This document shows positions 1 to 64,000 of a stretch of DNA of 64,000 nt, one piece after another. The DNA lies in NCBI GenBank assembly GCA_963749445.1, contig CAVVMJ010000010.1:117738-181737 (forward strand), in the 5' to 3' direction. The DNA is from an uncultured bacterium (GTDB lineage Bacteria > Patescibacteriota > Doudnabacteria > UBA920). The notes under the pieces are model-generated. The model had not been told where the DNA came from. It worked only from the letters and a program-made list of their open reading frames with translations, and did no database searches. The position numbers and the translations under genes were made by a program. Within the stretch, counting starts at the first letter, position 1. Each line of letters opens with the position of its first letter.

Positions 1-1130
1 AAGGAGCCGGCGCAGGACAGCAGATAATATTTCCACATCCGGTAAAAAACCTCGCTATAATCCTTATTCAGTTCCGGCCACGCGGCCTCAAAATTCCCAA
101 ACCAGGCCATTAAGGTTTTGTCGTAATCCGCGCCAAAATTATGCCAGTCTTCCAAAATGAATAAATTTTCCGAAGCCGCCGCGATTTGCTTGGCCGAAGG
201 CAGCGCGCCATTGGAAAAAATATATTTTTTAACCCAAGGATCAGAGGTCGCGGCCGGACTGGAACTGTTGGAGCCGATGGTATGCAGCAAAAATAATCCG
301 CCATCTTTTAGGCAATTGCGGACAACTTTCATATATGTCCGATGATTTTTTGGGCCCACGTGCTCAACCATCCCCAAAGAAACTATGGCATCGTACTGGC
401 CTTTAAGGTCACGGTAATCCTGCAAATAAAATTCAATGGGCAGGCCTTGGCACATTTGCCTTCCCAACTCCACCTGTAATGACGAAATAGTGATTCCCAC
501 GCAACTAACGCCGTATTTCTCCGCGGCATACTTCATAAAACTGCCCCAGCCGCAGCCAATGTCCAAAACTTTCATACCCGACTTAAGGCCGATTTTGCGG
601 CAGACCAATTCCAGCTTGGCTTCCTGCGCCGCGTCCAAATTTGCCGCGTTTTCCCAAAAACCGCAGGTGTAAGTCATTCGTCTGTCCAACATTTTAGAGT
701 AAAGATTGTTTCCGATGTCGTAGTGCTTAAGCGTAAACGCGGCCTTTTTCTTTTGCAAATTAAAAAAACGGTTCTTAATATAATGAGCCGCCACGGTAAA
801 ATTAATTTTTAATTTATGATTTAAATCCGCGCCCATTAACCTGTGAAAAAACTGGTCAAGCGCCGGACAATCCCACCAGCCTGCCATATAACTTTCCCCC
901 AAACCCAAACTCCCGCGGCTTAAAACCTGCCCATAAAGACGGTCATCGTGCACCATAATATCCCACGGCCTGCCGCCCCCCGGCACAATGTCGGCAAAGG
1001 CCAGCAAATTGGTGATGATTTCCTTTTCTTTTGCATACTTGGACATATCTATGGTAATTTTATCAAGCCGCAACAAAAATGGCAAAAACGGCCGTTCTTT
1101 ACTTTTTCCCAAATTTATTTTATAATACAT
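1..1130 (-). CDS. cfa: cyclopropane-fatty-acyl-phospholipid synthase, 3' end runs off the window
   Basis: The minus-strand translation from the ATG at 1130 reads MYYKINLG...VLDIGCGWG (SAM-binding motif)...EDWHNFGADY...YYLLSCAGS and is collinear with E. coli Cfa. It is absent from the ORF track because it is not closed inside the window. Confidence 0.85.
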   Translation of the reverse strand, partial: MYYKINLGKSKERPFLPFLLRLDKITIDMSKYAKEKEIITNLLAFADIVPGGGRPWDIMVHDDRLYGQVLSRGSLGLGESYMAGWWDCPALDQFFHRLMGADLNHKLKINFTVAAHYIKNRFFNLQKKKAAFTLKHYDIGNNLYSKMLDRRMTYTCGFWENAANLDAAQEAKLELVCRKIGLKSGMKVLDIGCGWGSFMKYAAEKYGVSCVGITISSLQVELGRQMCQGLPIEFYLQDYRDLKGQYDAIVSLGMVEHVGPKNHRTYMKVVRNCLKDGGLFLLHTIGSNSSSPAATSDPWVKKYIFSNGALPSAKQIAAASENLFILEDWHNFGADYDKTLMAWFGNFEAAWPELNKDYSEVFYRMWKYYLLSCAGS

Positions 1131-1145
1131 TTTAGTTGTCTTATC

Positions 1146-1221
1146 TTGGGGCGTAGCCAAGTGGTAAGGCAGGGGCCTTTGGAGCCCCCATTCGAAGGTC
1201 CGAATCCTTCCGCCCCAGCCA
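1146..1221 (+). tRNA. tRNA-Gln (anticodon TTG), CCA encoded
   Basis: Cloverleaf: acceptor stem TGGGGCG/CGCCCCA (U1:A72), D-arm GCC...GGC, anticodon stem GGGGC/GCCCC with loop CTTTGGA, T-arm GAAGG-TCCGAAT-CCTTC, then G-CCA. Confidence 0.8.
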
Positions 1222-1230
1222 TCAACCTTC

Positions 1231-1265
1231 ATCAAAAAAGCACAGGCGCCTGTGCTTTTTGTTTT
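1231..1265 (+). terminator. rho-independent terminator after the tRNA
   Basis: Hairpin GCACAGGCGCCTGTGC followed by a T-run. Confidence 0.6.
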
Positions 1266-1320
1266 GGCCGATTAATTTGTCTTAAACATCAAACCATTAA
1301 AAATCACACAGCTATTTCTT

Positions 1321-2527
1321 TTATTGGCTTGGCGCGACGTAGAGGTAGGCGGTGCCGGAATTTGAGTAGCCTTTGGTATTGGTAGCCGTGACTTTGACAA
1401 TAAAGCTGTCAGAATATTTATAGGTATGAGTGGCGGAATCAATTGCGGCTATGGTGTCGGCGGAACCGTCACCCCAGGAAATGGTATAGGTTAAAGGTAA
1501 ATTTTGCGGATCGCTTGCGCTGGCCGTAACGGTCACGCTGGTTCCGACTGTCGCGCCGGCAGGCAAAGAAATCGCCGGCGCGGAAAAGCTTGATGTTTGG
1601 AGGCAAAATGACCGTCACCGTGGCCGAACTTGAAGTCGCGTTCCTTTGGCTGTCGGTAACCGTGACGCCCAAAGTGTAAGTACCGGCGGCATAATAAGTA
1701 TGCACCACGGAATTGGCCGTGACCGAATCGGATGGCGAGCCGTCGCTCCAGAAATAAGTGTAAACCAAAGGTAAATTCGGGTCTCCGGAAATGGCGCCAA
1801 ACGTGGCCGTGGTGCTGGCGTAAACGTTGGTCGGCAGGAAAATTTGCGGCGCATAAGAAATAACCGTAGTCGTGGAAGTCGTGGCGGCGGATGAGCCGGC
1901 GGAACCGGAACCCGAATTCGTGGAATTATTTTGGGAACCCGCCCCGCCGAATTGCAAGGTTGGTTGGCCTATGACCCGCGGGTCGTCATTAGTTAAAGTG
2001 CCCAAAGACCCGCTGGCTTTTAACACGGCAAGATCATACTTGTTGGCTTTAATCACTAAATTCCACTTGCCGCCATTAGACAAAAATATGTCCGCGCTAG
2101 GCACACCGATAAGGCCGACCTGGGCGGCATAATAAATTACTCCTTTGTTACTTAACCAACTGCCCCAGGGATGGGCAATGCTCGCGCTATTAATCACGTA
2201 AGTCTGTGCCAAGCCGTAATCGCTTAAGTCGCCCGCAATCACATTGCGCAAAGAATAACCCAAACCCGTAAAAGCCTTATAATTGGCAAAAGGAATTTTA
2301 GTGGTGCCGCTGATAAAATAAATCGTGCTGCCGTCTTTAACCAAACTGGCGTTGGGATACGGATAAAGGTTGGAGGTGGAATCACCCAAAACCTTAGGCT
2401 GGTTTAAAATGTCGGGAAAAGTGAGGGCGGAGGCAAAATGCGGCTCCGCGGCTACTGCCACAACGGCGCAAACCGCCAGAGGAATCAAAGTCCTGGCGCT
2501 TTTGGAAATTTTAAGACGATGATACAT
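1321..2527 (-). CDS. secreted protein with two PKD-like domains and an N-terminal domain shared with the 4030..6621 protein; reading frame broken near 1590-1610
   Basis: Signal peptide after MYHRLKISKS. WSDGS and WGDGS PKD motifs. Two overlapping ORFs (1469..2662 and 1321..1566) join at ...ATVTVILPPNIK / SFSAPAISLPAGATVG by a 1-nt shift. Confidence 0.6.
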
Positions 2528-2724
2528 AATTGTTAAATTAGTTTTTATTTCAAAACCGATTCTTAATCTAGCTATATTAATTATAGCAAATAAACGACTG
2601 CCGGTGTAGCGATTTAAAATCCTCCGTAAACATAAATTATTCTGATCAATCAAAAAAAGCACAGCCGCAAGGAAGTGCTTTTTTTGCTTTATTGACTTTG
2701 TTTGTGCAAAATTTTACGCTAGAA

Positions 2725-3201
2725 TTACTTTATACCGGCCTGAGTCAAGGTGTGATAACCAGCGCTAAGGCTGCCGGTCGTTCCGCCGAGACAGAAACTA
2801 ATCGCGTAACCGTTGGTGAGGGGCCCGGTTGATCCCAAATACTGATAATCGTTGGATCCCGGAGAAGTGCAGACGGGGTTGGTACCATCGGCCGGAGTTG
2901 GGGCCACCGGCATTGTGCCGATATATTTAGGTGTCAGTCCCTGACCGGTCGCAAAATTGCTGTCGCTTAATATCTTCGAACCGGCATGAGCGGCGTCAGA
3001 GGCAGTCGGATAGCTATTGGCGTCATTAAAAAACAACTCCATAGCACTAGCCAGCTGGCGGACATCGGCAATCCTTTTGGCGTCCCTGGCCTTGGCTCGA
3101 GCCGAGTTAAGGGCAAGGAGGACCACGGAAGCCAACAAACCGATGATGGCGATAACGACCAACAATTCAATTAAAGTAAAACCTTTATTTTTGTTTCGCA
3201 T
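2725..3201 (-). CDS. type IV pilin / pseudopilin (prepilin N-methylation motif)
   Basis: MRNKNKGFTLIELLVVIAIIGLLA: the class III signal G/FTLIEL followed by a hydrophobic helix. Confidence 0.85.
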   Translation of the reverse strand: MRNKNKGFTLIELLVVIAIIGLLASVVLLALNSARAKARDAKRIADVRQLASAMELFFNDANSYPTASDAAHAGSKILSDSNFATGQGLTPKYIGTMPVAPTPADGTNPVCTSPGSNDYQYLGSTGPLTNGYAISFCLGGTTGSLSAGYHTLTQAGIK

Positions 3202-3696
3202 TGTTTTTTCCCTTAAATACAGGACTTACGTACTGGTTAAATCAATTTTAAATAAGGGATAAATTGGCATCATCGAGTAGAAAATCGAGTAGAAAGTACC
3301 ATATAAGATGCTTGATGATGGATTACAGAAAACCTTGATTCTATTAGCTTTTCTGAAAAATCAAAATCTGACCTTCATCGGTACTTTTGTTAGTCGACTG
3401 CCATATTAACGCTTATTTTAGGCTGAATTTGCCTCTGCGTAAGTCCTATTAAATATTAATAAAGAGTGCAAAAAATATTTACGTCAAAAAAAACTTTTTA
3501 CAAAGCTTTAATTTAACAAGCTCGCTTATGTTTTTAATTATAAGGGAAAATGAGATTCAAAGCAAACAACTTATGCACAACCTTATTTTTTTAAACTATA
3601 AATTTTGATTTTGTCAAAGACTGCCGGGCAAAAAGACTCCCGACTTCATCAACATCCTTGGCCTCAAGGCTGCGGGCAGTCAAGAGGCTTTGTCAG

Positions 3697-3995
3697 GCAA
3701 ACAACCCAAAAATTAATGGATATCTTCGTGGTTATTCAAACCGCAGCTGACATTTATCGCTATCCGATAATTATCAGCTGGAGGTTGATGAAAGTTCCCC
3801 GCAGCAGAGCTGCGAGGTATCGACTGCATACTGGTTCCATTCCGAGCGAGTCCCAAATAGCAGCTGAGGACGAGTCGAGGAATCTGTTACTAATTTAACA
3901 GACCCCTCCGCTCCTCCTCGGATGCACTCGTCGTCGGTCGGGGTGGAGCACCCCGGAGCCCAAATTTTCGAGGAAATCTATTTGATTATACCTCG
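3697..3995. repeat. GC-rich modular repeat (family shared with 55540-55800 and the dinB insert 25330-25500)
   Basis: About 80 percent identity to 55575-55700 over the core ttccattccgagcgagt...gcagctgaggacgag.cgaggaatct...ccctccgctcctcctcg...tcgtcggtcggg...cgaggaaat. Confidence 0.7.
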
Positions 3996-4029
3996 AAGAT
4001 TCCCATCAAGGCTTTTAAGTTCTATTTAA

Positions 4030-6621
4030 TTACTTCATCCGTGAATCATTCGCGGTCATCAGCGGCAGTTTCGGCAAAGCCAAATCGTAACTATTGGCCT
4101 TAACGATAAAACCCGCCTGGCCGCCGTTGTTTAAAAACGTATTCCAATCCGCAATCGGAATTAAGCCGTCCGGCGTTAAAAAATAAACCGTCTTGCCGCT
4201 AAGCAGCCAGCTGCCGCGCGGGTGCGCGCCGCCGGCCGTGACCACCACCTTGCCTGAAGCCGCCAAACCGGAATTGCTTACCGCGGTCACATTATTAAAG
4301 CTAAAACCGAGGCCCAAGAATGCCGGGGCGTTGGAAAACGGGGTCTTGGTATTTTTATAAACGATGGAGATGGTGCCGGCTTCGTTAATCAGCTGGCCGT
4401 TGGCATAAGTAGGGTTGTTTGGCTGCGCAGCTTGCGTGGTAACTGAAATGCTAAGATTGGCGGTGGCCGTGGCGTTATTGCTGGAAACCGTCACGATAAA
4501 ATTGCCTGTGCCCGATGAAGCGCTCGGCGTCCCCGAAATCAATCCGGCGGATGACAGTGCCAAGCCCGTAGGCAGGGAGCCCGAAGTGACAGCATAAATA
4601 TAACTGCCGCTGCCGCCCGTGGCCTGGAGCTGATAACTATAAGACTGATCAAAGACGGCGGCCGGCAGACTCGTAGTCATAAAAGCCAACTGATTTGCGC
4701 CGCCGCTACTGACCGTGACGCTCAAACTGCCGCAGTTTGAACCGCCGGTCTGACAAATGGAGACCGCGCTGTTCCCTACAGCCACGCCGGTCAAATTAAG
4801 CTGTGACCCGCTTAAATTCAAAGTTATGGCGCTGGGATTGGAAATAGTGGAAAGATAATAATTGCCGCTGCCCCCGCTGATGGTGATGCTCTGGCTCTGG
4901 CCAACGGCCAAAACCGGACTGTTGTTGCTAAAACTAACCGCCCCCGTGCTGCCGGAAGCGCCGGCCACGGTTATGGCCATCACCCCGCAAACGGAAGTGT
5001 TATCGCTTTGGCAAACCGTGACGCTGGAGGTTCCGGCATTAAGCCCGGTCACATACAGGGAATTTGACTGCAGCGAGACCGCGGCCGTGGAAGGATTGGT
5101 GTTGCTGGAAATATAATACTTGCCATCACCGCCGGTTATGGCAACTGTCTGGCTCTGGTTTAAGGCGACGTTAACGTTGCTCGGGTTAAAAGTCAGTCCC
5201 CCGCCGGCGCCGTTAACCGTCACGTAAAGTGTGCCGCAAATGGTGCTGGAAGTCTGGCAAACCGTAATCGCGCTGCTGCCGATATTCTGCCCGACCAAAT
5301 AAAGCGAGCTGCCGCTTAAGCTCAAACTGACGATGCTGGCGCTGGTATTGTTGGAAATCGAATAAGTATTGACGCCGTTGGTGGAATAAATGGCAATGCT
5401 CTGGCTTTGGCCCACGGTCATTACCGGGTTGGAAGCGCTAAAACTAATCCCGCCGCTGTTGTTTCCGCTGCCGCTGGAGCCGACCTGCACGTACAAATAA
5501 ACGCAGCCATTGGTACTGCCGCCGGCTTGGCAAATGGTCAACGTGCTTGAGCCGGCCGCGATGGCGTAAACCGTGACACTCTGGCTGGTCTGGCTGCTGA
5601 TGTTGCTCACGCTGGCCGAGACTACGGAGGAATTGGAATTGTTAGTGATAGTTAAGGTGCCGGAACTGTTATTAACAGTGGCGGTGCCGGTATTGCCGGA
5701 TGTCAAGGTCAGCGTGTTCGGGCTGACGGTTATTCCGCCCTGCCCGTTGTTGCCCACGGTTACGTTTACCGTGCCGCAGTAGCTGGCACCGGTCTGGCAA
5801 ATGGACAGCGTGGCGTTTCCGGGCACCCCGCCGGAAAAGTAAAGCGTGGAGCCGGAAATGCTCGGGTTCGTAACCACGTTGGAATTGGAATTGCTGGAAA
5901 TATAGTAAGCGGAAGAGTTGCTGTTGCTCGGGCTGTAAATGGTGATGCTGGTGCTTTGGCCGGCGATGACAACCGGGTTTTGGTTGCTGAAATTTAAAGT
6001 AGTGGAACTGCCACCGTTGACGGACACCAAAATGCTGCCGCACTGGCTGGCGGAAACGGTTGAACATACCGTAATAGTGGCGCTGCCGGTAGCCTGTCCG
6101 GTAATAATAATTGAGTCGCCGCTGGCAAAAGCATTGGCTACCGATGAATTGGAATTATTGGTGACGGAAACATTGCCGCCGCTGGACGGGGAAGCGATGA
6201 CCGTCGCGCTGTTGGGGCTGCTGATGGAAACGCTGGTCTGGCTTAGCGTGAGAGTGCCGGAGATACAACCCGAAGCGCAGCTGCCGGGAGGGATCTGGAC
6301 CGTCGGCGATTGCAGCCCGCTGATTATCACGTAAATTAAAACCGGATTGCTGCTCCCGTCAAAATTAATGGTTTGGGTGGAAGTAAAATTGCCGTTTTGG
6401 TCGGTATTGCCCAAACTGCCGCCGCTGGTCGTAAAAGAGGCCGCGCTTTGCCGCTGGTATAAATAAACCGCGCTATTGGCATTGGCGTTACTGATAGTTA
6501 AAGTGACGGAGTTGCCGCTTGCCGAGGCGTATAAACTTGGCGTGCCTGCCAGGGCCACCCCGGCCAGCCCCCAAAATCCCAAACCCATGCTTAAAAAGAA
6601 CACAATCAATTTTTGTTTCAT
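4030..6621 (-). CDS. large repetitive cell-surface protein (signal peptide, about 7 tandem ~85-aa Ig-like repeats each with a conserved Cys pair, C-terminal ~125-aa domain shared with the 1321..2527 protein)
   Basis: MKQKLIVFFLSMGLGFWGLAGVALAG signal peptide. Recurring ...TITVCSTVSASQCGSILVSV / TLSICQTGASYCGTVNVTV / ITVCQTSSTICGTLYVTVN blocks. The C-terminus HPRGSWL...NGG...IVKANSYDLA aligns to the N-terminus of the neighbouring protein. Confidence 0.7.
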   Translation of the reverse strand: MKQKLIVFFLSMGLGFWGLAGVALAGTPSLYASASGNSVTLTISNANANSAVYLYQRQSAASFTTSGGSLGNTDQNGNFTSTQTINFDGSSNPVLIYVIISGLQSPTVQIPPGSCASGCISGTLTLSQTSVSISSPNSATVIASPSSGGNVSVTNNSNSSVANAFASGDSIIITGQATGSATITVCSTVSASQCGSILVSVNGGSSTTLNFSNQNPVVIAGQSTSITIYSPSNSNSSAYYISSNSNSNVVTNPSISGSTLYFSGGVPGNATLSICQTGASYCGTVNVTVGNNGQGGITVSPNTLTLTSGNTGTATVNNSSGTLTITNNSNSSVVSASVSNISSQTSQSVTVYAIAAGSSTLTICQAGGSTNGCVYLYVQVGSSGSGNNSGGISFSASNPVMTVGQSQSIAIYSTNGVNTYSISNNTSASIVSLSLSGSSLYLVGQNIGSSAITVCQTSSTICGTLYVTVNGAGGGLTFNPSNVNVALNQSQTVAITGGDGKYYISSNTNPSTAAVSLQSNSLYVTGLNAGTSSVTVCQSDNTSVCGVMAITVAGASGSTGAVSFSNNSPVLAVGQSQSITISGGSGNYYLSTISNPSAITLNLSGSQLNLTGVAVGNSAVSICQTGGSNCGSLSVTVSSGGANQLAFMTTSLPAAVFDQSYSYQLQATGGSGSYIYAVTSGSLPTGLALSSAGLISGTPSASSGTGNFIVTVSSNNATATANLSISVTTQAAQPNNPTYANGQLINEAGTISIVYKNTKTPFSNAPAFLGLGFSFNNVTAVSNSGLAASGKVVVTAGGAHPRGSWLLSGKTVYFLTPDGLIPIADWNTFLNNGGQAGFIVKANSYDLALPKLPLMTANDSRMK

Positions 6622-6961
6622 AAATAAGAGTTAATTTTAATTGATTCCACCCATCAAATCGGACGGAGCTTTACTATTATTATACTATTTTACGCCCAAA
6701 ACCGCAACTTTGGCTCAATTATTTTCATAAACAAAAAAACATAACCGCGGAGCGCTTTTTTGAGTTGCCGATGATTACCACTTTGCTTTATTCACTCGTG
6801 AATAAAGCAAACCTATTCTACTGCGCACTACGCGATGCGCGGCGCGGCGGATGCCGGTTTTTACCTCTAACCGCATTATTTCCGCATCATCTGTAAACTA
6901 TATCTGTTGCGTTTGCGCGTACGTACGCGTATATTAAACAAATCTTTTGTTACATTTTAAT

Positions 6962-8296
6962 TTATTGCCCCAAAGCGGCAATATCGGATTCGTATTGTTG
7001 AGTTTGCGCGATTACATTATCGCCGTAAAAACGGTAGGCGACGTTGGTGCCGCCGGAAAAATAGCGCATGGCCGCGTTCCATTCCCCCTGTTGGGTATTG
7101 TCCGCGCCGTTAGCTCTTAACTTGATGCCCGCGGCCAAAAACGCGTCGCGGATGTCCCACGGGTTGGCGGTTTTGCCGGTAACGGATGACACCTGGTCTT
7201 TATAACCCATCCAAGTGGAGGGAATAAACTGCGCCGGACCCATGGCCCCGCCCCAGCCGACCTGTTTGCCTTTGCTGTTTTTCATCGGGCAGGAAACCGG
7301 CGTCACGTCCGGGTCCAGACCAAGGTCGGAAGTAATCTGCAAAAACGGCTGGATGTCGCGATTCGGTTTCATCACCACTTTATAACTTTTTTCCGGCGGA
7401 TCCCCGGGACGATTGCAGGTGCCCACGTTTTTGCCCAAATTGGATTCCTGCGTTAAAATCGCCAAAAGGAAAGCCGGTTCCACGCCGGTCTGGGTGGAAA
7501 CAAACTGCGCGATTTTTAAGGCGTTGCCAAAAGTAATTTGAGTGGTAATGCCAAGCAAATCGTAAATCCGGTTTTGGATTTCCGCGGCCCTCCGCTTGGT
7601 ATCGTTTAAGGTAATCTGGTAATCGGACTCTTTACCTTTGGTTTGCTGCAGCAAATCGTTTTGCTGGCCCACGGTATCGCCGAGCTGCTTCTCCTGCAAA
7701 GCCTGGATGGACAGATAATTTTGCGCGTCGCTTTGCTGCTGGGTAAAATCCTGCTCCTGCTGCTGGAGCTGGGTTTTGGTATCCCGGGCCTGGATAAGCA
7801 AAGCTTTTAGATTATCGGATACGGACGCGTAATCCTGGACTTGGGTCAAAATATCCGACAAGCTGCCCTGCTCTACCACGGTATACAAAAACGGTTGGCT
7901 GTCCTGCTCGTTGATGGCGCGCACGGCACCGCCGATTTGCTGCTCCAAAAGTTCGGACTTCAACTGGTTGGCCTGGATGCCCAGCTGGGTATCGGAAATT
8001 TTTTGCGTTAAATCGGCAATTTTTAAATTACTGGCCTGGATTTGCAGCTGCAAACTGGCCTGCTGTTTTTTCAGGCTGTTAAGTTTGTTCTGTAAAGTAT
8101 TTTTTTCGCCCTGGATAACGCTCAGCTGCTGCTGGAACTGATCGATTTCCTGCTGGATGGCCTGCAGCTGCTGCTGAAGCTGCGCCTGGGTGGCCGCGGT
8201 ACTGGAAGCCTCGTCCGCGCGGATAATAACCGGGGCGAATAAAAAAATGCTGATGGATAACAGGACTATTAATTTGGAAGTTGTATTACTGGGCAT
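6962..8296 (-). CDS. secreted coiled-coil protein with C-terminal SLT/MltB-like lytic transglycosylase domain
   Basis: Signal peptide, a Q/L-rich heptad region, then LAILTQESNLG (catalytic Glu-Ser) and GAMGPAQFIPSTW motifs. Confidence 0.7.
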   Translation of the reverse strand: MPSNTTSKLIVLLSISIFLFAPVIIRADEASSTAATQAQLQQQLQAIQQEIDQFQQQLSVIQGEKNTLQNKLNSLKKQQASLQLQIQASNLKIADLTQKISDTQLGIQANQLKSELLEQQIGGAVRAINEQDSQPFLYTVVEQGSLSDILTQVQDYASVSDNLKALLIQARDTKTQLQQQEQDFTQQQSDAQNYLSIQALQEKQLGDTVGQQNDLLQQTKGKESDYQITLNDTKRRAAEIQNRIYDLLGITTQITFGNALKIAQFVSTQTGVEPAFLLAILTQESNLGKNVGTCNRPGDPPEKSYKVVMKPNRDIQPFLQITSDLGLDPDVTPVSCPMKNSKGKQVGWGGAMGPAQFIPSTWMGYKDQVSSVTGKTANPWDIRDAFLAAGIKLRANGADNTQQGEWNAAMRYFSGGTNVAYRFYGDNVIAQTQQYESDIAALGQ

Positions 8297-8338
8297 CTTT
8301 CACATTATACCATTTTTTGCTATGATTTACCTATATAG

Positions 8339-8438
8339 TTGATGGGCATCTTCGCGGTACCACAATCGCTAACCGATGGTTATCGGATAGCGATAAATCC
8401 AGATCAAGAGGTTAAATAACCACGAAGAGGCCCATTAA
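8339..8438. mobile_element. MITE family 1 copy (TIR TTGATGGGCATCTTCG ... CGAAGAGGCCCATTAA)
   Basis: Terminal inverted repeat plus a shared internal core ccgatgg.tatcggata; about 100 bp; one of 5 copies. Confidence 0.75.
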
Positions 8439-8462
8439 GACAATTAAACCAGCGAAACAAAT

Positions 8463-8834
8463 ATGGCTGACAAATTGGAGCAGGAAGTAAGCGAATACGC
8501 CAAGCTGGCCAAAGAAAATTCCAATATTGACGTGGCCAGTCTGATGCTGCACGCCCTCAATGAAAAATCCAACAAAGTTTCCTCCAAAATGAAATGGTGG
8601 GTCTACATGTTATCGGTTGGCCTCCCGATGGTCGGTTTCTTATTTGCCGCGTATTATTACTTTTTTAGCGACAAAGATGACGCCCAGCAAGTCGCCAATA
8701 TTTGTATCTTTCTTTCCATCCTCTGCGTGGGCATATTTTGGATAACCGGAAAAATCATGTTGTCAGGAAGCGGCACCAGTTTGAACCAGATAGAACAAAT
8801 CACGCCGCAGGAAATACACGACACCATTCAGTAG
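8463..8834 (+). CDS. small membrane protein, hypothetical
   Basis: ORF with two hydrophobic helices; no recognisable family. Confidence 0.5.
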   Translation: MADKLEQEVSEYAKLAKENSNIDVASLMLHALNEKSNKVSSKMKWWVYMLSVGLPMVGFLFAAYYYFFSDKDDAQQVANICIFLSILCVGIFWITGKIMLSGSGTSLNQIEQITPQEIHDTIQ

Positions 8835-8950
8835 TAATCGCAAATATACAAATTCAAACAAATATACAAATCCGATGTCGGCTGAATTTCCTGTAAGCTA
8901 TAACTCATGGCTATTTGTATATTTGTGTTGATTTGTATATTTGAGAACAC
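8831..8950. repeat. MITE family 3 copy (GTAGTAATCGCAAATATACAAAT ... ATTTGTATATTTGAGAACACTAC)
   Basis: Palindromic AAATATACAAAT words. A second copy lies at 20319-20440 with the same ends. Confidence 0.7.
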
Positions 8951-8955
8951 TACCT

Positions 8956-10494
8956 ATGCCCAAAGAACTAACGATTGTCCACATCGCTTCCGAATGTTCG
9001 CCTTTTGCCAAAATCGGCGGACTGGGCGACGTAGTTTCCGCGCTGCCCAAGGCTCTGTCCGGTCTCGGACATAAGGTGGCGGTCATTTTGCCGCTGTACG
9101 AGGGCGTCAAAAAACAAAATTTGGTTTTGCGGGATATTTTGGAAACCGAAGTCAGCCTGCTCGGCAAAAATTTTTACGCCGGGCTCAAACAATGCGAAAC
9201 CGGCGATGGCGTCTCAATTTTTTTTGTTGATAACGAACAATTTTTCGGCAAACGGAACAATATTTACGGCTACGAGGATGATGGCTTGCGGTTTTTATTT
9301 TTTAATTTGGCCAGCCTCACCCTCTTGGATATGGCGCTCGGCCAAAAAATTCCGCCATTTGAACAAGGCAATATTGACATTCTGCACTGCCACGACTGGC
9401 ACGCCGGACTCATTCCCCAGCTGCTGCATTGCAATCACAGATTTGATCATATCACAGAAGTTGCCACCACGTTTACCATCCACAACCTGGCCTTTCAAGG
9501 CACGAACGACTGGTGGGCGGTACCGAAAAATAAACGGGATATGGGGCACGGCGACCCCACGGCCAAAGGCGTTAATCCCAAATACTTAAACTTTACCCGC
9601 CGCGCGATTTTGCACGCGGACGTGATTAATACGGTCAGCGAGCGCTACGCCGCCGAAATTCTCACGCCCAAATTCGGCCATGGGCTGGACAAGTTGCTAA
9701 AAGCCAGGAAAGACCGCGTGTTTGGCATCATTAACGGCGTGGATTACGCGGTATTTAACCCCCAGTTTGACCAATACATTTACGAAAAATTCGGCGCCGA
9801 TACCATTGAAAAAAAATTGGACAACAAGCTCAGGTTCCAAAAAGAAATCGGCTTGGAGGAAAATAAAACCATCCCGCTCATCGGCATGGTCAACCGGCTC
9901 ACCGAACAAAAAGGCTTTGAGCTGATGATGCAGCTTATGCCCAATTTGCTCCGCCTGCCTCTGCAGTTGGCCGTGGTCGGCAGCGGCGACCGGGGGTACT
10001 TAAAATTTTTCCGCGCGGCTTCCCGCCGGCACCCGGAAAAAATCGCGGTCTGCTCGCCTTTTACCGAGGAAATGGCCGCCAAAGTTTACGCGGCGTCCGA
10101 TATGTATTTAATGCCGTCGCGCTTTGAACCCTGCGGCATTTCACAATTGATATCTTTGCGCTACGGCAGTGTGCCCATTGTCCACGAAACCGGCGGCCTG
10201 CACGACACCATTTCCGATTTTGACTCGCGCTCCGGCCGCGGCAACGGCTTTGTGTTTTCTTCCTACACCGAAGAAGATTTTTTGATTGCCGTAGTCCGGG
10301 CTTTGGAAAATTACCACTACAAAGACGCCTGGCGCGCTTTGGCCAGTTCGGGCATGAAGGAATCTTTTTCCTGGGACCTGCCGGCCCAAAAATATTTGCA
10401 GTTGTACCAGCTGGCGATAAAGAAAAAGAAGACTGATGAAAAACCAAAAAATATCATCAAAAAAGTTTTTGATTTGGTCGCGGAACGGGTATGA
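8956..10494 (+). CDS. glgA: glycogen/starch synthase (GT5)
   Basis: MPKELTIVHIASECSPFAKIGGLGDV (K-x-GGL motif); ~513 aa; ends with a TGA stop. Confidence 0.9.
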   Translation: MPKELTIVHIASECSPFAKIGGLGDVVSALPKALSGLGHKVAVILPLYEGVKKQNLVLRDILETEVSLLGKNFYAGLKQCETGDGVSIFFVDNEQFFGKRNNIYGYEDDGLRFLFFNLASLTLLDMALGQKIPPFEQGNIDILHCHDWHAGLIPQLLHCNHRFDHITEVATTFTIHNLAFQGTNDWWAVPKNKRDMGHGDPTAKGVNPKYLNFTRRAILHADVINTVSERYAAEILTPKFGHGLDKLLKARKDRVFGIINGVDYAVFNPQFDQYIYEKFGADTIEKKLDNKLRFQKEIGLEENKTIPLIGMVNRLTEQKGFELMMQLMPNLLRLPLQLAVVGSGDRGYLKFFRAASRRHPEKIAVCSPFTEEMAAKVYAASDMYLMPSRFEPCGISQLISLRYGSVPIVHETGGLHDTISDFDSRSGRGNGFVFSSYTEEDFLIAVVRALENYHYKDAWRALASSGMKESFSWDLPAQKYLQLYQLAIKKKKTDEKPKNIIKKVFDLVAERV

Positions 10495-10497
10495 TAA

Positions 10498-10536
10498 TTT
10501 AAAAATTAAATAAAATTAACAAATTAAATAAAATTT
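10498..10536. repeat. left arm of a palindromic element enclosing the four-helix-bundle gene
   Basis: aaattaaataaaattaacaaatt is the inverted complement of 10903-10945 and identical to the left arm of the hairpin at 63775-63853. Confidence 0.7.
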
Positions 10537-10905
10537 ATGACCCCGGAGGAACTACAAAAGCGAACAAAACAGTTTGCAATTAGAATTATCAAACTTGTTC
10601 AGCAATTGGAGAAACAAGGTGCAGTCGGAATAGTCATCGGAAAACAATTGCTCCGTTCTGGAACATCAACTGCGGCTAATTATCGTGCGGTCTGCCGAGC
10701 GAAATCAGGGAAGGATTTCATCAATAAACTAGGAATTGTGGCTGAAGAAGCTGATGAAAGCCAATTTTGGCTGGAATTGTTAGTTGAAGCTGATGTAATT
10801 GAATTACTGATGGTAAAAGACCTCCTAAAAGAGGCTTCTGAAATTACTGCCATAATGACCGCTTCCAGATCTTCAGCAATAAAAAATCAAAAATCCAAAA
10901 AATAA
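10537..10905 (+). CDS. four-helix-bundle protein (23S rRNA intervening-sequence protein family)
   Basis: MTPEELQKRTKQFAIRIIKL...AANYRAV...LELLVEA..., typical of the TIGR02436/PF05635 family. Confidence 0.8.
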   Translation: MTPEELQKRTKQFAIRIIKLVQQLEKQGAVGIVIGKQLLRSGTSTAANYRAVCRAKSGKDFINKLGIVAEEADESQFWLELLVEADVIELLMVKDLLKEASEITAIMTASRSSAIKNQKSKK

Positions 10906-10945
10906 TTTTACTTAATTTTATTTAATTTGTAAATTTGTTAATTCT
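10903..10945. repeat. right arm of the same palindromic element
   Basis: taattttacttaattttatttaatttgtaaatttgttaatt. Confidence 0.7.
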
Positions 10946-10948
10946 TTT

Positions 10949-12364
10949 ATGTTCTGGGCCAACTTTCTCCACATCTACCAGCCGCCGACGCAAAAACCCT
11001 ACTGGGTCAAACGCGTGGCCGAAGAGTCCTACCGGAAAATTTTTGCCGGGCTTTTGGCCACGCCCAGCGCCAAAGTCACTATGAACATCAACGGCGTGCT
11101 TTTGGAGCTGCTGGATAAAAACGGCTGCGGAGACATTTTGGAAAGCATCAAAAAACTTTTGGACAAAAACCAGCTGGAACTGGTAGGCTCGGCCAAATAC
11201 CACGCCATGCTGCCGTTTTTGCCTGAACGCGAAATTGTCAGGCAAATCCAACTGAACGAACAAACTTTAAAAAACTATTTGGGATCATCGCTGTCATTAA
11301 AAGGGTTTTTCCCTCCGGAAATGGCTTTTGACCCCAAGCTGGTGCCGATTATTTCCTCCTTGGGCTACAAATGGATTATTTGCGATGAGCTGTCTTTCCC
11401 TGCGCCCGGACAAAAACCCCAGTACGACCGCATTTATACCGATGCGCAAAACCCTTCCGTGGCTTTATTTTTCCGCGAGCGGCACATGAGCTGGGTCATC
11501 CTTTCCGGCCAGGTCGGCACCGGCCAGCTTTTGGTTTCCAGCCTGGGCGATCGGCTTAAAAAAAACGAATTCCTGCTTACGGCCATGGACGGCGAAACTT
11601 TTGGCCACCACCGGCCGGGATTGGAACAGCTGTTGTTTGAAATTTTTAATGCCGATAAACTAAAAACGGTCCGGATGTCGGAACTGTTTGACTTATTTCC
11701 CACGCGCGAAGCCCTCACTCCGCGTCCCTCCACCTGGGCGTTAATGGAAAAAGATCTGGAAGAAAAAAAACCGTTCTCGCGCTGGCAGGATCCGGACAAT
11801 ATCATCCATCAATTGCAATGGCAGCTGACCGATTTGGCGATAAACACCGTGGAGCAGGCGGACGAGCGTGCGCCCGGATTTCCCGAGGCACGCCAAACTT
11901 TGGACAGGGCGCTGCATTCCGACCAGTATTGGTGGGCCTCGGCGCGGCCGTGGTGGAGTTTGGAAATGATCGAACTCGGCGCCAAGGAACTTTATGACGC
12001 GGTGCTGCTTACGCCGGGAATTTCCGACGAAACGCGCGAGCTGGCCAGGCATTTGTACCACACCATTGTGTTCACGGGTTTTGACTGGCAGCGCTCCGGA
12101 CTGGTGGACGAGCTCTCCCGCCGGGAAGACGAAGCCGTAAGGCAGCGCACGGACATCGGCATCCCCAAACTGCCCCGGGCCGAAGTGGAAAAAATGGTTA
12201 CCGGCCTGCAAAAAGAAATGGCGGCCGTGGCGGCCGCGCAGGAATACGAGCGCGCGGCGCAAATCCGCGACCGTATTAAGGAACTGCGCGGTTATGTTTC
12301 GGATGACGGCTCTGCATTAAAAACTTCCGATGAGGGCAATCGGGAGTTCAAGTTGAATCCTTAA
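10949..12364 (+). CDS. GH57-family glycoside hydrolase (amylase / branching-enzyme type) with C-terminal UVR-like motif
   Basis: N-terminal NFLHIYQPP (GH57 HxHQP signature). C-terminal AQEYERAAQIRDRIKELRG resembles a UvrB/C UVR helix. Confidence 0.75.
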   Translation: MFWANFLHIYQPPTQKPYWVKRVAEESYRKIFAGLLATPSAKVTMNINGVLLELLDKNGCGDILESIKKLLDKNQLELVGSAKYHAMLPFLPEREIVRQIQLNEQTLKNYLGSSLSLKGFFPPEMAFDPKLVPIISSLGYKWIICDELSFPAPGQKPQYDRIYTDAQNPSVALFFRERHMSWVILSGQVGTGQLLVSSLGDRLKKNEFLLTAMDGETFGHHRPGLEQLLFEIFNADKLKTVRMSELFDLFPTREALTPRPSTWALMEKDLEEKKPFSRWQDPDNIIHQLQWQLTDLAINTVEQADERAPGFPEARQTLDRALHSDQYWWASARPWWSLEMIELGAKELYDAVLLTPGISDETRELARHLYHTIVFTGFDWQRSGLVDELSRREDEAVRQRTDIGIPKLPRAEVEKMVTGLQKEMAAVAAAQEYERAAQIRDRIKELRGYVSDDGSALKTSDEGNREFKLNP

Positions 12365-12365
12365 A

Positions 12366-12404
12366 AAACAATTAACGATTAACAATTGACAATTAACATA
12401 AAAC
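12366..12404. repeat. left arm of a caattaacgattaac palindrome enclosing four-helix-bundle copy 2
   Basis: aacaattaacgattaacaattgacaattaac vs the reverse complement of 12781-12815, aacaattgacgattaacgattaacgattaac. Confidence 0.7.
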
Positions 12405-12408
12405 AAAA

Positions 12409-12801
12409 ATGAATACAAAAGACAAATATGGTTTCAGGTTTAGAGACTGACAAGTATACAAAGACGCAAGATCGTTCAGAAAAGAAATCAACTTACTTAT
12501 CAAAAAATTTCCAGCTGACGAAAGATATGCTTTAACCGACCAAACTAAACGGGCGTTAACTTCCATTATTTTAAATGTCGCGGAAAGCACAAACAAAAAC
12601 TCGGATAAAGATATGAGGGTTTACATTAACAGGAGCCACTGTTCACTTGACGAAGTCGTCGCCTGTCTTGATTGCGCTTATGATAATGGTTACATCAATG
12701 AGCCGGAACTGAATATTTCTTTAGCCAAAGCGTCCGGCTTAGCCAAACAACTCACAACCTTTACTGTATACCTGTCAAAGGACAAAAAAGTTAATCGTTA
12801 A
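12409..12801 (+). pseudogene. four-helix-bundle protein copy 2 with in-frame TGA after codon 13
   Basis: MNTKDKYGFRFRD*QVYKDARSFRKEINLLIKKFPADERYALTDQTKRALTSIILNVAES...YINEPELN: the full family signature is present but interrupted by TGA. Only the C-terminal 62 aa appear in the ORF track. Confidence 0.65.
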
Positions 12802-12815
12802 TCGTTAATCGTCAA
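12781..12815. repeat. right arm of the palindrome enclosing four-helix-bundle copy 2
   Basis: gttaatcgttaatcgttaatcgtcaattgtt. Confidence 0.7.
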
Positions 12816-14273
12816 TTGTTTATGAATGTGCTATTCGCCGCGGCCGAATGCGCGCCGCTGGCCAAAGTCGGAGGCTTGGGAGACGTCATTGGCTCTTTGC
12901 CCAAAGCCTTAAAACAAATTGGCGTTGACGCGCGGGTGATTTTGCCGAGGTATAAAAATATCCGGCTGCCTACGGAAAGTAAATACCAACCGATAAAAAT
13001 TCTGGTAACTTTTAACGACCAACCGATGTCAGTTACGGTCTACCAAACCACCTTGCTCGAAAGCAGCATTATTTTGTATCTGTTGGAAGAGCCGGCGATA
13101 TTCGGCAGCGGCACGGTTTACGAAACAACCGATGCCACGCCGGGTAGCGAAGAGGAAATAAAAAAATTCCTGTTTTTTTCCCAGTGCGTCGCGGAATTCC
13201 TAAAACAAAAAATCTGGCAGCCCGATGTCCTGCACGCGCACGATTGGCACCTTGCCCTCACTCCCCTTTTAATCAAATTGGCAAAACTCCCAATCCCGAC
13301 CTTGCTGACCATCCACAATCTGGCCATGCAGGGTTTGGCCTCGGCTGAAAGTCTGGAGGCTTTGGGCGGAAATTTAATCGGCCAGCCGTCCTTGCGCCAA
13401 GATTTGGCCAAATCCGGCAAAATTAACCTGCTGCGGCAAGGTATTTTGCACGCCGACGCGGTCAGCACGGTCAGCCCCACTTATGCCAAGGAAATTACCG
13501 CCGCGGAATTTGGCGAAGGTTTAGAAGCTGATTTAAACAAACTGGATAATATTTACGGCAATCTAAACGGCCTTGACGAGTCGGTTTGGAATCCGGCAAC
13601 TGACCGGCTTTTAGCCAAACCTTATGATAAATCTGCGCCGGAACTCAAACTGCAAAACAAATCAGCTCTGCAAAAATTACTTGGACTAAAATCCGCCGAT
13701 GATGTCCCGCTCATTGGGATCGTCTCCCGCCTGACCGGCCAAAAAGGTTTTGATTTGCTTGAACCCATAAGCAAAGCGCTGACAACTTTGGATTTCCAGA
13801 TGATAATTTTGGGCGTGGGCGAGCCCGCAATAGAAAACTTTTTTGCCGATCTTTGCCGCAAACATCCCCAACGGTTCACCTTGCAAAAAAAATTTGACGA
13901 GCGCCTGGCCCACCAAATTTACGCGGGCGCCGATATTTTCCTGATGCCCTCGCGTTTTGAACCCTGCGGCCTTGGCCAAATGATCGCCATGCGCTACGGC
14001 AGCCTGCCGCTGGTTCGCTCAACCGGCGGGCTAAAAGATACCGTAATTAATTTAGCGGATAATTTAAGCAACGCGGATTTCGCCACGGGGTTTGTGTTTG
14101 ACGATTATGATCCTTTGGCGCTTTTGGCGGAATTAAAACGCGCTCTTAATCTTTATCACCAGGACCAAAAAATCTGGGACCGGATGAGCCAAAACGCCAT
14201 GGCCAAAGATTTATCGTGGGCTAATTCAGCAAAAAAATACTCTGAACTCTATCAAAAAATTATTAATTCATAA
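12816..14273 (+). CDS. glycogen synthase paralog (GT5)
   Basis: MFMNVLFAAAECAPLAKVGGLGDVIGSLP; collinear with GlgA. Confidence 0.85.
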   Translation: MFMNVLFAAAECAPLAKVGGLGDVIGSLPKALKQIGVDARVILPRYKNIRLPTESKYQPIKILVTFNDQPMSVTVYQTTLLESSIILYLLEEPAIFGSGTVYETTDATPGSEEEIKKFLFFSQCVAEFLKQKIWQPDVLHAHDWHLALTPLLIKLAKLPIPTLLTIHNLAMQGLASAESLEALGGNLIGQPSLRQDLAKSGKINLLRQGILHADAVSTVSPTYAKEITAAEFGEGLEADLNKLDNIYGNLNGLDESVWNPATDRLLAKPYDKSAPELKLQNKSALQKLLGLKSADDVPLIGIVSRLTGQKGFDLLEPISKALTTLDFQMIILGVGEPAIENFFADLCRKHPQRFTLQKKFDERLAHQIYAGADIFLMPSRFEPCGLGQMIAMRYGSLPLVRSTGGLKDTVINLADNLSNADFATGFVFDDYDPLALLAELKRALNLYHQDQKIWDRMSQNAMAKDLSWANSAKKYSELYQKIINS

Positions 14274-14279
14274 CATGAG

Positions 14280-14378
14280 TTGATGGGCATCTTCGTGATT
14301 ATCCAATCCTCGACCATAATTAACCGCTACCCGATGGTAATCAATTAGTGCTTGTGGAACCACGAAGATGCCCATCAT
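14280..14378. mobile_element. MITE family 1 copy
   Basis: TTGATGGGCATCTTCG ... CGAAGATGCCCATCA. Confidence 0.8.
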
Positions 14379-14388
14379 TCAATTCTTA

Positions 14389-14651
14389 TGGACAACCTTG
14401 AACAGGAACTTTTAAAAATTCACGACAGAAACCGGCGCGTGGAGCTGGACAAAGCCTGGGAACGCAGCTGGACACGGCGGATAACAATCGCGATTATTAC
14501 CTACATAATCGCTTTGGTTTGGCTAATGCTGATAAAAGAGCCCTTCGCCGCCTGGAAAGCTTTTGTCCCGACCGTGGGATACATTCTATCCACCCTGTAT
14601 TTGCCGTTTGCCAAAACCGCCTGGCTTAAGCATCGCCCAAACCCAAAATAA
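14389..14651 (+). CDS. small membrane protein, hypothetical
   Basis: The ATG lies just outside the MITE. Two TM helices. The longer ORF-track N-terminus is MITE-derived. Confidence 0.5.
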
Positions 14652-14663
14652 TACCAATCCCCG

Positions 14664-14760
14664 CCACACCTTTTTTGCTCGCAAAGCAAAAAAGGTGTGG
14701 CTGTATTTTGTGCCCAAAATACAGTGATTCACTTTTTGACGGCCGTCAAAAAGTGAATCA
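14664..14760. terminator. two hairpin terminators between convergent genes
   Basis: ccacaccttttttgctcgcaaagcaaaaaaggtgtgg and gtgaatcactttttgacggccgtcaaaaagtgaatcac. Confidence 0.65.
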
Positions 14761-16497
14761 CTACTTCCTCGTCGGCGGAATATGCAAATAGTTCAAAATA
14801 AACTGCGCCATCTGGCCAAAGACCGGGCCGGCCGTGCTTTCGGCAAACTGCACGTCGCGCGGGTGATCAATGCGTATAATCATCACGAACCGCGGGTCTT
14901 CCACCGGCCCGTAGCCAATGAACGAACCGATGTTGTTGGTCGGGTCATACCCGGGTTTGCCGTCGGAGCGGGCCACCTGCGCCGTGCCGGTTTTGCCCGC
15001 GATAAAATAACCCGGAACCGCGGCCCGTTTGCCAAAACCGTTTTCCACCACGTCCACCAGCATGGCCGAAACGGTGTCGGCAGTTTTTTTGGTCACCGGC
15101 TGACCGACCACGGTCGGCTGGGTGTTAACGGTTCTGCCGTCCGGATAGACTTTGGCCTGCACAATATAAGGCTTCATCATTTTGCCGCTGTTGGCCAGCG
15201 CGCCGTAAGCCTCAAGCAATTGGAGCGGCGTAACCGAAATGCCCTGGCCGAAACTGGCCGTATCATAGTTGACGGCGATATTGCCTTTGGTAATCCCGCT
15301 CAAATCCCCCGAAACCTCGGGCAATTCCACTCCGGTTTTTTGGCCAAACCCGAACGCCTTAACGTATTTTAAAAAGTCCGGATTGCCCAGCTGGCTTTCG
15401 GCAAAAATCGCGCCGGTGTTTAGGGAAAAATCCAAAGCCTGCGCCATAGTCTGCGTGCCGCGCCCGCCCGGTTCGGCATTTTTGATGATATAGTTATCAA
15501 CCTCCACTTTGCCGGTATCGGTATAAGTCGTATCGGGGGTGATTTTGCCTTCATCAATGGCCGCGGCCATGGTGATGGCTTTAAAAGTGGATCCGGGCTC
15601 ATAGTTGCCCACGGTATTTTCATTGCTGAAGACTTTGGAATCGGTCACTTTGCCGTAATTGTTGGGGTCAAAATCCGGAAAACCGGCCATGGCTAAAACA
15701 GCCCCGGTTTTGGGATCCATCACAATAATGCTGCCGCTGTCCGCGCCGTGCTTGGTAACCGCGTCAGCCAAAATATTTTGGGCCTGGAACTGGATGTCCT
15801 TGTTCACGGTCAGCACCAAATTCACGCCGTCCACGGCCGGCTGTTCCTGGCGCATACTGCCGAAAATCCAGGCGCCCCCGGTGTCTTTCTCCTCGTAAAG
15901 CTGTCCGTTTGCGCCGGCCAGATCTTTGTCAAAATAACGCTCCAGGCCGTACAGCCCGACTTTCTGGTTTTGGTTGTTGTAGCCGACGAATCCCACCACG
16001 TGGCTTAATAAACTGTTTTGGGGATAATAGCGCGAATCCTCGGAATCCAAATAAATACCCGGCAGTTTCAACTGTTCGACGGCTTGCTGTTCCTGGTCGC
16101 TGAGCTGCTTTTTGAGCGGCGCGTATTTGCGGCTCTCGTCGGTAATTTTTGCCAAAATATCGGCGGCCGGCAAATTTAAGGCACCGGCCAAGACCTCGCT
16201 CGCGGCTTTGGGATTTAAAATATCCTGCGGCACGGCGTAAACCAAATACTGCTTAATGTTGGTGGCCACCGGAATGGTTTCCAAGGTCGCCTGGTCCGTC
16301 AAGTCAATTTCCCCGCGCGAGGCGAACAATTTTAAAAACACGCTGTGCTGCTGCTCGGCTTGCCCGCGCATATCGCCGCCGCGCAGCACCTGCAGCCAAA
16401 ACAGCCGGGCGGCAATGACCACCAGCCCCAATAATAAAACAACCGTCAATACGGCGGTTCGTTTTTGAAATATGTCTTTGTGGGAAGCTGAGACCAT
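14761..16497 (-). CDS. ftsI: penicillin-binding protein 2 / FtsI-type transpeptidase
   Basis: N-terminal TM helix. STFK, SLN and KTGTAQ transpeptidase motifs. Confidence 0.85.
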   Translation of the reverse strand: MVSASHKDIFQKRTAVLTVVLLLGLVVIAARLFWLQVLRGGDMRGQAEQQHSVFLKLFASRGEIDLTDQATLETIPVATNIKQYLVYAVPQDILNPKAASEVLAGALNLPAADILAKITDESRKYAPLKKQLSDQEQQAVEQLKLPGIYLDSEDSRYYPQNSLLSHVVGFVGYNNQNQKVGLYGLERYFDKDLAGANGQLYEEKDTGGAWIFGSMRQEQPAVDGVNLVLTVNKDIQFQAQNILADAVTKHGADSGSIIVMDPKTGAVLAMAGFPDFDPNNYGKVTDSKVFSNENTVGNYEPGSTFKAITMAAAIDEGKITPDTTYTDTGKVEVDNYIIKNAEPGGRGTQTMAQALDFSLNTGAIFAESQLGNPDFLKYVKAFGFGQKTGVELPEVSGDLSGITKGNIAVNYDTASFGQGISVTPLQLLEAYGALANSGKMMKPYIVQAKVYPDGRTVNTQPTVVGQPVTKKTADTVSAMLVDVVENGFGKRAAVPGYFIAGKTGTAQVARSDGKPGYDPTNNIGSFIGYGPVEDPRFVMIIRIDHPRDVQFAESTAGPVFGQMAQFILNYLHIPPTRK

Positions 16498-16617
16498 AGT
16501 TAATTGTTATAGGGTATGGCGGCCGGTAACGGTGGTAGGTTTTAAGGAATACGTCGCCTAAAACCCTATTACTTACGACCACACCGGACGCCACGCCTTA
16601 TAACCTATTACTGACAG

Positions 16618-16989
16618 CTATCGCATGCTCATCTGGCTTACCTGCAAAAATGTCGGCGTGCCGGCAGGCACAAAATTTGCGCCCAAAACCTGGCTTTGCA
16701 CCGCGATCATAGATGACACCTGTGCGGTTTTCACCGTCAATTTTTGGTTGGTTTCGGTTAAGGCAGAGAGTTGATTCTGCAACGTTTTAATCTGGTAACC
16801 GGTGGCCGCGTAACTATTGACGGAAACCAAATAGCTGGCCATGAGCAGCGTGCAGGCAATTGCCAAACACAGCGACGCCCAAAATTGCCAGACAGCCGGC
16901 TTGCGCGCGGTCTTATGCCGCGGCGCGGCCAAAGTCCGGCCCGGCTCGGAAAAACCGAAAAAATTGTCTAACGCCAAACTTTTAAGCAT
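16618..16989 (-). CDS. ftsL: cell-division protein FtsL-like
   Basis: Small bitopic protein with a coiled-coil periplasmic part, at the dcw position between rsmH and ftsI. Confidence 0.6.
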   Translation of the reverse strand: MLKSLALDNFFGFSEPGRTLAAPRHKTARKPAVWQFWASLCLAIACTLLMASYLVSVNSYAATGYQIKTLQNQLSALTETNQKLTVKTAQVSSMIAVQSQVLGANFVPAGTPTFLQVSQMSMR

Positions 16990-17112
16990 GTCGTTTTATT
17001 TTACCCCCACACCAATTTAGTAATAAAATTTGAGCTAAGACGATTTTTTAGCTGTACTTGGGCGTTTTGGCGCGCGTCCAAAAATTGCTGATAATTGGTG
17101 TGGGGGTGAATT
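16990..17112. repeat. TIR element: 17-bp inverted repeats ttacccccacaccaatt / aattggtgtgggggtaa around an ~85-nt loop
   Basis: Perfect 17-bp inverted repeat. Architecture matches the 54581-54690 element, which has different TIRs. Confidence 0.65.
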
Positions 17113-17212
17113 TTTATTTTTTGTTTGGGGGACGATTTAACCTTGATTTTTATTTTTCCGGCGAAGCCGGACCCCGCTTCGCGGGGCATGACGATGATCA
17201 TTTGTTTGTGTT

Positions 17213-18158
17213 TTATAATTTTACAATTACCCTTAATTTCCCCGGCTTGCTTCTCGGGTTTTTGTTTATTTCTTCGGCTGATGCAGTAACCGGCTTTTTG
17301 GTTAAAATTTTCCCCCGCGGATTCTTGCCGCAAACGCAATGGGAAAATCCGGCGGACAAACGCATCCTTTACTCAATCCCGAAAAAAATTGTTTAACCAT
17401 CCTGTCTTCCAAAGAATGGAACGAGACCACGGCCAAGCCTGCCCGCCCGGAACCAACAAGTCAAACGCTTTTGGCAAAAATTCTTCCAAACTCTGCAATT
17501 CCTGGTTAACCTCTATCCGTAGCGCCTGAAAAATTCTCCGCGCGTGGTCGTCGGCCTTATGCTTAACCGGTTTCGGCAGCGCGTCTTCTATAATTTGATA
17601 AAAATCAGTTGTATATTTTATTTCTTTTCCCTTATCTCTATTCTCTATAACTTTTTTAGCAATTTGATGGCTGAATTTTTCCTCCCCATAATCTTTAAAT
17701 ATTTTAATCAACTCTTGTTGGTAAATAACTGTTAACAATAACTTCGCGTCCTTAAGCGTTCGGCTTTGGTCAAACCGCATATCCAGCTCTCTTTTTTTTG
17801 GAAGCACATCGCGGCCCGCTTTTCCAGTTCATGGGATGATAACCCCAGATCCGCCACTATCCCGCTGATATTGTAAACTGATGATGTTCAACAGTTCTGT
17901 CTATCTGCGCAAAATTCCCTTGTACAATTTCCACCCTTCTCCCTCTGGGAGAGGGTCAGGGTGAGGGATTTGAAATTCTCAATAGCATCTTGATCCAAAT
18001 CGATCGCTAAAAATTTCCCATCTGGCTTTATCTTTTCCAAAATTGCCGCCGTGTACCCGCCCCCGCCTAATGTCGCGTCAACAAAATTCTTGCCGGCTGA
18101 GGATCCAAAAACCCAATAACCTCATTAAGAAAACCGGAACATGGTTATAATTTATCAT
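17213..18158 (-). pseudogene. rsmH: 16S rRNA m4C1402 methyltransferase RsmH, interrupted by about 7 frameshifts
   Basis: Eight collinear segments in alternating frames: MINYNHVPVFL / LNEVIGFLDPQP / GKNFVDATLGGGGYTAAILEK...SQREK / VEIVQGNF... / GIVADLGLSSHELEK / AGRDVLPKKRELDMRFDQ...FQALRIEVNQ...LLVPGG / [19 protein letters not shown]... / [27 protein letters not shown]. Confidence 0.7.
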
Positions 18159-18256
18159 CAAAAATATCCAAATTTCGGAATTTTCCGGATATTTTTTGCG
18201 GCTTGCGATAACCATCGACGCAAAAAAATTCCGGCGATGGACACGACTGTGAAAAA

Positions 18257-18688
18257 TTAAACTCCCAAAGATCCCAACTGTTCCGCAATCTGGTTTGCTT
18301 GCCGCTTCGGTTTGCGTCTTATAAGCCTTCCACAATTCTTCGCTCCAAATCTCAATGCGGTTATATAGCCCCGCGACAATTGCCTTTTTTTGTATCTTGG
18401 CAAATTCTTTTAAGTATCCGGTAAAACAATGCGGCCCTGCTTGTCCACTTCGCAATCCATGGCTCCGGCCAGCATCAGCCGGGAAAAAGCGCGCGTGTTG
18501 GCAGTAGAAATTGGGAGACTAGCCAATTTTTTCGCGAGCTTTTTCCATTCATCCATATTGTACAAGAACAAAGAATTATCAAGACCCCGCGTAACCACCA
18601 CTTTAGTTTTAAGCTGGGCGCGGAATTTTGCCGGAATGGCGATTCTGCCTTTGTCGTCTATGCTGGCTTGGTATTCTCCGATGAACAT
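18257..18688 (-). pseudogene. mraZ: transcriptional regulator MraZ, interrupted by 2 frameshifts
   Basis: MFIGEYQASIDDKGRIAIPAKFR...GRIVLPDT, then a shift to LKEFAKIQKKAIVAGLYNRIEIWSEELWKAY, then a probable second shift to ...AEQLGSLGV*. Confidence 0.65.
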
Positions 18689-18711
18689 ATTTACTAGTTT
18701 ATTTCTTGCGA

Positions 18712-18828
18712 AGCCGCTGAACGGTCGCTGATGGGTACGCTGATATGTCGCTGAGCGGATATTGAAGCTTCAGCGACTTTTCAGCGGCTGCAGTCAATTC
18801 AGCGTCCGATCAGCGGTTTAAAACGAGA
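18712..18828. promoter_or_regulatory. phased CGCTGA x4 / TCAGCG x4 word palindrome upstream of mraZ (candidate MraZ operator or hairpin element)
   Basis: Four direct cgctga repeats spaced about 11 nt apart, followed by four inverted copies. Confidence 0.4.
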
Positions 18829-18892
18829 TGAAAGCTTCGGGCCCTATTTTGGAGCCCGAAGCTCCTTTTGATCTCGATAACAGCGGGACGAG

Positions 18893-18934
18893 TTATCCAC
18901 CAAATCTACCACTTATCCCCACTCTTATCCACTT
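18893..18934. promoter_or_regulatory. cluster of three DnaA-box-like 9-mers
   Basis: TTATCCACC, TTATCCCCA and TTATCCACT (each 8/9 to TTATCCACA), followed by an AT-rich tract. Confidence 0.35.
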
Positions 18935-19101
18935 TTTACCATTTCAAAAGTATTATACTCCACAAAACCCCAAAAGTCAAAACCCTCAAATTATCACAAA
19001 ATAAAAAAATACCTCTTAAATAAGAGATACTTAAACAATTAATTATTAACCGATAATCCTAATCCACAAAAAATAAAAAAATTCCCGCCCGAATGGCTAA
19101 A

Positions 19102-19575
19102 TTACGCCATTTTTATGGCATAGGCGGCAATACCAAAGGCTACGGAGACGTTTAGGCTTTCTTTTTTGCCCAGCATTGGAATTTCCACGAGCTGGTCACA
19201 AAGTTTTATCAGAGATTTATTGATGCCGCCGGTTTCTTCGCCGAGGATGAGAGCCAAAGGAAATTTGGGTTTAAAATTGAGGATGTTGGTTGGTTTGCCG
19301 ACGTTATTTTCCAGGCCGATGATGTGTACTTTTTGCTTTTTTAAAATGCGGCTAACAGCCTGGGGCGATTTGGAATATTCCCAACTCACCAACTCCTCCG
19401 CCCCAAGCGCGACTTTGGCGATTTTGTTTTTGTGGACGTAATATCCCGGCGTGCCGGTATATCCCGTAAGATAAATCTTGGTAACATTAAAAGCATCGGC
19501 CGTGCGAAAAATTGACCCGACGTTGTATAGCGAGCGGATGTTGTGCGCGATGACAAAAAACTGTTTTGGTTGCAT
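19102..19575 (-). CDS. SpoU/TrmH-family RNA 2'-O-methyltransferase
   Basis: 157 aa; ...LGLENNVGKPTNI...ILGEETGGI...VEIPMLG..., the SPOUT knot motifs. Confidence 0.7.
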   Translation of the reverse strand: MQPKQFFVIAHNIRSLYNVGSIFRTADAFNVTKIYLTGYTGTPGYYVHKNKIAKVALGAEELVSWEYSKSPQAVSRILKKQKVHIIGLENNVGKPTNILNFKPKFPLALILGEETGGINKSLIKLCDQLVEIPMLGKKESLNVSVAFGIAAYAIKMA

Positions 19576-19589
19576 ATCTTGGGCAATAC

Positions 19590-19782
19590 TGCGGAGCCTT
19601 CTCCCCTACATTGATACACATCAAGAACGAGGGGAGATGCCCCGAGTGCATCCGAGGGGCAGAGAGGTGTTTTATTTCCCAGAGCCACCTCTCTGTCACC
19701 GAAAGCGATGTTGTCCTTATGACTTTCGGTGACATCTCCCCTCATGCGCTGTATTGCTCACTAAGGGGAGAAGGCTCCGCGG
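19590..19782. repeat. GC-rich nested palindromic element (gene-less member of the family that carries the DUF559 genes)
   Basis: Outer 17-bp inverted repeat gcggagccttctcccct / aggggagaaggctccgc. Inner repeats gaggggagat/atctcccctc and gcagagaggtg/cacctctctg. Shares ctcggatgcactcgg and the ggctccgcgg end with 48448-48931, 59521-59600 and 3900-3960. Confidence 0.7.
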
Positions 19783-19788
19783 ATGTTC

Positions 19789-20316
19789 CTAAAGTTCTGC
19801 CGATTTATTTTTTCTCAACACCAAAAACCACACCAAATAAACTATTGCCAAAAGCGAATAGTTAACCAGCATAAACAGCGGGTGTGCCCAGGACACGCCG
19901 TGGTCAAATTTATAGCTTGATAGAGGAAACAAAAACGGGGTTTCGTAAAAGCCTTTGTGGCTGGGAATATCTATCAAGATGTGTAAAACCCAGCCCCACA
20001 TTGGCCAATAGGTTTTGCCCTTTCGGATAACCATAACAATAACCATAACGATGGCAAAAATCACCAGGCTGTGCGTGTAGTTGTAACCGATTGACGCAAA
20101 TTGGAACGGCCAGGCATTACTGGCAAAAGCCGCGGGGCCGAACTCCCGCGCGCCTTTGGTCAAAACCATGTATATCCCATACAAAAAAGCCGGAGTGAAC
20201 ACCGCCAAATCCGGCAGGACTCCGAAAGCTACGGCAATGTAGCGCTGCAGCTTTTCCTTGCGGTATTTTTTGTAGAACACCGCGTTGGTCCACAGCGCGT
20301 GGGCAAATACATCCAT
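19789..20316 (-). CDS. membrane-bound metal-dependent hydrolase-like protein (YdjM/DUF457-like)
   Basis: Polytopic membrane protein with conserved His residues. The likely start is MDVFAHALW; the ORF-track N-terminal extension overlaps the MITE family 3 copy. Confidence 0.5.
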   Translation of the reverse strand: MDVFAHALWTNAVFYKKYRKEKLQRYIAVAFGVLPDLAVFTPAFLYGIYMVLTKGAREFGPAAFASNAWPFQFASIGYNYTHSLVIFAIVMVIVMVIRKGKTYWPMWGWVLHILIDIPSHKGFYETPFLFPLSSYKFDHGVSWAHPLFMLVNYSLLAIVYLVWFLVLRKNKSAEL

Positions 20317-20318
20317 AG

Positions 20319-20440
20319 TAGTAATCCCAAATATACAAATCAACACAAATAAACAAATAACTATCAATCCTTGTGTTTAGCAAAACAGGCGACTGTTACC
20401 GGATTTGTATATTTGTCTAAATTTGTATATTTGCGAACAC
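20319..20440. repeat. MITE family 3 copy
   Basis: gtagtaatcccaaatatacaaat ... atttgtatatttgcgaacactactgtagta. Confidence 0.7.
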
Positions 20441-20859
20441 TACTGTAGTAAATTTAAGTTCAAATCCGAATCCAACCCGCGACTCATTTCGCCGTCCAAT
20501 TTAATCAAAAAAATCTCGCAGGTGGCCGAAATTACCGCTTTGAACACGTGGCCGCCGAGCATACTTAAATCACGGCGGCTAAAGCTGCCGTGGACGTGCA
20601 GTGCCGGCTTGCCCGCCGATAGGGCGATATTGCCAATGAGCGAAACAATCTCCAACTGCTCGGTAATAACTTGCTTGGTATATGATTTCGCGGCGAAATC
20701 GTAAACCCCAATCTCCAGCTCGCCGCAAGCGCCAATGGCCGTAAACGAGGCCGCGTCAATATCATACTGTCTGGCGAATTCCAAAAAGCCGGCGAAGACT
20801 TCTTCACCTTTGTCTATACGGATGATATATCTCTGGTTATCCTTTAAAATTACTTTCAT
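20440..20859 (-). CDS. PPC/DUF296-domain protein (PD1-like DNA-binding fold)
   Basis: 139 aa; EIVSLIGNIA...PALHVHGSFS.. core typical of PF03479. Confidence 0.6.
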   Translation of the reverse strand: MKVILKDNQRYIIRIDKGEEVFAGFLEFARQYDIDAASFTAIGACGELEIGVYDFAAKSYTKQVITEQLEIVSLIGNIALSAGKPALHVHGSFSRRDLSMLGGHVFKAVISATCEIFLIKLDGEMSRGLDSDLNLNLLQ

Positions 20860-20862
20860 GTC

Positions 20863-20929
20863 TTCTACTAAATACGAAAGAGTCTAAAAATACTAAACTT
20901 GAATTTTCGATTTAGTACTTTTAGTAAAT
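20863..20929. repeat. tactaaatac-family hairpin, split by the IS insertion
   Basis: cttctactaaatacgaaagagtctaaaaatactaaa...tttagtacttttagtaaat; the rest of the right arm (tttagtagag) resumes at 21642. Confidence 0.6.
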
Positions 20930-20936
20930 TTAGTAT

Positions 20937-21634
20937 GGCTCTAGACTAGAAGATTTGTTCTGTTGTAGTCTAAAGATGTGATTAAATGGTCAAAACTGAC
21001 AAAATTTCAATGGGTCAAAGTAAAACACGGTTTTTGTGATGATTTAACTGCGACCCAAACAGCTAAACTTACAGGAATTAATCGCAACACAGTTAACAAG
21101 TACTACAAACTTTTTAGGGAGAAAATCGCCAAACATCAGGAGTCGGTCAGCAATGGGTTCAGCGGCCAGGTAGAGCTGGATAAAAGTTACTTCGGTGGCA
21201 GGAATAAAGGCAGGCGGGGCAGGGGTACAGAGAAGATTCCGGTCTTTGGCATTAAAAGGCGTAACGGTAGAGTCTACACCCAAATTATTAAGAATGCCAG
21301 TAGCGCCGAAATCAGGCCAATTATCAGGGAGTTTGTGAGGAGAGGCAGTATTGTGTATACCGATGGTTGGCGGGCTTACGACGGATTGGTTCTGGATGGC
21401 TACAAACATTTTCGGATTAATCATCGAATTTTTCAGTACTCCGACCGTAAAGGGGCCCACGTTAACGGCATCGAAAACTTTTGGAGCTTTTCCAAACGGC
21501 GGTTGGCAAAGTTTAACGGCATTAATCCTAAAAATTTTTACCTACACCTAAAGGAATGCGAATGGCGCTACAATGAGAAGCCCGATTTGTACAAAAAACT
21601 ATCATTAATTCTTAAAATCTTCTAGGCAAGAGCC
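20937..21634 (+). mobile_element. IS1595-family (IS1016-like) insertion sequence, 698 bp, 20-bp TIRs, 7-bp TSD TTAGTAT
   Basis: Left TIR ggctctagactagaagattt. Right TIR (reverse complement) ggctcttgcctagaagattt. TTAGTAT at 20930-20936 and 21635-21641. Confidence 0.8.
20978..21625 (+). CDS. IS1016-type (IS1595 family) transposase
   Basis: ...LDKSYFGGRNKGRRGRGTEKIPVFGIKRRNGRVYT...VYTDGWRAYDGL...INHRIFQY...HVNGIENFWS... is collinear with IS1016 transposases. GTG start. Confidence 0.85.
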   Translation: MIKWSKLTKFQWVKVKHGFCDDLTATQTAKLTGINRNTVNKYYKLFREKIAKHQESVSNGFSGQVELDKSYFGGRNKGRRGRGTEKIPVFGIKRRNGRVYTQIIKNASSAEIRPIIREFVRRGSIVYTDGWRAYDGLVLDGYKHFRINHRIFQYSDRKGAHVNGIENFWSFSKRRLAKFNGINPKNFYLHLKECEWRYNEKPDLYKKLSLILKIF

Positions 21635-21651
21635 TTAGTATTTAGTAGAGA

Positions 21652-22035
21652 TCATGCGAGCTTAACCGAGCGAGCCAGCACGTCCTTGACTTTTTGGATG
21701 ATGTCATCCACCGATTGATCACTCTTGAGCAAATAATCCACGGCTCCGGCCTCCACGATTTTGCTGATGGTCTCCACGTCGCCGATGTTGGTAAGCACCA
21801 CTACCGGCACTTTGGCCGTAGTGGGGTTGGCGCGCAATTCCCAAAGCACGGAAATACCATCCAGCTTGGGCATCATAATGTCAAGCAAAACCAAATCCGG
21901 AACAATTTCCTTGCATTTGGCCACGGACTCTTCGCCATCATAGGCCGGAACCGGATTGAAACCTGCTGTCTTAAGCGCCTCGCACAACGAATTGGAAATC
22001 AATTTGTCGTCCTCGGCCACAACAATGGTTGTCAT
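21652..22035 (-). CDS. single-domain response regulator (CheY-like receiver)
   Basis: MTTIVVAEDDKLI...LVLLDIMMPKLDG...KSDQSVDDII. Confidence 0.85.
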   Translation of the reverse strand: MTTIVVAEDDKLISNSLCEALKTAGFNPVPAYDGEESVAKCKEIVPDLVLLDIMMPKLDGISVLWELRANPTTAKVPVVVLTNIGDVETISKIVEAGAVDYLLKSDQSVDDIIQKVKDVLARSVKLA

Positions 22036-22075
22036 AAAATTTTTTGGGTTAAAAATTAAGTTTTAAAAATTTTAT

Positions 22076-22152
22076 TTCCTACGAACCTACGAACCTTTAC
22101 CGAACTACGAACTCACTAGCTTTCGCAGTTCGTACCGTTCGTAAGTTCGTAG
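22076..22152. repeat. ctacgaac-word hairpin (copy 1)
   Basis: cctacgaacctacgaacc...ggttcgtaagttcgtag; a near-identical copy lies at 23835-23909. Confidence 0.75.
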
Positions 22153-22155
22153 AAT

Positions 22156-23823
22156 TTAAGCAATAGGAAGCGAAAAATAAAACGTCGTACCCAAATTTTC
22201 GCCGGCCGACTCGGCCCAAATTTTGCCGCCGTGGGCCTCCACAATGCCGCGGCTGACCACCAGGCCCAGGCCCGTGCCTTTGCGCGAGCGGTCGCCGCTT
22301 TGCAGCTGCTTGAATTTGGAAAACAGCTGGTTTAAGTCTTCGCGGGCCACGCCGATGCCGCTGTCTTTGACCCCGACTACGACCTGCTTTTCGGCAGCGT
22401 CCAGGCTGACATTAACGTCAATTTGCCCGCTGTCGGTATATTTAATGGCATTGCTCAGCAAATTGCCCAAAACCTGGGAAACCCTAACCCTATCAAATTT
22501 TACCATATATTTGTCCGGAGCGGTACACCCAATGGTCAAATGCTTGGCTTCCGCCTGCGGAGCAAAAGCTTTAGCCTGATCCTTAATGACATCCACCAAA
22601 TCATAGACTTGCAAATTCAGCTCAAATTTGCCCGCTTCAATTTTGGCCACGTCCAGCAGGTCATTGACCAGTTCCAGCATATTGTTGGACGCGGTTTCAA
22701 TGGTCATAACCGTGTCTTTGACTTTACCCGGATCCACCCCGGCTTGGCTGGCCGCCAAATTTTTTAGCATTGATTCGGACGACCAGCGCACGGCGGTCAG
22801 CGGCGCGCGCAATTCGTGGACCATCATAGCCGTAAATTCCTGCCGGGTTTTTTCCAGGGTTTTTTCCGTGGTGATGTCGTGGAAAACCACGCTGGCGCCC
22901 AATTTTTCCCCGGCCGAAGTTTTTACCGGCGACACGCCGACTTCCAGGGCTTTATCTTTTAAATAAACTTCCTGGATCAGCATGGGCTTGTCCTCGCTCA
23001 AAGACTGTTCAATTTTGGTGCGGATGTCAACTTTTCCGGACAGACCGTCTACAATGTCAAACATAGTCAATGGTTTGCCGGCAGGCAAACCAAATAATCC
23101 CACGGCCGCGGGGTTATAAACCATTAAGCGGTTATCAATACTGACCATAACCACGCCGTCAGTCAAAGAATAAATAACAGCCGACAGCTTGCCCTTTTCG
23201 TTTTCCAGCACGCTCTGCAGTTTGGATACGGCTGTGGCCGCCTGGTTGGTGATGGCATACAAAATAGAGGCCTGAGCCTCGCCGTAGCGCCCGCGCTCTA
23301 TGGAAGCCACGTTAATCATTCCCACCAGCCGGTTGGAAATTACCACCGGCAGGTTAAAAAACGACTGCACGCCGGCTTTGGAATTATCATCCAAAATATT
23401 GCCGGTAATGCTTTCGTCCAGCTTTTGCGGCTTGACCTCACCGTCCAAAATGGCCGCGAACGACAGCAGCATTTTTTCCTTGACCTGTTCAATGAACTTG
23501 TGGCTCACCGAGCGCTCCACGTGGCATTTGAACACCACTGTGCCGTCTTCGCCCAAAAGCATATAAGCCACGGTGTCGTAATCCAAAAGGTTACCCAAAC
23601 TGCTGGTAATAATATCTATAATTTTGTTGGTGTCCAGAGAATAGCCAATACGCTCGTTGATTTCCTTGAGCACTTCGGCCTGATAAACTTTTTGCTGAAG
23701 TTCCAAGCCCTGGCTGGCTTCCTGGCGCAAATATTTGCGCTCGCGCAAGGACGTGTAAATATAGCCGACAAGCACGACGGCCAGCATGGCAAAATCAATG
23801 GCAAGCAGCAGGTTGAGGATCAT
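22156..23823 (-). CDS. sensor histidine kinase (TM, GAF/PAS, HisKA, HATPase_c)
   Basis: H-box MVHELRAPLTAV; N, G1 and G2 boxes (GTGLGLVVSRGIVEAHGG). Confidence 0.85.
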   Translation of the reverse strand: MILNLLLAIDFAMLAVVLVGYIYTSLRERKYLRQEASQGLELQQKVYQAEVLKEINERIGYSLDTNKIIDIITSSLGNLLDYDTVAYMLLGEDGTVVFKCHVERSVSHKFIEQVKEKMLLSFAAILDGEVKPQKLDESITGNILDDNSKAGVQSFFNLPVVISNRLVGMINVASIERGRYGEAQASILYAITNQAATAVSKLQSVLENEKGKLSAVIYSLTDGVVMVSIDNRLMVYNPAAVGLFGLPAGKPLTMFDIVDGLSGKVDIRTKIEQSLSEDKPMLIQEVYLKDKALEVGVSPVKTSAGEKLGASVVFHDITTEKTLEKTRQEFTAMMVHELRAPLTAVRWSSESMLKNLAASQAGVDPGKVKDTVMTIETASNNMLELVNDLLDVAKIEAGKFELNLQVYDLVDVIKDQAKAFAPQAEAKHLTIGCTAPDKYMVKFDRVRVSQVLGNLLSNAIKYTDSGQIDVNVSLDAAEKQVVVGVKDSGIGVAREDLNQLFSKFKQLQSGDRSRKGTGLGLVVSRGIVEAHGGKIWAESAGENLGTTFYFSLPIA

Positions 23824-23834
23824 TTTGGTTTCAA

Positions 23835-23909
23835 TCCTACGAACATACGAACTTTTCGAACTACGAACTCACAAGCCTTCGTAGTTCGTACCGTTCGTAA
23901 GTTCGTAGG
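23835..23909. repeat. ctacgaac-word hairpin (copy 2)
   Basis: Direct copy of 22076-22152 on the other side of the kinase gene. Confidence 0.75.
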
Positions 23910-23914
23910 AGACG

Positions 23915-24181
23915 TTATAGCCCTTTAAGCGTGGGGTATTTTTCCAGCAAAGTGTTCAAGGTCATTTGCGCGATCTGGCCGGATAAAGCCATGTATTCGT
24001 TGGCCACGCCTTTTAGCACCAGCTGCGGATCGCCGTCCATATCCAAAACCGTGCCGTCGTCAGCCACCTTTAACCCCGGAATCTTCCTGGCCTTGTCCAG
24101 GGCAATGTTCGGCCCCAGCACCACCATTTGCTTTTGGATTAAATCGGTCAGCATTTGTTTATATTCTGTTTCGTTGGCCAT
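23915..24181 (-). CDS. hypothetical protein
   Basis: 88-aa ORF; no recognisable family. Confidence 0.4.
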   Translation of the reverse strand: MANETEYKQMLTDLIQKQMVVLGPNIALDKARKIPGLKVADDGTVLDMDGDPQLVLKGVANEYMALSGQIAQMTLNTLLEKYPTLKGL

Positions 24182-24234
24182 AAAATTCCTTATTTCGATA
24201 AATGATAATTTTAGATGGTTATATTATAACACAC

Positions 24235-24321
24235 TTCTACTAAATACTAAAACCACTAAAAATACGAAACCCGAAATTAATCAGCTTTAGTATTTTTAGT
24301 TTCTTTCGTATTTAGTAGAAG
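24235..24321. repeat. tactaaatac-word hairpin (intact)
   Basis: cttctactaaatactaaaaccactaaaaatacgaaa...tttcgtatttagtagaag. Confidence 0.7.
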
Positions 24322-24322
24322 A

Positions 24323-25834
24323 TCATAGCTCTTTGACGCGCCCAAAACCCACCGAGTCGCGGAAGGCTTTGCCGGCGGCCATCATTTGCGCCCGCAAAAC
24401 GGTAAATTCCCCGTATTTGTCGTTAATGTCATCCAGCGCTGCCACCAAAGCGCGCTGCCGCTCAATATCGCCGAATAAAGACATCTGATGAATATACGGG
24501 CGCAGGCCGGCCACGGTTACGCCGATCAATTTTATCCCTGCGACATTTATCGGATATATCCCCGTAGGGGCGGGTTTCAAACCCGCCCCTACGCCGGGCT
24601 TAATCATTTTTAGGCATTCCAGGAAAATCTCCCGCCCGTCCTGCAAAAAATATCTCAACTTTTTGCTGTCGCCGAAACCCTGATAATCTTTGTCGTGATA
24701 ATAACAGCTGATGACATTCCCCATTAACTGTTTCTTGCGCAACCGCCGGCCCACCATTTCGCAAAGCTTGTACAGCACGGGCACAAAAAATTCCGGTTTG
24801 CGGAATTCCTGCGGCAAGGTGTACATATGTCCCATGGATTTGATTTCTTGTTCCTGATGAACCTCGGCTTTCCAAGTGCCTTCCAGTTGGCCGAGATTAT
24901 ATAAATGATGACCCGCGACCCGACCAAAACGCGCCACCAAGTGGCTGCGAGGGAAATCCCGCAAGTCTTTTAAGGTTTTGATCCCCAGCTCGTTTAAATT
25001 CCGCTCCTGCCGCCGCCCGATGCCCGGGACGTCGGTAAGTTTAAGCTGATGATACAAATCACCCTTAGATAAAACAAGGCAATCGGCGCTGTAGGGGCGG
25101 ATATCATCCGCCCTTTGTCGTGGGAGGATAATATCCTCCCCTACGCAACCATTGTGAATCACCGTCAACCCATCCGGTTTTTTTAAATCCGACGCAATCT
25201 TGGCCAAAGCCTTATTATCGGCAATCCCAACGCTGCACCTGAGCCAATCCCCAACTTCGGTTTTAAACCGCCGCTTTATTTCCCGCGCAATGTTTGCCGC
25301 CTCTTCAAAGGGATCAATCGAAAATTGTCCCATCCCGACCAACGAGTGCATCCGACCCGTTCGGTTCAACTCAGGGTCGCCCTGAGCGTAGCCGAATGGG
25401 CGAGGAGTGGAGGGATCTGTCTGATATAATAGATCCCTCGGCTCATCCTCAGGTGCATTCGGATTCGCTCGGGATGGCGAAAAAAAATTCCTAACATTGC
25501 ACACCCTCGTCAAATCCAAAAAACACTCGTCAATGCTGTACTTTTCCACCTTGTCCGTATAATCGCCCACGACTTTTAAAAACCTCCTGGTGTAAAACCG
25601 GTATCGTTCGGCGTGAGTTTGGGTCAAAATAATCTTAGGATATAACTTTTTGGCTTCCCACACCGGCGTGCCGGTTTTGATGCCCCATTTTTTGGCCTCC
25701 ACAGACGCCGCGATAATAATGCCGCCCAAATGCTCGCACACGCCCACGGGCTTTCCGCGCCAACTCAAATTATCCTGCTGCTCCACAGAGGCAAAATACG
25801 AGTTCATATCCAGATGCATTATTATGGACTGCAT
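24323..25834 (-). CDS. dinB: DNA polymerase IV (Y-family) carrying three in-frame palindromic insertions
   Basis: MHLDMNSYFASVE...SIDECFLDLT...CSVGIADNKALAKIAS...; 503 aa against the usual ~360. The extra segments coincide with the repeats at 24563-24591, 25091-25144 and 25330-25500. Confidence 0.8.
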   Translation of the reverse strand: MQSIIMHLDMNSYFASVEQQDNLSWRGKPVGVCEHLGGIIIAASVEAKKWGIKTGTPVWEAKKLYPKIILTQTHAERYRFYTRRFLKVVGDYTDKVEKYSIDECFLDLTRVCNVRNFFSPSRANPNAPEDEPRDLLYQTDPSTPRPFGYAQGDPELNRTGRMHSLVGMGQFSIDPFEEAANIAREIKRRFKTEVGDWLRCSVGIADNKALAKIASDLKKPDGLTVIHNGCVGEDIILPRQRADDIRPYSADCLVLSKGDLYHQLKLTDVPGIGRRQERNLNELGIKTLKDLRDFPRSHLVARFGRVAGHHLYNLGQLEGTWKAEVHQEQEIKSMGHMYTLPQEFRKPEFFVPVLYKLCEMVGRRLRKKQLMGNVISCYYHDKDYQGFGDSKKLRYFLQDGREIFLECLKMIKPGVGAGLKPAPTGIYPINVAGIKLIGVTVAGLRPYIHQMSLFGDIERQRALVAALDDINDKYGEFTVLRAQMMAAGKAFRDSVGFGRVKEL

Positions 25835-25837
25835 AAC

Positions 25838-25893
25838 AATTTACGATTAACGATTAACAGTACCAAAGGTTAATTGTCAATTGTTAATCGTTA
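25838..25893. repeat. caattgttaatcgttaa-word hairpin (gene-less form of the element around four-helix-bundle copy 2)
   Basis: acgattaacgattaacag taccaaagg ttaattgtcaattgttaatcgt. Confidence 0.7.
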
Positions 25894-26008
25894 AAAGTTA
25901 TTCGTATTCTAATAGTATACGATTGTTCACCTTTTATCAACCCTAAGTTATCCACACTCCTTTGCCAAGGCTTCAGAGTGCAAGCAAATAAAAAACGCGC
26001 GCCGTGGA

Positions 26009-26045
26009 AGGGATTGACCTTACCCACGGCGCCCGCGATAAATTG
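26009..26045 (-). terminator. rho-independent terminator downstream of the GNAT gene
   Basis: cgcgggcgccgtggg...cccacggcgcgcg followed by a T-run on the minus strand. Confidence 0.5.
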
Positions 26046-26062
26046 CTTCTCCTGTCCTCCGT

Positions 26063-26977
26063 TTACTCGCCGTTATTGCTGAACTGGATAAACCAGGCTT
26101 CGTCCGACCCACGACCGGGACGGAAACCTACCCCCTCAAACAAAGGCTTCTTTGGGGTGATGGTCAAAAGTTCTCCTAATTTGAGTTCCAAAGCCCAGTT
26201 CACGCAACGTTTGACAAGCTCTTTTCCAATCCCCCTCCCTGAGAACCCGCGGAGCACCACAAGAGTCCTGACCTCGCCGACATGACGTTTACCCTTCTTC
26301 CGCCGGAATTGTGTTAGCGCTATGGACCCAACCACTTCACCCCCAGCAATCGCAACGATGAACTCCGACTTCCGGGGGAAAAGCTTAGTACCCGGTTGAA
26401 TCAAAGTGCGTCTGTACATCCGGGCTAGCTTCTTAATCCCCTCCCAGTGGAAACTGGTTGTTGCCTTGACAAACTTTACCCCAACGATGGGTTTGAGTTC
26501 GAAAGGCTGACGGCCCTTTAAGGACATCAGCAACGCGTGCTTTTGCCCATGCAACCGCCGAAAGCCCACTTTGCGGAAAAGGGCCTTGTCCTGCTCATTG
26601 ATCGTGGCTAAGACCTGGTAAATTCCCAAATCCCACGCACGATCGACACAAAACTGGACAAGGATTTCGGAGAACCGCTCTCTGTACCAGGCGTTCCTGA
26701 AAGTAAAACTCCGAATCTCTCCGTATTTAAAGTTGCGTTTGTAGGTGAGCAGGGCACAACAACCCTTGACTAGGCGTCTTTTGCCTCGCACCAGAAGGAC
26801 GATAAAGTCCGACCAATGAGGCAAGTTTGTATGCTGCAGATTTGGATCTTTGAGAACTAGCCGTTGAATCGCAGGCCAGTCCCGTTTCTTTGCCGGCCTG
26901 ATAACGATCATCGTCTTTTCCTCCCGCGAAACTTCGCCGGCTGGCAAAATCTCGCGGCGGGAAAAAATCATCCACAA
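26063..26977 (-). CDS. tandem GNAT-family N-acetyltransferase
   Basis: Two acetyl-CoA-binding motifs (...IAGGEVVGSIAL... and ...RGFSGRGIGKELV...). The start may be the internal MIVIRPAKK. Confidence 0.6.
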   Translation of the reverse strand: MWMIFSRREILPAGEVSREEKTMIVIRPAKKRDWPAIQRLVLKDPNLQHTNLPHWSDFIVLLVRGKRRLVKGCCALLTYKRNFKYGEIRSFTFRNAWYRERFSEILVQFCVDRAWDLGIYQVLATINEQDKALFRKVGFRRLHGQKHALLMSLKGRQPFELKPIVGVKFVKATTSFHWEGIKKLARMYRRTLIQPGTKLFPRKSEFIVAIAGGEVVGSIALTQFRRKKGKRHVGEVRTLVVLRGFSGRGIGKELVKRCVNWALELKLGELLTITPKKPLFEGVGFRPGRGSDEAWFIQFSNNGE

Positions 26978-27065
26978 AATAAAAAATCGACACTACTGGG
27001 CATAATTTTGGACTATAAGCCCATTTATGTCAATTTTGTCAATTGTGACCAATTTTGTTCAATCT

Positions 27066-27452
27066 CTAATGAACCTTCGTGTCGTGCCACTGCCCGTGGC
27101 GGATGGCAATATGGCGCTTTTTATTCATTATAAAAACAAACACCATCATTGTGCCGTAACCCGCCCAGAGGCCGACCGTGGAGAACATCGCAAAACCGAC
27201 CAGCGGCGCGGTAACCAGCGCGTCCACCAACAAGTTCAAAACCAGCCACAAAAAAGCGGCAAAAATCGCTTCCAAATAATTCATCACCCCGATCCCGCGA
27301 ACCAAAAAAGTCACGGCCACCGCCACTATGGCGCAATACAAAAATTCCCAAGCCAAGCTGCCGTAGTTAACGGAGCTGAAATAAACAAACTTTAGGGCAA
27401 ACAGCACCGCGGCCTGAAGCAATAAGGTAAAATAAAATTTCTTGGCTGTCAT
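27066..27452 (-). CDS. hypothetical membrane protein
   Basis: 128 aa, about 4 TM helices. Confidence 0.45.
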   Translation of the reverse strand: MTAKKFYFTLLLQAAVLFALKFVYFSSVNYGSLAWEFLYCAIVAVAVTFLVRGIGVMNYLEAIFAAFLWLVLNLLVDALVTAPLVGFAMFSTVGLWAGYGTMMVFVFIMNKKRHIAIRHGQWHDTKVH

Positions 27453-27474
27453 CTTGGATTGATGTTGATGGGCA

Positions 27475-27563
27475 CCTTCGAGGGGTAGTTTAGTTAGCGA
27501 TGATGGATGCGCTGAACCGCAAACATCCGATAACTTTTATAGCCGCCCGAAGGTGCCCATCAA
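27475..27563. mobile_element. MITE family 1 copy
   Basis: TTGATGGGCACCTTCG ... CGAAGGTGCCCATCAA. Confidence 0.8.
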
Positions 27564-27576
27564 AACATATAAAAAA

Positions 27577-28059
27577 TTAAACCTTCTTGCTCTTTTGCGT
27601 TGCCGGTTTTTTTCTGATTATCCGCCGTCTGATGGGAACCGGTTTTAATATTTCCCTTGGAATTTCCCGGACCAAATTCTCCGCCTCGGACAAATCTTCA
27701 ACCAGCTGGTGCTTAACCTCTTCTACCCGCGCTTTAAAATCCTGATAAGCAGGCTTTGGCGGAAACAAATAATTGCGCGCGTGATGCAGGCTGCCGCGCC
27801 AGGCCCCGCGTTCGTAAACCAGCTCATACCAGTAATTTCCCAGCCAAATGCCGTACCAGCTGCCGCAAAGCATAGACAAAAGTAAGGTAATATCGTCAAT
27901 AGCCACAAATTCCAGATAGCCGCTGGAAGTCCAATGAAACGCGCCGTAATCCACCAATATCAAATAAGACAACACAATGATGCGCTGCAGCACCAAAAAC
28001 AGCAGCACCCCAAGCAATGAGCACAAAAACACATAAACTGACCTTTTTACCCCGCCCAT
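27577..28059 (-). CDS. hypothetical membrane protein
   Basis: 160 aa, N-terminal TM helices. Confidence 0.45.
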   Translation of the reverse strand: MGGVKRSVYVFLCSLLGVLLFLVLQRIIVLSYLILVDYGAFHWTSSGYLEFVAIDDITLLLSMLCGSWYGIWLGNYWYELVYERGAWRGSLHHARNYLFPPKPAYQDFKARVEEVKHQLVEDLSEAENLVREIPREILKPVPIRRRIIRKKPATQKSKKV

Positions 28060-28140
28060 ATATTTTTATTTCGTTAGATTAATTTTGATTTATTATAGGA
28101 TAGTTTGTCGCAAATAGCAAATTCCACGCTCTTCACGACG

Positions 28141-28230
28141 AAATTGCGAGGAGCCGGGGCTTTATCCGGCGACGAAGCAATCCCGATAAATATCAACTGG
28201 GCTGCTTTGGATGCACTCGCAGCTTCCATT
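28141..28230. mobile_element. MITE family 2 copy (AAATTGCGAGGAGCC.GGGCTTTATC.GGCGACGAAGCAATCCCGATA ... GCACTCGC)
   Basis: Shared 50-nt 5' block with the copies at 31240, 38811 and 31498 (inverted). Confidence 0.75.
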
Positions 28231-28248
28231 ATTTTTTTACTCCCTTTA

Positions 28249-29256
28249 CTACCTCGCGCTCAAAATACTTTTTTTGTAACTGTCCAAGTTGTCCAAAGCC
28301 ACGCCCGTGCCTTTGGCTACACAGAGGAGCGGCTGTTCGGCAACGAAACAGGAGACGCCCACGCTTTGCGCGATGTAGTGGTCAAGGTTGCGCAGCAAAG
28401 CGCTGCCGCCAGTCATAACCATGCCTTTATCGATGATATCCGAAGCCAGTTCCGGCGGCGTGTCCTGGAGCACGGTTTTAACGGCCCTGACTATTTCCTT
28501 TAATTCATCATGGATGGCTTCCACGACTTCGTTGGTGGTGACGGTAACGGTTTTGGGCAGGCCGGAAACCATATCACGGCCCTTAATTTCCATAACTTCC
28601 TCTTCGGGCACGGCCAGGGCGCTGCCGATGGTGATTTTGATTTCTTCGGCCGTGCGGTCGCCGATGGCAATGCTGTGCTTTTTGCGGACAAAGTCGATGA
28701 TAGCCTGGTCAAAACGGTTGCCGGCCACGCGCACCGAAGTGGAGTTGACAATCCCGCCAAGCGACAGTACGGCCACGTCCGTGGTGCCGCCGCCAATGTC
28801 GATGATTAAATTCCCCGAAGCCGAAGCAATCGGGATGCCGGCGCCAATGGCCGCGGCCACGGTTTCTTTGATTACATACGCGGCCTTGGCGCCGGCCGCC
28901 ATGGCCGCGTCCACCACGGCCCGCCGTTCGGTGGAAGTAATGCCGCCGGGAACGCTAATCATGACCTCGGGCCGGAAAAACCTAATGTTGCCCAAAGCTT
29001 TATTAATAAAATAACGCAGCATGGCTTCGGTCACGCGGTAATCGGCAATCACGCCGTCCTTCATCGGCCGACTGGCCACAATGGTTTCCGGCGTGCGCCC
29101 GAGCATTTCCTTGGCTTCCTGGCCCACGGCCAAAACGCGGTTATCGTCAAGCGAAATCGCCACCACGGTCGGCTCGTTAATAATTATTCCCCGCTTGGGC
29201 AAATAAACCAAAGTGTTGGCCGTGCCCAGGTCTATCCCGATTTTGTTCTGAAACAT
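28249..29256 (-). CDS. mreB: rod-shape-determining actin homolog MreB
   Basis: MFQNKIGIDLGTANTLVY...; the ORF-track N-terminal extension (QLQLQLQL) is read-through of the aattgt repeat. Confidence 0.85.
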   Translation of the reverse strand: MFQNKIGIDLGTANTLVYLPKRGIIINEPTVVAISLDDNRVLAVGQEAKEMLGRTPETIVASRPMKDGVIADYRVTEAMLRYFINKALGNIRFFRPEVMISVPGGITSTERRAVVDAAMAAGAKAAYVIKETVAAAIGAGIPIASASGNLIIDIGGGTTDVAVLSLGGIVNSTSVRVAGNRFDQAIIDFVRKKHSIAIGDRTAEEIKITIGSALAVPEEEVMEIKGRDMVSGLPKTVTVTTNEVVEAIHDELKEIVRAVKTVLQDTPPELASDIIDKGMVMTGGSALLRNLDHYIAQSVGVSCFVAEQPLLCVAKGTGVALDNLDSYKKSILSAR

Positions 29257-29258
29257 GA

Positions 29259-29331
29259 ATAATTGTAATTGTAATTGTAATTGTAATTGGTTATTAGTTG
29301 TAGCGGCCGGTTTAGTCATTAGTTATTAGGC
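29259..29331. repeat. aattgt-word palindrome
   Basis: aattgtaattgtaattgtaattgtaattggttattagttgtagcggccggtttagtcattagttattagg. Confidence 0.6.
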
Positions 29332-29471
29332 AAAAGGCGGAAAGACCTAAGACCACCGCCTTACAACCACACTGGCCGCCACAACCTATAACCTATTCCT
29401 TATTCAATGCTTATTATAACAAAACCGCGCCGTTTGTTAAAGCCCGGATTTTGAGCTAAAATAATGTCATC

Positions 29472-30773
29472 ATGAGCAAAAAAATCCGCTACATCCTGCT
29501 GGCCGGCATTTTTGTGGTTTTTTTGATTCTGGCGCCCTTAGTTGTCCTGTATGTCCGGGGCATGAGTTTTGATTTTGCCCAAAAAAAATTCGTGCAAACC
29601 GGCGTTTTGATTCTGCGAGGCGACCCAGGCGACGCCCGGGTTTCATTGGATGGCAAGCCGGTCAGCCAATCGGTTAAAGATTTAGATTTTCTGCTGCCCG
29701 GAGAATACCAAATCGCGCTGAAAAAAACCGGTTACCAGACTTGGGAAAAACGCCTGACCGTGGCCGGCGGGCAGGTAACCTGGGGCAGCCCGGTCAATGG
29801 CAAAATTTATCTTTTTTTAGGCCAGCCGAAAATATCAAACCTCACCGGACCGGTGGCGAATTTTTTGCTGCTGCCTAGTCAAGACCGCTTAGCCGTCCTG
29901 AATCAAAACAGCTTGATGATTGGCCCGCCTGACAATCCGAGCAGCGGCGTTGCGTTTACTTTGCCTAAATCAGCCGACTCAATAGTTGCCAGCGCCGGCG
30001 GCGATGAGTTTATTTTGCAAAACGCTTCGGGTACGGTTGCGACTGCTCTTTACGCCAGTCTGCCGGATAAAAAAATCATTGACCTAAGCGGCCTGTTTGC
30101 CGGTCCCGCAACTTGGAGTTTTGACGGTAACGGCCGGCTGTACGCTTTATCGGGCAACAATTTTTATCTGATAACTCCCGGGAGCCGGGACAAACTCCTG
30201 CTGCAAAACTCCGTTTTGTCCGCGACTTTCCTGAATAACGACTTGTACCTCCTAAAACAAGAAGCCACCAGCACAAGTTTGCAAATTTGCCCCGACCCGG
30301 CCCAAGCCTGCCAGGATATTACCGATAACCTACCGGCATTCAAGCAGGCCGAAATCATTATCACTTTTGAAAAACAGGTTTTTTTGCTGGCTGACGGCGC
30401 ATTCTATAAATTCGGCGGCAGCCTGGAACTCCTGGATGACAACATCACCGCCTGGAATTTTGACGCCGGCCAATCAACGCTAATATTTTTCCGCGACGGC
30501 GAACTGGACTACATCAATCCCTTTGACAATAATCTTGATTTTATTACCCGCCGTAGCGACCGGCTCACAAATCCGCTACTCAGCTTAAGCTTAAACGAGA
30601 CCTTTTTCGCGGAGAACAACAAAATCAAAGTCCTGGAATTGGATACCCGCGACCACCAGAACGAATATGATTTGTACTCCGGCGCCGACATAAAAAAATT
30701 CGCCCTTTTCGGCGACGGCAGGACTTTGCTGGTGCTGGATGGGGGTACGCTGAAAACTGTAAATATCAGATAA
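29472..30773 (+). CDS. membrane-anchored PEGA-domain protein
   Basis: N-terminal TM helix; PEGA-like DARVSLDGKPV...PGEYQIALKKTGYQTWEKRLTV. Confidence 0.6.
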   Translation: MSKKIRYILLAGIFVVFLILAPLVVLYVRGMSFDFAQKKFVQTGVLILRGDPGDARVSLDGKPVSQSVKDLDFLLPGEYQIALKKTGYQTWEKRLTVAGGQVTWGSPVNGKIYLFLGQPKISNLTGPVANFLLLPSQDRLAVLNQNSLMIGPPDNPSSGVAFTLPKSADSIVASAGGDEFILQNASGTVATALYASLPDKKIIDLSGLFAGPATWSFDGNGRLYALSGNNFYLITPGSRDKLLLQNSVLSATFLNNDLYLLKQEATSTSLQICPDPAQACQDITDNLPAFKQAEIIITFEKQVFLLADGAFYKFGGSLELLDDNITAWNFDAGQSTLIFFRDGELDYINPFDNNLDFITRRSDRLTNPLLSLSLNETFFAENNKIKVLELDTRDHQNEYDLYSGADIKKFALFGDGRTLLVLDGGTLKTVNIR

Positions 30774-30799
30774 CAATCTTTACTATCACGCAACATTAA

Positions 30800-31216
30800 C
30801 TACGCTTGTAGCGCTTCGTCAATAGCTTCATTCACCAACTTATCGGCTTCCTGATTTTGCTCGCGGGGAACGTGACGAAAGGTCACGTTTTTAAAATGAT
30901 TGCGTAATTTTAAGACATCGGCGGCCAAAAGTTTGAGCGCCGGCTCTTTGATTTTGTACTGCCCGTTCATTTGGCGGACAATCAATTCCGAATCCATTCG
31001 AATCTCTAGGGCTAAGGGTTTAGGGCTAAGGGCTAAGGCTTCTGACAATGCCAAAATCAATGCCCGATACTCAGCCACGTTGTTCGTGGCTGCGCCGATG
31101 TATTGCTTATGCCGGCTGATGATTTTTTGATGCTCATCGGCAATGACCGCGCCAATCCCGGCCGGCCCCGGATTGCCCCTCGCCCCCCCGTCGGTATTGA
31201 TAATAAGTTTTGTCAT
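30800..31216 (-). CDS. rnhA: ribonuclease HI with short in-frame gggctaag repeat insertion
   Basis: INTDGGARGNPGPAGIGAVI...EYRALILAL...; LALSPKPLALE is encoded by ctagggctaagggtttagggctaagggctaagg (31006-31039). Confidence 0.8.
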   Translation of the reverse strand: MTKLIINTDGGARGNPGPAGIGAVIADEHQKIISRHKQYIGAATNNVAEYRALILALSEALALSPKPLALEIRMDSELIVRQMNGQYKIKEPALKLLAADVLKLRNHFKNVTFRHVPREQNQEADKLVNEAIDEALQA

Positions 31217-31239
31217 CTGAAATTTTTTTGTATAACGTA

Positions 31240-31336
31240 GAAATTGCGAGGAGCCAGGGCTTTATCTGGCGACGAAGCAATCCCGATATTTTTTGGGATT
31301 GCCGCGCCCCTCGCTGCATCGGGGCTCGCAATTTCC
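31240..31336. mobile_element. MITE family 2 copy
   Basis: gaaattgcgaggagccagggctttatctggcgacgaagcaatcccgata...ggctcgcaatttcc. Confidence 0.8.
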
Positions 31337-31344
31337 ACTAATTT

Positions 31345-33225
31345 TCAAACTGATTTTCTAATATCTATAATCCGCAGTTTCGCCTGCTCGTATCCATTCC
31401 ATCCGTCGCGGATGAGTTCCGCCGCAACGTCTACATTATCGCCCACTTTTAAAGTTTTGGCAAAATCGCCGCAGTTGAACATTATGGCCGGTATGATGAG
31501 CCTTGTCATTCCTGAAATCGCGAGTGCAGCCGAAGCGATCCAGTTCTTTAGCAGGATTGCTTCGCCCTCGGCTGCACTCGGGCTCGCAATTTCATCGTTT
31601 GAGCTTAACTGCATCTGCAAGTGCTGCTGGCTAGTTCCAACCAGCCGGACGGAATTGATTTTTAAATTGCGGATGAGAAACTTGGGTTTGGGGTTGCCCA
31701 CGCCGAGGGGCTCTAATTGCTGCAACAATTGACAATTAACAATTGACAATTGACTGCCATCCAGTTCTGCTTCCAATAATAACTGATGATGTAAATCAGT
31801 TTCAGAAAGGCTTGCCTCCGCGTACTCCAAAATCTTTTTATAAAATTCCTCGTATTCCGCGGTTTTCAAAGTCAGTCCCGCGGCCTGCTGGTGCCCGCCG
31901 AATTTTACAAGATGTTCGGAAGCAAATTTTAATGCCTCAATAATATTAAATTCCCCAACCGTGCGCGCCGAGCCGGTAGATTCCGTTTCCCCTCTATCTA
32001 AAATAATCGTCGGCTTGTAAAATTCTTCCGCAATGCGACCCGCCACCAAACCGACCACGCCTTTGGGCCAATCCCGCCCTAGCAGAATCAAAACTTTGCG
32101 GTCTTGGTATTTTACCGCCTGCTCGCGCGCTTCACTTAGCAACTGCCCGGTCAAATCCTGCCGGCGGCGGTTAATTTGCTCCAAGGCCAAGGCTTTTTGC
32201 TGGGCGGCCAACGCATCGGTTTCCATTAAAAGATGTAGGGCGACATTGGCGTGCTCCAACCGGCCCGCGGCATTCAGCCGCGGCGCAATGATAAAGCCAA
32301 GTGTATAAGTATCCATCGGTTTCCAGAAGGCGCCCTCTTGCAGACCGGCTGATATCATCAGCGCTTTCAAACCAACCCACCGCGTCTTAGCCAAAACCTT
32401 GAGCCCGTATTTTACCAAAATCCGGTTTTCGCCGAGCAGACTGTGGCAGTCCGCCACCGTGCCGATGGCGACAAGGTCTAACAGCCATTTTTCCCATCCT
32501 TGAATAACGGATGATCCGCGTGTAAATCCGCGTAGCCGATCCGCGTGTAAATCCGCGGCGCGCAGCAACCCACAGGCCAATTTAAACGCCACGCCCACCC
32601 CAGTTAAGTCGTGATACAGATATTTGTCGCCTGAATTTTTTGGATTTATCAGCGCGTAGGCTTTCGGCAGTTCGCCGATGATTTCATGGTGATCGGTAAT
32701 GATTAAATCGATATTGTTCGCGCGACAAAAATTAGCGGCGTCAACCGAGTTTGTGCCGCAGTCAACGGTAATGATTATCCTTGATCCTCCATCCTTAATC
32801 TTTGACAATGCGTCAACGTTGACCCCATAACCTTCGGCAAACCTGTCGGGGATGTAACTTTCAACCTCAACGCCCAAATAACGAAACGTTTGCTGCAACA
32901 CGGCATTGGCCGTAACCGCATCCGCGTCGTAGTCGCCATAAATACAAATTCGCTGATGTTTATCAATCGCTTCCCAAATCCTGTCCACCGCCTTTTGCAT
33001 ATCCCCAAACAAAAACGGGCCATGCAAATTTTCATACTTGGGATATAAAAATTCCTCAATCTGATTTTTCTCGGTTAATCCTCGATTAAACAACAATTGA
33101 GACAACAATCGCAAATCCCCTTCCCCTCTGGGGGAAGGTGGCCGGAGGCCAGATGAGGGTTCTCTGTGAATATTTGTCTGATTTTCGCCAAAATCTCTTC
33201 CGTCACCTGCGATTTTAGTTTCCAA
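31345..33225 (-). CDS. recJ: single-stranded-DNA exonuclease RecJ (DHH/DHHA1), with in-frame MITE family 2 copy near the C-terminus and a disturbed N-terminus
   Basis: DHH motifs (ITVDCG...ITDHHE). Residues DEIASPSAAEGEAILLKNWIASAALAISGMTR are encoded by repeat 31498-31596. A GC-rich repeat at 33110-33170 separates an upstream MPKNWKLKSQVTEEILAKI segment in another frame. Confidence 0.75.
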   Translation of the reverse strand: METKIAGDGRDFGENQTNIHREPSSGLRPPSPRGEGDLRLLSQLLFNRGLTEKNQIEEFLYPKYENLHGPFLFGDMQKAVDRIWEAIDKHQRICIYGDYDADAVTANAVLQQTFRYLGVEVESYIPDRFAEGYGVNVDALSKIKDGGSRIIITVDCGTNSVDAANFCRANNIDLIITDHHEIIGELPKAYALINPKNSGDKYLYHDLTGVGVAFKLACGLLRAADLHADRLRGFTRGSSVIQGWEKWLLDLVAIGTVADCHSLLGENRILVKYGLKVLAKTRWVGLKALMISAGLQEGAFWKPMDTYTLGFIIAPRLNAAGRLEHANVALHLLMETDALAAQQKALALEQINRRRQDLTGQLLSEAREQAVKYQDRKVLILLGRDWPKGVVGLVAGRIAEEFYKPTIILDRGETESTGSARTVGEFNIIEALKFASEHLVKFGGHQQAAGLTLKTAEYEEFYKKILEYAEASLSETDLHHQLLLEAELDGSQLSIVNCQLLQQLEPLGVGNPKPKFLIRNLKINSVRLVGTSQQHLQMQLSSNDEIASPSAAEGEAILLKNWIASAALAISGMTRLIIPAIMFNCGDFAKTLKVGDNVDVAAELIRDGWNGYEQAKLRIIDIRKSV

Positions 33226-33269
33226 TTTTTAGGCATATCAATTATTGTATCATTATCTTAAATACAATT

Positions 33270-33297
33270 GTAGGGGCGGGTCTAGACCCGCCCCTAC
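33270..33297. repeat. short perfect palindrome gtaggggcgggtctagacccgcccctac
   Basis: Same family as 24563-24591 and 25091-25144 (inside dinB) and 53803-53831. Confidence 0.75.
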
Positions 33298-33318
33298 AAA
33301 GCAATCCTTGATATATAA

Positions 33319-34923
33319 CTAGCGGCTCTCAATCACATCCAGCAAATTCACGCCGGTCATTTCACGAGGTTTGGGCAGGCCGAACAAATCCAAAATCGTG
33401 GGCGCGACGTCGCAGATTACGCCTTCCGGCACCATAGCCGCCAGGGCCGCAAAACCGCGCCGGCGCGGCGCGCTGAATTTAAACTCGTTAGCGATTAGCA
33501 AAAACGGCACCGGATTGGTAGTATGGTCTTTGTCAATCTCGCCGGTTTTGGTGTTGATCATTTGTTCGCAGTTGCCGTGGTCGGAAGTTAAAATTAACAC
33601 CGCGTCGCAAAGCAACGCCGCGTTCATAATTTTCTTTAGGCAATCATCCAAAAATTCTACGGCCAAAACGCAGGCTTTAAGGTTGCCGGTATGCCCGACC
33701 ATGTCGGAGTTGGCGTAATTGGCCACGAAAAAATTGGTTTTGGTGCCCGAAATCCTATCCGTTAAAATTTTAGTGAGCTCCGCCGCCGACATTTGGGGAT
33801 GGTCCACGTAGTTGCGGCTGTTTTCCGGGCTGGTAACGATTACCCGCTCCTCGCCGGGCAGCTTTTCGGTGCGGCCGCAGTTAAAAAACGAAGTCACGTG
33901 GGCGTACTTTTCGCTTTCGGCAATGTGGAACTGGCTATAGCCACGGCGCGACAAAATTTCGGCCAAATTGTTTTTTAAATCCACGGGCGGGAAAGCGGCT
34001 TCCGCCGGCAGCCCGGGAGCGTACTGGGTCATGGTGGCAAAATACAGATGCTGCAGCCGCCGGCCCAAAAACCCGTCCGGAATTTTACCGGGCTCCACAA
34101 ACGCCCTTGTTAACTGCAGCGTCCGGTCGGAACGGTAATTAAAAAAAATCACGGCATCGTTGTCGGCAATCCTGCCCACCGCAGCGCCGTCTTCGCGCAC
34201 CATAACCGTAGGCTTAATCATCTCGTCAAAAATTTGCTGATCGTAATTGTGCTTTAAGCAGAGCTCCGCCGACACGGCCGTCTCGCCAACACCTTCTACC
34301 AGGGCCTGGTAAGTCAAAAACGTCTGGTTCCAATGGCCGCCGCGGTCCATGGCGTAAAACCGGCCCGTCACGGTGGCAATCTGGCCGACGCCGGTGATGG
34401 CGATTTTTTCCCGCAGTTTTTTCAGCGTGTCCAAAGCGACTTTTTCCGCGGTGTCGCGCCCGTCCGTAAACATATGGATAAACACGCGCTTGAAATTCCG
34501 TTCGGCGCAAAGGCCCAAAAGCGCGTACAAATGTTCATCCAGACTGTGGACGCCGCCGGGGCTGACCATCCCCATTAAATGCAAATTGGAATTATTATGT
34601 TCAGCGTGTTCAATGGCGCCCAAAAAAACCGGGTTGGAAAAAAACTCACGGTTTTGGACGGCTAAGGAAATGCGCGGCAAATCCTGGCCCACAATCCGGC
34701 CGGCGCCCAAATTCAAATGGCCGACTTCGCTGTTGCCCATTTCGCCCCAGGGCAGGCCGACCAAAGGCCCGCTGGCCTGCAAAGCCAAGGCAGGGTAATT
34801 GGCCATAATGTAATTTAACGTCGGCGTCCCGGCGCGGGTAATGGCGTTGCCGGGCACGGCCGGCGCCACGCCGAAACCGTCAAAAATCACCAGGACAACC
34901 TTTTTGTAATATTTGTGGCTCAC
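33319..34923 (-). CDS. gpmI: 2,3-bisphosphoglycerate-independent phosphoglycerate mutase
   Basis: VVLVIFDGFGV...GNSEVGHLNLGAGR...FTDGRDT... Confidence 0.9.
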   Translation of the reverse strand: MSHKYYKKVVLVIFDGFGVAPAVPGNAITRAGTPTLNYIMANYPALALQASGPLVGLPWGEMGNSEVGHLNLGAGRIVGQDLPRISLAVQNREFFSNPVFLGAIEHAEHNNSNLHLMGMVSPGGVHSLDEHLYALLGLCAERNFKRVFIHMFTDGRDTAEKVALDTLKKLREKIAITGVGQIATVTGRFYAMDRGGHWNQTFLTYQALVEGVGETAVSAELCLKHNYDQQIFDEMIKPTVMVREDGAAVGRIADNDAVIFFNYRSDRTLQLTRAFVEPGKIPDGFLGRRLQHLYFATMTQYAPGLPAEAAFPPVDLKNNLAEILSRRGYSQFHIAESEKYAHVTSFFNCGRTEKLPGEERVIVTSPENSRNYVDHPQMSAAELTKILTDRISGTKTNFFVANYANSDMVGHTGNLKACVLAVEFLDDCLKKIMNAALLCDAVLILTSDHGNCEQMINTKTGEIDKDHTTNPVPFLLIANEFKFSAPRRRGFAALAAMVPEGVICDVAPTILDLFGLPKPREMTGVNLLDVIESR

Positions 34924-34940
34924 GTCAAAGACTCTTCCTG

Positions 34941-35024
34941 TCTTTACTAACTACTAATCTTTACGAATATACTAATGTCGGCAAACTTATTCGTATATTA
35001 GTATTGATTGTAGTCAGTAAAGAC
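34941..35024. repeat. tactaat/cgtata-word palindrome
   Basis: tctttactaactactaatctttacgaatatactaatg...ttattcgtatattagtattgattgtagtcagtaaaga. Confidence 0.65.
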
Positions 35025-35026
35025 AA

Positions 35027-36280
35027 TTATTTGGTTTTTATTTGTTCCTCAATTTCCATCAACCGGTTATATTTGCACACTCTTTCCCCTCTTGTCGGCC
35101 CAACTTTAATCCACTTGCTGCCGACTGCCACGGCCAAATCCACCAAAAAAGTATCGTTAGTCTCCCCGCCGCCGCGATGGGAAGGGATAGTAAGCATCTG
35201 ATGTTTGTTTGCAAGTAAACAGCAATCCATAGTTTCAGTAACCGTGCCGGCCTGGTTTAGTTTGATAAGAATGGCGTTGGCCGCTTTGAGGTCAATGGCT
35301 TTTTGCCATAATTTGACATTGGTCACGGTCAAATCATCGGCCACAAGCGGGATTGGCGATTGGCTCATTAAAACCGGCCAGTGCTCCCAGTCAAATTCCG
35401 ACAGTAAATCTTCCCAGCAGATGATTGGGTATTTTTTGAGCCAGCCCAGGTACATTTTGATTAATTCCTCGGCCGACAAAATTTTGTTTTCGGCCGCGAG
35501 GTGGTATTTGCCGTCCTTATAAAATTCCGAAGCCGCGGCGTCAATGTATATTCCAGCGTCATCGTAAATTCTATAACCAGCTTTTGTTATGGCTTCAGTT
35601 AAAAGTTCCAAAGGTTTTTCGTTATCCGCAATGCCCTCCGGCGCGAACGCCCCTTCATTGCCCACGTTGGTGGCAAAACCTTTTTCGTGCATAATCGCTT
35701 TTAGGGCTTTATAAACCTCTTCCATCATCCGGATATTTTCCGCCGACGACTGCTCTTTGGTCACCGCTAAAATATATTCCTGCAAATCCGTGGAATTGTC
35801 CGCGTGCTTGCCGCCCTCGATGAACACAGCCAGCGGTTTTGGCAAACGCCAGTCTTTATCCGCAATTTGATAAGCCTGACGCAGATATCGGTATAATTCT
35901 AAATTTTCAGATAACGCCGCGGCCCGCGCAACCGCCATAGATACCCCCAAAATCGCATTAGCACCAAAATTAGACTTGTTTTCAGTACCATCGGCCTGGA
36001 TCATCATATCATCAATTTTGCGCTGCTGAGAGGCAATTTGGCCTACAATCAAAGGGGTAATTTTTGCATTTACATTAGCAACCGCTTTAAGCATGCCTTT
36101 GCCGTTATAACGTTTTTTATCCCCATCAAGCAGCACAAAAGCCTCTTTGCTGCCCGCAGAAGCCCCGTAAGAAACCGATGCCCGGCCAACCGCCCCCGAC
36201 TCCAAAGTTACGTCCACTTCCACGCTCGGCTCCCCGCCGCTGGCCAAAATCTCCCTGGCAAAAATTTTCGCGATTTTCAT
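35027..36280 (-). CDS. eno: enolase
   Basis: MKIAKIFAREILASGGEPSVEVDV...; ~418 aa from the ATG at 36280. Confidence 0.9.
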   Translation of the reverse strand: MKIAKIFAREILASGGEPSVEVDVTLESGAVGRASVSYGASAGSKEAFVLLDGDKKRYNGKGMLKAVANVNAKITPLIVGQIASQQRKIDDMMIQADGTENKSNFGANAILGVSMAVARAAALSENLELYRYLRQAYQIADKDWRLPKPLAVFIEGGKHADNSTDLQEYILAVTKEQSSAENIRMMEEVYKALKAIMHEKGFATNVGNEGAFAPEGIADNEKPLELLTEAITKAGYRIYDDAGIYIDAAASEFYKDGKYHLAAENKILSAEELIKMYLGWLKKYPIICWEDLLSEFDWEHWPVLMSQSPIPLVADDLTVTNVKLWQKAIDLKAANAILIKLNQAGTVTETMDCCLLANKHQMLTIPSHRGGGETNDTFLVDLAVAVGSKWIKVGPTRGERVCKYNRLMEIEEQIKTK

Positions 36281-36369
36281 ATCTTTTGATAATTTAATAT
36301 CTAACTTTACTATAGCACAAAAAAACAGGCTTTGTTTGGTTTTCATTCTAAATCCCGCAAACTTTAGCG

Positions 36370-36900
36370 TCATTGTCCAATGACGACTGCAATTAACGTG
36401 AGCAAGCTTACCAAAATCGGAAACCAGACCTGCGCCAGCCACGGCACCGGGATTAAAAACAACACGTCGGGAGTGGTCCAGGAATCAGGCCATCTGATCA
36501 TCAGCCACGTGCCAATGTAAAAAAACAGGTCCCAAGTTGCAAACATCCAAAAAAATATCGCCCACCTTTCCCGGACTTGCTTGGCCGCCAAAAGCGCGAC
36601 GCTGGCCAGCATAACTATGGTTGCCGCTTCCCGATAAAGTTCAATGTCCAGCAAACTTTTAGGCAAGGCATTAACCACCTGGATCGCCGGATAGCCCGGC
36701 AGAACGCCCAAGGCGGCCCTTAAATAAACCACCACGCTGGCTTCCACAAAACCAAAAGCTATCCCAAAAATTCCGGCTATAATCAGCCGTCTTTTGGTTA
36801 AGGCCAAACCGCGTTTACGCCAAAACAAAGATAAACCTATTGGCACTAAAATTAACAAATTCACCCACCATGGTTTGGCAAAAAGCACAAAGCTATCCAT
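36370..36900 (-). CDS. hypothetical polytopic membrane protein
   Basis: 176 aa, about 5 TM helices. Confidence 0.5.
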   Translation of the reverse strand: MDSFVLFAKPWWVNLLILVPIGLSLFWRKRGLALTKRRLIIAGIFGIAFGFVEASVVVYLRAALGVLPGYPAIQVVNALPKSLLDIELYREAATIVMLASVALLAAKQVRERWAIFFWMFATWDLFFYIGTWLMIRWPDSWTTPDVLFLIPVPWLAQVWFPILVSLLTLIAVVIGQ

Positions 36901-36957
36901 ATGTTTTATTTCAACGCCTCAATGCCCGAAAGTTTCCGGCCGGCCTGACCCAATTTG

Positions 36958-36990
36958 GACAAATACTATCATACTACTGTGCATGATAGT
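36958..36990. repeat. hairpin-containing direct repeat A (ggacaaatactatcatactactgtgcatgatagt)
   Basis: Identical (one mismatch) to 37519-37552. Contains the palindrome ACTATCAT..ATGATAGT. Confidence 0.75.
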
Positions 36991-37534
36991 TTTTATCCAT
37001 TTTTAAAAGTCGGGTTAATTCTTTACTTAACTTAGTCTTCTCCTTCATCTGCTCAAGCGCCATGGTCAATTTTCGGCGTTGCTTGGCATTCGCGTTCCTG
37101 ATAATTTCATCCAACACCAATTCTGGCCAGTAATACATAGGATATCTCTTTTTGACTTTACTCCAAGATAAAGCACCATCATCAGATTTAGCCGGCTTTT
37201 CTTTTATTCTCCCGGCGATAACTCGATACCCTTCTCCGTACAAATTAAGCCAGGTGTGGACTCTCGCTATGGTGGTGTTACTGACTTTCATTTCCCTTTG
37301 GATGTCCTGATAGGTGCAATCCTCCAAAAGCAAACGGGCAATTTGCAGCCTCCGCGCAAGCATCACCACTTCGCCCTCCGACAACAAATCCTTTATAAAA
37401 TTTGCCGCCTCAACGGGATTCTTAATGGCCGCTAAGGCTTTTGCAAAACCAATAAACAATTCCTGCTGCTGTTCCTTTGTTAAATGTTTCTTTGCATCGT
37501 ATTTGCCCATAAAATTTTGGACAAATACTATCAT
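36974..37534 (-). CDS. TrpR/YerC-YecD-family DNA-binding protein with C-terminal extension
   Basis: ...EQQQELFIGFAKALAAIKNPVEAANFIKDLLSEGEVVMLARRLQIARLLLEDCTYQDIQREMKVSNTTIARV... matches the Trp-repressor-like fold family. The start and stop codons lie inside the two repeat copies. Confidence 0.65.
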   Translation of the reverse strand: MIVFVQNFMGKYDAKKHLTKEQQQELFIGFAKALAAIKNPVEAANFIKDLLSEGEVVMLARRLQIARLLLEDCTYQDIQREMKVSNTTIARVHTWLNLYGEGYRVIAGRIKEKPAKSDDGALSWSKVKKRYPMYYWPELVLDEIIRNANAKQRRKLTMALEQMKEKTKLSKELTRLLKMDKNYHAQ

Positions 37535-37552
37535 ACTACTGTGTATGATAGT
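37519..37552. repeat. hairpin-containing direct repeat A' (ggacaaatactatcatactactgtgtatgatagt)
   Basis: Direct copy of 36958-36990. Confidence 0.75.
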
Positions 37553-37576
37553 ATTTAACCACTTTTTGCCATTACT

Positions 37577-38801
37577 CTATTTCAACGCCTCAATGCCCGG
37601 CAATTTTTTGCCGGCCAGGTATTCCAGCATGGCGCCGCCGCCGGTGGAGACGTGGTCGATGTTTTCAAATTGGTGCGCCTGACGGACGGCGTCAACCGTG
37701 TCTCCGCCGCCGACCACGACAAACGCGCGGCCCTTGCCGCGGCCGCCGATGAGCCGCGCCAACGCCATAGTGGCGTGGTGAAAAGGCCTGACTTCAAACC
37801 GTCCTAAGGGGCCGCTCCACAAAATGGTTTTGGCTTTTTTGATTTCCTGGGCGAACGCCAAAATGGTTTTTGGGCCCGCGTCCAAAACCTGTTCTTTTTT
37901 GCCGATGTCATAAGGCGTAGCCACGCGGATGGTGTCTTTGTCCATTTTCTCATCCACCACCACCACGTCCAGCGGCAACATTAACTTGTCCTTATAATTC
38001 TTTTCAATTTCCCAGGCAACCTTTAGCTTCGCCTTCCTCAATTTTGGACAAACCGATCTCCAAACCTTTAGATTTAAACATCAAATTGGCCACTCCCCCG
38101 CCCACCAAAATTTTGTCCGCTTTTTTGCCCAAATTTTCCAATGCCCCGACTTTTTCCGAAAGCTTGATGCCGCCCGTCATCACCACAAACGGATGCTTAA
38201 CGCTTTTAAGCATCATATCCAAAGATTTGATTTCTTTTTCCAAAAGCAAACCGCAATAGCTATCCAAATACTTAGTCACGCCGACCGTGGACGCGGCCGC
38301 ACGATGGTCCACGCCGAACGCGTCATTAACGTAAACATCGGCAAAACTCGCCAATTTTTTGGCAAAAACCGGATCGTCTTTTTCTTCGCCTTCGTAAAAC
38401 CGTAAATTCTCCAGCAAAATAATGTCTTTGGCCGGCGCCATCCCAAGCTGCTCCTGATGTTTTTCTTCCAGAATATTTCCGGTATAAAAAATAAAATGGT
38501 TAATTTGGTATTCCGGCAGCTTATGGTCAGTCTCCAAAAATTTATAGCCCAGCATCTCAGCCATCAATTTGGCCACGGGCTCTAAACTAAATTGCGGGTC
38601 TTTTTTGCCCTTTGGCCGCCCCAAATGCCCGCAAACAATTACCGTATTGCCTGCTGCATGCAAATGTTTAATAGTCGGAATAATTTGCTCAATCCTAAAA
38701 GCGTCGTTAACCTTGCCATTATCAATCGGCACGTTTACGTCCACGCGCAGCAGGACGGTTTTATTTTGGATTTTGGATGTTCGCAAATATTTTATAGCCA
38801 T
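37577..38801 (-). CDS. pgk: phosphoglycerate kinase, reading frame broken by a 1-nt insertion near 38020
   Basis: N-terminal part MAIKYLRTSKIQNKTVLLRVDVNVP... ends at ...IEEGEAK and continues in the -1 frame as VAWEIEKNYKDKLMLPLDVVVV...GGGAMLEYL; context gaagctaaaggttgcc. Confidence 0.8.
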
Positions 38802-38810
38802 AAAAAATTA

Positions 38811-38896
38811 TGAATTTGCGAGGAGCCAGGGCTTTAACTGGCGACGAAGCAATCTCATTAAATATTGGGATTACTTAGGCTGCACTCGCAATTTCA
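38811..38896. mobile_element. MITE family 2 copy
   Basis: gaatttgcgaggagccagggctttaactggcgacgaagcaatctcat...ctgcactcgcaatttc. Confidence 0.8.
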
Positions 38897-39190
38897 ACCG
38901 AGTAATTTAGAATATAGATCTTCCCAATTAGGATTCATTTTATTTATTAAATCTATTTTCTTTTGCCTGGAACCGCCTTTGATTTGTTTTTCTCGTTCCA
39001 ACGCGGTATACATCTCCTCAAAAACTTCGTAATATACCAGCTTGTCTACGTTATATTTTTTAGTAAACCCCTTCACTATATGCTGTTTGTGTTGCCATGT
39101 TCTCTTTATTAGTCCGTTTGTAAATCCAGTATATAAAACCGTATGTCGTTGGTTGGTCAATATATAGATATAGAACTGTTCCGATATCAT
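38894..39190 (-). CDS. GIY-YIG nuclease-family protein (stand-alone, ~98 aa)
   Basis: FYIYILTNQRHTVLYTGFTNGLIKRTWQHK...YYEVF...ALEREKQIKGGSRQKK: GIY..YIG..R..E..N core. Confidence 0.75.
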   Translation of the reverse strand: MISEQFYIYILTNQRHTVLYTGFTNGLIKRTWQHKQHIVKGFTKKYNVDKLVYYEVFEEMYTALEREKQIKGGSRQKKIDLINKMNPNWEDLYSKLLG

Positions 39191-39206
39191 ACATTGTTTG
39201 GTATTA

Positions 39207-39245
39207 TCGGGATTGCTCCGTCGGCTGCACTCCTCGCAATTTCAG
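39207..39245. mobile_element. partial MITE family 2 copy (3' half)
   Basis: gggattgctccgtcggctgcactcctcgcaatttcagg. Confidence 0.6.
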
Positions 39246-40270
39246 GAATTTTTACCCACCATAATCGCTTCCTCCACTAACCGATGAGAATACCCATATT
39301 CATTATCGTACCACGCCACAACTTTGACCAAATTACCGTCAACGACCTGGGTCAGGGCGAGGTCAATAATGGATGAGGCAGGGTTGGCCACGATGTCTTG
39401 CAAAACAATTGGTTCATCCGTTACTTCCAAAATTCCTTTAAAACGGTCGGTTTTGGCAGCGCTGATGAAGGCTTGGTTGATTTCTTCTTTGGTGACATTT
39501 TTCTTGAGCAGCATCGTAAAATCCGACAAACTGCCAACCGGAGTCGGCACGCGGAATGACACGCCGTCAAATTTTCCTTTGAGCGACGGAATTGCCTGCG
39601 TAGCCGAAATGGCGGCGCCAGTCGTGGTGGGGATTATATTGATTGCCGCGGCGCGGGCGCGGCGCAAATCATTGGATTTTCCTCCCGGCGGCGGGCCGTC
39701 AACCAAATTTTGTTCGGCCGTGTAACTGTGAATGGTGGACATCAGCGCTTTTTCCACGCCAAAAGTTTCCTGCATAATCGCCAAAACCGGCGCGATGCAA
39801 TTGGTGGTGCAGGACGCACAACTGATAATGTTTTGGTCCGCGCGATATTTATCGGCATTAACCCCTAAGACAATCGTCGGCGTCACGCCTTCGTCTTTGG
39901 CCGGCGCGCTAATGACAACCTTTTTGGCTCCGGCCTTAAGATGAGCGCCCGCCTTTTCACTATCCGTAAACCGCCCCGTGCACTCTATCACGACTTCCAC
40001 GCCCAACTTTCCCCACGGTAGCATTGCCGGATCTTTTTCCGCGGACACCGGATACTTTTTGCCGTCAACGATAATATTGGTTTCGTCATGCTCGATTTTA
40101 CGATGATAGCGCCCGTAAACGCTGTCGTATTTTAACAAATGCGCTAAAACGGCGGTGGAAGTCAAATCGTTAATTCCTAAAACCTCAACCTCCTTACGTT
40201 CCAACGCCACTTTAAACGCCTGCCGCCCGATGCGGCCGAACCCGTTGATGCCTACTTTGACTTGCTTCAT
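39242..40270 (-). CDS. gap: glyceraldehyde-3-phosphate dehydrogenase
   Basis: MKQVKVGINGFGRIGR...SCTTNC... Confidence 0.9.
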   Translation of the reverse strand: MKQVKVGINGFGRIGRQAFKVALERKEVEVLGINDLTSTAVLAHLLKYDSVYGRYHRKIEHDETNIIVDGKKYPVSAEKDPAMLPWGKLGVEVVIECTGRFTDSEKAGAHLKAGAKKVVISAPAKDEGVTPTIVLGVNADKYRADQNIISCASCTTNCIAPVLAIMQETFGVEKALMSTIHSYTAEQNLVDGPPPGGKSNDLRRARAAAINIIPTTTGAAISATQAIPSLKGKFDGVSFRVPTPVGSLSDFTMLLKKNVTKEEINQAFISAAKTDRFKGILEVTDEPIVLQDIVANPASSIIDLALTQVVDGNLVKVVAWYDNEYGYSHRLVEEAIMVGKNS

Positions 40271-40311
40271 TTTATTCCTTTCTTAATTTAAAAATTTAGG
40301 TCGCTCAAGAA

Positions 40312-40410
40312 TTGATGGGCATCTTCGGGCGGCTATAATCATCAGCCGATATTTATTGGCCGACGCATCAATCATAACCTACTAAACCACAACCTCGAAG
40401 ATGCCCATCA
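40312..40410. mobile_element. MITE family 1 copy
   Basis: TTGATGGGCATCTTCG ... CGAAGATGCCCATCAA (perfect 16-bp TIR). Confidence 0.85.
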
Positions 40411-40416
40411 ATACAT

Positions 40417-41433
40417 TCAACTTTCTTTTTTTGCTGCCTCCCGCAACACCCGTGCCTTGACTTTTTCATCCGTGATTTTTATCGGGACAAATTTTTTCAG
40501 CTTCTTAAGTTGCGCTTCCATCTCCCGCTTGGTCAAAAGCCCGGCCTGCGGCCCGACCTGCTGGACCACCGAGCCGGCATTTATGGGCCCCCAGCGCAGA
40601 GCTTCTTTGTGGGGCAAACCGTGCGCTAACGCCGCAATGTAGGCGGTAGTAAAAGCATCGCCCGCACCAGTGGCCTCAAGGCACGGCCCGGGATATTCCG
40701 GAATATAATAAAACCCTTCCTTGGAATAACTGTAAGCGCCGGCGCGGCCGTCAGTCAAGGCCACGGCTCTTGGACCCAGTTTGACCAAAGCGCGGCACAG
40801 GCTTTCCGGATCGCGGCCACTTTCGCCGACCCAACTTTGGGCTTCTTCCACGTTGAGCGACAGCAAATCCGTGCGCTTGAGCATCAATTCATTGGCCTTA
40901 GCTCCGGCCCGCAACTGGAAAGTGCCGGGATTAAATCCCAACTTGGCCTTGTAACGGTCAACATACCTGGCCAAATCGTGGTAAACGGTTTCAAACCCTT
41001 GGCCCATGCTCGTTAAATAAATCCAACCGGAGTGGACAAAATCGGGCAACTGATATTTGCGGTGCTCGTGGTAAACAAAAATCGTACGCTCGCCCTGGAA
41101 ACTTAACACGGTTGAGGCGTTAGTCGGGTGCTTGTCGTTTTTAATGATGTAGCGCGTGGACACGCCTTCTTTTTCCATTTTGTGCACGATTTCCCGGCCG
41201 CCGGTGTCATGCGCCACCACGCAATAATAAGCGGCGTTCAGCCCCAAGCGCGAACTGCCCACGGCGTTATTGGCCGCGTTGCCGGCCACGGTCCGGTAAA
41301 ACTTGTCCACCGGCAGCTTGTCGCCCCAGCTGATCACCGCTTTTTTTTCTCCGCCCATTTCCTTAATTTCAATATCGTGCACAATCAAAAACGTGTCAAT
41401 GGTCGGGTCGCCGATGGAAATAATGTCAAACAT
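40417..41433 (-). CDS. PfkB-family carbohydrate kinase (ribokinase-like)
   Basis: ...ATGAGDAFTTAYIAAL... anion-hole and GAGD motif. Confidence 0.75.
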   Translation of the reverse strand: MFDIISIGDPTIDTFLIVHDIEIKEMGGEKKAVISWGDKLPVDKFYRTVAGNAANNAVGSSRLGLNAAYYCVVAHDTGGREIVHKMEKEGVSTRYIIKNDKHPTNASTVLSFQGERTIFVYHEHRKYQLPDFVHSGWIYLTSMGQGFETVYHDLARYVDRYKAKLGFNPGTFQLRAGAKANELMLKRTDLLSLNVEEAQSWVGESGRDPESLCRALVKLGPRAVALTDGRAGAYSYSKEGFYYIPEYPGPCLEATGAGDAFTTAYIAALAHGLPHKEALRWGPINAGSVVQQVGPQAGLLTKREMEAQLKKLKKFVPIKITDEKVKARVLREAAKKES

Positions 41434-41443
41434 AGGTTAGTGA

Positions 41444-41490
41444 ATTAGTGAATTAGAGAGTTTACGTTCTAATTCTCTAATTCTCTATTT
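41444..41490. repeat. gtgaattag-word hairpin
   Basis: gttagtgaattagtgaattagagag...ctctaattctctaatt; related copy at 62613-62684. Confidence 0.65.
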
Positions 41491-41503
41491 TTCTTTTTAC
41501 TGA

Positions 41504-41701
41504 TTAATACCTGCTATACATCCCAAAACACCCGGCGCCAGCGCGGCCGTCAAGATTATCGCGGACATAATTGACGGCAAAAAAACTGACCAAAATAATC
41601 AGCAATAAGCCTAGCACTATATCGGACACGCTGTAATAAATCACAAACTTGGCTTCCGGCCTGTCTTTGTGCATATGCTTTTTGTGGACAAATTTGAGCA
41701 T
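41504..41701 (-). CDS. small membrane protein, hypothetical
   Basis: 65 aa, one TM helix. Confidence 0.35.
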   Translation of the reverse strand: MLKFVHKKHMHKDRPEAKFVIYYSVSDIVLGLLLIILVSFFAVNYVRDNLDGRAGAGCFGMYSRY

Positions 41702-41727
41702 AAAATTATGATCAAGATCAAAAATTA

Positions 41728-42699
41728 TTATTTTTTCCTTTTGAAAACTTTTAAGATCGCTTTCTTAATCGCGTCCTTGCCCATCCCATACTTTTCAATT
41801 AATTCATTCGGCTGGCCGGATTCGCCAAAGGTGTCGGGCATCCCCACCATTTCCACGGGTACGGGATAATTCTGCGCCAGGACTTCGCAAACCGCGCTGC
41901 CGCAGCCGCCCATCACCTGATGTTCTTCCAGCGTCACGACGGCGCCGCATTTGCGCGCCACGTCGATAACGGTTTCGGCGTCAATCGGTTTAATTGTATG
42001 ATTATTTACCACCATCACGCTAATGCCATCCTTTTCCAGCTCAATCGCGGCTAACAAACCGTTATATAAAACCGGGCCGCTGCCGATTAAAGCCACGTGG
42101 TTACCGTCGCGCATCACCTCGGCTCGGCCGATTTCAAAGGGCGAATCAGCCGTTGTCATTATGGGCGTTTTTTCGCGGCCAAAGCGGAAATACACGGGGC
42201 CCGGCGTTTTCCCCGCAGCTAAGGCGGTTTTTTTGGCTTCCAGGGCATCACAGGGCACTACAATTGTCAAATTGGGCAAAACCCGGGTTATGGCAATATC
42301 CTCTAAAGCTTGATGGGTGGCCCCGTCCGGACCGACCGATATACCTGTATGGGCCCCCGCGATTTTCACATTGGCCTGGCTGTAACAAACGCTCACGCGC
42401 AATTGGTCCCAATTCCGCCCTGGCGAAAAAACGGCATACGACGACACGAAAGGAATTTTGCCGTAAAGCGCCAGGCCCGCGGCAATGCCCATCATATTCT
42501 GCTCGGCCACGCCGCACTCAATGAACCGCTCGGGGAATTTTTTGGCAAAATCCAAAACGCGCGTGCTCTCGGCCAGGTCAGCGGTGAGCACCACCACTCT
42601 TTCATCTTGCGCGCCCAATTCCAAAAGCGCTTCGCCGTACCCGTTGCGGGTCGGCGCCTGCTCAATATCTGGTTCACCAATTTTGGGATTTAAATCCAT
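41728..42699 (-). CDS. transketolase, C-terminal (pyrimidine-binding) subunit
   Basis: ...RNGYGEALLELG...FIECGVAEQNMMGIAAGLAL... Confidence 0.85.
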   Translation of the reverse strand: MDLNPKIGEPDIEQAPTRNGYGEALLELGAQDERVVVLTADLAESTRVLDFAKKFPERFIECGVAEQNMMGIAAGLALYGKIPFVSSYAVFSPGRNWDQLRVSVCYSQANVKIAGAHTGISVGPDGATHQALEDIAITRVLPNLTIVVPCDALEAKKTALAAGKTPGPVYFRFGREKTPIMTTADSPFEIGRAEVMRDGNHVALIGSGPVLYNGLLAAIELEKDGISVMVVNNHTIKPIDAETVIDVARKCGAVVTLEEHQVMGGCGSAVCEVLAQNYPVPVEMVGMPDTFGESGQPNELIEKYGMGKDAIKKAILKVFKRKK

Positions 42700-42775
42700 T
42701 GTTACTCCGCTTTTTTGAGTAATAAATAAGCTCTATAATTATAGTGATTGAAGTTATTTTTTCATTTTATTAATT

Positions 42776-43633
42776 TTACTGATGCTCACTTTGGATTTGC
42801 CCGCGGAGCGTGCGCAATTCATTCAGCGCGATTTCCGCCTGGTACTGGTCGGGGGGGCTTCCGTGCCATTTATAATCCCCTTCCATAAAATCCACGCCCT
42901 TGCCCGGAATGGTATGCGCGATAATTATGGTCGGTTTTTCGTAAATGGCTTTGGCCTCCATGCAGGCGTCTATAATTTCTTGATGGTTATGCCCGTCAAC
43001 TTCCAAAACGTGCCAGCCGAACGCCTCGTACTTCGCGCGCAAATTTTCCAAGGGCATAATGTCTTCCGTGTTGCCGTCAATTTGGATGTTATTGCGGTCT
43101 AAAACGCCGGTCAGGTTGTGCAGCTTATATTTGCCCGCAAACATCACGGCTTCCCAGACCTGGCCTTCCTGCTGTTCGCCGTCGGACATTATTAGATATA
43201 TCCTCTGTGATTTTTTACGGTCCATCATCAACCCGTACGCTAAGCCTGCCGCTTGCGACGCGCCTTGCGCCAGTGGGCCGGAGGTGGTTTCAATGCCGGG
43301 AGCGGATAAGTTGTGCGGATGCCCCTGCAGGCGGGAGTTGATTTTCCTTAAAGTTTTCAGTTCGGCTTTGGGAAAATAGCCGGCTTCGGCCAAGCTCGCG
43401 TAAAGCACGGGATTAATATGGCCGCAAGATAAAATCAAACGGTCCCGATCCGGCCAAGTTGGATTTTTTGGGTCGTGGTTCATCACGCCGCCAAAATACA
43501 GCACCGTAAATACATCGGCCATGCCCAAAGGCCCGGCAGAGTGCCCGCTCTTGGCCTCCAGCAACATCCCGATGATGTCCTGCCGGATATCATTGGCTTT
43601 ATATTTTAATTCGTTTTGGGATAATTTTTGCAT
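42776..43633 (-). CDS. transketolase, N-terminal (TPP-binding) subunit
   Basis: ...GHSAGPLGMADVFTVLYF...LIMSDGEQQEGQVWEA... Confidence 0.85.
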   Translation of the reverse strand: MQKLSQNELKYKANDIRQDIIGMLLEAKSGHSAGPLGMADVFTVLYFGGVMNHDPKNPTWPDRDRLILSCGHINPVLYASLAEAGYFPKAELKTLRKINSRLQGHPHNLSAPGIETTSGPLAQGASQAAGLAYGLMMDRKKSQRIYLIMSDGEQQEGQVWEAVMFAGKYKLHNLTGVLDRNNIQIDGNTEDIMPLENLRAKYEAFGWHVLEVDGHNHQEIIDACMEAKAIYEKPTIIIAHTIPGKGVDFMEGDYKWHGSPPDQYQAEIALNELRTLRGQIQSEHQ

Positions 43634-43653
43634 TTTGGTATTTACGCTGTTTA

Positions 43654-44242
43654 CCAGTCCCCTCCTGGAACAGGAGGGGTGTCACCCGAAGGGTGACGGG
43701 GTGGTAGACACTATTTGAGATGACTTTTAATTTCTTCAATAATTCCGTTTAGATTATTCAAAACATCTTTATTCTGAAATCTGATGATTTTTATATTCTG
43801 ACTTTGTATAAATTCCGTCCGTTTTTGATCGTAATCGTAGGCTTCAGAACTGTCATGCGTACCGCCATCCAGTTCAATGCCCAGACGCTCATTAGGACAG
43901 TAAAAATCAAGAGAATATTGACCAACACCATATTGTCTCCTAAATTTTTTGCCGAGTTTGGACCCTTTCAATTCCCTCCATAAGATAATTTCCGGCAGAC
44001 CGAGGTTATTTCTAAGTTTCTTGCGTAAATCTTTGCGGCTGACATTGTTATATAAAAAGTCCATCTGTCTGCCGTTATTAGGGCTATACGCGGAGCATTC
44101 TCCTCCTATTTCAGGAATATCATCAGAATATAGGAGGGGTGCCCCGCCTTTGGCGGGACGGGGCGGTAATTTTATGAATTGCTGATGTCTACCACCTCCC
44201 CCCGCTTCGCGGGGTACTCCTCCTGTTCCAGGAGGAGACTAC
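43654..44242. mobile_element. GC-rich TIR element carrying DUF559 endonuclease gene (copy 1)
   Basis: Left end ccagtcccctcctggaacaggaggggtgtcacccgaagggtgacggggtgg. Right end ccacctccccccgcttcgcggggtactcctcctgttccaggaggagactact. Terminal inverted repeat tc.cctcctggaacaggagg. Confidence 0.7.
43711..44064 (-). CDS. DUF559 (Vsr-like restriction-endonuclease-fold) protein
   Basis: ...LWRELKG...FRRQYGVGQYSLDFYCPNERLGIELDGGTHD...IIRFQNKDV... is the PF04480 pattern. Confidence 0.75.
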   Translation of the reverse strand: MDFLYNNVSRKDLRKKLRNNLGLPEIILWRELKGSKLGKKFRRQYGVGQYSLDFYCPNERLGIELDGGTHDSSEAYDYDQKRTEFIQSQNIKIIRFQNKDVLNNLNGIIEEIKSHLK

Positions 44243-44563
44243 TTAACTCCGTTTTGTCGTTATTTGATAATTTTTCTTTCTGAAACGGCGGATGACAAGT
44301 AAAATTATAAAGCTAATTAAAATCCAAAAAAATAAATTAAGGAATAAAACTGATAAATCACCCAAAAATAATTCGTGATTTTTAAAAGGGAACCCAAAAT
44401 CATATATTTTAGGGCAAGGCCCCAAAAAGCAATCAGGCTGATAACTGTTCAAAGTCAGAAGACTGGCGACGACATCAATCAAAAATCCCAACACCACGCT
44501 CCACGCCGCCAAACCGGTTTTTGACTGTAAGCTGAAGATTTTCATGTTTGTTTCTGCCGTCAA
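44243..44563 (-). CDS. hypothetical membrane protein
   Basis: 106 aa, 2-3 TM helices. Confidence 0.4.
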   Translation of the reverse strand: MTAETNMKIFSLQSKTGLAAWSVVLGFLIDVVASLLTLNSYQPDCFLGPCPKIYDFGFPFKNHELFLGDLSVLFLNLFFWILISFIILLVIRRFRKKNYQITTKRS

Positions 44564-44566
44564 TTG

Positions 44567-45250
44567 TTAATTGTTTCCGCCAGAGGCGGATCCGCCTTCG
44601 GCGGAAATCGTCAATTGTTGATTTAGTTTTTCCCAAGCATCCGCCATATCCGGCGCTCTGATGAGGGCGCTGCCGACTACTATTAAATCCGCCGAGGCAT
44701 GAGCGACTTTTTTAACATTCCCGATATTTATGCCGCCATCTACCTCTATTATAGCATTGGGAATTAACTTTCTCAAAGCCGCGACGCGCTCTAAGGTTTC
44801 CGGAATGAACTCCTGACCCTGGTAACCAGGAACCACCCCCATAATTTGAAAATGATGGACGATTTTTTCCAAATCCTTAAGCACCTCCACCGGCGTGCCG
44901 GGATTAATGGCAACGCCCGGTTTAATCCCCTCGGCCGTTATGGCCGCAATGGCCTCATGCAGGTCGCGCGAATTGTCAAAGGATTCGTAATGCACCAAAA
45001 CCGTGCCAAAACCCGCCATTTTGTAGTCAAACATCTCTTTGGGTTCTTTGATCATCAAGTGCGCTTCCCATTCAAACGCCGGGTTCAGGCCGTCCATGGC
45101 GGTTACCGGCAACAGCTTGCGGTCAATAAACGCGCCGTCGCCGAAATCCACCTGGACGCGTTTGACGCCGGGCAGTTTGGTGACGCGGGAAACTTTATCC
45201 AAAAAGGCTTCCGAAGTTTCCTCTAAAATTGCGGGGACGATTTGGGGCAT
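44567..45250 (-). CDS. rpe: ribulose-phosphate 3-epimerase with repeat-encoded C-terminal tail
   Basis: MPQIVPAILEE...VDFGDGAF...; the last ~16 aa (LTISAEGGSASGGNN) are encoded by hairpin 44558-44622. Confidence 0.85.
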   Translation of the reverse strand: MPQIVPAILEETSEAFLDKVSRVTKLPGVKRVQVDFGDGAFIDRKLLPVTAMDGLNPAFEWEAHLMIKEPKEMFDYKMAGFGTVLVHYESFDNSRDLHEAIAAITAEGIKPGVAINPGTPVEVLKDLEKIVHHFQIMGVVPGYQGQEFIPETLERVAALRKLIPNAIIEVDGGINIGNVKKVAHASADLIVVGSALIRAPDMADAWEKLNQQLTISAEGGSASGGNN

Positions 45251-45258
45251 AAATAATG

Positions 45259-45360
45259 CGATACCAATATACTAATGCATGCGAATGATACGAATAATAC
45301 CAATCTTAAATCGTATTCGTATTATTTGTATCATTAGTACCATTCGTATATTAGTATCAT
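45259..45360. repeat. tacgaata/ctaatg-word palindrome
   Basis: ataccaatatactaatgcatgcgaatgatacgaataatacc...tcgtattcgtattatttgtatcattagtaccattcgtatattagtatcat. Confidence 0.65.
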
Positions 45361-45812
45361 TTAAAACTCTGCTGCTCTATCCTTTTTATCTTATCTATTC
45401 TCCGCTGATGCCTGCCGCCTTCAAACCCGGTCTTGAGCCACAAGTCCACCGCCGCTTTGGCCTGCGCAACGCTGACAAATCCAAAACCCAAAGACAGCAT
45501 ATTGGCGTCATTGTGCTGCCGGGCCAGTTCAACAATTTTTAAATCCCCGCCCTGGTACAACGCGCAGCGGATACCCCGAACTTTGTTGGCCACTATGGCT
45601 TCGCCGTTGCCGCTTAAACCCAAAACTATTCCGCGGTTACCGTCCACCGACGCGGTTTTAACCGCGCACGGATAAATAAAATCCGGATAGTCGTCGTCCT
45701 TGTCATATTTAAACGGCCCAACATCCTCAACTTCCAAATTCTGCTCCTTAAGGTATTGGCAGAGCGTATTTTTTAATTCAAACCCGGCGTGGTCGCTGGC
45801 GATGTATATCAT
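45357..45812 (-). CDS. rpiB: ribose-5-phosphate isomerase B
   Basis: MIYIASDHAGFELK...GIVLGLSGNGEAIVANK... Confidence 0.85.
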   Translation of the reverse strand: MIYIASDHAGFELKNTLCQYLKEQNLEVEDVGPFKYDKDDDYPDFIYPCAVKTASVDGNRGIVLGLSGNGEAIVANKVRGIRCALYQGGDLKIVELARQHNDANMLSLGFGFVSVAQAKAAVDLWLKTGFEGGRHQRRIDKIKRIEQQSFK

Positions 45813-45893
45813 GTTAGCGTTTAGCGTTTAGCGTTTAGCGTTTAGCAGTCCACTGTGTGGCTAAATGCTAATCGCTAATTGCTAACTGCTAAT
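45813..45893. repeat. ttagcg-word palindrome
   Basis: gttagcgtttagcgtttagcgtttagcag tccactgtgtgg ctaaatgctaatcgctaattgctaactgctaa; a related copy lies at 63270-63362. Confidence 0.7.
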
Positions 45894-46575
45894 AATTGAT
45901 TATCTGATTAAAGTACAAAGGCACTAAACTCGCTCCCCCAACCAACAAACCGTCAACGTTGTGCTGTTTTAAAAATTCCGCCGCGTTGGCCGCGTTAACG
46001 CTGCCGCCGTACAAAACTTTTTTGATTTGGTATTTGGTCTTAATGAAAATCGCGATTGATTCGGCGTGCTCGGGCGAGGCGTTTTTGCCGGTGCCAATGG
46101 CCCAGACCGGTTCGTAAGCGACGACGACCGATTCCGTGTCAACTCCGGCTAAATCAATATCCAGCTGGCTCTTTAAAATATCCGTAACTTCCAATTCGTC
46201 ATCTTCTACCGTGGTGCCGTACCCTACGCAGAGGATGGGAATAATTTTATGGCTGATGAGTGTCCGCAATTTGGCGTTAATCTGCTCGTCACTTTCTCCG
46301 GTACCGCGCTTTTCGCTGTGGCCGACGATGCAATACTTTATGCCCAAATCATTCAGCTGCAGCGGACTAGTCTCGGCTGTGAACGCGCCCTTGTCCTGCC
46401 AAAAACAATCCTGCGCGCCTAAGTTTGGATAATCTATCCGCGATAAATAAATGGTCGGCGGGCACAGCACCACCTTATTTTTCGCCCGAACGGAAATTTC
46501 CGCCGCCAGTTTTTGGGCGTCTTTGAGCGTAGTGGGATTTAATTTCCAATTGGCTACTATTAATTTTTTTGACAT
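45889..46575 (-). CDS. tpiA: triosephosphate isomerase
   Basis: LIVANWKLN...IVGHSEKR...AYEPVWAIGTGK... Confidence 0.9.
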   Translation of the reverse strand: MSKKLIVANWKLNPTTLKDAQKLAAEISVRAKNKVVLCPPTIYLSRIDYPNLGAQDCFWQDKGAFTAETSPLQLNDLGIKYCIVGHSEKRGTGESDEQINAKLRTLISHKIIPILCVGYGTTVEDDELEVTDILKSQLDIDLAGVDTESVVVAYEPVWAIGTGKNASPEHAESIAIFIKTKYQIKKVLYGGSVNAANAAEFLKQHNVDGLLVGGASLVPLYFNQIINY

Positions 46576-46590
46576 AGGATAAATTTACAT

Positions 46591-47031
46591 CTAAAGATCC
46601 ATTTTCGTCGGCGGGGTCAGGGAAATTGTATTTCCAAACTTTTTCAGTTCTTTCCGTAAATCATCATTGACCTCCCGCGCCAAGACCCACAAGCCGATGT
46701 TGCCGACGCTAAAATACAATACCTCCTCTACGGGCTCAACTAAATTCACGGTAAGCAAGTGGCGAAAAATCAGGCTGACCACCGCCCCGATAATGGAAAT
46801 TACGCCGAGCAGCCAGACCGCCCCCTGCTGCCTCAGCTTTGGCAAAAACAATCCCGCGCAAATACTGCTTATGCCGATAATCAAATGCAAAAAATTCTGC
46901 GTATCGTTAAGCCACCATTGCTGCCCGAATACGCTGTCCTGCGGCGTCGGCCCCAAAATATGCACAAACCCCAAAATGCCCAAACCCACCGCCCCCGCCC
47001 CGGCCAAAATCAAATAAAATTTTGTGCTCAT
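46591..47031 (-). CDS. hypothetical membrane protein
   Basis: 146 aa, 4 TM helices. Confidence 0.45.
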   Translation of the reverse strand: MSTKFYLILAGAGAVGLGILGFVHILGPTPQDSVFGQQWWLNDTQNFLHLIIGISSICAGLFLPKLRQQGAVWLLGVISIIGAVVSLIFRHLLTVNLVEPVEEVLYFSVGNIGLWVLAREVNDDLRKELKKFGNTISLTPPTKMDL

Positions 47032-47054
47032 ATTGTTTATCGATAAATGTTAAA

Positions 47055-48050
47055 TTATGTTTCACCTCTCAAAAACTTCGCCGTCACTTCCGGCGGCATG
47101 GGGTTGACCGGGATGCCGGTGGCGAATTCAAAGCCGGCCCAAATGGTGATGCGCGGAAAAATCGTCAGGTGCCAGTGGAACGCCCTTTCCTCCTGCGCCG
47201 CGTGCTGGTGGTCTTTTTTGTTGGGCATATTGTGGATGTAAAAATTCAAGGGCGGGTCGGAAAGTTTGGTGTAAAGCTGGCCGAGCGTAACTTTTAAGAC
47301 GAACGACAAATGCTTAATCTCATCTTCGCTCATATCCTCAAACCGCGCGCCGTGCTTTTTGGGCAAAATCCAGGTCTCAAACGGGCAGCGGCTGGCGTAA
47401 GCAGAAATCACCACAAAATGTTCGCTCTCGTGCACCAGGCGGTCCTTGACCGCCAGCTCTTCCTTAATAATATCACAATAAATGCAGGAACGGTTGTTTT
47501 CGTAATAGTGATAGCAACCTAAAATTTCGCTGTGGATGTGGGGCGGCACAATGGGCGTGGCCAGCAATTGGTAGTGGGGATGGATGATGCTGGCGCCGGC
47601 GTCGCGGCCGTGGTTGTGGAAAATCTGCACGTAAGCCAAGCTAGGATCTTTGCTTAAATTGTTTATGCGGTCAATGAATGTCCGAATGGTCAATTCAACA
47701 GTGGCGATGGATTGCAAAGCCACCGGCTCGTTGTGTTTGCGCGTGATGATTACCTCGTGGTCGCCGTCGCCGCTGTGCGAAACGTAAAAATCCTTGTGCC
47801 GATACACGGCCGTGCTTTCCAAAGCCGAAAACTTATTTGGGATAATTCGGATTTCCCAGTCTTTGCCTTTGGGCACGCGCAAAATTTCCGGACTTTTATC
47901 CTCGTTGCCCGGACAAAACACGCAAGAACTGTCCTGCTCGGGCACGCCGAACATCACGGAATACGTTTTGTACTCATCCGGCCGTTTGTTCCTGGCTGGC
48001 GCGATGAGCACCCAGTTTTTAGTTATTGGATTTTGCCGGAATTCACTCAT
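47055..48050 (-). CDS. galT: galactose-1-phosphate uridylyltransferase (HIT family)
   Basis: ...CVFCPGNE...IIHPHYQLLA... (HxHxQ). Confidence 0.8.
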   Translation of the reverse strand: MSEFRQNPITKNWVLIAPARNKRPDEYKTYSVMFGVPEQDSSCVFCPGNEDKSPEILRVPKGKDWEIRIIPNKFSALESTAVYRHKDFYVSHSGDGDHEVIITRKHNEPVALQSIATVELTIRTFIDRINNLSKDPSLAYVQIFHNHGRDAGASIIHPHYQLLATPIVPPHIHSEILGCYHYYENNRSCIYCDIIKEELAVKDRLVHESEHFVVISAYASRCPFETWILPKKHGARFEDMSEDEIKHLSFVLKVTLGQLYTKLSDPPLNFYIHNMPNKKDHQHAAQEERAFHWHLTIFPRITIWAGFEFATGIPVNPMPPEVTAKFLRGET

Positions 48051-48431
48051 CTATTTTTTATTTTTGTCTAGGTAATTTTGCAAAATTATTTGCGCAGCCA
48101 AACTATCAAGATTTTTATTTTCACCGATGATGTTCTGGGCCATTTGCGATGATAATCTTTCATCCATAATCTCCACCGGCAAGCCAGTCTCACTTTCCAC
48201 TTTCAACTTGAAACTTTTAACTTCTTCCGTTTTTTTTGTTTCCTTGCCGCTCATATTCAGCGGCCAGCCCAGAACTATTAAACTTATTCGCTGATCACTT
48301 ACCAGCTTATTAACTTGCTCCCAAAATTCTTTAGGCGATAAAATCGTAAGTTCACGCGCCAGGGTTTGGGACTCATCGCTAATGGCTAACCCAATCCGCT
48401 TCTCTCCGTAATCTATTCCAAGTATTTTCAT
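48051..48431 (-). CDS. ruvX: Holliday-junction resolvase-like RuvX/YqgF
   Basis: MKILGIDYGEKRIGLAISD... Confidence 0.8.
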   Translation of the reverse strand: MKILGIDYGEKRIGLAISDESQTLARELTILSPKEFWEQVNKLVSDQRISLIVLGWPLNMSGKETKKTEEVKSFKLKVESETGLPVEIMDERLSSQMAQNIIGENKNLDSLAAQIILQNYLDKNKK

Positions 48432-48447
48432 AAGTTTGTCCGGGCTA

Positions 48448-48931
48448 TCCGCGGAGCCTCCCCTCCTGCCAAGGAGGGGTGTCACCCGAAGGGTGACGGG
48501 GTGGTTGGAGTTTGCTAAAAATGCTTCCTGATTTCCATAAGCACTCCCTCAATATTATTTATAATGTCTTTATTTTCAAACCTGATAACTTTTATTCCTT
48601 TTCCGTTTATATAACCAGTCCTAATTTGGTCGTTTTGGTATCCTTGCCCCGTGTCATGCGGCGAACCGTCCAGTTCCACAGCCAATTTTTTTCCAGAACA
48701 ATAAAAATCCAAAATATAATTTCCTACACTATGCTGTCTTCTAAACTTTTCCCCCGGCTGGCTGTTTTTTAAATAAGACCAGGGCCTGGCTTCGGCGGGA
48801 GTAAGGCTCTTACGCAGCTGTTTACGATTATTTTTGAGTCCAATCAGATTATTTAATCGCTTGGTCATGCTCCAACCACCTCCCCCGCTTCGCGGGGTAC
48901 TCCTCCTCTGCAAGGAGGAGAGGCTCCGCGG
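48448..48931. mobile_element. GC-rich TIR element carrying DUF559 endonuclease gene (copy 2)
   Basis: Left end ccgcggagcctcccctcctgccaaggaggggtgtcacccgaagggtgacggggtggttgg. Right end ccaaccacctcccccgcttcgcggggtactcctcctctgcaaggaggagaggctccgcgg (~30-bp TIR). The internal block ggaggggtgtcacccgaagggtgacggggtgg is identical to copy 1. Confidence 0.75.
48515..48868 (-). CDS. DUF559 (Vsr-like endonuclease-fold) protein, copy 2
   Basis: MTKRLNNLIG...ARPWSYLKNSQPGEKFRRQHSVGNYILDFYCSGKKLAVELDGSPHD...VIRFENKDI...; the ORF-track N-terminal extension is the translated TIR. Confidence 0.7.
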   Translation of the reverse strand: MTKRLNNLIGLKNNRKQLRKSLTPAEARPWSYLKNSQPGEKFRRQHSVGNYILDFYCSGKKLAVELDGSPHDTGQGYQNDQIRTGYINGKGIKVIRFENKDIINNIEGVLMEIRKHF

Positions 48932-48937
48932 CAACTC

Positions 48938-50218
48938 CTATTTTGCTTCCCCCAATGTCACTTTGACGTCTTTTTCTTTACCCTGATGGTAAACCCGCAG
49001 AGTAACTGTATCCCCGACACCATAAGTTTGAAGCAGGCTAGACAAGGTGTTATCGTTGTTAACCTCGGTGCCATTAACCGCCAAAATAATGTCGTTTTCA
49101 GCCAGTCCCGCGGCCGCGGCCGGACTGCCCGGCACCACTCCGCTTTCCCCGGGGTTACTGCCGGCGACAATGAGCGCGCCGGCATTAAAAGCCAGCTTTT
49201 GCTGTTTTGCCAGGGTGTCGGTAATCATAACGTAGCGCACGCCCAAAAACGGTTCCGCAATGTGGCCGTTTTTCTGAAAACTGGCCAACGCCCGCTGGGC
49301 CGCACTGGACGGCAAAGCAAAACCGACCAACTGTCCTTGGTCATCAATAGCGGTATTAATACCGATAACCTGCGCCTGTATGTTCAAAAGCGGGCCGCCG
49401 CTGTTGCCTGGGTTAATGGCCGCGTCAGTCTGGATTACGCCGGATAACTGCTCGCTGCCGCTGCCGACATCGCTGCCCGCGGTAATGCTTCGCGACGTGC
49501 CGGAAATAATTCCCGAAGTCACCGTGTTCTGGTATTGACCCAGGGAATTGCCGATGGCCACGACCCGCTGGCCAATTTGGATTTTGGAGGAATCGGCCAA
49601 AGTTAAAAATGGCGCGTCGGCAATGTTGATTTTGATAATCGCCAAATCATTCACCGGATCCTGCGACATAACTTTGGCATCATAACTTTTGCCGTCCGAA
49701 GTAATCACGGTATAACTGGCCGTGGTATCGCTGACCACGTGCTTGTTGGTTAAAATCAAACCGTCCGCTGAAACAAAAAATCCGCTGCCCGCCCCGACTT
49801 CCTGAATGTTCGGCGTTTGGGGATACTGCTGCTGCCCGCGGCCGCCAAAGAAAAAATAAAACGGGTCAGTATTGCCGGGGTTCATACCGTATCCGGGAAC
49901 CTTATTCAAATCCTGCGAGATGATAATGGAAACCACGGCCGGGCTGGCTTTTTTGACCACGTCGATAATCGCAGAATCCTCATTCAGCGTGATATTTTGG
50001 GTGGCGGATAAAACGCCGGCCGATTTTTGCGCGTCCGGGCCGCGGAGCAAATAATAGGTACTCAAACTGCCACCGAGCATGCCAAAAATCAGGCTTAAAA
50101 CCACTAAAAGCACAATGGGATTGTGCTGATAATGCGGCCGCGGCACCGGATTGTTAATTTCTGACGGATTCTGGCTTGCGGAAACCGGGATTTCCGGCTT
50201 GTTTTCAAAATTTTCCAT
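48938..50218 (-). CDS. HtrA/DegP-family serine protease with PDZ domain
   Basis: N-terminal TM; GSGFFVSADGLILTNKHVV...GNSGGPLLN...; C-terminal PDZ. Confidence 0.85.
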   Translation of the reverse strand: MENFENKPEIPVSASQNPSEINNPVPRPHYQHNPIVLLVVLSLIFGMLGGSLSTYYLLRGPDAQKSAGVLSATQNITLNEDSAIIDVVKKASPAVVSIIISQDLNKVPGYGMNPGNTDPFYFFFGGRGQQQYPQTPNIQEVGAGSGFFVSADGLILTNKHVVSDTTASYTVITSDGKSYDAKVMSQDPVNDLAIIKINIADAPFLTLADSSKIQIGQRVVAIGNSLGQYQNTVTSGIISGTSRSITAGSDVGSGSEQLSGVIQTDAAINPGNSGGPLLNIQAQVIGINTAIDDQGQLVGFALPSSAAQRALASFQKNGHIAEPFLGVRYVMITDTLAKQQKLAFNAGALIVAGSNPGESGVVPGSPAAAAGLAENDIILAVNGTEVNNDNTLSSLLQTYGVGDTVTLRVYHQGKEKDVKVTLGEAK

Positions 50219-50352
50219 AAAAAAACTGTGCTTAAATTAAGACAGATCCCTCGCTTCGCTCGGGACAAAATGACCAAAAGTCATTTTGATTATAACATAT
50301 TACCTTAAAATACTAAAATCAGCCCCGCTTAGGTTCAGGGCTGGTTGGTTTG

Positions 50353-50452
50353 ATTGATGGGTATCTTCGTGGTTCCACAATCCTCAGCCGATATCTATCC
50401 GATAACGACAAGTAAAGGTCGAGGGATGTGTTGGCAAGAAGATGCCCATCAA
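50353..50452. mobile_element. MITE family 1 copy
   Basis: TTGATGGGTATCTTCG ... GAAGATGCCCATCAA. Confidence 0.8.
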
Positions 50453-50459
50453 CCGGTGT

Positions 50460-52136
50460 CTAAGGATTTTGCGTCGACGAACCCGCCGCGCAGCCGCCCG
50501 GCAGCTGGGCGCAGGCCTGGTTGAGCAAACTTTGGGTCGTGGGCGCGGGCGGGGGCTGCTGGTACGGGGTACCGGTAATGGGTACAATCGGGGCCAGCTG
50601 GGCCGCGGCCAGGCAGGTGGCCTGCTCTTTAAGCACGCCGCCGCTGCTCGGGCTGCGCGGGCTGACCGTGGCGCCGCTGAACAAAAATTTGGTAAACAAA
50701 GTCTGGGAAATTTGCGCCACGAACTGGCTAATGAAACTTCCAGCGTTGCTGTTTCCGAGCTGCATAATCTCGTTTAAACTGGCCTGCTCGCCGCCGGCAA
50801 TGGCATTGACCGACGTGGCAATGCCGCCGTTCAGCGCGTCCCTGGGGCTCTTTAAACCGTTACTGGTGAGTTCGCGGTCAGCCGCGGCCTGGGCCGCGCT
50901 CTCGGTTTGCGCCGCCAAATCCTGATAGTAAAGCTCCTGGCCGTTTGACGAAGCCATAAAGTTGCCGACCGAAGCCAATTTTTGATAGTAATTCGGGTCG
51001 CTCGGGTTCAAACTGGAAGGATCAAAACCCAAATACTGGCTGGCTTTGGCCTGGAAAATCGGTTTTAGGTTTTGGTTTTGTTTGTTGCAGGAAAACTGTG
51101 GAATCAATTGTTTGATAATGTTTTGGTCAAGCGAGCTGTCAACATATTTGTTTAAATAATCGTTGGCGTATTGGCCGGAAACCAAGGCGTCGGAATAATA
51201 CAGAAAGTTGGCAATTTTGTAATTGCTTTCAATTTTTTGCACCATCTGCTCCAAAAACGACGCCATAAACTGGGTAAAAGACGAAACCAGCCCTTGCTGC
51301 ACCGTATCCATAATGATGCGCGGGATATCGCCGACAGTAATGGTAACGTCGCCGAGGCCAAAAACCGCGCGTGCCTCGGGAATTAAAACAAAATGGCTGC
51401 CGCTTTTTTGCGCGTAATAAATTGTTTCATCGGCAAGATGGTATTTACCGACTAACTGATTATAGGCGGCGGTAAAAGCCTGAAAACTTTGGTTAATGGC
51501 CGCGTAATTTTGGTAAGTGTCGGCCCAGGGCTGGGTGTTCTGACCGGACGTATACTGCTTTGACAAATCCAGCAGCCGGCCGTAGGAAATATAAGCAGAA
51601 ACCAATGCCGTTTGCGCGGGCAGCGCTTCTTTGGGCACCGGCGCGGCGGTTAATTTACGGAAGGCTTGATTGTATTCTTTGCTGATGGTGGCCGCGGAAT
51701 TGGGGTCGGTAAATAATTGTTTGTTAAGATCGGATGTGTTTTGACTAAAGGCGACTAAAGGCCCGATCGCCGCGGTAAAGTAAGCTTCCACGGCTTTTTG
51801 TCCGGAGGCTGAAGTTAAGTTTAAAGTTTTTTGGTCAACCGTCGGCAGCACCACCGGCTGGCTGGTTTTAAGCTGCGCCTCCACCTCCTGCCGTATGTCA
51901 GCCTGCGTCAAAATGCTCTGGAACAATTCCTGGCTGGCCACCGGGTCGGTCTGGATGCTGGCCAAATACACGGCGTAAGCCTTCTGCTCAGCCTCTGATT
52001 GCTGCTGCAGCTTGGCGTAATCCGTGGTGTCTTTATACCGAAAATCGCTTTTCTGAAAAACCGTTATGCAAACCAAAACCAACACTACAACCATGCTCAC
52101 GCCAAAATAAACTTTTTGGGATTTTGTTTCTAACAT
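50460..52136 (-). CDS. membrane-anchored hypothetical protein (558 aa), Cys-containing C-terminal region
   Basis: N-terminal TM helix then a large Q/A/S-rich ectodomain. No recognisable family. Confidence 0.5.
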   Translation of the reverse strand: MLETKSQKVYFGVSMVVVLVLVCITVFQKSDFRYKDTTDYAKLQQQSEAEQKAYAVYLASIQTDPVASQELFQSILTQADIRQEVEAQLKTSQPVVLPTVDQKTLNLTSASGQKAVEAYFTAAIGPLVAFSQNTSDLNKQLFTDPNSAATISKEYNQAFRKLTAAPVPKEALPAQTALVSAYISYGRLLDLSKQYTSGQNTQPWADTYQNYAAINQSFQAFTAAYNQLVGKYHLADETIYYAQKSGSHFVLIPEARAVFGLGDVTITVGDIPRIIMDTVQQGLVSSFTQFMASFLEQMVQKIESNYKIANFLYYSDALVSGQYANDYLNKYVDSSLDQNIIKQLIPQFSCNKQNQNLKPIFQAKASQYLGFDPSSLNPSDPNYYQKLASVGNFMASSNGQELYYQDLAAQTESAAQAAADRELTSNGLKSPRDALNGGIATSVNAIAGGEQASLNEIMQLGNSNAGSFISQFVAQISQTLFTKFLFSGATVSPRSPSSGGVLKEQATCLAAAQLAPIVPITGTPYQQPPPAPTTQSLLNQACAQLPGGCAAGSSTQNP

Positions 52137-52177
52137 AAATTTTAATTAATTTTGATTTTTACGATCTCAAATTAAGT

Positions 52178-53761
52178 CTACTCTATTAATTCCCCACCGA
52201 ACACCTTGAGCACGTCGCCCAAGTTTACTGCCGCGCCTTCGGCCGCCAGTGGTTTGATTACCGCGCCGCGCACGGCCAGGGGCTTGCCGCTGATTTCCCG
52301 GATGACTGATGAAATCATGGCTTGATTTTTAGCATTTTCCAAATTGGCTTTGTCAAAATTAAACTTCACGCCCACAATTATGGCCCGGCCCAAAACGCCG
52401 TCTAGTGACGCGGTCTTAATTAAACTGGCCAGCGGACAGTTGCGCTTTTTGAGTTCCGCGATAAATTTTGGCCACCAAGCGCGGACTTCCTCCAAAGTTA
52501 TGGCTTCGGCCAAAGGAGTTTCATCGTCCGCCGATAATTCCGCGACCTCATCTTTTTTTGTTTCCGGATGATTACTGACCACGACCGTCGGTTGTTTAAC
52601 CGGCGCTGACAGAACCGCCGATCCGATTTTCTGATTTTCCGATTTATCCGATTTGCCGGATCTCCGCTGCGCCGCTTCCAAAGCCGCCAACAGCAGCGGA
52701 ATCTCGCCGCGCGGGCTGGAATTCAAATCTTTATACGACTTTAAAAACAGCCGCACGATAAAAATCAATTCCTGCGGATTGGCCAAAGCGGCCTGCTTTT
52801 TTATCTCCTCCTCGTGTTCTTTAGCCAGACCGGATAAACCTCCGCCGCTGACCTGAAAAATTAAAATTTTGCGCAAATATTCCAAAAAGTCGCGGTTAAA
52901 CACGGCCAAGTCCGCGCCCTGTTCCGATAAATTATCAAAAAACGCGGGAATCTCCGCCATCTTGCCGGCCAAAATGTGGCCAAGCAAACGGTGGCAGACG
53001 CCAAAGTCTGTAATGCCCAACAGCTGCTGGCAATCTTCCAAAGTGGCGTCTTCTCCCAAGGTAATAACTTTATCCAGCAAACTTAAAGCGTCGCGGACGC
53101 TGCCCTCGGCGTTGTCCGCAATCAGCCTTAAAATTTCTTTATTTAATTTAAAATGTTCAGCCTTTAAAATCTTTTCCAGATGTTCGGCCAATTCCCCGGG
53201 TTCCAACAGCTTAAAGTCAAACCGCTGGGTGCGCGAGATAATCGTAGCCGGCACTTTGTTGGCTTCGGTGGTAGCCAGCACAAAAATGGCATGCTGCGGC
53301 GGCTCTTCCAAAGTTTTCAAAAGCGCGTTAAACGCGCCCTTGCTGAGCATATGGACTTCATCGATGATAAAAACTTTATACTTGCCCACGGACGGGCTGA
53401 ACCTGACGTGCTCCACCAAATCGCGGATATTGTCCACGCCGGTGTTGGACGCGGCGTCAATTTCCACCAAATCCAAAAAGTTGCCGTTCTGTATTGCCAT
53501 GCAATTTGCGCACTTGCCGCAAGGGTCCCCCTCATCCGACTTAGCCCTTAGCCCTTCACCCTTAGCCCTATTCTCGCAATTCACCGCCTTGGCCAACAAA
53601 CGCGCCAAAGTGGTTTTGCCAATGCCGCGGCTGCCAGTAAATAAATAAGCGTGCGCGACCGAACCCGCCGCCACCTGATTTTTCAACGTGCGAATAATGT
53701 GCTTTTGCCCCAAAACCTCTGCGAAGGTCTGCGGTCGATATTTGCGATATAGTACAGCCAT
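52178..53761 (-). CDS. dnaX: DNA polymerase III subunit gamma/tau with in-frame gggctaag repeat insertion
   Basis: MAVLYRKYRPQTFAEVLGQ...GSRGIGKTT...; AKGEGLRAKSDEG inside the Zn-finger region is encoded by repeat 53538-53572. Confidence 0.85.
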   Translation of the reverse strand: MAVLYRKYRPQTFAEVLGQKHIIRTLKNQVAAGSVAHAYLFTGSRGIGKTTLARLLAKAVNCENRAKGEGLRAKSDEGDPCGKCANCMAIQNGNFLDLVEIDAASNTGVDNIRDLVEHVRFSPSVGKYKVFIIDEVHMLSKGAFNALLKTLEEPPQHAIFVLATTEANKVPATIISRTQRFDFKLLEPGELAEHLEKILKAEHFKLNKEILRLIADNAEGSVRDALSLLDKVITLGEDATLEDCQQLLGITDFGVCHRLLGHILAGKMAEIPAFFDNLSEQGADLAVFNRDFLEYLRKILIFQVSGGGLSGLAKEHEEEIKKQAALANPQELIFIVRLFLKSYKDLNSSPRGEIPLLLAALEAAQRRSGKSDKSENQKIGSAVLSAPVKQPTVVVSNHPETKKDEVAELSADDETPLAEAITLEEVRAWWPKFIAELKKRNCPLASLIKTASLDGVLGRAIIVGVKFNFDKANLENAKNQAMISSVIREISGKPLAVRGAVIKPLAAEGAAVNLGDVLKVFGGELIE

Positions 53762-53802
53762 AAAGTCACTTTATTATATCATTATACCTCTATAAATACA
53801 AA

Positions 53803-53831
53803 GTAGGGAACGGTTTGAAACCGTTCCCTAC
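53803..53831. repeat. perfect palindrome gtagggaacggtttgaaaccgttccctac
   Basis: Variant of the gtaggggcggg...cccgcccctac family. Confidence 0.7.
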
Positions 53832-53863
53832 ATCAGCATACGATCATCGACAAATAAGCGGAA

Positions 53864-54529
53864 TTACTTCTTAAACACAAAAATCTTATACCCGATAAAG
53901 TTCCAAATCAGGGAAACCAGGGTGGCTAAAATTTTGGCGATGTTTTTATTTAAGTCCGCGCTGGCGACTAATTGGAGATGGGAAGAAATCAAACCGATGA
54001 GCACACTGTTAATAGCCAAACCGATAATGCTCACAAACAAAAAGGCCAAAAATTCGCTGGCCGCCTGCTTGGGCGGCGCGTTTTTGTTTAATTCAAAACC
54101 ATACCACAAAACAATTTCCGCAATAACAAAAATCGCCAAAATAATCAAATAAAAACTTGCCGGCGCGCTCGCGTTGGAACCAAGCAATACAATCAAAACC
54201 GCCAGAGCTCCCAAAGCGCCGACCAAAACCAAACGGATAAAATTTTTCCACAAACTGACTATCTGTCCCGCGTTAAACGCCCAATAATGGTTCCAAAAAT
54301 AGCTTTGGATCACGGCCAGGGAAAAACCGATGACATTGATACTGCCAAGCTGCAGTCCCGAGCTGATGCCGAAAGTTTTGGACACCACGTTCAGCACTAT
54401 AAAATCCAGCGCCGTGTTAATGACGCCGATGGCCCCAAACCGGAGCACTTGAAGAATTATAGGATATTTTTGTAATTGAACTTCTATTTTGCTGCTCAAA
54501 TTTTGGTTTATTTGTAGGTTTGTTTCCAT
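53864..54529 (-). CDS. GtrA-like polytopic membrane protein (duplicated GtrA fold)
   Basis: ...RFGAIGVINTALDFIVLNV... and a C-terminal ...NFIGYKIFVF... Confidence 0.5.
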   Translation of the reverse strand: METNLQINQNLSSKIEVQLQKYPIILQVLRFGAIGVINTALDFIVLNVVSKTFGISSGLQLGSINVIGFSLAVIQSYFWNHYWAFNAGQIVSLWKNFIRLVLVGALGALAVLIVLLGSNASAPASFYLIILAIFVIAEIVLWYGFELNKNAPPKQAASEFLAFLFVSIIGLAINSVLIGLISSHLQLVASADLNKNIAKILATLVSLIWNFIGYKIFVFKK

Positions 54530-54580
54530 ATTAGTAGAAGCGAATTTAAACGCGAATTAATCTACGCGAAAGTAAACCCC

Positions 54581-54690
54581 GCACCACTTTTCACTAACCT
54601 AATCCGGTGCGATGGTTGCACATTTGACTACGCAAACATTCCTACACCTATAGATGTTAATCTGTTAAAAGTGGTGCGGGGTAAACGCGA
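54581..54690. repeat. TIR element: 20-bp inverted repeats gtaaaccccgcaccactttt / aaaagtggtgcggggtaaac around a ~67-nt loop
   Basis: Perfect 20-bp inverted repeat, flanked by cgcgaa-word arms. Confidence 0.7.
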
Positions 54691-54736
54691 ATTCGCGATA
54701 TGTTCGCGTTGCAGCCTTCGCGTCTATCCTTCGCTT

Positions 54737-55345
54737 CTAAAGTTCCTCGTCCACGTCCACATTAACCGCGGTGCTAGACATTTCCAGGTCCGCGTGTGCG
54801 CCGCCAGAATTCTTTTTAATCACGTTCTCCACGGCCGACCACTCCGACACTTGGTCTTTAGGCACAACGATGGTGACTTCGTCACCCGGCTCTGCTTTAA
54901 AATAAGTCAGGCTGGCCAGCAAAACTTTATAGGCTTTGCCTTCGGCCATGACGCGGAAATCGCCCTTGTCGTCAACCAAAAGCATGCCCAGCATTTTCTT
55001 GCGCTCCACCGGACCGATCTGCTTGTAAATAAATGAGCCGTCTTCGGCAATGGTCAATTTTAACACATCGCCCTCCACCAGTTTGGATTTGGATGCGTAA
55101 TTGGCCGGCACGGGGTACTGTTTTTTGTCCGGCCCGATCATATTTTGTCCGTCAAACACGCCCTCAATAATTTTGCCGCCTTCGGACACGGTAAAGTCTT
55201 TAACCTTGTCGGCCAAATGGCCGTTTGATTTTGTAGCCGGCGCGTTGCCCATAAGTTCGCGCAGCATCTGCTTGGCAGACTGAATATTCTTGTCCGCGGA
55301 ATCAATCATCTGGGCGATCATGGCTAAATTGGAAAGTTTGTCCAT
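54737..55345 (-). CDS. hypothetical protein (202 aa)
   Basis: Soluble ORF; no recognisable family. Confidence 0.45.
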   Translation of the reverse strand: MDKLSNLAMIAQMIDSADKNIQSAKQMLRELMGNAPATKSNGHLADKVKDFTVSEGGKIIEGVFDGQNMIGPDKKQYPVPANYASKSKLVEGDVLKLTIAEDGSFIYKQIGPVERKKMLGMLLVDDKGDFRVMAEGKAYKVLLASLTYFKAEPGDEVTIVVPKDQVSEWSAVENVIKKNSGGAHADLEMSSTAVNVDVDEEL

Positions 55346-55539
55346 TTTTGTTTTCCTTTTTACTTTAAAAGATGATAAATGTATAGGGTACGATAAAATC
55401 GCATCCTATTGTATTTACGAGATAAAACTGCTTTTTGTTTCAGTAAATAGCGCCTTTTTAGCGCCCACTGTAAGCTGTAGATAGTATACCACCAAACAAA
55501 AAATTAGGCAAATCCACATTATCAGCATAACTATCCGAG

Positions 55540-55800
55540 CCTTTTCCGCCCAATGGATCCTCCCCTGCGGCAGAACTGCGAAGTAACATCTGCATTTTGG
55601 TGTTCCATTCCGAGCGAGTTCGAATGCAGCTGAGGACGAGCCGAGGAATCTATCACTTTTACAGATCCCTCCGCTCCTCCTCGCCCATTCGGCTCCGCTC
55701 AGGGCGACCCTGAGTTTATCGAACGGGTCGGATGCTACTTAGTCGTCGGTCGGGATGGAACATCCGGAACAGAATTCCGAGGAAATATTCTTGATTACAA
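55540..55800. repeat. GC-rich modular repeat (same family as 3697-3995; carries the extra module that is also present, inverted, inside dinB)
   Basis: gttccattccgagcgagttcgaatgcagctgaggacgagccgaggaatct...ccctccgctcctcctcg + module cccattcggctccgctcagggcgaccctgag... + tcgtcggtcgggatgga...cgaggaaatattcttgatta. Confidence 0.75.
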
Positions 55801-58356
55801 CCCACGCTCAATATCCCCTACCCCGGCGCTCATACTTTCGGCAACTTGGCCAGCTTCCAAAAGTTCCTCTTCCACTTCGGCCCGCGGCCGGCCGTATTTT
55901 AAGCGCGATAGTTGCCGGATGGCTTTGGCCAGTTCTTCGTTGCGGTTTTGCGGCAGCGCGTAAGTGGCCATGTTAAACGGCTTGCTGGCCGTGCCGTTAA
56001 TCATCAATTTGACGTAAGTGACGAACCGGTCAATGTTGACCAAATCAAACTGGTTAAAGGTCGGGGCAAATTCCTTGCCTAAAACTTCGGCATCCTCGGC
56101 GCCGGTGCGGAATACCACCATGGTACCGACGTTGCCGAACACGGCGTTGCGCAAATCTTTACTGGCCGCTCCCTGGGCGCCGGCCTGCTGTTCCAACTGC
56201 CCGAGATATTGGTGCGCCATAATCAAGTTCAATTTGTATTTCCTGGCTTCTGATAAGATAGACGAAAACGCGTCGGTGATAAAATTTTGGAACTCGTCCA
56301 CGTACAAATAAAAATCTTTCCGCTGCTCTTCGGGGATGTCGGCGCGCGACAGCGCCGCGATTTGGATTTTACTGACAAGGATGAGCCCCAATAACTTGGC
56401 GTTAATTTCCCCTGTCCGGCCTTTGGACAAATTAACCAACAACACCTTGCCCTCGTCCATAATTTTACGGAAGTTAAAGCCGGATTTCGGCTGGCCCACA
56501 ATGTTGCGCATCATGGCGTTTTCCACAAACCGGCCGACTTTGGAAATCAAATAGCCCAACATTTCCGATTTATGGAAGTCCGAAGTCTTGGCCATTTCTT
56601 TTTCCCAAAACAGCCGCACCACCGGGTCTTTGACTTTGGCGATTTTGTACTTTTGGAAGTCCGTGTCCGTAAAAATGCGCGGGATGTCGGTAATGGTGCC
56701 CGGGTGTTCTTCGTCGGCCATGAGCGTAAGCATGGCGTTGCGCATATTGTGCTCAAACATCGGCCCCAGCATGGCCGGATCCGTGACCAATTTGTAAAAA
56801 ATCTGGATCATTTCCTGGACCGCGAAATCCTTTTGTTCCTCGCTGTCCACTTCCAGCATGTTCAATCCCAAAGGCCGGTCCATATCAAACGGCTCAAACA
56901 CAATAATGTCCTCGGCACGTTCCTTGGGGCAGCGCGTTAAAATATCTTCCACCAAATCGCCGTGCGGGTCCACCACGCACAAACCTTCGCCGTTTTTAAT
57001 GTCCTGGATGGCCATATTGGCGAGTAGCACGGATTTGCCGCCGCCGGTGCGGCCGAGAATGTAGGTATGACGGCGGCGATCGTCGCGCGTCATGTAAATC
57101 GGTGTTTCCACGTCACGGTAAACATTTCGGCCAAGCAACAACCCTTCCTTAGCCGCGTTAATGGGCGGCGGCGCTTTTTTGGACATCAGCCATTTGATGT
57201 TAGGAGTTTCGATGAACGGCGTAGGCAAGTGCCACAGGCTGGCCAGCTCTTCGGTGTTTAAAATGTTCAAACGTCCGCTGTCTCGGAACACGCGGAAAAT
57301 ATAATCCTTCAAAATCTCGTTCTTGTCGCGGCGTTTGATTTTAAGGCCGTTAAACGGCGGCATATTAAACTGCAAAAACGCCGAAAGCAGGCTCTTCATG
57401 TGGCTTTGGGCGTTGCCTGGAGTTGGAGACGAAGTTACCAAACGGACATTGACTTTATACCCCGGGCGGCTGGCTTTTTCCTCCAGTTTTTTGACGATTT
57501 CATTTTGCATGGGCGTCAGCTGGATGGGCGAGGCGTAGCCGGATAAATCCTTATGCGCGTGCGACGGCTGGAAATTTTTGGACGAGCCGCTGCCAATACC
57601 GGCCATGGCGCGGCCAAGCGCGCGAAAAAAGCCGATAAACAACCGGTAGGCGTGCCCGCGCTCTATCATTTCGGGATTCTTGCCCTGCTGGATTTCCAGC
57701 GCCATATGCCTCGGCACGCCCTGCCAGGTGGTGCCGGCCGGCGAAAGCACAAACTGCACGGCCGCGCCCTCGTTTTCGCCGAGCTTGCTCATGGCATTGG
57801 TCAAAGAGTTCAGCGGGTCGGATTCCATTACTTTATAAGTGCGGAACGGGTAGGCGTATTTTTTGGACAGATCTAATTCTTCCACTTCAATTTTGCCGTC
57901 ATCCTGGAACGGGTTATAGCCGCGCACCTGCTCCACAAACGCGTGCGGATACTGGGCCTGGATCTGCTTTTCCACCAGCTCCTGCAAATGTTTGGGACAG
58001 TTGACGAAAAAGGAAATTTTTTTGTCCGTGCAGGCAATCTCAAAACTGTAATAATCCTTGCCCTGCAGCCAGCCCCTGCTGTGGCCGGACTCCGAAAGAG
58101 TTGCGAACAATTGCTCGGCTACGGCAATCAGCTGCTTTTTTTCCTCGATGGTAGTCTTCATGGCGTTCTGCTGGTTCTTTTCTTCCGGATTTTCTTTGGG
58201 CATCATAATTTCCAAAAACACCCAGTCCAAAGTCCTGGGCACAATGTGTTTGGTATGGTAGACGTGTCTTTTATAATAATAAAAAAGGACAGCCAAAAAT
58301 ATGACTATCAATCCAAGCAGTACTAATACGGCAATATTAAAAATCGATAATTCCAT
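55795..58356 (-). CDS. membrane-anchored TraD/TraG/VirD4-like coupling-protein ATPase (853 aa) with ~400-aa uncharacterised N-terminal domain
   Basis: N-terminal TM helix. Walker A YILGRTGGGKSVL. YLYVDEFQNF...LSEARKYKLNLIMAHQYLGQLEQQAG resembles the TraG-D_C Walker B block. Confidence 0.6.
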   Translation of the reverse strand: MELSIFNIAVLVLLGLIVIFLAVLFYYYKRHVYHTKHIVPRTLDWVFLEIMMPKENPEEKNQQNAMKTTIEEKKQLIAVAEQLFATLSESGHSRGWLQGKDYYSFEIACTDKKISFFVNCPKHLQELVEKQIQAQYPHAFVEQVRGYNPFQDDGKIEVEELDLSKKYAYPFRTYKVMESDPLNSLTNAMSKLGENEGAAVQFVLSPAGTTWQGVPRHMALEIQQGKNPEMIERGHAYRLFIGFFRALGRAMAGIGSGSSKNFQPSHAHKDLSGYASPIQLTPMQNEIVKKLEEKASRPGYKVNVRLVTSSPTPGNAQSHMKSLLSAFLQFNMPPFNGLKIKRRDKNEILKDYIFRVFRDSGRLNILNTEELASLWHLPTPFIETPNIKWLMSKKAPPPINAAKEGLLLGRNVYRDVETPIYMTRDDRRRHTYILGRTGGGKSVLLANMAIQDIKNGEGLCVVDPHGDLVEDILTRCPKERAEDIIVFEPFDMDRPLGLNMLEVDSEEQKDFAVQEMIQIFYKLVTDPAMLGPMFEHNMRNAMLTLMADEEHPGTITDIPRIFTDTDFQKYKIAKVKDPVVRLFWEKEMAKTSDFHKSEMLGYLISKVGRFVENAMMRNIVGQPKSGFNFRKIMDEGKVLLVNLSKGRTGEINAKLLGLILVSKIQIAALSRADIPEEQRKDFYLYVDEFQNFITDAFSSILSEARKYKLNLIMAHQYLGQLEQQAGAQGAASKDLRNAVFGNVGTMVVFRTGAEDAEVLGKEFAPTFNQFDLVNIDRFVTYVKLMINGTASKPFNMATYALPQNRNEELAKAIRQLSRLKYGRPRAEVEEELLEAGQVAESMSAGVGDIERGL

Positions 58357-58388
58357 TTAAAATTTATTTTGGTTTCTTGAAACTAAAT

Positions 58389-58760
58389 CTATTGAAGCTT
58401 CTGGTTTTCTAATCCTTTAACAATAGAAGCCGCGTTAGCCTCATCGATTTCCATATCTTCAAAACTGCGTTTGCCCTGAAAAAAATCGTTTAACATCTGC
58501 TTGGCTTTAACGACCAAGGGAGATTCGCTACCAGTGCCAACTCTCTCTGATTTTGAACCGTCAGCTTCTGACTTTTGCCCGGATTGAGAGACAATTTTTT
58601 CTTGTACCTCTCTCCTAGCAGTCGTCGATCTTTTTTTACGGGCAAGAGCTTCCAGGTCTTCCGGCGTCATGTTTGCGGCAATATCAGGATTTAAAAAATC
58701 AGCCCGTTCGCCGTCTTGGGGACTAAAGTTTTCCTGTCGATTTAAGTTGGTAGCAACCAT
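58389..58760 (-). CDS. hypothetical protein (123 aa, charged)
   Basis: ORF only. Confidence 0.4.
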   Translation of the reverse strand: MVATNLNRQENFSPQDGERADFLNPDIAANMTPEDLEALARKKRSTTARREVQEKIVSQSGQKSEADGSKSERVGTGSESPLVVKAKQMLNDFFQGKRSFEDMEIDEANAASIVKGLENQKLQ

Positions 58761-58914
58761 GAAATCTTAATTTCCTAATGTTTATTATATCACAAACCAC
58801 CCATATAACCAAATATTATAGGCCTTTTTGGGCTTTTTGTCAACTCTGTGTGGGCCACAATCTCTGGTGTGTCATCCCGGCCTCCGAGCCGGAATCCAGA
58901 ATGACGCTTTTACC

Positions 58915-58975
58915 TGGATCCCGGATATTTTTTGCGGCTCACGATGTGCGTCTACACAAAAAATTCCGGGATGAC
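58915..58975. repeat. hairpin direct repeat B (ggatcccggatatttttt...aaaaaattccgggatgaca)
   Basis: A near-identical direct copy at 59409-59467 lies on the other side of the zincin gene. Confidence 0.7.
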
Positions 58976-59015
58976 ATTAGTGTCAAGGGTCACCCTTGAC
59001 ACTACTTGACACTAA

Positions 59016-59381
59016 TTAAACCTTACCTTCTTTTTGCCATTTTTGCTCCAGTTTGCGGATTTGGGGTTCGTCAAAACCAAAATGGTGCCCGATTTCGTGC
59101 CAGACCACACGGCGAACTAAGTTTGGGATGTCCTGATCACCACCGGCAAATTTTTCTATCGTGCCTTTCCAAATAGTAATTTTATCCGGTAACACGCCGC
59201 CCATTCCGTAAGTTGAGCCGCGGTTTAATTGCGACACGCCGTGATACAGCCCAAACAAAGAATTATTCGGCGATTCCCCTTCTTCCATAGTAATTTCCAC
59301 ATTATCCAACTTCGCCCGAATATTCTCCGGCAACGCCGCCACCGCTTCGGTGATTAGGTTTTCAAATTCTGTTGACGTCAT
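59016..59381 (-). CDS. zincin-like minimal metallopeptidase (HExxH)
   Basis: ...VVWHEIGHHFGFDE... in a ~120-aa protein. Confidence 0.6.
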   Translation of the reverse strand: MTSTEFENLITEAVAALPENIRAKLDNVEITMEEGESPNNSLFGLYHGVSQLNRGSTYGMGGVLPDKITIWKGTIEKFAGGDQDIPNLVRRVVWHEIGHHFGFDEPQIRKLEQKWQKEGKV

Positions 59382-59408
59382 ACATAAGTCCTTTTTTCAG
59401 GATCCCGG

Positions 59409-59467
59409 ATATTTTTTCGACTGACGATATTCCCAAACGAAAAAATTCCGGGATGACAATTTATACA
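59409..59467. repeat. hairpin direct repeat B'
   Basis: ggatcccggatattttttcgactgacgatattcccaaacgaaaaaattccgggatgaca. Confidence 0.7.
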
Positions 59468-59520
59468 AATTGTCATTTTAAAACCTGCCGGTATTATGGC
59501 AGGTTTGGAGGGAAATGGGA

Positions 59521-59730
59521 ATGCTGATGTTTCGACCTCTCTGTCCCTCGGATGCACTCGGGACATCTCCCCTCGCCAGGGGAGAAAGGCTCCGCGGTTC
59601 CGCGTCTTTCCGCGTAGTAATCAGCGACCGTTCAGCGGAACTAGCGCCCTCACCCGCCCCTCGGATGCACTCGGGGCACCCTCTCCCCGCCTGCTGGCGT
59701 GGCGAGGGGAAATAAGATATTCGCTTCAGC
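59521..59730. repeat. GC-rich element fragments (half-copy of the 19590-19782 element plus ctcggatgcactcgg modules)
   Basis: ctctgtccctcggatgcactcgggacatctcccctcgccaggggagaaaggctccgcgg matches the right half of 19590-19782. Confidence 0.6.
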
Positions 59731-59735
59731 GAATA

Positions 59736-61028
59736 CTAAAACCCTTCATAATCATGCATCGTCAACTGCGCTTCAATCTTTTTGATAACTTCAATAACCA
59801 CCGACACCACAATCAACAGGCCGGTGCCGCCAAAGGTTAGGGCCTGGGTGCCGGTGTAGTTTTGCATCAGCAACGGCAAAATGGCAATCAGGGCCAAAAA
59901 GAACGCGCCGGCCAGGGTGATGCGGTTTAAAACTTTGGACAGAAATTCCGCGGTCTGGGCGCCCGGGCGAAGGCCGGGGACAAAGCCGCCGTTTTTTTGA
60001 ACGTTTTCGGCAATTTCGTCCGGGTTAAATACCACCGCGGTATAAAAATAAGTAAAGGCCATAACCAGCAAAAAATACGCGGCCATATAAAACCAGCCCT
60101 GGTTGTTAAACAGGCTGATGGTTTTTTGCGCGATTTGGGAAAGCAGTACCGACTTGGCGCCCACGAAAAATTGCGCGATTAATGCTGGAAACATCATTAC
60201 CGAAATGGCAAAAATAATCGGGATGACGCCGGCCTGGTTAAGCCGCAAAGGAAGATGCGTGTTGACGCCGCCGAACAGCTTATTGCCGCGCACGCGCTTG
60301 GCGTAGGCAATAGGCACGTTGCGCTGGGCTTCGGTAACCAGCACCACGCCCGCGACCACAATCAAAATCACGGCCAAAAAGGCAATGACCGTGGGCAGTT
60401 TGGTCGGGTCATACCACTGCTGCAAAAAACCAAAACTGTTGGGCAGGCGCGCCACAATGCCGGCAAAAATGATTAAGGACGTACCGTTGCCCACGTCAAA
60501 CTCCGACATAATTTCGCCCAGCCACATCATCAGCATGGTGCCGCAAGTCACGGACAATAAAGTAATGAACCACTGAAACGGCGTAAAAACACCGAGTAAA
60601 TTGGCGCCGCCGGTCAGACTGCTGCCCTGCTGCAGCAGACGGATAGTGCCGAACGACTGCAAAACGGCCAGCGGAATGGTCAAATAGCGCGTGTACTGGT
60701 TGAGCTGGGCGCGGCCGGCCTCGCCGCCTTCTTTTTGCATTTCGGCAAACGACGGTACCACAATGGTCAACAGCTGCATCACGATGGACGCGGTAATGTA
60801 CGGGCCCACGCCGAGCATGGCAATGGAAAAATACGACAGTCCCCCGCCGGAAAAAATATCCAATAAATTAAAAAACTGGCTCTGCTGGAAAAACGATTTT
60901 AATTTGCTGGCGTCAATGCCGGGGATCGGCACATGGGCCAGGACGCGGGTCAACAGCAAAAGACCCAGCACGATGAGAATCTTGTTGCGTAAATCTTTAG
61001 TTTTCCAGATGAGGAAGAATTTGTTCAT
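59736..61028 (-). CDS. secY: preprotein translocase subunit SecY
   Basis: 10-TM protein, ...GGGLSYFSIAMLGVGPYITASI... Confidence 0.9.
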   Translation of the reverse strand: MNKFFLIWKTKDLRNKILIVLGLLLLTRVLAHVPIPGIDASKLKSFFQQSQFFNLLDIFSGGGLSYFSIAMLGVGPYITASIVMQLLTIVVPSFAEMQKEGGEAGRAQLNQYTRYLTIPLAVLQSFGTIRLLQQGSSLTGGANLLGVFTPFQWFITLLSVTCGTMLMMWLGEIMSEFDVGNGTSLIIFAGIVARLPNSFGFLQQWYDPTKLPTVIAFLAVILIVVAGVVLVTEAQRNVPIAYAKRVRGNKLFGGVNTHLPLRLNQAGVIPIIFAISVMMFPALIAQFFVGAKSVLLSQIAQKTISLFNNQGWFYMAAYFLLVMAFTYFYTAVVFNPDEIAENVQKNGGFVPGLRPGAQTAEFLSKVLNRITLAGAFFLALIAILPLLMQNYTGTQALTFGGTGLLIVVSVVIEVIKKIEAQLTMHDYEGF

Positions 61029-61133
61029 CCGCCAAAATTTTTAGTAAATAATCAACAAGCTTATTAAACCCATCCGTCTAAAATATATTATAGCTGATAA
61101 TAAAACTTTATAAAAATTTAGGCGGATAAATAT
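61029..61133. repeat. intergenic hairpin in the r-protein operon (secY-rplO spacer)
   Basis: ccgccaaaatttttag...taaaaatttaggcgg. Confidence 0.55.
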
Positions 61134-61568
61134 CTAAATTACCTTCCCGCCCAACTTCTCCACTACTGCGCGGACTGATTTTGAAGTAGGGAGCTTGATA
61201 ATCAGTTTTTTCTTGAGTCCGCCGCCTAAAATTTTAACCTTTACAGCGCTAATGTCAACAATTTTTTTGTCGCGCAACGCTTTTAAGTCAACCGTCGCGC
61301 CATCGGCAAAGGCCGACAACCGGCTCAAGGAAACCGGCGTGGCTTTATCCGATAAAGCGCGGAAACCGCGCAGCTTGGGCAATTGCCTGACTAACGGCTG
61401 GCGGCCGCCTTCAAACTGGGCCGGCATTTTGCTGTGGCCGGTACGGGCCGTCTGGCCCTTGCCGCCGCGCGTGCTGTATGTGCCGTGGCCTGAGCCAAGT
61501 CCCCTACCGACAACTTTACGCCGGTGCATGGATTTGGGATTTTTATGGAGATTATGTAATTTCAGCAT
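61134..61568 (-). CDS. rplO: 50S ribosomal protein L15
   Basis: ...RRKVVGRGLGSGHGTYSTRGGKGQ... Confidence 0.9.
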   Translation of the reverse strand: MLKLHNLHKNPKSMHRRKVVGRGLGSGHGTYSTRGGKGQTARTGHSKMPAQFEGGRQPLVRQLPKLRGFRALSDKATPVSLSRLSAFADGATVDLKALRDKKIVDISAVKVKILGGGLKKKLIIKLPTSKSVRAVVEKLGGKVI

Positions 61569-61665
61569 ATAACCTGCTACCTATTTCTACTATATTTCCA
61601 TATATTTCTATCTTATTTCTGAAACACGATGGAAATAAAATAGAAATAAAGTTGAAACACAGTTG
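61569..61665. repeat. atttct-word palindrome (rplO-rpsE spacer)
   Basis: tatttctactatatttccatatatttctatcttatttct gaaacacg atggaaataaaatagaaataaagttgaaa. Confidence 0.65.
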
Positions 61666-62172
61666 TTACTTTCTCATCTCAGATAATTCTTTCTTGCTCT
61701 TCATCTGCGAAAAAGCCAAAAACACGGCTTTAACGTTATTAACTTTATTATTAGAGCCGAGCATTTTGGAGACCACGTTTCTCACGCCGGCCAAATCCAT
61801 CACGCTGCGCACGGCTCCGCCGGCAATGACGCCGCTGCCGGGCTTGGCCGGCTTAAGCATTAAGCTGGAAGATTTATATTTAACCAAAAGCTGATGCGGG
61901 ATGGTGTCGTTGACCAAAGGCAGGGTAACCATATTCTTTTTGGCCGCGTTAACCGCTTTGTTGACGCTCTCGGCCACGTCCGCGCCTTTTTTTAGGCCCA
62001 TACCGACTTTGCCTTTGTGGTCGCCAATAACCACCAAAGCGCGGAAACGCATGCGCTTGCCGCCAGCGACCACGCGGGTGACGCGCTTGACTTCCACGAC
62101 TTTTTGGTCAAATTCATTGCGTTCGCGCTGGGCGTCGCCTTCCTGTCTTGATTGTCGTCTTCGTTTTTCCAT
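61666..62172 (-). CDS. rpsE: 30S ribosomal protein S5 (no L30 gene follows)
   Basis: ...VVKVTRVVAGGKRMRFRALVVIGD... Confidence 0.9.
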   Translation of the reverse strand: MEKRRRQSRQEGDAQRERNEFDQKVVEVKRVTRVVAGGKRMRFRALVVIGDHKGKVGMGLKKGADVAESVNKAVNAAKKNMVTLPLVNDTIPHQLLVKYKSSSLMLKPAKPGSGVIAGGAVRSVMDLAGVRNVVSKMLGSNNKVNNVKAVFLAFSQMKSKKELSEMRK

Positions 62173-62258
62173 ATATTAGTTAGTAGTCAGTAGTGAGTAG
62201 ATAGTAGCCAGCAGCTGTTTGGCTACTTACTACTAACTACTTACTACCTGCTAATTGA
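62173..62258. repeat. tactaact-word palindrome (rpsE-rplR spacer)
   Basis: ttagttagtagtcagtagtgagtagatagtagccagcagctgtttggctacttactactaactacttactacc. Confidence 0.65.
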
Positions 62259-62612
62259 TTAGAACTTTAACCCACCCTCGCGTGCGCCTTCAGCCAAAGC
62301 CTTGACGCGGCCGTGGTAAGCAAAACCGCCGCGGTCAAACACCGCGCTGGCGATTTTTTTCTCCCCGGCTTTTTTTGCCAGCAACTTGCCGGTTTCCATC
62401 GCCAAACTAACCTTCTTGCCTTTGGATTTGATTTCCGAACTGGAAACCGCGGCCAAAGTCTTGCCCGCTTCGTCATCAATCAGCTGAGCGTAAATATGTC
62501 GGTTGGCGCGGTAAACCGAAAGGCGCGGGCGCTTCGCTGTGCCGCTGACCACAGACCGGACGCGGTTGTGCCTAATTGAGCGCTTAATTCGTTTGGCTTT
62601 GTGTTGATTCAT
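62259..62612 (-). CDS. rplR: 50S ribosomal protein L18
   Basis: [19 protein letters not shown]... Confidence 0.9.
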
Positions 62613-62684
62613 AAAAATAGTGAATTAGTGATTTAGAGAATTAGCGAACTAGTTTTCTAATTCTCTAGTTCTCTAATTTTCTTG
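62613..62684. repeat. gtgaattag-word palindrome (rplR-rplF spacer)
   Basis: gtgaattagtgatttagagaattagcgaactagttttctaattctctagttctctaatt. Confidence 0.65.
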
Positions 62685-63269
62685 CTACTTACCGCCTCCC
62701 ACAACCTTAACCACTTTCCCCGCTTTGCGGCGCACGACTTCATCGGAATACTTAATTCCTTTACCTTTGTACGGTTCCGGCTTTTTAAGCTCGCGGACAT
62801 TGGCTGCAAACTGGCCGACTTTTTGCTTGTCCGCGCCGAAAATGCTGATGGTATTTTTGTCAACCGCAATGGTCAGATCCTTGGGTACCTCAACCACCAC
62901 GGGATGGGAAAAGCCCAAAGACATCGTGAGTTTGCCGGGAGTCGCGGCAACCTTAAAACCCACGCCGATAACTTCCAACTTCTTTTCATAGCCTTTGGTA
63001 ACCCCGTCCACCATATTCTGGATCAAAGAGCGGAACAGCCCCCACAAGGCGCGCTCTTTTTTAACGTCCTGTTTTTGCACGCCGATCAAAACTTCCTTTT
63101 CGCCCACGCTGACGGAAACGTCCGGATGAATGGCCAAAGTCAAAACGCCCTTGGGGCCGGTGACGGTTAAAGTCTCTTCTTTTCCGGCGGAGCCGGATCC
63201 CGCTCCGCGGGACTTTTCTACCTTCACGCCGGAAGGAATGATGACTGGTTTTTTTCCTATTCTGCTCAT
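62685..63269 (-). CDS. rplF: 50S ribosomal protein L6
   Basis: MSRIGKKPVIIPSGVKV... Confidence 0.9.
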   Translation of the reverse strand: MSRIGKKPVIIPSGVKVEKSRGAGSGSAGKEETLTVTGPKGVLTLAIHPDVSVSVGEKEVLIGVQKQDVKKERALWGLFRSLIQNMVDGVTKGYEKKLEVIGVGFKVAATPGKLTMSLGFSHPVVVEVPKDLTIAVDKNTISIFGADKQKVGQFAANVRELKKPEPYKGKGIKYSDEVVRRKAGKVVKVVGGGK

Positions 63270-63362
63270 ATGTTACTAGCGTTTAGCTTTTAGCAGTTAG
63301 CGTTTAGCCACACACGAATGCCTGGCTAAATGCTAAATGCTAATGGCTAACCGCTTAATTAA
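63270..63362. repeat. ttagcg-word palindrome (rplF-rpsH spacer)
   Basis: ctagcgtttagcttttagcagttagcgtttagcc...ggctaaatgctaaatgctaatggctaaccgctta. Confidence 0.65.
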
Positions 63363-63755
63363 TTACCAAACCTGGCACACAACCTCTCCCCCGACTTTTT
63401 CCTTGCGCGCCTGCCGGTCGGTCAAAAGGCCTTTGGATGTGGACACGACGGTTAATCCCAAACCGCTGTTGGTGCGGGGAATCCTCTCCGCCGGCAAATA
63501 AATCCGCTGGCCGGGTTTGCTCACGCGCTTAATGTCGGAAATCACCGGCTGCCCGCTTGGGTCGTATTTCAAATTAATCTGCAGGGTCTTTAACCGGCCG
63601 GGCACCTCGGACACGCTGCCCACAAAACCCTCCTTTTCCAAAAGCTTGGCCAAACTGGCTTTGAATTTGGAATACGGCAAAACCGCAGCCTCTTTGCGGG
63701 CCTGTGCTGCGTTCTTGATGCGGATTATCATGTCGGCGATGGGGTCGGTGTACAT
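63363..63755 (-). CDS. rpsH: 30S ribosomal protein S8
   Basis: MYTDPIADMIIRIKNA... Confidence 0.9.
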   Translation of the reverse strand: MYTDPIADMIIRIKNAAQARKEAAVLPYSKFKASLAKLLEKEGFVGSVSEVPGRLKTLQINLKYDPSGQPVISDIKRVSKPGQRIYLPAERIPRTNSGLGLTVVSTSKGLLTDRQARKEKVGGEVVCQVW

Positions 63756-63774
63756 AATAGATTGAACAAAATTT

Positions 63775-63853
63775 TTAAATTAAATAAAATTAACAAATTG
63801 GCTGCAAAAAATTTTATTTAATTTTACTTAATTTGTAAATTTTATTTAATTCC
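63775..63853. repeat. aaattaaataaaattaacaaatt palindrome (rpsH-rpsZ spacer), gene-less form of the element around four-helix-bundle gene 10537..10905
   Basis: aaattaaataaaattaacaaatt ggctgcaaaaaatt ttatttaattttacttaatttgtaaatttt; both arms match 10498-10536 and 10903-10945. Confidence 0.7.
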
Positions 63854-64000
63854 TTACCACGAAGCTTTTGATACTCCCGGAATTTCCCCTTTGCTGGCCA
63901 ACTCCCGAAAACAAATCCTGCACAAATCAAAATCGCGCATATAACCGGCTTTGCGACCGCATTTCCAACAGCGCCGGGTCTTCCGCGTGGAAAATTTGGC
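63854..64000 (-). CDS. rpsZ: 30S ribosomal protein S14 type Z (zinc ribbon), 5' end outside window
   Basis: ...[47 protein letters not shown]. Confidence 0.8.

Follow-up and report, generated by a model that had tools for sequence, protein, structure and literature searches.

Introduction

Most known cases of palindromes inserted in frame into housekeeping genes come from Rickettsia. The elements concerned, the Rickettsia palindromic elements (RPEs), were described by Ogata et al. (2000, 2002) and, according to a review (PMC10969869), are ~150 bp long and encode a conserved peptide within each family. Among the REP sequences, a precedent is the REPIN-RAYT system, in which REP doublets are accompanied by a single-copy gene for a REP-associated tyrosine transposase (PMC3116915, PMC3337134). 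A further group, the CGTC-tagged REPs, includes Rickettsia RPE-4/-6 and Neisseria dRS3 and has stems of 8-9 bp, loops of 4-5 nt and a CCA tail, with no dedicated transposase reported for its members (Di Nocera et al. 2013, PMC3733652). More generally, no enzyme has been known to mobilise REP-like repeats that lack a RAYT (PMC3733652).

Here, we analyse a family of palindromic repeats in a 64-kb stretch of DNA (64,000 nt; hereafter, the window) from a Doudnabacteria-like member of the Candidate Phyla Radiation (CPR). One copy lies in frame within recJ, and a GIY-YIG nuclease gene in the same window is bordered by matching arms. This gene, absent from an initial annotation of the window, is the most informative feature of the repeat family. 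Taken as a whole, the data are probably best read as a REPIN/RAYT-like system with a GIY-YIG partner, the doublets of which occasionally persist in permissive protein loops, as RPEs do.

Results

A palindromic doublet interrupts the OB domain of RecJ

The features at the core of the analysis are the following:

31345-33225, minus strand: recJ, encoding DHH, DHHA1 and RecJ_OB domains (Pfam), with the OB domain split by an insertion
31514-31593, minus strand: palindromic doublet within recJ, 80 nt end to end, sense strand GAAATTGCGAG...CTCGCGATTTC
31504-31593, minus strand: net in-frame insertion in RecJ, 90 nt or 30 aa (residues 545-574), peptide EIASPSAAEGEAILLKNWIASAALAISGMT

The initial annotation had proposed that part of RecJ is encoded, in frame, by an inverted copy of a repeat, and both repeat membership and comparison with orthologues bore this out. 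Relative to L104, where the sister site is empty (GGC GAT|CGC CAA), the 90-nt net insertion consists of the 80-nt palindrome plus 10 nt, AGGAATGACA. The 11-mer GAAATTGCGAG, allowing at most one mismatch, occurs nine times in the window as compared to 2.5 expected occurrences, and two inverted occurrences fall inside recJ (31514-31524 and 31583-31593). A covariance model trained on unrelated metagenome arms only (designated R1) matched the recJ arm at 31554-31590 on the minus strand with an E-value of 8e-4, while the partner arm at 31517-31541 on the plus strand (E=3.8) was not significant alone. The second recJ arm contains a doubly compensated basal stem (ATCGC/GCGAT), and the segment folds into a hairpin of -25.4/-26.3 kcal/mol (z=-5.3/-5.7).

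At the protein level, alignment revealed the insertion to be absent in 13 of 15 genomic orthologues and in ~65 of 77 RecJ homologues from databases. Pfam RecJ_OB matches the window protein in two stretches broken by the insertion, and PDB alignments are interrupted at the same place. In an AF2 model of RecJ (pLDDT 90.8), the insert (model residues 171-200) is the sole low-confidence part (pLDDT 58-61) and is placed between strands E160-167 and E202-207 (model numbering), i.e. at the tip of a β-hairpin of the OB domain. By these comparisons, the 30-aa segment is a repeat-derived, lineage-specific insertion and not ancestral. The converse reading, in which RecJ had the segment ancestrally and gave rise to the intergenic copies as fragments, could invoke one intergenic copy lying just 258 nt away, past the recJ stop; however, the segment is missing in nearly all orthologues, matches a model derived from unrelated metagenomes, and has copies at unlinked loci, including those that flank the GIY-YIG gene, so that this reading is already contradicted and retains hardly any probability. 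As a minor observation, the 10 nt AGGAATGACA that follow the element are similar to the L002-type element at its right end, TCAGGATGAC, and might have been left by an earlier insert.

The 626-codon recJ frame stays open through the insert, and the 52 C-terminal residues beyond it are conserved and in frame in the orthologue alignment. We infer that the insertion is translated. Further upstream in the same gene, the frame is disturbed:

33095-33236, minus strand: recJ 5′ region, with a frame switch between N-terminus and gene body inside a repeat-like insert (..PSPRGEGD..)

The gene body is read in a different frame from the conserved RecJ N-terminus (ATG 33236), and pgk, elsewhere in the window, is split into two ORFs; given both, some decay or assembly error in the window genome is possible. 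One might go further and argue that the recJ copy is not made as protein at all, being part of a decaying pseudogene or of a contig with assembly errors, and that its 'in-frame' position is biologically meaningless. We regard this as very unlikely in light of the frame that remains open across the insert, the conserved C-terminal residues, the intact AF2 fold around the insert, and comparable in-frame inserts at the same RecJ loop in five other independent assemblies.

Recurrent occupation of the RecJ loop and the basis of frame-keeping

Related elements of three types, and in two reading frames, reside in the same RecJ loop in P0391, P0410, P0403, L001 and L002. The peptides inserted at this loop are wholly different between lineages, and many close RecJ relatives, the sister sequence included, lack any insert. 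A single ancestral recJ insertion shared by the window with L001 and L002 was considered and rejected because the sister sequence of the window has an empty site and the L001/L002 element is of another type, in another frame relative to its ends. On the basis of a rough NJ tree, the best explanation would be that the OB loop of RecJ was struck independently in sister lineages.

Repeated occupation of one loop in several lineages might also signal co-option, with the 30-aa helix-bearing excursion serving as a new interaction surface of RecJ, or with the mRNA hairpin regulating recJ/rnhA expression. The strength of the hairpin (z about -5.5) and the compensated basal stem ATCGC/GCGAT, kept within coding sequence, would be in keeping with such a role. 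Yet the peptides bear no resemblance from one lineage to the next, nor is the frame the same throughout; the loop is free of any insert in many close relatives, the sister sequence among them, and AF2 confidence for the segment is low, leaving co-option a distinctly improbable account.

Frame-keeping can be traced to selection. End to end, the intragenic copies measure 80, 98, 74 and 79 nt, none of which is a multiple of three, and the recJ 5′ insert breaks the frame; therefore, survival in frame reflects selection and is not built into the elements. This qualifies the general statement of the initial annotation that repeat families colonise coding sequence while keeping the reading frame.

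The inserts of the window share with RPEs the presence of short palindromes in frame in unrelated housekeeping genes of a reduced-genome bacterium, at sites compatible with the protein fold (the β-hairpin tip of the RecJ OB domain and the zinc loop of DnaX), as well as the occurrence of intergenic copies. By description rather than by sequence comparison, the recJ element differs from RPEs in its CPR host, in its smaller size (~80-100 bp), in peptides that are not conserved, in lengths that are not multiples of three, and in having a candidate GIY-YIG partner. The RecJ, DnaX and DinB cases show that in-frame insertion leaves its mark on the proteomes of CPR lineages too, which are ultra-small and either free-living or epibiotic, and that loop hotspots are hit repeatedly across sister lineages.

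The repeat is an inverted pair of REP-like hairpins

Besides the copy in recJ, the window contains these members of the family:

31240-31335, plus strand: doublet in the gap from the recJ stop to the rnhA start (z=-4.8), 258 nt away from the copy inside recJ
28140-28225, plus strand: intergenic copy, left arm intact and right arm degenerate (R1 E=5e-6; z=-1.1 for the whole element)
38812-38895, plus strand: complete doublet directly 3′ of the GIY-YIG gene (z=-4.3)
39204-39243, minus strand: solo arm immediately 5′ of the GIY-YIG gene (R1 match at 39209-39240, E=1.5e-3)

In total, there are four doublets of 80-96 nt and one solo arm in the 64-kb window. Model R1 matched four window arms in addition to that in recJ, with E-values from 5e-6 to 1.5e-3; within the doublet at 31240-31335, the two arms scored E=5e-6 (31243-31284) and E=0.42 (31294-31332). 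Another R1 match, at 45506-45548, was dismissed on inspection as a chance match.

The doublets have 11-nt inverted ends, are small and multi-copy, and lack coding capacity. The two inverted hairpin modules are each composed of an end tag of 3 nt, a basal stem of 5 bp (ATTGC/GCAAT), an internal loop (GA/GAA), an upper stem of variable length, and a CTC/CCC tail. The upper stem covaries. In the hairpin arms, 18 cells were altered on both sides, as compared to 3.7 +/- 1.5 in shuffles, a count that none of the 500 shuffles attained, and the mean MFE of 99 unique arms was -10.4 versus -6.4 when shuffled. GTC is the tag in 171 of 187 arms. Among distant relatives, 38 of the 42 listed arms start with TGTC or CGTC followed by ATTGC, and it is at this position that the window family carries GAAATTGC. 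Rfam searches of both loci, at gathering thresholds and in permissive scans, returned just one tRNA and chance matches. In metagenome annotation, the arms very commonly give rise to spurious 'hypothetical proteins' and odd C-terminal extensions, such as the ...GEIASANTASQ tail on P0052.

The initial annotation had referred to the recJ copy as a MITE, a loose label, at 31498-31596, limits that we refine to 31514-31593. Terminal inverted repeats, small size, multiple copies and the lack of coding capacity are indeed shared with MITEs of coding regions (Coxiella QMITEs, PMC5896051; review PMC10969869), which sometimes give rise to in-frame fusions. In contrast to MITEs, the family showed no target-site duplication, neither flanking the copies at 28140, 31240, 31514 and 38812 nor at the recJ junctions in L102/L103, and no related element with a DDE transposase was found. 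The copies examined revealed no defined target motif. No transposase was found between matching ends either, the sole gene there being that of the 98-aa GIY-YIG nuclease.

The CGTC REPs resemble the distant relatives of the window element, which have a CGTC/TGTC start, a stem opening with AT and a short C-rich tail, form inverted dimers, and occur inside genes. The two are set apart, by description, through the 5-bp basal stem, internal loop, variable upper stem and CTC/CCC tail of the present element, and through the replacement of GTC by GAA in the window family.

A conserved GIY-YIG nuclease gene is flanked by matching arms

Between the doublet at 38812-38895 and the solo arm at 39204-39243 lies a single gene:

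38894-39190, minus strand: stand-alone GIY-YIG nuclease gene of 98 aa in the gap-pgk interval (Pfam PF01541, E=2.4e-14)

Proteins of this family are 95-98 aa long, i.e. the catalytic domain only, with invariant residues Y9, Y20, G22, R30, H34, R66 and N86 and a near-invariant E67; the window protein retains every invariant residue. Its closest solved relative is UPF0213 protein BH0048 (1zg2, E=3e-5), and NCBIfam contains no family matching it. The position of the gene between gap and pgk is constant in five related genomes (including L002, L108, L109 and L110), and its dN/dS is ~0.03 relative to L002. In the window lineage, synteny and substitution pattern thus indicate the gene to be vertically inherited and under strong purifying selection. 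L002 has a further GIY-YIG gene (1153-1404), of a different subfamily and without such arms.

The physical association between gene and hairpins extends far beyond the window. Of 72 metagenome loci, 61 have outward-facing end motifs within 160 nt upstream of the gene, 62 have them within this distance downstream, and 56 have them on either side, against a background of 0.11 per 160 nt. Flanking arms were also found in named Xanthobacteraceae and Methylacidiphilales contigs and, confined to the downstream side, in a Rivularia contig. The 130 nt preceding the gene contained no arm in the Rivularia and Methylacidiphilales contigs. Altogether, the association spans at least four phyla, and identity of the protein across phyla is 60-70%. 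The gene is present once in the 64-kb window and essentially once per metagenome locus. The unit in the window reads arm, gene, arm, inverted arm, and so has one arm more than the simple arm-gene-arm layout.

The end tag follows the nuclease. It is GAA in 19 of 23 cases belonging to the close nuclease clade and GTC in 328 of ~350 cases at distant loci, where GAA is not among the common tags. Tag and nuclease clade hence covary in these sequences, a covariation that is confounded with host phylogeny as the close clade corresponds to one host lineage.

Literature searches, whose coverage was incomplete, for GIY-YIG linked to MITE, palindromic, RAYT, REPIN, REP, UPF0213, YhbQ or inverted repeats yielded no paper connecting them, and searches of similarly incomplete coverage for the arm sequence itself and for palindromic or in-frame repeats in the Candidate Phyla Radiation yielded none that makes the GIY-YIG-repeat link.

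The GIY-YIG protein as candidate partner enzyme

As in REPIN-RAYT systems, the window family consists of dispersed, inverted doublets of short hairpins, whose conserved, unpaired tag is specific to the nuclease lineage, and it comes with a conserved, vertically inherited, hairpin-flanked nuclease gene (56 of 72 loci) present in one copy in the 64-kb window. It departs from them in that the partner is a GIY-YIG protein (PF01541) rather than an HUH/Y1 (IS200-like) transposase, the tag is GTC/GAA rather than GTAG, and the hairpin is bipartite with an internal loop.

We propose that a non-coding palindrome, consisting of two inverted modules that are each a REP-like hairpin, landed at the β-hairpin tip of the RecJ OB domain, where the copy would have persisted because the 90-nt net insertion is in frame, free of stop codons, and located in a permissive surface loop. 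The repeat belongs to a cross-phylum superfamily, gene-bearing members of which hold a ~96-aa GIY-YIG nuclease in the loop between the hairpins. By analogy to the role of RAYT for REPINs, this protein may be a structure-specific nuclease that nicks tagged hairpins and thereby spreads or maintains the doublets, a step to which we assign a probability slightly short of even.

Instead of mobilising the doublets, the GIY-YIG gene might be a homing-type parasite that enters the loops of pre-existing doublets, with the doublet centre as its target, and the doublets might spread by other means, i.e. another transposase, replication slippage or recombination. The location of the gene in the loop between two arms, the large excess of doublets without the gene over gene-bearing ones, the fact that GIY-YIG (PF01541) is a classic homing-endonuclease fold, and an identity of 60-70% across phyla that hints at horizontal spread are all consistent with such an origin. 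Constant synteny in five genomes and a dN/dS of 0.03, on the other hand, better fit a resident gene under selection, and a homing element would sit uneasily with a gene found just once in the 64-kb window and essentially once at each metagenome locus. Furthermore, although the protein has the GIY-YIG catalytic domain with the conserved Y, Y, R, E and N of I-TevI-type homing endonucleases, its 98 aa include no separate DNA-binding domain of the kind found in homing enzymes, and it is encoded on the chromosome between gap and pgk rather than within an intron or as a free-standing phage gene. We therefore judge the homing origin unlikely, if less so than the other alternatives weighed above.

Returning to the GIY-YIG protein as the enzyme that acts on the doublets, its association with the hairpins across at least four phyla, its fixed position under purifying selection and the covariation of tag and clade make it a concrete, directly testable candidate. 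More tentatively still than the nicking step itself, the small GIY-YIG nuclease could be the missing partner enzyme of the cross-phylum GTC-tagged REP-like hairpins. This would amount to a second, independent system of the REPIN-RAYT type on a different nuclease fold, which might extend to the CGTC REPs including Rickettsia RPE-4/-6, and whose doublets would recurrently supply new loops in essential CPR proteins.

Repeats in dnaX, rnhA, rpe and dinB

Four other genes in the window carry repeats:

53540-53570, minus strand: run of heptamer words (TAGGGCT/AAGGGNN) in the loop of the DnaX zinc module, net gain ~10 aa
31007-31037, minus strand: word run of the dnaX type, in opposite orientation, in rnhA, encoding ALALSPKPLAL, net gain 2 aa only
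44558-44622, minus strand: hairpin of CAATTG-type words at the 3′ end of rpe, overlapping the gene, with Rpe ~10 aa longer
25294-25501, minus strand: insertion of ~64 aa in dinB, coinciding with another repeat family at 25348-25477

That the zinc region of DnaX contains an insertion, as initially annotated, was corroborated: the loop of the zinc module measures 18 aa as compared to a mode of 8-10 among 120 homologues, and is 10 aa longer than that of E. coli. The suggested comparison with orthologues characterized the extra peptides of both RecJ and DnaX as lineage-specific, and the DnaX peptide, too, is by this comparison repeat-derived and not ancestral. DinB, likewise described as decorated by repeats, has ~64 and ~26 aa in excess of PDB 7yll, with the first insert at the repeat 25348-25477.

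For rnhA and rpe, the earlier description was right about the repeat and overestimated its effect on the protein. The 31-nt word run in rnhA is 94% complementary to that in dnaX; however, it does not add the 7 aa LSPKPLA to RNase HI, as the loop is only 2 aa longer than in close orthologues and not longer than in PDB homologues. Similarly, the hairpin at 44558-44622 overlaps the 3′ end of rpe, but the extension of the protein amounts to ~10 aa and not 16. The word GGGCTAAGGG was not enriched by itself (six occurrences versus 4.2 expected in the window), unlike the 31-nt rnhA/dnaX pair, which alone was significant.

The heptamer-word arrays are a phenomenon separate from the GIY-YIG-linked doublets. 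With the cyanobacterial STRR-type and Beggiatoaceae TAACTGA repeats (PMC4679880), the dnaX/rnhA runs and many intergenic hairpins of the window share the character of arrays of 7-8-nt words; they differ from these in that the window words form inverted arrays and hairpins at gene ends, some of them within coding loops.

A palindromic repeat inserted within recJ

In the window, the 11-mer GAAATTGCGAG occurs 9 times with at most one mismatch (2.5 expected), and one of its inverted pairs lies inside recJ:

31345-33225, minus: recJ, an ORF with DHH, DHHA1 and RecJ_OB domains (Pfam)
31240/31335, 31514/31593 and 38812/38895: inverted pairs of GAAATTGCGAG (word search, ≤1 mismatch)
28140 and 39243: single ends of GAAATTGCGAG (same search)

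Read along the sense strand, the recJ copy is GAAATTGCGAG-CCCGAGTGCAGCCGAGGG-CGAAGCAATCC...GGATCGCTTCGGCTGCACTCGCGATTTC. Folded as single-stranded DNA it reached -25.4 kcal/mol (z=-5.3), and the opposite strand -26.3 kcal/mol (z=-5.7). Pfam matched RecJ_OB as two stretches, and alignments to PDB RecJ structures break off at the insertion and restart beyond it. RecJ similarity places the window in a Doudnabacteria-like member of the Candidate Phyla Radiation; the closest genomic relatives (53-64% identity) carry the labels Candidatus Doudnabacteria, Patescibacteria or Saccharibacteria. The initial annotation had taken the segment for an inserted repeat copy, and comparative evidence bears this out: alignment showed it to be absent from 13 of 15 orthologues from genome contigs, and the spacing from GxxxxHLQ to IxFNxxDF is 59 residues in the window's RecJ versus 28 in ~65 of 77 database homologues. 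The nearest homologue in a rough NJ tree, P0393 (contig L104), has an empty site, ...GGC GAT|CGC CAA..., from which the net insertion measures 90 nt (31504-31593), i.e., an 80-nt palindrome plus AGGAATGACA. Since the insert peptide is not conserved in distant orthologues, an ancestral origin does not hold and the insertion reading stands. The 52 residues C-terminal of the insert are conserved and in frame in the orthologue alignment. In an AlphaFold2 model of RecJ residues 376-626 (input alignment of 58 sequences; mean pLDDT 90.8), the sole weak stretch, model residues 171-200 (pLDDT 58-61), is exactly the insert, forming a one-helix excursion between OB-fold strands E160-167 and E202-207. The recJ insertion is thus real and adds a new case to a known class of events; Rickettsia RPEs are characterised by in-frame palindromes within housekeeping genes (review PMC10969869).

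AGGAATGACA (31504-31513, after the palindrome) resembles TCAGGATGAC, the right end of the element type found in the relative L002, and may, judging from sequence, be left over from an older insert at this site. Elsewhere in recJ, the codons for QLSIVNCQLL (31724-31751) are made up of CAATTG/TAATTG heptamer words, as are the intergenic hairpins 12367-12397 and 25869-25899; this peptide was rejected as an insertion, being conserved in the relatives L001 and L010.

Inserts at the same RecJ loop in other lineages

The hairpin tip of the RecJ OB domain carries inserts in five sequences besides the window (P, database homologues; L, contigs of relatives):

P0391/L102: GAAATTGCGAG-type element, peptide EIAR...LLAIT
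P0410/L103: canonical GTCATTGCGAG-type element, peptide VIASEAKQS...LLAMT
P0403, L001 and L002: GTCATTCTGA-type element, peptide RRHSDPER...QDDA, in a different frame relative to the element ends

In the rough NJ tree, carriers sit at three or more positions, beside empty relatives, and their insert junctions lie at least one codon apart. We read the tip as a permissive loop that appears to have been hit repeatedly and independently. The tree is weak, and losses may instead account for the patchy distribution. Besides this candidate permissive loop, two more RecJ positions carry repeat-derived inserts in relatives (alignment columns L003, L005, L002), examples being LSFRASAAEPRNPL...SLRSSSDAL in L003 (10629-10667) and EPSPPASLPSSFVRLRRTSADRQGEGG in L005.

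Each arm is a REP-like hairpin

The repeats are built from arms, single hairpins with an end tag, two of which in inverted orientation form a doublet. GTC precedes 171 of 187 arms. The constant parts are the ATTGC/GCAAT basal stem and a GA/GAA internal loop; the upper stem is free in sequence with its pairing kept (e.g., GGCTGA/TCAGCC, GGTCACC/GGTGACC, GAGACTT/AAGTCTC). The mean MFE of arms was -10.4 kcal/mol versus -6.4 with shuffled middles, and 18 cells had changed on both sides versus 3.7 ± 1.5 after shuffling (30-arm alignment; 0/500 shuffles). A covariance model trained on foreign, metagenomic arms recovered the window's arms, including one recJ arm at E=8e-4, and also matched the intragenic arms in L102 and L103; the weaker partner arm in recJ (E=3.8) was not significant alone. 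In the second recJ arm the basal stem, ATCGC/GCGAT, is doubly compensated. Each arm is therefore a REP-like hairpin.

CGTC-tagged REPs, a group holding RPE-4/-6, Neisseria dRS3 and many alphaproteobacterial repeats, have stems that begin with AT, are often dimeric and sometimes intragenic, and according to the authors lack a dedicated transposase (Di Nocera et al., PMC3733652). Among repeats distantly related to the window's element, the TGTC/CGTC tag and AT start recur, but stem, loop and tail geometry differ, and hence these repeats are not classed as CGTC-tagged REPs.

Arms flank a conserved GIY-YIG nuclease gene

Arms of family 2, the repeat family of the recJ copy, also adjoin a stand-alone nuclease gene:

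38894-39190, minus: GIY-YIG nuclease, 98-aa ORF between gap and pgk (PF01541, E=2.4e-14)
39204-39243: family-2 arm directly upstream of the gene
38812-38895: full doublet directly downstream of the gene

L002 has the same order, gap-[doublet]-[arm-GIY-YIG-arm]-pgk, and close homologues (80-88% identity) occupy the gap-pgk position in three more metagenome contigs, giving five genomes in all. The window and L002 copies of the gene share 88.7% identity, with dN/dS ~0.03, a rough ratio as dS is saturated; compared with GAPDH (88.9%, 0.054), the gene is equally constrained. Thousands of homologues 60-70% identical to the protein occur in Cyanobacteria, Alphaproteobacteria, Verrucomicrobia, KSB1 and others; NCBIfam has no family for it, and its solved relative is distant only (UPF0213 BH0048, 1zg2, E=3e-5).

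We retrieved 80 metagenome loci encoding homologues, 72 with sufficient flank for arm counts. Most have GTCATTGCGAG...GAAGCAATCTC upstream of the gene and GAGATTGC...CTCGCAATGAC downstream, often overlapping the TGA stop. An outward-facing end motif lay within 160 nt upstream in 61/72, downstream in 62/72 and on both sides in 56/72 (density-based expectation 0.11). Arms adjoin the gene in named Xanthobacteraceae and Methylacidiphilales contigs too; in Rivularia and Methylacidiphilales contigs they occur on the downstream side only. In the Xanthobacteraceae contig L105 (4853-5385), two complete doublets, not two single arms, enclose the gene.

Within the clade of the window's nuclease, 19 of 23 end tags are GAA; at loci with more distant nucleases, 328 of ~350 are GTC, and GAA is not among the common tags. 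This covariation is confounded with host lineage. One conserved resident hairpin-flanked gene, many inverted doublets lacking the gene and a tag specific to the lineage together make up the pattern of REPIN-RAYT systems, which differ in using an HUH transposase rather than a GIY-YIG fold. We infer that the tagged hairpin is what the GIY-YIG nuclease recognises. In the main rival reading, the gene would instead have invaded doublet loops as a homing-type gene. A literature search found no papers tying GIY-YIG to such repeats; a connection of this repeat superfamily to a conserved GIY-YIG nuclease, apparently undescribed as far as checked, is directly testable and is the added value of the analysis.

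Reading frame reflects survivorship

Repeats had been proposed to colonise coding sequence while keeping the frame. Net insertions are indeed multiples of 3; the elements' own lengths are not, the intragenic copies measuring 80, 98, 74 and 79 nt end to end. Nor is frame kept at the recJ 5′ end:

33060-33236, minus: conserved RecJ N-terminus, MPKNWKLK... = MPKNWKLKSQVTEEILAKIRQIFTENPH (ATG 33236), stop after 58 codons

This N-terminus and the recJ body are in different frames, with the switch inside a repeat-like insert (..PSPRGEGD..); L001 has this insert in frame, and L002-L007 lack it. The cause may be a true frameshift, a TTG start further downstream or an assembly error in a homopolymer. 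From the element lengths and this switch, it follows that frame preservation is a survivorship effect. Likewise, pgk (37577-38801, minus) is broken into overlapping ORFs of 265 aa and 154 aa, where L002 has one 407-aa gene; given both cases, this genome may contain errors or decaying genes.

Repeat-associated sequence in other genes

An extra peptide had also been proposed for the DnaX zinc-finger region, and the loop from first to second zinc ligand is indeed 18 aa, 10 aa more than in E. coli, against a mode of 8-10 aa among 120 homologues. About one-third of these have 15-27-aa loops with unrelated word-like sequences; this loop is another hotspot. The 31-nt word run in rnhA, 94% complementary to the dnaX run, encodes ALALSPKPLAL. 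The run is real, but the claimed 7-aa addition of LSPKPLA to RNase HI is not, as the loop exceeds that of close orthologues by only 2 aa and that of PDB homologues not at all. The same loop holds far larger repeat-like inserts in L001, L006, L009, L010 and L011. Rpe runs 34 residues from SALIRAPD to its end, where 55 homologues have a median of 23; the extension attributed to a hairpin stands, its size of ~16 aa does not, the closest homologue ending ~10 aa sooner. DinB (24323-25834, minus, 503 aa) exceeds DNA polymerase IV 7yll by two segments, of ~64 aa and ~26 aa; the former coincides with a 130-nt repeat (25348-25477, again at 55563-55735), in agreement with the repeat-associated sequence proposed there.

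Other repeats in the window

Genes lie nearly all on the minus strand, and spacers are packed with hairpin-forming repeats of several families. A separate ~110-nt palindromic family with ends TTGATGGGCATCTTCG...CGAAGATGCCCATCAA is intergenic only (3712, 8338, 14279, 27485, 40311, 50353). Hairpins at most gene ends are inverted arrays of 7-8-nt words (TTAGTGAA, CTACGAAC, GCTAAAT...), reminiscent of the heptamer repeats of cyanobacteria or Beggiatoa, and may serve as terminators. Examples of these word-array hairpins are:

41437-41501
62617-62697
22062-22159
45858-45910
63258-63355

Follow-up and report, generated by a model that had tools for sequence, protein, structure and literature searches.

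A TrpR/YerC-family regulator gene of CPR bacteria set between twin palindromes that are predicted to serve as its operators

The window (the whole 64-kb stretch of DNA that was analysed) contained pgk, a TrpR/YerC-family regulator gene and a membrane-protein gene, with one palindrome at each end of the regulator gene and two copies of the pgk 3' end (Table 1). Read on the gene strand, the order was pgk end (A), upstream palindrome (P1), regulator gene, downstream palindrome (P2) and pgk-end copy (A'), showing that the arrangement was not a simple tandem duplication. In this assembly pgk was split by a +1 frameshift near 38018-38024 into two ORFs (38004-38801 and 37577-38041), which matched positions 4-236 and 236-379 of the Pfam PGK profile; in the three-frame translation, the frame switched between KIEEGEAK and VAWEIEKN. 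The slot between the module and enolase varied in relatives and was filled in the window by the 176-aa membrane protein, for which no homologue was found in the relatives' loci. The neighbouring GIY-YIG gene likewise lay between direct repeats. Searching Rfam with a permissive E-value over 36300-38100 returned a chance miRNA match only.

Table 1. Position and basis of the features at the locus, numbered along the window
Feature	Position	Strand	Basis or detail
176-aa membrane protein, downstream of the module	36370..36900	-	no family match
A', displaced non-coding copy of the pgk 3' end (ending …AGRKLSGIEALK, stop)	36906..36945	-	match to A
P2, downstream palindrome	36954..37004	.	core 36956-36999
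TrpR/YerC-family regulator, 178 aa	36974..37510	-	profile matches, homologue alignment, AlphaFold model
P1, upstream palindrome	37516..37566	.	core 37518-37561, 19-nt arms, centre ACAGTA on the gene strand
A, functional pgk 3' end (ending …LAGKKLPGIEALK, stop)	37577..37618	-	hairpin GCCGGCAA-aaaa-TTGCCGGG
pgk (phosphoglycerate kinase)	37577..38801	-	Pfam PGK

The regulator scored above the cutoffs of Pfam PF01371 (Trp_repressor; 53.1 bits, cutoff 27, E = 3.5e-14) and TIGR02531 (yecD_yerC; 52.5 bits, cutoff 42.2), bearing out an earlier note on this DNA, made from the letters alone, that had called it TrpR-like. The TrpR equivalog TIGR01321 gave 21 bits only against a cutoff of 67, indicating that the regulator is not TrpR proper. 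YerC-like structures (3frw, 3kor and 3g1c) were matched by sequence in the PDB at about 1e-14. The AlphaFold2 model (pLDDT ~90 for residues 10-100) showed an all-helical TrpR fold with a helix-turn-helix; its best Foldseek matches were the same three structures (TM 0.70-0.81, normalised to target length), and superposition on E. coli TrpR (1tro) gave a TM of 0.66-0.70. The TrpR-like helix-turn-helix domain occupied residues ~10-101 and was followed by a C-terminal helical extension (~105-178) that is specific to Candidate Phyla Radiation (CPR) bacteria and bears the motif K-x-YPMY[FY]WPE. About 75 C-terminal residues were conserved, including the invariant K120, P124, W128 and P129. When the C-terminal domain alone was searched against 1.8 billion proteins, it was attached only to the same N-terminal domain, save for a few exceptions (fragments, one ComM-fusion chimera and two multi-stretch matches of ~1,500 aa, P0091 and P0110). 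The domain is a candidate oligomerisation module; it was modelled with low confidence (pLDDT 53-72 only), so that tetramerisation is a guess. The regulator gene was under purifying selection (dN/dS 0.04 between the window and the homologous locus L001, with dS >1), and the window held no other paralogue. No match to the family was found in PHROGs, PADLOC or the IMG/VR viral contigs, which places it outside phage and known defence families, and no description of it was found in the literature on YerC/TrpR in CPR or Patescibacteria. The regulator belongs to an apparently undescribed, CPR-specific branch of "long-form" proteins within the TrpR/YerC(HisR) repressors.

The repeat GGACAAATACTATCATACTACTGTG[C/T]ATGATAGT occurred exactly twice in the window (36957-36990 and 37519-37552) and in 0/100 shuffles, in line with the 33-bp repeat that had been noted at both ends of the gene. 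The pair could be extended to 51 nt with 92% identity (36954-37004 vs 37516-37566). A palindrome with a 10-nt centre had been described within each copy; a palindrome was indeed present in each, but the real ones were longer, with arms of 17-19 nt that were 88-89% complementary (36956-36972/36983-36999 for P2 and 37518-37536/37543-37561 for P1). The predicted RNA folds reached -21 to -22 kcal/mol (z = -7.8 and -8.5). The start and stop codons had both been placed inside the repeat, which held for the stop codon only: the left arm of P2 encodes the last residues of the regulator (…KNYHAQ) and the TAG (36974-36976) lies in the P2 centre. The ATG at 37532-37534 is part of the palindrome arm ATGATAGT and almost certainly not the start, since homologues all begin with M-G/S/A-K-Y/F at an ATG matching 37508-37510 and the identical database protein has 178 aa; this true ATG followed the end of P1 by 8 nt. 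Between the window and L001, P1 and P2 were ~94% identical despite saturated synonymous sites. No further copy of the full site, of the arms only or of the inner core was found in the window, and the lone P1/P2 pair suggests that the regulator acts locally.

The same arrangement was found across the family. At 55/63 homologous loci from several CPR phyla, the gene lay between two copies of a lineage-specific palindrome. When the sequence upstream of the start codon was compared locally with that around the stop codon, the best match had a median score of 48 and scored at least 30 at these 55 of the 63 loci, compared with a median of 19 for mismatched locus pairs. Relatives with a 58-87% identical regulator protein had the same two-palindrome layout as the window; in one clade (L029, L036, L041 and L043) twin palindromes were not detectable. 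The palindromes were 34-56 bp long (P2 of L013/L023 was a perfect palindrome of 56 nt), which exceeds a single TrpR-type dimer site. Their common core, xxACT-N4-AGTxx, resembles the TrpR half-site GNACT; its geometry was constant while the arms covaried with the recognition helix. Within one genome P1 was similar to P2, and between lineages the arms differed along with the helix (VSNTT with ATCATAC, VGNST with CTCCCATAC, VSHGT with xxCTAC). The unpaired centre ranged from 0 to 10 nt with the N4 half-site spacing kept constant, and in L019, L037 and L045 the centre was flipped between P1 and P2. Compensated, symmetry-preserving differences between the outer arms of P1 and P2 numbered 20 against roughly 2 expected, which indicates selection or homogenisation for self-complementarity as such, a feature not required by a pure protein-operator model. 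The left edge of P2 lay at a median of -1 nt from the regulator stop codon (n = 33; 26/33 within +12), and P2 was kept where the downstream gene was convergent (L045, L065, L069, L073 and L075), both showing that P2 belongs to the regulator and not to the next gene. The distance from the P1 centre to the ATG had a median of 32 nt. The P1-P2 distance showed no helical phasing (R about 0.06), and none would be expected at ~560 bp.

Family members were located in co-directional central-carbon operons, in the orders pgk-X-eno, SHMT-X-glycerate kinase and G6PD-X-6PGD, where X is the regulator gene. Their neighbours were pgk, eno, gpmI, SHMT, glycerate kinase, G6PD, 6PGD and similar genes, with no trp or his genes among them. 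Small genomes carried up to three paralogues, often 2-3, and the paralogues of one genome had different palindromes. The genomic contexts were mostly monophyletic in the regulator protein tree.

Across the family, P1 was situated inside a predicted sigma-70-type promoter, where it either fell in the spacer that separates the -35 from the -10 or extended over the -10 itself. Scored against a sigma-70-type consensus (promoters of CPR bacteria are themselves uncharacterised), a perfect TTGACA-17-TAGTAT/TATCAT was present at 7/33 P1 sites, with the right half of the core forming the -10; a score this high was found at only 0.6% of random positions. A match of 10/12 was reached by 7/33 P1 sites compared with 0/33 P2 sites. 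In the window, the promoter-like match at P1 was weak, 9/12 at best (ATGGCA-16-TATCAT, 37572-37545), and P2 read TGGATA-17-TAGTAT. From these features P1 is predicted to be a promoter-embedded operator and P2 an auxiliary or roadblock operator.

The recurrence of the pgk 3' end upstream of the membrane-protein gene, also noticed earlier, held up: 36907-36945 matched 37578-37616 without gaps over 39 nt (85% identity, 22 nt exact, 0/100 shuffles). Translated, the real pgk end gives YLAGKKLPGIEALK and the copy gives GQAGRKLSGIEALK, each closed by a stop codon, and the TAA of A' was separated by 5 nt from the next gene's ATG. A reading in which the regulator runs on into A' was rejected: they lie 68 nt from each other and differ in frame. 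No third copy was found near enolase. In relatives with an empty site (L088, L089 and L091), the pgk stop lay 2-5 nt from the next ATG, as at the A'-ATG junction, indicating that A' is the former pgk terminus; the pgk of these relatives was as close to that of the window as was the pgk of module-bearing genomes. Several module-bearing lineages had a pgk-end copy with the same boundary. A significant second repeat occurred only at pgk-context loci (the window, L001, L005/L006/L018 and L021), and no duplication of the upstream gene end was found at the other ~50 loci in non-pgk contexts. The length of the duplication varied by event (about 22, 32 and 39 nt).

Close relatives differed in their modules. 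GAPDH was 93% and PGK 87-95% identical between L005 and L021, yet their regulators were only 57% identical and their palindromes were different, and the next relative, L091, was an empty site. The A' of L005 matched L021's own pgk end at 36/39 positions, and the A of L005 resembled that of L001. L005 and L006 were 99.3% identical overall, yet a patch across the pgk end and P1 differed. In L022 a hicB/hicA pair was inserted in the same pgk end and was followed by a full-length second pgk end starting from the same GCCGGCAAAAA boundary. This turnover between close relatives shows that the unit is also horizontally exchangeable, and in some lineages the module was replaced or independently acquired.

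The region had been taken in the earlier note for a ~620-bp insertion that duplicated its target. A historical insertion next to pgk agrees with the empty sites; a recent, genome-specific event does not agree with the data, since the relatives described above share the palindromes and several lineages share the pgk-end copy, the very finding that the note had named as refuting its reading. Two explanations had been offered there. For site-specific integration, no integrase, transposase or recombinase was found in or near the unit, in which the TrpR-like gene was the only coding-quality ORF, and the regulator protein was without an invariant Tyr or Ser nucleophile and without a nuclease or recombinase domain; a recombinase could possibly have acted in trans. 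The palindromes are not insertion scars or att sites, since they flank family members in many contexts without target duplication. The other explanation, a self-regulating regulator with its operator on both sides, was favoured by the comparative data, in which the palindrome behaved like the regulator's operator, as had been proposed.

We therefore regard the module, with a probability of about 0.6, as a chromosomal autoregulated repressor with a promoter operator (P1) and a 3' auxiliary or roadblock operator (P2), and not as a recent integration. A dimer of the protein would bind the inverted half-sites in the cores of P1 and P2. Since P1 is inside the gene's own promoter, its occupancy would repress the regulator gene (autoregulation). 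P2 would be a second operator without a promoter, at or just before the stop codon; it might cooperate with P1 by looping over ~560 bp, perhaps via the extra C-terminal helical domain, or it might instead block RNA polymerase at the gene end. Either role would limit the regulator's own synthesis and the read-through into the membrane protein, enolase and gpmI. As the paralogues sit within central-carbon operons, the family probably gates the expression of operon-distal genes in response to a small ligand. For every family member, we infer DNA binding, repression, roadblock or looping, and the ligand from sequence. A' would be the original pgk terminus, and the module would have brought or created a replacement terminus when it entered a junction at which the pgk stop and the next start were only 2-5 nt apart. 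Gene conversion, a constraint acting on the 3' half of A', or both would since have kept A and A' alike.

A different reading treats P1, the gene and P2, with or without the pgk-end segment, as a non-autonomous integrative cassette that enters the 3' ends of conserved operon genes; site-specific or hairpin-directed recombination would duplicate the target end, the palindromes or A would be the recombination sites, and the pgk 3' end an attachment hot spot. We consider this unlikely. Empty sites would fit it, since the relatives that have them resemble the window in pgk as much as module-bearing genomes do. So would the divergent regulators and palindromes of the close relatives L005 and L021 beside the empty L091, the likeness of L005 A' to the L021 pgk end, the hicB/hicA pair and second full-length pgk end of L022, the L005/L006 patch of difference, the flipped centres and the direct repeats around the neighbouring GIY-YIG gene. 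However, the unit is without an integrase or transposase and its protein without recombinase features, target-end duplication is limited to the pgk clade, and duplications of about 22, 32 and 39 nt are at odds with a fixed stagger. Contexts that are largely monophyletic, together with paralogues of one genome that carry different palindromes, also speak against it, as does the lack of the regulator family from viral contigs, PHROGs and PADLOC. The palindrome in the window has a 14-6-14 layout, similar in look to a tyrosine-recombinase core site; a centre of 0-10 nt with constant N4 spacing is unlike such sites, and a lox/dif/pdif-like assignment was rejected for want of a fixed, asymmetric 6-8 bp crossover. 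Homology-facilitated illegitimate recombination, with selection for an intact pgk and next gene, would explain the duplication without dedicated machinery. It is quite improbable that the unit is a self-contained, horizontally exchangeable "regulated gate" which has repeatedly colonised junctions in densely packed operons of CPR central metabolism, with the palindromes or the GC hairpin of the pgk end directing recombination and the pgk 3' end serving as a recurrent landing site, also for hicBA. If true, this would be cassette mobility of a new kind, independent of an integrase and rewiring the way in which operons are regulated.

At the RNA level, P1 and P2 would be hairpins of a polycistronic transcript that set the regulator mRNA apart from pgk and enolase, whether as terminators, attenuators, RNase III-type processing sites or stabilisers of the 5'/3' ends; their similarity would then come from gene conversion and not from the binding of one protein. 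Strong predicted folds (z about -8), the surplus of compensated arm differences, the 56-nt perfect palindromes, the filling of the intergenic gaps on both sides of the gene by palindromes and a GC-richer stem followed by TTTTGT at P2 of L073 are consistent with such a role, which we nevertheless hold to be very improbable. Stems had ~30% GC, and a T-rich tail was found at 3/33 P1 and 3/33 P2 sites only; an intrinsic terminator was rejected, as the scan called neither P1 nor P2 and the median stem GC was 30%. G-T mismatches were not enriched among broken pairs (14/84), giving no sign of wobble tolerance. A centre that can lie in either orientation speaks for a function that is symmetric between the strands, hence one of DNA; the inner core agrees with TrpR-type half-sites and varies together with the recognition helix, P1 stands in a precise -35/-10 frame, and no Rfam family was matched. 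In an ordinary tandem regulator-target pair, with one and the same operator ahead of either gene and no looping or roadblock, P2 would control a promoter of its own that serves the downstream gene or genes. Such a pair would account for P2 abutting the next start codon in many loci at the distance that P1 has from the regulator start. It would also account for the similarity in L011/L020 continuing through the spacer to the ATG, for an extended -10 (TGGTATAAT / TGCTATAAT) after P2 in L030 and L031 and for the TGGATA-17-TAGTAT of the window. We think it unlikely too, because P2 is retained beside convergent genes, no P2 site reached the 10/12 promoter match seen at 7/33 P1 sites, and the position of P2 tracks the regulator stop codon while the downstream gene varies between relatives.

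An autoregulated repressor with twin operators shares features with known systems. HisR (= YerC) has 20-bp palindromic operators, and trpR and about half of the hisR genes are autoregulated (PMC9413887). The window protein has the DNA-binding fold of this family, its inverted xxACT half-sites are comparable to the GNACT of TrpR and to the HisR palindromes, and autoregulation is implied by an operator that precedes the gene of the regulator itself. It differs in having 178 aa, compared with ~100 (~90-110 aa, single-domain), with an extra C-terminal helical domain; in two operator copies that bracket the gene and in longer palindromes, of 34-56 bp; and in belonging to glycolysis, pentose-phosphate and serine-glycerate operons, not trp/his, with up to three paralogues. 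O3 is an auxiliary lac operator that also takes part in looping with O1. The LacI roadblock at O3 gives truncated lacI mRNA and SsrA tagging (PMC3711431). Like O3, P2 lies where the coding sequence of its own repressor ends, in addition to a promoter operator; by analogy, the prediction is that it halts RNA polymerase at the stop codon or ahead of it and acts jointly with the operator at the promoter. In contrast to lacI, the protein is of another family, the operator at the 3' end is no poorer a copy than that at the promoter, and the promoter under control is that of the regulator itself. CggR of Bacillus subtilis is a repressor encoded in the gapA-pgk-tpi-pgm-eno operon; its gene comes first in that operon, the protein is a member of the SorC/DeoR family, its tandem binding sites lie ahead of the operon genes, and its signal is fructose-1,6-bisphosphate. 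The window regulator gene is likewise in a glycolytic cluster, which by analogy it presumably tunes; unlike CggR, it is neither of the SorC/DeoR family nor first in its operon.

Integrative elements that enter gene 3' ends and restore them (attL/attR direct repeats), together with their integrase-less derivatives, also leave a copy of the target end, here the last ~40 bp, on each side of the insert, with the target intact and empty sites elsewhere, and the hicBA insertion of L022 is a second one at the same gene end. Here, by contrast, there is no integrase, the cargo is ~0.6 kb, and the duplication is variable and absent from other contexts. Integron attC and pdif-Xer cassettes similarly carry a single small gene between imperfect palindrome copies, whereas here the palindrome is specific to the lineage of the encoded protein and the upstream copy is a promoter. 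The N4 spacing is fixed, in contrast to a 6-8 bp crossover region, and there are no arrays and no attC R/L-box.

Transcriptional regulation in CPR bacteria, which cannot be grown alone, is almost undescribed. The locus offers a concrete cis/trans pair: a protein family of several CPR phyla, each member with a predictable operator in a sigma-70-type promoter. If confirmed, it would give the central metabolism of CPR bacteria its first operator code and promoter model, and it would stand as a second natural case of a repressor gene under lacI-O3-style control at its 3' end. The footprint of the pgk end, together with the empty sites and module swaps, shows that genes were inserted into near-gapless junctions with their neighbours left unbroken.

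The TrpR-like regulator gene lies in a part of the window where all genes are on the minus strand. A 34-nt repeat occurred exactly twice in the 64 kb, upstream (P1) and downstream (P2) of this gene, and in 0 of 100 shuffles; when extended to 51 nt, the copies were 92% identical. On the gene strand, the order was the pgk 3′ end (A), P1, the regulator gene, P2, a displaced copy of the pgk end (A′) and the next gene. A and A′ matched at 85% identity, 22 nt of it exact, confirming both the twin repeat and the duplicated pgk end described in the earlier note. Its claim that the repeat holds the start and stop codons was correct for the stop (the TAG lies in the centre of P2) but not for the start: the ATG within P1 belongs to the palindrome arm, and translation from the conserved start at 37508-37510 yields 178 aa, the same protein as a database entry from a 372-kb contig.

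Features of the pgk-regulator locus and of repeats in the window
Feature	Position	Strand	Remark
gap	39242-40270	minus	
Repeat flanking the GIY-YIG ORF	39205-39244		
GIY-YIG ORF, small	38894-39190	minus	between gap and pgk
Repeat flanking the GIY-YIG ORF	38863-38896		
pgk	37577-38801	minus	frameshift-split
Frame switch in pgk	38004-38041		site about 38018-38024
A (pgk 3′ end)	37577-37618		aligned part 37578-37616
34-nt repeat, P1	37519-37552		
TrpR-like ORF	36974-37510	minus	between pgk and the membrane-protein gene
34-nt repeat, P2	36957-36990		
A′	36906-36945		aligned part 36907-36945
Membrane protein, 176 aa	36370-36900	minus	
enolase, gpmI, recJ		minus	in that order after the membrane-protein gene
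GC-rich palindromes	24563-24593, 33268-33299, 53803-53831		three copies

One extra base split pgk into two overlapping ORFs (…KIEEGEAK in one frame, VAWEIEKN… in the next), whereas an intact pgk of ~406 aa was found in all relatives; either the assembly is in error here or pgk is a real pseudogene.

The regulator scored 53 bits with Pfam Trp_repressor and 52.5 bits with NCBIfam TIGR02531 'YerC/YecD family TrpR-related' (cutoff 42.2); the threshold of the TrpR equivalog model was not reached. A profile of 19 homologues matched crystal structures of YerC-like proteins (3frw, 3kor and 3g1c; about 1e-14), and the AlphaFold2 model, confident at residues 10-100 (pLDDT ~90), superposed on the same three structures as well as on E. 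coli TrpR. Sequence and fold place the regulator in the TrpR/YerC(HisR) family. B. subtilis YerC was identified as HisR, which represses in a histidine-dependent manner and has 20-bp palindromic operators; the TrpR half-site is GNACT (PMC9413887). Compared with that family, the regulator is larger (178 aa) with an extra C-terminal domain, its gene is bracketed by two predicted operators, multiple paralogues occur per genome, and there is an association with central-carbon metabolism. Residues ~105-178 were modelled with low confidence as a helical extension, which carries the strongly conserved motif K-x-YPMY[FY]WPE. A search of 1.8 billion representative proteins with the extension by itself matched almost only the C-termini of proteins with this architecture, ~170-190 aa long. 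Purifying selection on the gene is strong: dN/dS against the closest relative was 0.04 (C-terminal part 0.09). CggR is a functional analogue as a glycolysis-cluster regulator; no papers describing this TrpR-like CPR family were found in the literature searched. One 350-aa member of the representative protein library (P0088) was a chimeric ORF, in which truncated N-terminal ChlI/Mg-chelatase (ComM/YifB-like) domains are followed by the C-terminal half of a TrpR-like member; either a comM-like gene has taken up a module (regulator gene plus palindromes) or the ORF is an assembly artefact.

In exact-protein look-ups, homologues 58-87% identical, mostly from metagenomic Candidatus Doudnabacteria, had the same local order as the window: pgk end, palindrome, gene and a palindrome over the stop codon, followed by a variable gene. 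The recent site-specific insertion proposed earlier, to be given up if relatives shared the arrangement, was not supported, since these relatives carry the same palindromes and several have the pgk-end copy. In distant homologues, located upstream of mnmA or downstream of secY and a HIT or HAD gene, two palindrome copies of a different sequence bracketed the gene. With one genome per species, 68 loci were found in Doudnabacteria, Levybacteria, Gottesmanbacteria, Moranbacteria and other Parcubacteria; single genomes had as many as three paralogues. When the 150 nt preceding the start were compared with the stop-codon region of the same locus, the best local match scored a median of 48 in the 63 analysable loci (at least 30 in 55/63), compared with 19 for mismatched locus pairs, whose few high scores presumably came from related lineages. 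Palindrome arms were lineage-specific and the geometry xxACT-N4-AGTxx was constant (e.g., ATACT-ACGT-AGTAT; CATACT-TGGT-AGTATG; GCTAC-AT-AGC… in Levybacteria). Arm changes went together with the recognition helix (VSNTT, VGNST, VSHGT…), the pattern expected of an operator co-evolving with its own regulator. The twin palindrome is thus a mark of the family, and the arrangement is common to relatives, in support of the suggestion in the earlier note that operators lie on both sides. Twin palindromes were not detectable (scores 14-19) in one clade with the same downstream gene cluster C4 (L029, L036, L041 and L043), providing a natural contrast for what the palindromes do.

Neighbours of the regulator gene (X) were nearly always co-directional with very short gaps: PGK > X at 10 loci, where enolase comes next or is separated from X by small membrane genes; SHMT > X > glycerate kinase (DUF4147/MOFRL type) at six; secY-HIT/HAD > X > Zincin_1 at four; and G6PD > X > 6PGD at two. 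These contexts formed mostly coherent clades in a neighbour-joining tree of regulators, which favours long-lived paralogues, each dedicated to an operon, over a promiscuous element.

Each repeat copy forms a near-palindrome of 44 bp, in which arms of 17-19 nt surround the centre ACAGTA on the gene strand; its predicted RNA fold was about -22 kcal/mol (z about -8). Where a promoter was recognisable, a perfect TTGACA adjoined the left arm of P1 and, 17 nt on, the core right half formed TAGTAT or TATCAT, a frame for which L073 and L022 were also cited. At least 10/12 promoter matches were found at 7/33 P1 sites, against 0.6% of random positions and none of the P2 sites; the window match was weaker (ATGGCA-16-TATCAT, 9/12, or TGGTTA-17-TAGTAT). 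The P1 centre lay a median of 32 nt upstream of the ATG. P2 had no -35 element and was kept even beside a convergent next gene; its position tracked the regulator stop codon, from which its left edge was a median of -1 nt, and within +12 nt in 26/33. Together these features led us to read P1 as probably a promoter-embedded autoregulatory operator and P2 as probably an auxiliary operator at the gene 3′ end, which would act by looping and/or as a transcriptional roadblock. The closest mechanistic analogue of P2 is O3, which lies at the lacI end: LacI at this site truncates the lacI transcript, leading to SsrA tagging (PMC3711431). No further palindrome copy was present in the 64-kb window, and regulator action therefore appears local.

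One feature of the arms does not fit a pure operator model. Between P1 and P2 of one genome, 20 outer-arm differences were compensated and preserved symmetry, against roughly two expected by rough estimate; G-T pairs were not enriched, and some P2 copies were perfect 56-nt palindromes. Self-complementarity as such is thus maintained, through selection (cruciform or hairpin) or arm-to-arm conversion. P2 was rejected as a canonical terminator, with stems of about 30% GC and T-rich tails in only 3/33, and no Rfam family matched. In L019 (=L009), L037 and L045, the non-palindromic centre of P1 was the reverse complement of that of P2 (e.g., tggt vs acca), the whole palindrome or its spacer having flipped at one of the two sites.

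A scan for close pgk relatives recovered module-free genomes (L088, L089/L090 and L091), in which the next gene starts 2-5 nt after the pgk stop codon. These empty junctions look exactly like A′ plus the next ATG in the window, where the TAA and the ATG are 5 nt apart, indicating that A′ is the former pgk terminus; YLAGKKLPGIEALK* is encoded by the true end, and GQAGRKLSGIEALK* can still be read in the copy. The module entered a junction that had no free intergenic space; for the product to survive, pgk had to stay complete and the next gene had to keep its native upstream sequence. The duplication was restricted to the pgk clade and so does not characterise the module in general.

The pgk module locus is not simply ancestral and static. 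The close relatives L005 and L021 (GAPDH 93%, PGK 87-95%) had regulators only 57% identical and different palindrome types, whereas the window and L001, at a similar housekeeping distance, had regulators 87% identical; the nearest sampled relative of L005 and L021 was the empty L091. The A′ of L005 equalled L021's own pgk end at 36/39 positions with coding potential still perfect, its A resembled that of L001, and L021 had its own, shorter relic. L005 and L006 were 99.3% identical overall but differed in a patch across the pgk end and P1, and the 3′ part of A in L006 was identical to A′, indicating gene conversion. Between the window and L001, synonymous sites were saturated (dS > 1), with palindromes still ~94% identical and 18/19 positions shared in the 3′ half of A′. 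In L022, a hicB/hicA-like pair (80 + 75 aa; identified by eye) is inserted in the pgk 3′ end (2285-2905), so that PGK now ends in …GIEALAQHHLS; the pair is followed by a second pgk end of full length, starting at the same GCCGGCAAAAA boundary, and then by the first ~27 nt of the apparent start of the neighbouring membrane gene. The simplest account is horizontal exchange in which recombination was anchored in pgk and the second joint was illegitimate, then conversion and selection. A dedicated integration mechanism may have placed the module, but no recombinase was found for it and the duplication length is not constant. The A/A′ pair is similar to the att duplication of elements inserting into gene 3′ ends. 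That the module is a genuinely mobile, integrase-less regulatory cassette is an unlikely, minority possibility.

Downstream of the module, enolases fell into two classes, 69-81% or 43-48% identical to that of the window (L002, L005, L016, L030 and L092 versus the window, L001, L009 and L022), which did not follow pgk or gap similarity, suggesting that eno may have been replaced by a divergent copy in some lineages. Lycopene-cyclase-domain membrane proteins, as two ~100-aa halves or fused, followed the module in relatives (L001 2765-3565; L002 6023-6644) and directly followed pgk in L091 (436-1075); the 176-aa membrane protein of the window was unrelated to them and had no family match. The window also held a family of perfect GC-rich palindromes (GTAGGGGCGGGT.T…A.ACCCGCCCCTAC; arms 14-16 nt, centre 0-1 nt), at least one copy intergenic (gpmI-recJ), which may be REP-like elements or terminators.

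The GIY-YIG nuclease-like gene is a second small repeat-flanked cassette in the same operon. Its direct repeats of ~35-40 nt (TGAAATTGC…GAGTGCAGCC…AATCCC.ATA) scored 35 against a shuffle maximum of 21, and each starts at the TGA that ends the preceding gene. At the same position, L005/L006 had a PDDEXK_3 nuclease-like gene between ~42-nt inverted repeats (3250-3290, 3676-3717), absent from the otherwise near-identical L007; one relative had a GIY-YIG gene and another a 96-aa ORF without assigned identity. The gap-pgk junction is therefore a variable slot for small nuclease genes.

Follow-up and report, generated by a model that had tools for sequence, protein, structure and literature searches.

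A gene with the signature of a small nuclease was found between two glycolytic genes, gap and pgk, in a Candidatus Doudnabacteria-like genome, with hairpin-forming repeats on either side of it. This arrangement raises the question of whether a nuclease gene became wedged among MITEs, as a preliminary description of the locus had proposed, or whether the gene and its flanking repeats belong together. The locus was analysed within a 64-kb stretch of DNA (referred to here as the window) and compared with its counterparts in relatives and with homologues from other phyla.

The gap-ssn-pgk locus

The order of genes on the minus strand of the window is gap, a 98-aa ORF (designated here as ssn) and pgk:

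39242..40270, minus strand, gap (GAPDH), upstream neighbour on the same strand as ssn, identified by Pfam Gp_dh_N and Gp_dh_C
38894..39190, minus strand, ssn-like gene encoding a 98-aa single-domain GIY-YIG nuclease, identified by Pfam, alignment with SsnA and conserved residues
37577..38801, minus strand, pgk, downstream neighbour on the same strand as ssn, represented by two overlapping ORFs with a frameshift near 38022-38044

The deduced 98-aa protein was matched by the Pfam GIY-YIG family PF01541 (E 2.4e-14, residues 6-78) as its sole domain, with nothing else returned from Pfam and no family from NCBIfam. A sequence search of the PDB gave a single, weak match to the UPF0213 protein 1zg2 (E 0.029), and the ssn-like protein was therefore not assigned to the UPF0213 family; the literature on COG2827/YhbQ/UPF0213 likewise provided nothing useful for this protein. 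The Pfam result, the coordinates and the folds reported below agree with the earlier recognition of a stand-alone GIY-YIG ORF between pgk and gap, with a complete repeat element downstream. The gene is present as a single copy within the 64-kb window. A weak tblastn match at 12059-12217 (E 0.044) falls within a GH57/UVR-motif ORF and was not accepted as a further GIY-YIG gene.

No promoter-like site was detected between gap and ssn, the single match (39330-39302) falling within the gap ORF, and no terminator-like site was detected between gap, ssn and pgk, for which reason the three genes are probably co-transcribed. The hairpins at the locus were not followed by a terminator-like T-run.

With respect to pgk, the overlapping ORFs 38004-38801 and 37577-38041 correspond to Pfam PGK positions 4-236 and 236-379, respectively, and a tblastn comparison with the PGK of a relative (L005) located the frame switch within GCTAAAGGTTGCCTGG (38022-38044). 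The switch could be genuine, in which case an essential glycolytic gene carries a frameshift, or it could stem from an error in the assembly.

Repeat units at the locus and elsewhere in the window

The sequences flanking ssn were resolved into three units of a single repeat:

39210..39243, minus strand, unit U1, forward relative to ssn, composed of the tag GAA + ATTGCGAGGAG + TGCAGCC + GACGGAGCAAT + CC
38868..38895, minus strand, unit U2, forward relative to ssn, with a degenerate inner box GTAATCC; inner arm of the downstream dimer
38812..38855, plus strand, unit U3, reversed relative to ssn, with its tag outward (towards pgk); outer arm of the downstream dimer

The minus-strand sequence of unit U1 is GAAATTGCGAGGAGTGCAGCCGACGGAGCAATCC, and 19 nt separate the end of this unit from the ATG of ssn. 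Units U2 and U3 form a head-to-head dimer (38812-38895), an 84-nt palindromic element downstream of ssn (GAATTTGCGAGGAG...CTCGCAATTTC) with a predicted folding energy of -16.3 kcal/mol as ssDNA (z -3.5). The upstream sequence had been described as a half copy of such an element; it is indeed an arm of this repeat family (39210-39243), but is better regarded as one complete unit, since the full elements are dimers. Units U1 and U3 constitute 25-nt terminal inverted repeats around the whole locus, with 84% complementarity. The TGA stop codon of ssn (38896-38894) overlaps the first bases of U2, which starts inside it, and the stop codon of gap is composed of the T at 39244 and the GA of U1; the repeat end TGAAATTGCGAG thereby supplies the TGA stops of both genes.

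Dimers of the same repeat family were also observed at three other positions in the window:

28140..28229, plus strand, dispersed dimer between a 160-aa ORF and mreB, right arm degenerate
31240..31335, plus strand, dispersed dimer between an RNase H-like gene and recJ; -26.1 kcal/mol as ssDNA, z -4.2
31514..31593, plus strand, dimer in frame inside recJ (aa 544-572); -26.3 kcal/mol as ssDNA, z -6.4

Each full element is a head-to-head dimer of the unit GAA + ATTGCGAG(GAG) + variable spacer + (GACGAA)GCAAT + CC, in which the spacer between the boxes often pairs with itself as a small hairpin of its own. The units start with (T/G/A/C)GAA-AT, every one contains ATTGC...GCAAT, and all eight carry a C just after the palindrome, while the tags of the four dimers point outward. 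The GAA-tagged units can be written as GAAATTGCGAG...GCAATCC. When folded as ssDNA, the dimers gave z scores from -2.5 to -6.4, except for the degenerate copy at 28140 (z -1.1), and a single unit, with its 5-bp stem and long spacer, folded weakly (-5.9 kcal/mol, z -1.6).

The window units listed here were identified with a specific pattern and BLAST, as a looser unit definition with the GAA tag did not rise above chance (16 hits in the whole window versus 11.7 +/- 3.1 in shuffles). The terminal 14-mer, allowing up to two mismatches, was found seven times in the window compared with 0.73 expected, a number that none of 100 shuffles reached, and four of these seven matches are units of the Ssn-type repeat family. 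Three of the eight clear units in the 64 kb fall within the 435-bp ssn locus, where by our own arithmetic ~0.05 would be expected, and this clustering is not due to chance. Inverted termini as seen in MITEs and insertion sequences are present at the locus, but no target-site duplication was visible at any of the four window dimers and no transposase was associated with them. At gathering threshold, Rfam reported only a tRNA for the whole window and nothing for the hairpins, and in the literature the repeat sequences themselves were matched only by unrelated primers.

The in-frame dimer within the recJ ORF (31345-33225, minus strand) encodes DEIASPSAAEGEAILLKNWIASAALAISG and splits the RecJ_OB match in two, with the ORF running 55 aa beyond. 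In this it is reminiscent of the in-frame palindromic elements of Rickettsia and of REPs described from within repair genes.

Two further repeat arrangements were noted in the window. One family (…CTCAGGGTCGCCCTGAGCG.AGCCGAATGGGCGAGGAG…GGAGGGATCTGT…) is present at 25364-25500 and 55560-55720 in opposite orientations, one copy being located at the start of a dinB-like ORF (24323-25834), where it overlaps the N-terminal codons, and the second copy immediately following a TraG/VirD4-like gene; a CGAGGAG core is all that it has in common with the Ssn-type units. In addition, two 67-nt inverted repeats of 76% complementarity (43644-43710 and 44186-44252) enclose a gene (43711-44064, minus strand) for a DUF559/Vsr-like nuclease of 117 aa; both repeats contain CCTCCTG..CAGGAGG hairpins, and these repeats occur nowhere else in the window. 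This gene is found at the same rpe-tkt position in the relative L001/L003, and together with its hairpins it may constitute another nuclease-plus-hairpin pair, belonging to a different family.

Homology to the Ssn family of ssDNA endonucleases

The Ssn family comprises site-specific ssDNA endonucleases characterised in Neisseria and Wolbachia, and its prototype is SsnA of Neisseria meningitidis, a single-domain GIY-YIG protein of 94 aa that binds NTS (CGTCATTCCCGCGMAVGCGGGAATCYRG) in single-stranded form and cleaves the DNA a few nucleotides upstream of this repeat (PMC11893778). Neither dsDNA nor RNA nor the reverse strand is a substrate of the enzyme (Chenal et al., Nat Commun 2025, PMC11893778), and homologues from three other species behave alike (PMC11893778). 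The three bases preceding the palindrome mainly affect cleavage by SsnA, while the C following the palindrome is the key binding base; among Ssn homologues, 71% have SRM motifs nearby and 42% have them on both sides (PMC11893778).

In a tblastn search of a 7.3-Gb plasmid collection, a Neisseria gonorrhoeae chromosome was matched (E 6e-19). The matching locus contains a 94-aa ORF with seven exact matches to the published NTS consensus in 1.5 kb, and the ORF was therefore considered the SsnA orthologue. Two N. gonorrhoeae records of this collection are whole chromosomes labelled as plasmids (L169, for example, is NZ_CP119140.1 of PLSDB, 2.17 Mb), and it was this mislabelling in PLSDB that made the gonococcal ssnA locus available for comparison. 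The window protein and the gonococcal ORF, which served as comparator in place of N. meningitidis SsnA itself, were aligned by BLASTP over 93 residues without gaps (42% identity, 69% positives, E 6e-29), a value that lies well within the E < 1e-10 by which homologues of SsnA have been defined (PMC11893778); the protein is a candidate member of CDD cd10448 (GIY-YIG_unchar_3), the domain family of Ssn nucleases. Residues Y9, Y20, G22, R30, H34, E65, E67 and N86 of the window protein occupy columns that are at least 95% conserved among 73 homologues, and the conserved GIY and YIG tyrosines and the metal-binding acidic residue typical of Ssn proteins are all retained. Substitutions V23F and I64L are the only ones specific to the Doudnabacteria clade.

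The flanks of the window gene also correspond to those of Ssn genes: two units point in the direction of the gene, one before it and one at its stop codon, and a third, downstream, is reversed. In N. gonorrhoeae, too, a forward repeat directly follows the stop codon. In both systems, a single-domain GIY-YIG protein of ~94-98 aa is encoded between oriented hairpin repeats, each composed of a 3-nt tag, a palindrome starting with AT and a C thereafter, and further repeats are dispersed in the genome. The window units differ from NTS in their tag (GAA instead of GTC) and in their ATTGC/GCAAT boxes with a long, often self-pairing spacer, compared with an 8-bp stem and a loop of 3-5 nt in NTS. The window gene is, furthermore, embedded in a glycolytic operon, and its host belongs to a group (Candidatus Doudnabacteria-like, Patescibacteria) that is not mentioned in the main text of PMC11893778.

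The published SRM search sequence, HGTCWYN(0-2)YYVSBRHN(0-5)WNVSBRGN(0-2)RNCYNB (PMC11893778), gave seven hits in the 1.5 kb of the gonococcal positive control and matched none of the window's units, because their tag is GAA and their spacer is longer than the pattern allows. Its single match in the window (52279-52307) is located outside the repeat family and looks like a chance hit. The elements around ssn are best described not as unrelated MITEs between which the gene is wedged, but as the cognate, target-type repeats of Ssn nucleases (Ssn/SRM, PMC11893778).

Association of Ssn homologues with repeats across phyla

The homologue family is very large, comprising at least 8000 candidates, and identities of 65-72% were observed in unrelated phyla among the matches listed. 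The flanks of 80 homologue loci from species-representative genomes were examined, with unit statistics calculated on 71 of these. As the published SRM search sequence matched neither the window units nor the flanks of these 71 loci (zero matches), a generic unit with its own control was used, defined as GTC + AT + a 3-mer, followed within 4-40 nt by the complementary 3-mer + AT, and searched for within 150 nt. A forward unit was present upstream at 34 of the 71 loci (48%) and a reversed unit downstream at 39 (55%), with both at 20, compared with a background of 1.4% among 5084 control strand-windows from the same loci. Seven stem triplets (TGC, TCT, CCC, CCT, TCC, CGC and GCT) each occur with their complement, which supports the presence of a hairpin within each unit, and for 64 of 73 homologues a GTCAT-tagged box lies no farther than 150 nt away. 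The published pattern seems to be tuned to NTS-like, GC-rich stems and would undercount the ATTGC, ATTCT, ATCCT and ATCCC subtypes.

In many phyla, the ORF is positioned in the loop of a split palindrome, with (C)GTCATTGCGAG...CGAAGCAATC upstream and its reverse complement downstream; this layout was observed in Eubacteriales, Gamma- and Alphaproteobacteria, Saccharibacteria, Endomicrobia, Parcubacteria, Chloroflexota and others, and dimers devoid of an ORF are often found near homologue loci. In a Xanthobacteraceae-like context, a 72%-identical homologue is bordered on both sides by CGTCATTGCGAGGAG...CGACGAAGCAATCCCG dimers, which represent the window's boxes with a GTC tag. A 71%-identical homologue in another context carries the GAA tag, and homologue loci in other phyla carry a CGTC or TGTC tag. 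The link between a small nuclease gene and hairpins, first remarked upon for the window, is therefore real and general (71 loci, 1.4% background).

Signs of multiple copies were observed in some of the sampled genomes. One Bacteroidales MAG (L052, L066 and L072) carries three ~900-bp ssn units with 88-94% identity, extending from ~500 nt upstream to ~90 nt downstream of the ORF, and tandem copies of ssn homologues are present in L062 and L079. Furthermore, a contig end lies no more than 600 nt from 19 of 78 homologues, as is typical for repeats that interrupt assembly.

These data bear on the possibility that the gene and the hairpins are coincidental neighbours, the latter being ordinary REP- or terminator-like structures in a repeat-rich genome and the protein an unrelated repair or structure-specific nuclease (UvrC/Cho- or Slx1-like). 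Dimers do adjoin mreB, the RNase H-like gene and recJ, in one case inside recJ, and as stably folding structures transcribed within operons they could have the RNA-level roles suggested for such repeats (PMC3733652); yet the hairpins lack the T-run of a terminator, and three of the eight units are concentrated within 435 bp of ssn. Coincidence also leaves unexplained why the association recurs in many phyla at ~35-40 times background with matching stem variants, and why binding to exactly such a repeat type has been demonstrated for a homologue of the protein (PMC11893778). An accidental adjacency is thus very improbable.

Conservation and age of the locus

The relatives with the closest proteins are represented by four distinct contigs (L001/L003, L002, L004/L166 and L005, the last being a Candidatus Doudnabacteria MAG). 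Ssn is 80-89% identical in these relatives, compared with 78-89% for gap and 62-80% for pgk, and the Ssn protein is thus as conserved as GAPDH and more conserved than PGK. In all four, the gene occupies the gap-ssn-pgk position with a forward unit just upstream of its start. A forward unit directly after the stop codon, as in the window, and the downstream dimer at or next to the stop codon were found in L001, L004 and L005, while L002 retains only the outer reverse unit. Like the window units, those of the Doudnabacteria relatives L001, L002, L004 and L005 are tagged with GAA, not GTC. The synteny comparison called for in the preliminary description hence revealed gene and flanks together, and no relative with the gene but without the flanks.

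Among the ssn orthologues, pN ranged from 0.03 to 0.15 and pS from 0.62 to 0.92, with synonymous sites saturated, and dN/dS was 0.03-0.10 where computable. Given the shared site in four relatives, the saturated synonymous sites and the low dN/dS, the insertion of ssn is old, fixed and under strong selection, and the notion of a recent insertion was abandoned. In distant bacteria (GAPDH 47-55% identical), pgk is located 18-165 nt after gap with no GIY-YIG gene at ~22 of 80 loci; ssn is therefore, historically, an addition to a conserved gene pair, which bears out the earlier view that it interrupts a glycolytic gene run. A metagenome scan with GAPDH yielded no close relative (best 65% identity), and the gap-pgk adjacency that it showed is therefore that of distant bacteria. 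No presence/absence polymorphism of ssn was found, the gene being at the same site in all relatives examined.

A second, divergent GIY-YIG gene (39% identical) was observed in L005 at 1281-1556, ~2.7 kb upstream of ssn. The repeats flanking this second gene (TTCGAC.T..TGGAGAA) are unrelated, and no counterpart of it was found at the equivalent position in the window.

The absence of polymorphism is relevant to the idea of a classical, free-standing GIY-YIG homing endonuclease (Seg- or I-TevI-like) whose target would be a dsDNA site in those gap or pgk alleles from which the gene is absent. The window gene shares its catalytic fold with I-TevI, I-BmoI and T4 Seg and is, like these, a small free-standing gene between conserved genes. 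It encodes, however, no DNA-binding domain beyond the 98-aa catalytic domain, has no phage or intron context (with no homologue in 50,697 phage records) and is present in every relative examined; its characterised homologues, moreover, act on ssDNA and do not cut dsDNA. Homing of this kind is extremely improbable, and both it and coincidental adjacency are poorly supported.

An active selfish element would explain more of the architecture. Under this explanation, ssn and its bordering units would together form an autonomous cassette, IS-like or homing, that entered the gap-pgk interval recently, and the ORF-less dimers would be non-autonomous MITE derivatives still mobilised by the nuclease. 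The 25-nt terminal inverted repeats give the locus an IS-like appearance, ORF-less dimers have a short loop exactly where full copies have the ORF (e.g. L011), multiple copies are indicated elsewhere by the three ~900-bp Bacteroidales copies, the L062 and L079 tandems and the loci near contig ends (19/78), Ssn identity between phyla (65-72%) exceeds that of gap (47-65%), and gap and pgk are adjacent in distant bacteria. The discoverers of SsnA themselves likened the NTS-ssnA-NTS layout to an insertion sequence, suggesting domestication, an analogy that is their hypothesis (PMC11893778). At the locus studied here, however, ssn is a single copy held at the same site in four relatives, with saturated synonymous sites and strong selection, none of the four dimers has a visible target-site duplication, presence/absence polymorphism was not found, and a hydrolytic GIY-YIG nuclease alone is incapable of strand transfer. 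A currently active selfish element at ssn is thus unlikely, given the fixed position of this constrained, single-copy gene; as the origin of the locus such an element is plausible, and it is possibly active in other genomes.

Comparison with other repeat-associated enzymes

REPtrons consist of RAYT genes, encoding an IS200/IS605-like Y1 transposase, flanked by GTAG REPs. The window locus is comparable in that a single-copy, vertically kept nuclease gene lies between inverted hairpin repeats, with dimers dispersed elsewhere, and in that its enzyme would recognise an ssDNA hairpin. It differs in its enzyme, a hydrolytic GIY-YIG nuclease instead of an HUH/Y1 transposase, and in its repeat superfamily, and mobilisation of its repeats is hypothetical. 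A wholly new GIY-YIG 'REPtron' had been considered, a claim to novelty that was dropped once PMC11893778 was found.

CGTC-tagged REPs have stems that begin with AT, occur mostly as head-to-head dimers and are sometimes located inside repair genes (Di Nocera et al. 2013, PMC3733652). They have stems of 8-9 bp and loops of 4-5 nt, include Neisseria dRS3 and Rickettsia RPE-4/6, and were concluded to lack a dedicated transposase, with roles at the RNA level being suggested (PMC3733652). The window units resemble them in stems starting with A-T and T-A pairs, in their head-to-head dimers and in occasional in-frame copies within replication or repair genes, here recJ. However, the window units do not possess the unpaired CGTC (or TGTC/CCTC) end tag, their stem and loop dimensions differ, and they flank an Ssn gene, whereas no dedicated enzyme was found for the CGTC-tagged REPs (PMC3733652).

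Based on these likenesses, a broader scheme may tentatively be put forward, although we consider it rather doubtful. Ssn genes within split dimers might be the missing autonomous partner of the 'orphan' CGTC-type REPs, as a GIY-YIG analogue of RAYT/REP REPtrons, with ORF-less dimers as non-autonomous derivatives spread by nuclease-triggered ssDNA events; the Doudnabacteria copy would then have been domesticated, its enzyme and repeats having co-evolved to the GAA tag and hence to a new cleavage specificity. The position of the ORF exactly in the dimer loop, the multi-copy genomes, the unusually high identity across phyla and the in-frame dimer in recJ are compatible with such a scheme.

Proposed role of Ssn in Doudnabacteria-like genomes

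Homology to SsnA, active-site residues, repeat architecture, association across phyla, conserved synteny and purifying selection have been shown for this locus. Taken together, they identify the ORF as an enzyme of the Ssn family, the 'MITE family 2' elements as head-to-head dimers of its cognate repeat and the gene as a fixed resident of the gap/pgk locus, with a probability that we estimate at ~0.8. The locus is a new example of a published system in a Candidatus Doudnabacteria-like genome, and not a new kind of mobile element; the ssn-like gene and its repeats open no new category.

By analogy with SsnA, the small single-domain GIY-YIG enzyme would bind the tagged hairpin repeat in ssDNA and cut a few nucleotides 5' of the repeat. 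The presumed recognition unit consists of a GAA tag, in place of the usual GTC, followed by ATTGCGAG, a variable spacer, GCAAT and C. With one forward unit preceding ssn, another starting in its stop codon and a reversed unit closing the locus, the gene is contained inside a split palindrome, as in other phyla. In the Doudnabacteria-like lineage, ssn is a strongly constrained single-copy resident, probably expressed with gap and pgk, whose product would act on ssDNA exposing the GAA-tagged units that flank ssn and are scattered through the genome.

ssDNA-specific cleavage next to the GAA-tagged units by the window protein is an extrapolation, because the tag bases reported to govern cleavage by SsnA differ (GAA versus GTC). 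Since these bases are reported to control cleavage (PMC11893778), the replacement of GTC by GAA predicts an altered specificity. The enzyme may have a role in processing ssDNA in which the repeats are exposed, such as incoming transforming DNA or replication and repair intermediates.

In conclusion, what appeared to be a nuclease gene trapped among MITEs is replaced by the published system of Ssn nucleases and hairpin repeats, which is hereby extended to a Patescibacteria (Candidatus Doudnabacteria-like) genome. The repeat subtype ATTGCGAG...GCAAT is missed by the published search pattern, though it flanks most of the close homologues sampled. The change from GTC to GAA in the bases reported to control cleavage by SsnA predicts a new enzyme/site pair, which might serve as an ssDNA tool, and the status of ssn as a fixed operon resident, conserved to the same degree as GAPDH, argues for a host function rather than pure selfishness.
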